DNA of 10,245 nt from Candidatus Bathyarchaeia archaeon (GTDB lineage: Archaea; Thermoproteota; Bathyarchaeia; Bathyarchaeales; Bathycorpusculaceae), in NCBI GenBank assembly GCA_038883715.1, contig JAVZLS010000027.1, positions 1 through 10,245 of the forward strand, written 5' to 3'. Shown here piece by piece: positions 1 to 10,245 of the stretch (the first letter of the stretch is position 1; the number at the start of each line of letters is the position of its first letter). Position numbers and translations under genes: made by a program. The notes beneath the pieces were generated by a model that was not told the DNA's origin, did not search any database, and saw only the letters and a list, made by a program, of their open reading frames with translations.

Positions 1-566
1 GAATCCTCGCAGCATCAAAAAGCGTCCTAAAGGGGAGCGACGTCTGCGAACCATCAATTTCAAAATATCACCAACAAATGCTGGAACAAGTCATCGAAGC
101 AGTTCCGAACACACGTTTCCAAGTGGCAGATGTGGCTGTTTCGGCTGCAGAGGCACGACACACAGATCCCGATGCCGTTGGCTTCCGCTTCGAGACAAAG
201 GAGTTTGGCGATTTTGCCTACACAAGCGACACAGAATACTTTGAGGGCATAGGCAAATATTACAGAGGCGTTAGGCTTCTAATGCTTTGTGTTATGCGCC
301 CAGCCGGTAAGCCGTGGAAAGGCCACATGACAACAGAAGACGCCATAAAAATTGTCGAAGAATCCCGCCCAGAACAAGCCGTTTTGACGCATCTCGGAAT
401 GCAAATGATATTCCAAGGACCAGCCCGTGAAGCCAAAATAATCGAGGAGAAGACCGGGACACCCTCAGTGGCAGCCATAGACGGCATGCGCATAATTTTC
501 GGCGAGCAAATTCAAGTAGAAGCAAGGCCTAAACGTGTTCAACAGGGCTTAAACCAGTTTATTTAA
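1..566 (+). CDS. Metallo-beta-lactamase (MBL)-fold metallo-hydrolase, archaeal type; 5'-truncated by the window edge
   Basis: The frame is open from position 3 (ILAASKSVLKGSDVCEPSISKYHQQ, then M at 78), so the real start lies upstream of the window. The C-terminal MBL motifs are present: RHTDP, YTSDTEY, GHMTTEDA and LTHLGM. The HxHxDH motif would be upstream and is not visible. Confidence 0.85.
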   Translation, partial: ILAASKSVLKGSDVCEPSISKYHQQMLEQVIEAVPNTRFQVADVAVSAAEARHTDPDAVGFRFETKEFGDFAYTSDTEYFEGIGKYYRGVRLLMLCVMRPAGKPWKGHMTTEDAIKIVEESRPEQAVLTHLGMQMIFQGPAREAKIIEEKTGTPSVAAIDGMRIIFGEQIQVEARPKRVQQGLNQFI

Positions 567-580
567 GTTGAGCCCCAGCT

Positions 581-1168
581 CTAAAGTAGAAGTTCATAAC
601 CGCGGCATGTTAAAACTTCTTTCGGTTGATATTTCTTTTTGATCCCTTCTAAATCTGTTTCCGGCATTACATGAGCGTATACCTCAATTACATGCAAGCC
701 ATCCCTATCGAAAGCCAATAAATTTTCACGATTAGTTATAAGAACATGATGATACTCATAGAATTTTTTGAAACCATATTTTTCGAAAAAGATCCATGCT
801 TGGGGCTCAATGGACCACAGTTCTAATCGTTTCATGCCAAGTTTTTTGCCGCGTTTCACTCCTTCGTTCAAGAGCCTTGTTGCAATGCCCCTTCTCCTAA
901 ATTCTGGTAACACTCCAACATCCCACAACATGCCATTTCCCTCAAATTTTCTGTAGCAAATCTTTCCCGGAACTTCTTCAAGCTCAATGTCTAGGAAACC
1001 AATGATTTTTCCAGCCGCCAAAGCTACAAGTTCAACAGTTTTTCCGGCATAGGTACGCTTATTTCGTTCCAACCTCCTCTCGTTTGTGTTCAAATAAACC
1101 AGTGCGTGGCATTTTAACCACTCTTCTTTATCTTCAGTTTTGTATTCGCGAATAATTAAATCCATCAT
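581..1168 (-). CDS. GNAT-family N-acetyltransferase
   Basis: 195 aa. Acetyl-CoA-binding motif A (VGVLPEFRRRGIATRLL) and motif B region (RLELWS...FFEKYGF). GGGAG lies 5 nt before the ATG on the minus strand. Confidence 0.9.
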   Translation of the reverse strand: MMDLIIREYKTEDKEEWLKCHALVYLNTNERRLERNKRTYAGKTVELVALAAGKIIGFLDIELEEVPGKICYRKFEGNGMLWDVGVLPEFRRRGIATRLLNEGVKRGKKLGMKRLELWSIEPQAWIFFEKYGFKKFYEYHHVLITNRENLLAFDRDGLHVIEVYAHVMPETDLEGIKKKYQPKEVLTCRGYELLL

Positions 1169-1218
1169 GTCAGCTCCCTAACTTAAATTAATATATCTCA
1201 GTATTCAATTTAAGACCT
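1169..1218. promoter_or_regulatory. Divergent promoter region between the GNAT gene and pyrH
   Basis: 50-bp AT-rich gap between divergent starts. TATA-like TTAATATA at 1188-1195 ends 23 nt before the pyrH ATG, consistent with a leaderless mRNA. Inverted repeat CTTAAATT (1182-1189) / AATTTAAG (1207-1214). Confidence 0.55.
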
Positions 1219-1893
1219 ATGCGGATCGTGATCCGAATTGGCGGCTCCGTTGTTGCCACGCCAGTAAACATCCAACTAATGAGCGAATACGCCAAAATTT
1301 TGAAGAAACTGAAGGCTGAAGGGCACACGCTAGCAGTTGTTGTCGGCGGAGGAGCCCTAGCAAGAGATTTCATAAAAATAGCCAAAGAACTTGGCTTGGC
1401 GAAAAAAGACCAGGATGATTTGGCGATTAGCGTTTCAAGAATTTACGCCCAACTTTTCGCCAAAATGCTGGGTGGGCTGGCATGCGAAAAAATCCCAACA
1501 AGCGTAGAAGAGGCTGTTCAATGCCTAGAAAAGGGGAAGATTGCAGTTTTAGGCGGCTTAAAACCGGGCATGACAACGGATACTGTTGCCGCCCTAGTGG
1601 CTGAAAGCATAAAGGCGGACATGCTCATAAAAGCCACAGACCAAGAAGGCGTGTACACAAAAGACCCAAGAAAGCATCCAGACGCTGTAAAACTTGATAG
1701 GATAAGCTTTGAAGAACTGCCAAAAGTTTTAGCTGAAGATAGGCATAAGGCTGGAATCCACCAAATCTTAGACCCAGAAGCCATAAAAATTCTGAAGACT
1801 AAGCGAATAAAGGTCCATGTTTTAAATGGGTTTAAGCCAGGAAACCTTTTACTGGCGGTTGAAAGAAAAGCTGTTGGAACGTTAATAGAGTGA
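1219..1893 (+). CDS. pyrH: Uridylate (UMP) kinase, archaeal type
   Basis: 224 aa amino-acid-kinase fold with IGGSV, VVVGGGALARDFI, GGLKPGMTTDTVAA, ATDQEGVYTKDPRKHPDA and AGIHQILDPEA. Motifs and length match archaeal PyrH. Confidence 0.95.
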   Translation: MRIVIRIGGSVVATPVNIQLMSEYAKILKKLKAEGHTLAVVVGGGALARDFIKIAKELGLAKKDQDDLAISVSRIYAQLFAKMLGGLACEKIPTSVEEAVQCLEKGKIAVLGGLKPGMTTDTVAALVAESIKADMLIKATDQEGVYTKDPRKHPDAVKLDRISFEELPKVLAEDRHKAGIHQILDPEAIKILKTKRIKVHVLNGFKPGNLLLAVERKAVGTLIE

Positions 1894-1927
1894 ATGTATT
1901 AGAAATGGCTTTTAATGGGCATAATCC

Positions 1928-1978
1928 TTAAATATGCGAATGTTATGTTTTTATCGAATTTGATATCGATGGTGATAT
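1928..1978 (+). promoter_or_regulatory. Promoter and putative tandem operator upstream of the padR-family gene
   Basis: TATA-like TTAAATA at 1928-1934. Two overlapping copies of TATCGA-N3-TGATAT (1952-1966 and 1964-1978, 12-bp period), each a TATC-N6-GATA dyad. GGTGA ribosome-binding motif at 1971-1975. Confidence 0.6.
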
Positions 1979-1980
1979 AA

Positions 1981-2565
1981 ATGTTTGGTGACGAACGTTT
2001 TCCACCGCCTCCGCCTCTTCCGCCTTTCAGGCACTGGTTGAGGCATATGGCTGCTGTGCCAAAGGGTTTTCTGCGTTATCAAGTTTTGGAGCTTTTGAAC
2101 GAGAAGCCAATGTCTGGCTCTGAAATTATGAACGAGATTGAGAAGCGAACCAATGGCTGTTGGAAACCAAGCCCTGGCTCCATTTACCCGCTTTTGGCTT
2201 GGCTCCAAGATAATGGCTACATCCGCGAGGTGCCAACCGAAGAAACAGGTGTAAAACGTTACACGCTTACTGATAAGGGAAGGCAGCTTCTCGAAGAACA
2301 GCGGAAAATGCGCGGTCACTTCCGCATGGGACGCAAGTTGTTTGTTCCACCACTTATTGGCTCCTTTCTGCTACGTCTTCCACGTGAGCAGTCGGAGGAA
2401 GTTCGTGAAGCTTTTAGGCGTCTATTCAAGGCTTTCCTCAGTTTAGGCTTAACTTTGGAGGAGCGCTTTTCAGAACAAGCCTTAAAGGAAACATTGCAAG
2501 TTTTGAATGAAACCTCACAGAGGCTTGAAGATATAGAAAAGAAACTGCGGGGCGGAAAGGCTTGA
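1981..2565 (+). CDS. PadR-family transcriptional regulator
   Basis: 194 aa. PadR winged-helix signature GFLRYQVLELLNEKPMSGSEIM...WKPSPGSIYPLLAWL...YTLTDKG, followed by a helical/coiled-coil C-terminus. Proline-rich N-terminus. Confidence 0.93.
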   Translation: MFGDERFPPPPPLPPFRHWLRHMAAVPKGFLRYQVLELLNEKPMSGSEIMNEIEKRTNGCWKPSPGSIYPLLAWLQDNGYIREVPTEETGVKRYTLTDKGRQLLEEQRKMRGHFRMGRKLFVPPLIGSFLLRLPREQSEEVREAFRRLFKAFLSLGLTLEERFSEQALKETLQVLNETSQRLEDIEKKLRGGKA

Positions 2566-3566
2566 CGGAAGAGGTAATTAAGGCTGAAAACTTGACGAAA
2601 GTTTTTAACAAGAGCCTAGTGGCTGTGGACCACGTAACCTTCAGCGTCCGAGACGGCGAAATCTTCGGCTTTCTGGGTCCAAACGGCGCCGGAAAAACCA
2701 CCACGATAAACATGCTGATAACAGTGCTGAAGCCGACAGAAGGTACTGCCTCGGTGCTTGGCTACGACATTGTTAAACAAGCCAACGAGGTTCGAAAAGT
2801 GATTGGCGTTGTTCCTCAAGAGTATACGGCGGATGAGGACTTAACCGGTTACGAGAATATTATGCTCTGTGCAGATTTGTACGGGATTCCCCGCGAGATT
2901 GCCAAAAAACGTGCCTTGGAACTGCTGGAGCTTGTGGAGCTGACGGAGTTTAAGGATAAGCGAGTTGAAACCTACTCTGGCGGTATGCGCAGAAGACTGG
3001 AGCTTGCATGCGGGCTTATTAACCGTCCTAAAGTGCTCTTTTTGGACGAGCCGACCTTAGGCTTGGATGTGCAGACGCGGGCCGCCACTTGGGAGTACAT
3101 CCGCCGTTTGAAGAAGGAGTATGGCATGACGCTTTTCATGACCACGCATTATTTGGAGGAGGCTGACGCCCTCTGCGACCGCATAGCCATAATAGACCAC
3201 GGAAAAATAGTTGTGACTGGCTCGCCGAGCGAGCTTAAGGACAGCCTAGGCGGGGACATAATCACCATAAGCATAAAGGAGAATGCAGACGTAACCAGCA
3301 TAATAAAAAGCGTCGAAAAAGTTAAGGAGGTTAGAAACGAGAACGGCGCCTACCGGATTAAGGCTGAAAAAGGCGAGGCAACAGCCCCACTAATAATTGA
3401 GGCTTTGAGGAAGAAGGGCTACACGGTGACGAGGCTTTCGCTTACAGAGCCAACCCTAAACGAGGTTTATCTGGAGTACACTGGCAGAGCCATGCGCGAC
3501 ACGGAAGAGTCCCGCATGGAGATTATGGCTCAAAGACTACACTTGAGGAGGGCTAGGAAAACATGA
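2562..3566 (+). CDS. ABC exporter ATP-binding subunit (DrrA/NodI-like)
   Basis: Walker A GPNGAGKTT, Q-loop VVPQE, signature YSGGM, Walker B LFLDEP, H-loop TTHY, and a C-terminal extension ending in EPTLNEVYL. The TTG start overlaps the padR stop (TTGA). Confidence 0.93.
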   Translation: MTEEVIKAENLTKVFNKSLVAVDHVTFSVRDGEIFGFLGPNGAGKTTTINMLITVLKPTEGTASVLGYDIVKQANEVRKVIGVVPQEYTADEDLTGYENIMLCADLYGIPREIAKKRALELLELVELTEFKDKRVETYSGGMRRRLELACGLINRPKVLFLDEPTLGLDVQTRAATWEYIRRLKKEYGMTLFMTTHYLEEADALCDRIAIIDHGKIVVTGSPSELKDSLGGDIITISIKENADVTSIIKSVEKVKEVRNENGAYRIKAEKGEATAPLIIEALRKKGYTVTRLSLTEPTLNEVYLEYTGRAMRDTEESRMEIMAQRLHLRRARKT

Positions 3567-4522
3567 GCGAGGCTGCTTCTCCAACGGTTGTCAACGAGTG
3601 CAAGCCAAGCCTTATGAGAGGATTGTGGGCTTTAACCTACCGGGAACTCAAAAAGTGGCTTAAAGACCCAGTTATGCTTGTAATGTTTGTGCTTCAACCC
3701 CTCATATGGATGGGATTGCTGGGAAAGTCCATGAATATAGGTGGACTCTTTTCAGCCAACAACATAAACCTGCCACAGCAGATTGGCATTGATGGTAGAG
3801 CCGTTATTTATCCGCCGGGACTCCAAGGCGTGGTTCTTAATGGCACAGCGCTTTCGCAGATGTTCGCTGACATGGGTTCAAGTATAATGAAAGACACTTT
3901 CGGTGTTGCAGACTACTTCAGCTTTATGGCTGTCGGCATGGTTTCAATGATAGTCATGACTACGACCATGTTCAGCGGCATGTCCATCGTCTGGGACCGT
4001 CGTCTCGGCTTTCTGGACAAAGTGATAAGTACTCCAGTTTCGAGGGCAGCCATAATATTTGCAAAAATTTTTAACGCAACTTTTAGAGCGATGTTCCAAG
4101 CCACGGTAATTTTGGCGTTAGCCTATCTGCTGGGACTACAATTAAGCGGCACCTTCATAATACTTAACATTTTAGGCGTTTATGCAGCCATATTTCTGCT
4201 CGGTGTTGGGCTCTCATCGGTTTTCTTGGCTTTCTCCATAAGGTCCACCCGGATGGAGCGCCCAATGCAGTTTGTAAGCCTCATCACGATGCCATTAATG
4301 TTTGCCAGCAACACATTCTTCCCAACAAGGCTTATGCCAGACTGGATGCAAGCTATTGCTAACGTAAATCCTCTCACATACCTAACGGACGCCATTAGGC
4401 AGCTCACCATACTGCCAATTGACGCATCTAAACTAATAGTGGACTTCGCTTATCTTGGCGTTTTTGCAGTGGTCCTCTCCATCTTAGGAGTAGTGTTGGC
4501 GTGGCGATACCTAACAAGGTGA
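3563..4522 (+). CDS. ABC-2 type transporter permease (DrrB-like)
   Basis: About six hydrophobic segments. Motifs RELKKWLKDP, SIVWDRRLGFLDKVISTPVSR and WMQAIANVNPLTYLTDAIR. ATGA overlap with the upstream ATPase gene. Confidence 0.92.
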   Translation: MSEAASPTVVNECKPSLMRGLWALTYRELKKWLKDPVMLVMFVLQPLIWMGLLGKSMNIGGLFSANNINLPQQIGIDGRAVIYPPGLQGVVLNGTALSQMFADMGSSIMKDTFGVADYFSFMAVGMVSMIVMTTTMFSGMSIVWDRRLGFLDKVISTPVSRAAIIFAKIFNATFRAMFQATVILALAYLLGLQLSGTFIILNILGVYAAIFLLGVGLSSVFLAFSIRSTRMERPMQFVSLITMPLMFASNTFFPTRLMPDWMQAIANVNPLTYLTDAIRQLTILPIDASKLIVDFAYLGVFAVVLSILGVVLAWRYLTR

Positions 4523-4540
4523 AATTAAGGGGGCAGAACC

Positions 4541-5230
4541 ATGACTGTGATTGTTGAGGCTGTAAACCTTAGGAAAGTGTATATGCTGGGCAAAGTTCCG
4601 GTGGAAGCCCTAAGAGGGGTAAACCTAAAGGTTGAGGAAGGGGAATTCCTATCTGTTCTCGGTCCTTCTGGGAGTGGCAAATCAACCCTTCTAAATCTTA
4701 TAGGGGCTTTGGACAAGCCAACTGATGGAAAAGTCTTCATCGAAGGCGTGGATGTTTCAACCCTTAATGATGGGCAGCTGGCAGATTTAAGGCGTAGAAT
4801 AGGCTTTGTTTTCCAATTTTTCAATTTGATTCCAAGGTTTACGGCTAGGCAGAATGTGGAGCTTCCCATGGCTATTGCCGGGTTAGGAAAGGAAGCTAGA
4901 CGGAAAAGAGCTGAAGAGCTTCTCAAAATTGTTGGTTTGGCTGACAGAATGGAACATAAGCCAACAGAGCTAAGCGGAGGCGAACAACAACGGGTGGCGA
5001 TAGCCAGAGCCTTGGCTAATAATCCACGCTTTCTCCTTATGGATGAGCCCACTGGAAACATAGATTCGAAAAACGCCTACGAAATAATTCAGCTCATAAA
5101 GGGGCTGAACCGAGATTTGGGCGTAACAGTGATAATGGTTACTCATGACCAGCGTTTGGCTGCGGAGGCAAAAAGAACAGTGCAAATGCTTGACGGCCTC
5201 ATAGTGGATGAAAAGGTGAATAAAGCATGA
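4541..5230 (+). CDS. ABC transporter ATP-binding subunit (LolD/MacB/FtsE-like)
   Basis: GPSGSGKST, IGFVFQFFNLIP, LSGGEQQRVAIARAL, DEPTGNID and VTHD motifs. 229 aa. Confidence 0.95.
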   Translation: MTVIVEAVNLRKVYMLGKVPVEALRGVNLKVEEGEFLSVLGPSGSGKSTLLNLIGALDKPTDGKVFIEGVDVSTLNDGQLADLRRRIGFVFQFFNLIPRFTARQNVELPMAIAGLGKEARRKRAEELLKIVGLADRMEHKPTELSGGEQQRVAIARALANNPRFLLMDEPTGNIDSKNAYEIIQLIKGLNRDLGVTVIMVTHDQRLAAEAKRTVQMLDGLIVDEKVNKA

Positions 5231-6498
5231 AACCAACAGACATATTCTCATATGCTTTCAGTGCCATAAAACTGCGCAAACTCAGAGCTGGCTTAACAAC
5301 CCTAGGCGTCGTCATAGGAATAGCTGCGATAGTGGCTCTGCTATCAATAACCCAAGGCTTGCAAGTGGCGATATCCACCCAACTTCAGAAGGGACTTGCA
5401 ACAGACACCCTAATAGTCACGGCGAGAAGCGAATCCGGATTTAGGCTCTTGGTCAACGATACAAAGACGATAGAGGATGTATGCGGCGAAAACGTCACCA
5501 TATCGCTTGCCGTCATCCTAAGAACCGGCTACATAAAAGCTGGAGAAAAAACAAGCCGAGTCACAATTGCCGGCGTTGAATATGCTAAATACGCTGAAAT
5601 CTACGGCAGCCTATTCGTAGCGGAGGAGGGAACAATCCCACAAAACCCAGAAAACAGCGCTGTTGTCGTCGGAAAGCGCGTCAGCGACCCGTGGGGGAAC
5701 GGAACACTCTTCTGCAAAACTGGCGACAACGTTGAAATCATTTGGACTAACGCGACTGCACGACCATTCAAAAACGAAACTTACACGGGCAATGTTGTGG
5801 CTGTTCTCCGAGAAATTGGAGGATTCAGTTTTGGCGGTCCATCAGACACAAGCATATACATACCAATAACGCAGGCTCAAACCTTTTTTGGAACAGAGGA
5901 ATGCGAAATGATAATTGTGAAACTAAAAAATGATGATAAAGAAACTATTGACAGCGCTGCAAAAGCCATAAGAGACGCCTTTGGCGGTCAAGTCACTGTA
6001 ACCTCTTCAACGGCCATCCTCAACATAATATCAAGCGTGTTTTCCACCATGGAGATTTTCCTAGGTGGAATTGCAGCCATATCACTATTGGTGGCTGGAA
6101 TAGGCATAATGAACATCATGATTGTCTCAATAATGGAGCGAACAAGGGAGATAGGCATCCTAAAAGCCTTAGGAATGAAAAATAGGCAGATGCTCCTAAT
6201 ATTTTTGGGCGAGGCAGCCATAATAGGTTTGCTCGGCGCAGTCATCGGCGTAGGAGCTGGATGGGGCATAGCCCAAGTCGCAGTAAGAGTTTTCAGTGCT
6301 GGAGGCGGCATCGGCGGAGGCATACGCCAAGGAAGCCAAGCAGCATTAGCCAACGGAATAACAATATCGCCAGTCTTAACGCCTACGGTGCTTTTCGGCG
6401 CCATAGCCTTCGGCTTAATAGTTAGCGTACTCTTCGGGCTTTACCCAGCTTGGAGAGCCTCCAGACTTAAGCCGGTGGAAGCCCTAAGATATGAATAG
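5227..6498 (+). CDS. ABC transporter permease, MacB/FtsX-like (4 TM plus large extracellular domain)
   Basis: N-terminal RKLRAGLTTLGVVIGIAAIVAL, a long soluble loop, then GIMNIMIVSIMERTREIGILKALG and the terminal YPAWRASRLKPVEALRYE. ATGA overlap with the ATPase gene. Confidence 0.93.
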   Translation: MKPTDIFSYAFSAIKLRKLRAGLTTLGVVIGIAAIVALLSITQGLQVAISTQLQKGLATDTLIVTARSESGFRLLVNDTKTIEDVCGENVTISLAVILRTGYIKAGEKTSRVTIAGVEYAKYAEIYGSLFVAEEGTIPQNPENSAVVVGKRVSDPWGNGTLFCKTGDNVEIIWTNATARPFKNETYTGNVVAVLREIGGFSFGGPSDTSIYIPITQAQTFFGTEECEMIIVKLKNDDKETIDSAAKAIRDAFGGQVTVTSSTAILNIISSVFSTMEIFLGGIAAISLLVAGIGIMNIMIVSIMERTREIGILKALGMKNRQMLLIFLGEAAIIGLLGAVIGVGAGWGIAQVAVRVFSAGGGIGGGIRQGSQAALANGITISPVLTPTVLFGAIAFGLIVSVLFGLYPAWRASRLKPVEALRYE

Positions 6499-6512
6499 CA
6501 AACGCGCCCATC

Positions 6513-6526
6513 GGACAAATTATATA
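6513..6526 (+). promoter_or_regulatory. Putative BRE/TATA promoter of the rhomboid gene
   Basis: Purine-rich GGACAAA followed by TTATATA (6520-6526), about 40 nt before the TTG at 6566. Confidence 0.5.
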
Positions 6527-6565
6527 GGCCTTGCTTCGGATATTTAGCGCAGAGGCAGTTGCGAA

Positions 6566-7951
6566 TTGGCAGATTCCTTTAAAAGAAGCCTTGGCATTCC
6601 AATGGGAGACCTATCCCATTTCAGAAAAAGACCAGTGGCAACCATTGCCATAATAGTGGTTAACATCGCAGTCTACGCCATAACATCTTATGAGAACATC
6701 TTCTTAGAAGTAAGCGACTACTGGGTAAGCGCTGGGGGCTTTGTCCCAGCATTAACGCCGATGCCGACCCAATGGTATAGGATTTTCTCATCAATGTTTT
6801 TACATGCTGACTTCTTTCACATCCTATTCAACATGTACTTCCTCTACATTTTCGGAAGAGCCGTTGAAGAAGCCCTCGGCAGTTGGCGTTTCCTCGCCCT
6901 ATACATGTTTTCAGGCATAGTCGCATCCATATTCCACACAGCTTTCAGCTTTCTAGGCGGAGCAACAGCCTACGTAATCCCAGCCATAGGCGCCTCGGGA
7001 GCCATAAGCGGAGTTTTAGGAGCATACCTAATCCTTTTCCCAGGTACATCGCTGGTTATGGGCTGGTTCTTCCTATACTTCCCAATGTTCTTTAGGCTGA
7101 AGGCAGCCTACTACCTCCTCTTCTGGTTTGCAACCCAAGTGATTTACGGCTACTTCAGGCTAAGTGGAAGCACAGCAGTCTTCGCCCACGCAGGAGGCTT
7201 CATAGCAGGGATAGCGCTTCTCCCACTAGTCGCCAGCAAAGAAAGGCTTATCCAATTTAGGCTCGCGAGACAAACTGCCTTCCCAGCCTACATAGTTTTT
7301 ACGCCAACACCAGCCAAACCCGTCGGTCTAGGACACACAACAAAAATAATAATTGCAGCGCTTTTGGCTGCGTTGCTTCTTGGCACAGCTTATGCCTCAA
7401 CTGGGTTGGCAAGCCACAATAATGTAAAGTGGGTGACCATGCAATATACATGCGAAGGAACAGCGTACACTGATAGTGTAGGCGTTTCATTGTACGATAT
7501 TTGGTCTCAGCTTGCCAGCATATCCCTAGATAAAACAAGAGTAATGTTGAATAGACTGTATGCTGCTGAACTGCTTTACAATACTTCTAAAGCCAAGAGC
7601 GAAGGCTCCTTCAGTTTTACTGGCAAAGTCCCAATTGGAAGCGTGGAAGTTCCAACCATAATAATTCTTAACGGAAAATATGACAATGATGGTTTTCTCG
7701 AATACGGTAAAGGGAATTTAACAACGTTTATAGTTTATGATGGCAAGTACTTAGGACGTTTTCCAGTAAGTTATAGTTTTGAAATTTCCTCAAGAACGGT
7801 TAACCTCGCTTATATAACGCAGTATACTGGAATCATGTCTTTTGTGGCTACCGCCGCCGCCCTCGGCGTGGCTGTTGTGAAGGATAGGGATTTAACTCTT
7901 ATAGGTGAGGAGCCTAGAAGGGTTTGGCATCCTTACACGCCTGTTGCATAG
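6566..7951 (+). CDS. Rhomboid-family intramembrane serine protease with long C-terminal extension
   Basis: WYR...SMFLHADFFHILFNM, catalytic GASGA (Ser) and AHAGG (His) motifs. About 230 additional residues follow. The start may be TTG 6566 or ATG 6602. Confidence 0.92.
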   Translation: MADSFKRSLGIPMGDLSHFRKRPVATIAIIVVNIAVYAITSYENIFLEVSDYWVSAGGFVPALTPMPTQWYRIFSSMFLHADFFHILFNMYFLYIFGRAVEEALGSWRFLALYMFSGIVASIFHTAFSFLGGATAYVIPAIGASGAISGVLGAYLILFPGTSLVMGWFFLYFPMFFRLKAAYYLLFWFATQVIYGYFRLSGSTAVFAHAGGFIAGIALLPLVASKERLIQFRLARQTAFPAYIVFTPTPAKPVGLGHTTKIIIAALLAALLLGTAYASTGLASHNNVKWVTMQYTCEGTAYTDSVGVSLYDIWSQLASISLDKTRVMLNRLYAAELLYNTSKAKSEGSFSFTGKVPIGSVEVPTIIILNGKYDNDGFLEYGKGNLTTFIVYDGKYLGRFPVSYSFEISSRTVNLAYITQYTGIMSFVATAAALGVAVVKDRDLTLIGEEPRRVWHPYTPVA

Positions 7952-7997
7952 GAAAGTTTAAGAATTAAAAGGGAATAATGCGTGAAAGGGTTTTGGC

Positions 7998-8447
7998 GTG
8001 GTTCGGCGCTTTTATCCAAGCCAGCCGGTGGTCGGCGTAGGAGCCATAATAATCTGTGACGGGAAAATTTTGTTGGAGAAGCGTAAGGGCGAGCCTGGGA
8101 GAGGTAAGTGGAGTGTTCCTGGCGGTTTGGTGGAGCTTGGTGAGAGGGCGGAAGACGCCGTTATCCGCGAGGTTAAGGAGGAGACAGGGCTGGTTGTGGC
8201 TGATCCGGAGCTTATTGATGTTGTTGACAATATTGTCCGAGACGAAAATGGCGAGGTGAAATACCACTTCGTCATAATAGACTATTTTGTGAAGCTTAAG
8301 GGTGGAGAAATGCGGGCGGCGGACGACGCCGCAGAACTCCGCTGGGTTCCGTTAGGCGAGACGGAAAAATACGATCTGACAAAGACTTTGAGAGCTTTCC
8401 TCCAGCGGAACAAGAAAAGGTTAGAAAAACTCAACTCCGGTGTGTAG
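7998..8447 (+). CDS. Nudix hydrolase (MutT/ADP-ribose pyrophosphatase-like)
   Basis: Complete Nudix box G-LVELG-E-RAEDAVI-REVKEETGL. N-terminal PVVGVGAII and C-terminal AADDAAELRW. GTG start. Confidence 0.93.
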   Translation: MVRRFYPSQPVVGVGAIIICDGKILLEKRKGEPGRGKWSVPGGLVELGERAEDAVIREVKEETGLVVADPELIDVVDNIVRDENGEVKYHFVIIDYFVKLKGGEMRAADDAAELRWVPLGETEKYDLTKTLRAFLQRNKKRLEKLNSGV

Positions 8448-8458
8448 TAGTTTCGCCT

Positions 8459-9421
8459 TTATATTTCCTTTTGGAAGTATTTTTCTGGCGGCATCCTTTG
8501 GACGTAGATCCCGCGCTTTTGTTTTGTTAAAATTTTTTTCTTACATAAGTTATCTAAAGCTTTGCATAACGATGATTTTGGAAAGTTATAACGTTGATTT
8601 TTAAGCGAGTTATCTACTTCAGAAAATGTTCTGGGTTGGGCAAAGTAATTTTGTTGGTACATAAATAGTAATACGCTTTCCGGTTTTGCTGGTTCTCCTT
8701 CACGTGTTATAATCATAGTAGTGCTAACTTTTACTGTGTCGTTCACTATTCCAATCAGCTCCTTTTTTGCTCTGATTTTGTAACCTATACTTTCCAAGGT
8801 TTCTAGATATTCCATATAAGTTATTGGGATTTCGCTAATGCATGCTTTTGCAATTAATATTCCGGCGGCTCCTGTGTCATGAGCCCCTTTTCTTGACCTT
8901 TGAGAATAGATATACTTCATTCTGTTCATCAGAAAGTGAATATCGCTTATACGATTAGATAAAAGACTTATCAACTTGTTAACTTTATCCTCAAATTTAG
9001 CAATTTCAAGTACTTCATAATGCTCGCCGGCCATAGCGAGTCTTTTCACCAGTCTCTCGCATATTAGTCCGCAGCGAATTACAGAATCTCGAAATTCCCG
9101 CGTCATAAATTCTTCAAAAGCGTAGATATAATGCTGAAAGAAACAAATAACTAAGTCGAGTTCCTTGTAAATCACGCTTTTGTCTTCGCTTTTCCGCAAC
9201 ATGGTAAGGTAATAGTCGTTTATTATACGAGTTAGTCGATCATTGCCAAGATATTGCTTGCTCCAAACATCAAGAACCCATTTTAATTCTTTAAGGAGTA
9301 TATCCTCATCCGCGCTACTTAAAATAACATTATTCCAAGCTACATCATAGATCCTGTTAAGTACTCTTTCTATTTCATCCTCGTCTGGATACTTCTTTGG
9401 TTCGTCAGTGGAATAACCCAA
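8459..9421 (-). CDS. Hypothetical protein; putative HEPN-like domain plus C-terminal winged helix-turn-helix
   Basis: 320-aa ORF in AT-rich DNA, with AGGTGG 6 nt before the TTG start. Helix RDSVIRCGLICERLVKRL (E122) and R175-SRKGA-H181 resemble HEPN. Residues 246-310 (YFAQPRTFSEVDNSL...SSLCKALDNLCKKKILTKQKRGIY) resemble a winged helix. The CDS is well supported; the domain calls are moderate. Confidence 0.7.
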   Translation of the reverse strand: MGYSTDEPKKYPDEDEIERVLNRIYDVAWNNVILSSADEDILLKELKWVLDVWSKQYLGNDRLTRIINDYYLTMLRKSEDKSVIYKELDLVICFFQHYIYAFEEFMTREFRDSVIRCGLICERLVKRLAMAGEHYEVLEIAKFEDKVNKLISLLSNRISDIHFLMNRMKYIYSQRSRKGAHDTGAAGILIAKACISEIPITYMEYLETLESIGYKIRAKKELIGIVNDTVKVSTTMIITREGEPAKPESVLLFMYQQNYFAQPRTFSEVDNSLKNQRYNFPKSSLCKALDNLCKKKILTKQKRGIYVQRMPPEKYFQKEI

Positions 9422-9478
9422 ATTTGTCCACCTGATAAATTTAAATTGTAATTCCTTTTATAATTAAACTTGGTGTAT
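9422..9478. promoter_or_regulatory. Overlapping bidirectional promoter of the divergent gene pair
   Basis: TTTAAA at 9440-9445 inside the perfect palindrome AATTTAAATT (9438-9447). TTATAAAA on the minus strand at 9463-9456. Ribosome-binding motifs on both sides (CCACCT 9428-9433; GGTG 9472-9475). Confidence 0.55.
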
Positions 9479-10099
9479 ATGTCCGAGAATAAAAAGGAGT
9501 TTCGGTCCGGCTTTAGGATAAAATGGGCTGATAGAGAGATTGAATATTATGACGAATCTGGCAAATCTGTATTAGATGTTTTTAACAAAGTCTTTGAGCA
9601 TATAAAAGGCATCCCTGTTGGAGTAACACAGTTCATGACACCACCATCTGCTCCAACACCTCAAATTGGAATTACAAATAAACAGACTTTGATTGAGGGA
9701 GATGAGTATGATCGGATTGCAAAAGATGCAAATGTCGCCAAAGAAGATGTTGTTAAAGTTATCAAATTTGAGAAAAGCCAAGATTTTCCAGATCTAGTTC
9801 CGTTTTTGCCTATGCATCCAAACACCACGGATGCTGTAAGACTGGTATGTTATGCTATTCAAGTAGGATTGCAGAAGACACCCATAGAAGTGTCTTATTT
9901 AAAGAAAATCCTGAAAGGACCAAACGGTTATCCTTTACCGGGACGTGAACTAGGACTGATATTGGCTAATTTTCGTAGAAATGATGTAATAATAGCCTCA
10001 CAAACTAAAGGGAAATATAAACCGTTCACACTATCAACGAAGGGAATCGAACAAACAAGAGAGCTACTTAAGAAAGCCATAGAAGGCAAAGCTGGCTAA
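9479..10099 (+). CDS. Hypothetical protein with probable C-terminal winged helix-turn-helix
   Basis: The ORF track starts at TTG 9470 (209 aa); ATG 9479 following GGTG is an equally or more likely start. Small N-terminal beta-beta-alpha segment (FRIKWADREIEYY...VLDVFNKVFEHI), Pro-rich linker (TPPSAPTPQ), then a winged-helix-like end (ELGLILANFRRNDVIIASQTKGKYKPFTLSTKGIEQTRELLKK). Confidence 0.7.
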   Translation: MSENKKEFRSGFRIKWADREIEYYDESGKSVLDVFNKVFEHIKGIPVGVTQFMTPPSAPTPQIGITNKQTLIEGDEYDRIAKDANVAKEDVVKVIKFEKSQDFPDLVPFLPMHPNTTDAVRLVCYAIQVGLQKTPIEVSYLKKILKGPNGYPLPGRELGLILANFRRNDVIIASQTKGKYKPFTLSTKGIEQTRELLKKAIEGKAG

Positions 10100-10105
10100 A
10101 TTATT

Positions 10106-10245
10106 TCAACTCTTTTCGAAGAATAGGCGGGTTTCCCCCATAGTTTTTACGTCTAAGGCTCGGACTTTGACGACTATTGGGAAGTCTTTTACAATTTTGC
10201 CAAGCACTAGGCAGTGGTGGGGCGGCAGGTCCATGGCTATGGATT
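10106..10245 (-). CDS. 3' end of a gene entering from the right; probable HerA/FtsK-like (DUF87-type) ATPase
   Basis: The minus frame from 10243 reads SIAMDLPPHHCLVLGKIVKDFPIVVKVRALDVKTMGETRLFFEKS, stop at 10108-10106. The L-x-x-x-x-[AC]-h-h-h-G...P-h-h-V-K-V-R pattern resembles the final strands of HerA-family ATPases. Only 45 aa are visible. Confidence 0.55.
   Translation of the reverse strand, partial: SIAMDLPPHHCLVLGKIVKDFPIVVKVRALDVKTMGETRLFFEKS

Follow-up and report, generated by a model that had tools for sequence, protein, structure and literature searches.

Two divergent genes between a NUDIX hydrolase gene and herA

The window (the whole stretch of DNA that was analysed, 10,245 nucleotides) is one entire contig, C27, of a 1.33-Mb genome. 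Toward its right end, two divergent genes, encoding a 320-a.a. protein (P1) and its 206-a.a. partner (P2), lie between a NUDIX hydrolase gene and the 3′ end of herA. Hereafter, L-numbers denote the loci and G-numbers the genomes that were compared. The features are as follows.

7998..8447, + strand: NUDIX hydrolase, the host gene forming the left flank (profile search)
8438..10117, no strand: entire insert relative to congeners (congener comparison)
8459-9421, − strand: P1 gene, 320 a.a., TTG start
8477..8695, − strand: P1 winged helix (wHTH), residues 243-315, basic, ending in YxQRxPP
8771..9175, − strand: P1 putative HEPN domain, residues 83-217 (structure-based fold search)
8879..8899, − strand: predicted RNase motif of P1, R175-SRKGA-H181, followed by the invariant D182 (conservation)
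9176..9394, − strand: acidic N-terminal region of P1 (residues 10-82, pI 4.7) with three helices, given no fold assignment and barely covered by the fold search
9422..9478, no strand: shared promoter gap (alignment of 17 intergenic regions, by eye)
9479-10099, + strand: P2 gene, 206 a.a., or 209 a.a. from the TTG at 9470
9503..9613, + strand: P2 beta-beta-alpha domain, residues 9-45 (model and profile comparison)
9695..10078, + strand: P2 exchangeable C-terminal module, residues 73-200 (fold search and third-position comparison)
10106..10245, − strand: 3′ end of herA, the right flank, which runs on into contig C22 with nurA and the core wHTH genes

The first-pass annotation had described two divergent, AT-rich genes with a gap of less than 60 bp, whose stops lie 11 bp and 6 bp from those of the flanking genes, and each of these points was confirmed. 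The start-to-start gap is 48 nt from the TTG at 9470 and 57 nt to the ATG at 9479; the P1 stop is 11 nt from the NUDIX stop, and the P2 stop is 6 nt from that of herA (TGA at 10108-10106). The GC content of the cassette is 0.364 versus 0.449 ± 0.026, a value equally low in 7 of 3180 same-size windows of the genome. Elsewhere in the window, the GNAT gene at 581-1168 is likewise AT-rich for the genome (GC 0.39). Both open reading frames are real genes, since their dN/dS ratios between the window and L021 (0.05 and 0.11) indicate purifying selection. The right-hand neighbour was identified as herA because contig C22, which ends in nurA-herA, has 127 identical bases in common with the window end.

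The cassette site is empty in all eight congeners bearing both flanks. NUDIX and herA are joined there by 9-24 nt in seven congeners and by an equal junction, with a shorter BLAST match, in the eighth, indicating that about 1.68 kb was inserted in the window. The insert also replaced the final codons of both NUDIX and herA, and neither terminal repeats nor an integrase were found in the window. The empty site is also bridged by contigs from two hot-spring runs of one study, both probably DNA runs that carry no information on expression. One contig per run has 647 other letters between its NUDIX and herA matches (8309-10122 of the window), which may reflect another organism or the presence of some other insert at the site.

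The shared gap contains two conserved TATA-like boxes (9439-9447 and 9459-9468). Crossed TATA-like boxes in the same layout also lie between the divergent GNAT and pyrH genes of the window (1168-1219), and the idea that those of the cassette form a switch was therefore set aside. A sigma-70 scan of the window, which is ill-suited to archaea, stayed at chance level.

Domains of the two proteins

In the AlphaFold2 model of P1 (pLDDT 86), three helices at the N-terminus precede a helical bundle, which is followed by a winged helix. In a fold search that did not use Foldseek, residues 83-217 matched AF0298 (2hsb) with 120 of 126 residues aligned, an rmsd of 2.7 and a Z of 10.2, which is below the value of about 13 under which the tool advises caution with helical bundles. 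The other HEPN matches were 3o10, 6tug, 1wol, 1ufb, 4nqf, 9bj5 and 5yep; by name, the HEPN matches were AF0298, sacsin HEPN, Csm6, ST0689, TT1696, AbiV and SO_3166, and at least eight HEPN entries stood in the top 50. The same residues also matched helical domains of nucleotidyltransferases that share the HEPN fold (3jyy, Z 10.1). Foldseek searches against PDB and BFVD returned no match at E ≤ 0.001, and DUF4145 was touched by one of 28 P1 family members (E 0.053). In the ESM Atlas, P1 fell into its own archaeal cluster at 0.95, with a DUF4145-containing cluster at 0.84 as a lead only.

Because of the modest Z and the empty Foldseek result, the HEPN assignment leans also on the conservation of the motif. 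Among the 69 full-length sequences of 90 P1 homologues (the 21 shorter than 245 a.a. were left out), R175 and D182 are present in all 69 and H181 in 68. These homologues span down to about 20% identity; R111, E122, R123, Y172, D182 and Y205 are likewise invariant among them, and two other Rx4-6H matches in P1, R127-H134 and R157-H162, are not conserved. The fold and the conserved Rx4-6H motif both point to P1 as a probable member of the HEPN superfamily, so that the central HEPN domain proposed in the first-pass annotation falls on residues 83-217, with R175 and H181 as its kept motif residues. HEPN proteins form one composite RNase site per dimer, and by analogy with this established biochemistry P1 is a predicted RNase.

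The winged helix of P1 has a pI of 9.7; residues 243-320 matched BlaI-type, Hop2, Rok and Z-alpha winged helices in the fold search, and residues 261-307 weakly matched the PADLOC model HTH_IX (E 3e-4). The wHTH and residues 10-82 are the least conserved parts of P1 (51% mean identity). In the P2 model (pLDDT 80), a beta-hairpin plus helix (residues 9-45) is joined by a disordered linker to a helix-helix-hairpin and a winged helix, and thus both models carry the winged helices that had been suggested for both proteins. The P2 wHTH (residues 113-200) is basic, with a pI of 10.0. Residues 110-204 matched AF1382 (2qvo; Z 10.2, rmsd 3.1, 85 aligned) and STIV F93 (Z 9.7), and in the ESM Atlas P2 lies near unnamed clusters of about 200 a.a. 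at 0.90-0.92, mostly bacterial. For either protein, Pfam and NCBIfam gave no match above their curated cut-offs, PADLOC gave weak wHTH matches only, and sequence searches of the PDB gave nothing significant. A predicted 1:1 complex of P1 and P2 scored 0.02 against a mark of 0.32, which says nothing either way.

Linkage, spread and exchange of the partner module

The two genes occur together, as the first-pass annotation had expected of a true module. Of 19 close loci, 17 retain the complete divergent pair (14 of 16 metagenome loci and all three genome loci), and the remaining two are truncated by contig ends; P1 and P2 are divergent in all 18 close loci compared. The genomes in which full-length P1 was detected number 4 of 401 in the class, 1 of 401 in the phylum and 2 of 61 among relatives. 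The flanking genes vary among loci, which places the cassettes at many host positions. The insert lies directly after herA in the window, L021 and L022; these are sister cassettes at one site in the tree and hence represent one insertion event. A HerA-domain gene is also present near L025, and most other loci are away from herA. The cassette is rare and mobile between sites.

The neighbour scan covered 57 hand-picked proteins, mostly out of 148 listed neighbours, and profile matches identified defence or mobile neighbours at five close loci and at 6 of 12 distant loci (raw counts). These neighbours include methylase-Mrr and HNH genes (L027), a PDC-S39-like gene (L030), PIN (L032), terminase (L035), and SIR2 and integrase (L078). 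Housekeeping genes surround the cassette in the window, L021, L022, L023, L079 and L080. No relatives of the cassette proteins were found in the phage, plasmid and IMG/VR viral contigs searched; there was one weak plasmid match, for a neighbouring HEPN.

This distribution bears on whether the cassette takes part in conflict at all. P1 and P2 might instead be a pair of divergent regulators, with the HEPN domain binding a nucleotide or trimming RNA in a stress response, and the divergent wHTH layout typical of regulators, the housekeeping flanks in the window and the strong purifying selection would suit such a pair. Against this stand the occurrence of about 1%, the many insertion sites, the low GC and the defence neighbours, together with the lack of a linked target operon and the invariance of catalytic-type residues down to about 20% identity, and we consider this explanation quite improbable.

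Distant P1 homologues (22-46% identical) always adjoin a similarly built small gene. The distant loci contain one to four small wHTH genes, often co-directional, whose build was judged by eye where profiles gave none, and the partners belong to several unrelated wHTH types. A profile made solely from 47 loci of the core gene described below found the P1 wHTH but not P2, and it matched a small ORF in 10 of 12 distant loci (L040 and L042, near copies of L041, were left out). In L101, the gene order is wHTH, HEPN-wHTH, wHTH, a PLD-like protein (PDC-S05, 4e-16; Menshen NsnC, 7e-6) and another wHTH-like gene. Facing this HEPN operon, a wHTH-like N-terminus is fused to a PLD-like domain, with a 137-a.a. 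gene upstream (L101:8039-9245). A second HEPN-type gene is present in L045 and L100. That of L045 (3464-5964) encodes a 254-a.a. HEPN-wHTH protein with an R-x5-H motif and two upstream small genes of its own, back to back with the operon of the P1 homologue (HHalign to the P1 family, 49%, E 2e-4), and an 897-a.a. protein kinase-HD domain fusion adjoins the same cassette (L045:7438-10131). Also beside P1 homologues, a core-type small wHTH gene recurs together with a restriction-endonuclease-like gene (217-288 a.a., identified by eye, with no Pfam or PADLOC match) at L036:4967-6082, L039:545-1840, L100:1291-2553 and L102:333-1686.

The mean identity of P2 among the close loci is 48% versus 64% for P1. 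P2 is not hypervariable, since it is under purifying selection (dN/dS 0.07-0.23 in three pairs) and overall tracks P1, the pairwise identities of the two proteins being correlated (r 0.75, 18 loci, 0 of 2000 permutations). In the groups L025/L026/L031 and L028/L078, however, the two proteins are discordant. Here P1 identity is 86-90%, and about 20% of its synonymous third positions differ, whereas the C-terminal module of P2 shows 40-66% identity and differs at about 50% of such positions, a value equal to background (Fisher p 1.5e-4 to 1.1e-9). The pairs were picked by closeness of P1, and the module is saturated in four of the five pairs with a P1 third-position difference below 25%, all four coming from these two groups of loci. 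The beta-beta-alpha domain of P2 is 67-79% identical in the discordant pairs and tends to travel with P1, given that nucleotide identity rises in a step close to the linker of P2. In AU tests of 17 loci (L079, 99% like L027, was left out), the tree of each gene was rejected by the data of the other (p 2e-6 and 2e-52). Synonymous sites would not become saturated by selection alone, which indicates recombination, and we read these comparisons as a probable swap of the P2 C-module under near-identical P1 genes, in which either P1 or P2 may have been the mover. The P2 of the window shows no such discordance with its nearest relative, L021.

The exchange weighs on the role of P2. In a type II-like toxin-antitoxin pair, P1 would be a constitutive RNase that P2 blocks while repressing the shared promoter, and the cassette would persist by addiction. 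The strict linkage and the conserved spacing between the anchor codons of P1 and P2 (116-131 nt across 17 loci) would fit, wherever the contig extends far enough, P1 was always seen with a small wHTH-type neighbour, and a P2-like gene of G580 with no P1 nearby has a stop codon. This explanation persists because the beta-beta-alpha domain, nearer to P1 in its conservation than the C-module is, could be the constant binding part. On the other hand, the C-module is exchanged beneath near-identical P1 genes, distant P1 homologues are partnered by several unrelated wHTH types, and no conserved operator was seen by eye in the 17 aligned intergenic regions. The putative toxin would moreover have its own DNA-binding domain, which is unusual among type II toxins. 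The first-pass annotation had offered the antitoxin as one role for P2; its co-occurrence with P1 stands, and the antitoxin role is weakened by the exchange of the main P2 domain and the lack of a visible operator. We regard a toxin-antitoxin pair as unlikely, though a serious candidate.

The G580 gene (L098:6300-6946) is interrupted by an in-frame stop, with no P1 within 14 kb around it; its relatives P0190-P0192 (35-37% identity) may constitute a subfamily lacking a partner.

Relation to the nurA-herA array and to known systems

A core gene of about 135 a.a., consisting of a beta-beta-alpha domain and a wHTH, is conserved beside nurA-herA, with 32 of 47 core loci at most 1.5 kb from nurA. 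A single-sequence search with P1 matched this gene in 43 of 60 relatives, one of which also has a full-length homologue. HHalign aligned the P1 wHTH with the core family at 99% (E 1e-18), the core set having been partly chosen with the P1 profile. Judged from these comparisons, the P1 wHTH belongs to the clade of the core gene. The beta-beta-alpha domain of P2 matched a 137-a.a. protein of L082 (E 6e-6) and core-array genes of G590 and G549 (about 1e-5), which points to kinship with the N-termini of other small wHTH proteins. No sequence likeness was detected between the P2 wHTH and the core wHTH proteins, including the trio found with the core gene on contig C22 of G000. In G590, four such small genes stand in a row before nurA-herA. 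These arrays of three or four beta-beta-alpha/wHTH genes (L076:5506-6994 and 9495-9899 on C22 of G000; L099:6318-8491) are without an effector and without a Pfam name.

The cassette could be a guard that plugs into a host wHTH/NurA-HerA machine: its domains, as copies of the core wHTH and beta-beta-alpha domains, would join the complex and fire the RNase upon viral attack on it. The likeness of the P1 wHTH to the core family and of the P2 N-terminus to core-array genes would suit a guard, as would the insertion directly after herA in three loci and the HerA-domain gene near L025. However, the three herA-linked loci represent a single event and most others are not near herA, the HHalign comparison shares the selection noted above, and the P2 wHTH is unlike the core wHTHs; we think a guard of this kind decidedly improbable.

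The two genes are linked, rare and found at different sites in their hosts; P1 combines a HEPN fold with a conserved R-x5-H motif. The best reading is a defence cassette, not a classical toxin-antitoxin pair. More specifically, we give about even weight to a predicted role in defence, as a horizontally transferred cassette that represents the poly-wHTH kind (see below) in its smallest form and couples one RNase effector to one DNA reader that can be exchanged. By the established biochemistry of HEPN proteins, P1 would dimerise to form one composite RNase site. P2 may oligomerise via its beta-beta-alpha domain and bind DNA via the basic wHTH module, which would set recognition and be swapped from strain to strain much as restriction systems exchange their target-recognition domains. 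P1 would stay inactive until recruited by its own wHTH to P2-marked or P2-coated DNA; alternatively, an invader protein displacing P2 from DNA might be the trigger. Clustering of P1 would then lead to cleavage of RNA, probably tRNA or mRNA, and to arrest of the infected cell.

Several observations count against defence. Many loci lie amid housekeeping genes, the counts of defence neighbours are raw, and no phage, plasmid or viral relative was found in the collections searched. The HEPN match has a modest Z, an empty Foldseek result and a single DUF4145 contact among 28 family members. P2 tracks P1 overall, all discordant pairs belong to just two groups of loci, and the divergent layout is unlike the operons with upstream wHTH genes described for poly-wHTH systems.

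A further reading, which we consider improbable, is that the cassette is a guard assembled out of components of a conserved archaeal machine: the small beta-beta-alpha/wHTH proteins encoded beside nurA-herA would form a host complex that coats or processes DNA, the reader and the RNase would plug in via homologous domains, and recombination of the exchangeable reader module would reset its specificity. If true, the predicted poly-wHTH immunity would be tied to a housekeeping ancestor in TACK archaea, and HEPN activation would proceed without a second messenger, an RNA guide or an antitoxin. 

Through the shared domains, the nurA-herA-linked wHTH array conserved in Bathyarchaeia also becomes accessible to study, and the natural exchange of a reader under an unchanged RNase would, if confirmed, amount to a retargetable HEPN switch.

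Among known systems, the cassette resembles the HEPN-MNT pairs (HepT/MntA; SO_3166-SO_3165, 5yep) and the stand-alone Abi protein AbiV (9bj5) in the HEPN fold and the R-x4-6-H motif, with fold-match Z values of 7.0 for 5yep and 7.2 for AbiV. Unlike the HEPN-MNT pairs, it has no nucleotidyltransferase; the partner is a wHTH protein and the HEPN itself has a fused wHTH. A profile search, the fold search of P2 and a motif scan found no adjacent minimal nucleotidyltransferase, and the earlier statement that the cassette lacks an MNT or CARF partner holds. CnuE of the CoCoNuT systems also combines a wHTH and a HEPN domain in one chain, but, as described in the accessible text of PMC11090510, its elongated wHTH is N-terminal and it needs CnuH/CnuBC, whereas the P1 wHTH is C-terminal, the reverse order. 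No helicase or McrBC linked to the cassette was found in the flanks of the loci examined.

The nearest tested analogue, on the available text of PMC13405049 and PMC7736814, is the type IX retron retron-Kva2, which likewise pairs a HEPN RNase with a separate winged-helix protein and cleaves tRNA once a phage HTH protein mimics the WH (PMC13405049). The weak HTH_IX match of P1 is a further likeness. According to the same text on the retron, Kva2 lacks the canonical R-x5-H motif that the cassette has, forms a co-directional operon with an ncRNA, and needs a reverse transcriptase and msDNA. The insert in the window has room for the P1 and P2 genes only, and no reverse transcriptase motif was found in the 35 loci scanned, apart from one spurious match inside a HEPN gene.

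In the openly readable literature, PMC3710099 and PMC12839542 included and most subscription papers excluded, we found no description of a HEPN-wHTH/wHTH pair. The first-pass annotation had recognised no named system, and Pfam, NCBIfam and PADLOC indeed provide no name; the description as undescribed is nevertheless weakened, because the layout fits the poly-wHTH (PRA-wHTH) systems predicted computationally by Li, Burroughs and Aravind (bioRxiv 10.64898/2026.10.19.760177, October 2026). The text of that preprint, in which Bathyarchaeia are not named, describes fast-evolving wHTH genes whose N-terminal extensions are of at least four kinds and which precede an effector that is mostly HEPN but also HKD phosphoesterase, TIR or cyclase, and some arrays without an effector.

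As in these systems, a HEPN effector lies beside a wHTH gene in the window cassette and its related loci, and wHTH copies are multiple, with two domains in the window pair and one to four small genes at distant loci, where HEPN or PLD-like effectors and effector-less arrays also occur. Unlike their upstream, co-directional wHTH genes, the window cassette has a single, divergent partner, although the co-directional order of wHTH and effector occurs in several distant loci; its HEPN also has a C-terminal wHTH of its own and an 80-residue N-terminal extension, departing from the preprint's description. Searches with small-wHTH queries found no bacterial loci. Relative to the main text of the preprint, whose figures and supplement may show more, the exchange of the partner module and the link to the nurA-herA array are new. 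Overall, the cassette looks like a poly-wHTH system in its smallest form, by layout description rather than by a sequence-level match, and at 1.7 kb and two genes, from what is probably a hot-spring archaeon, it would be the simplest test case for these predicted systems.
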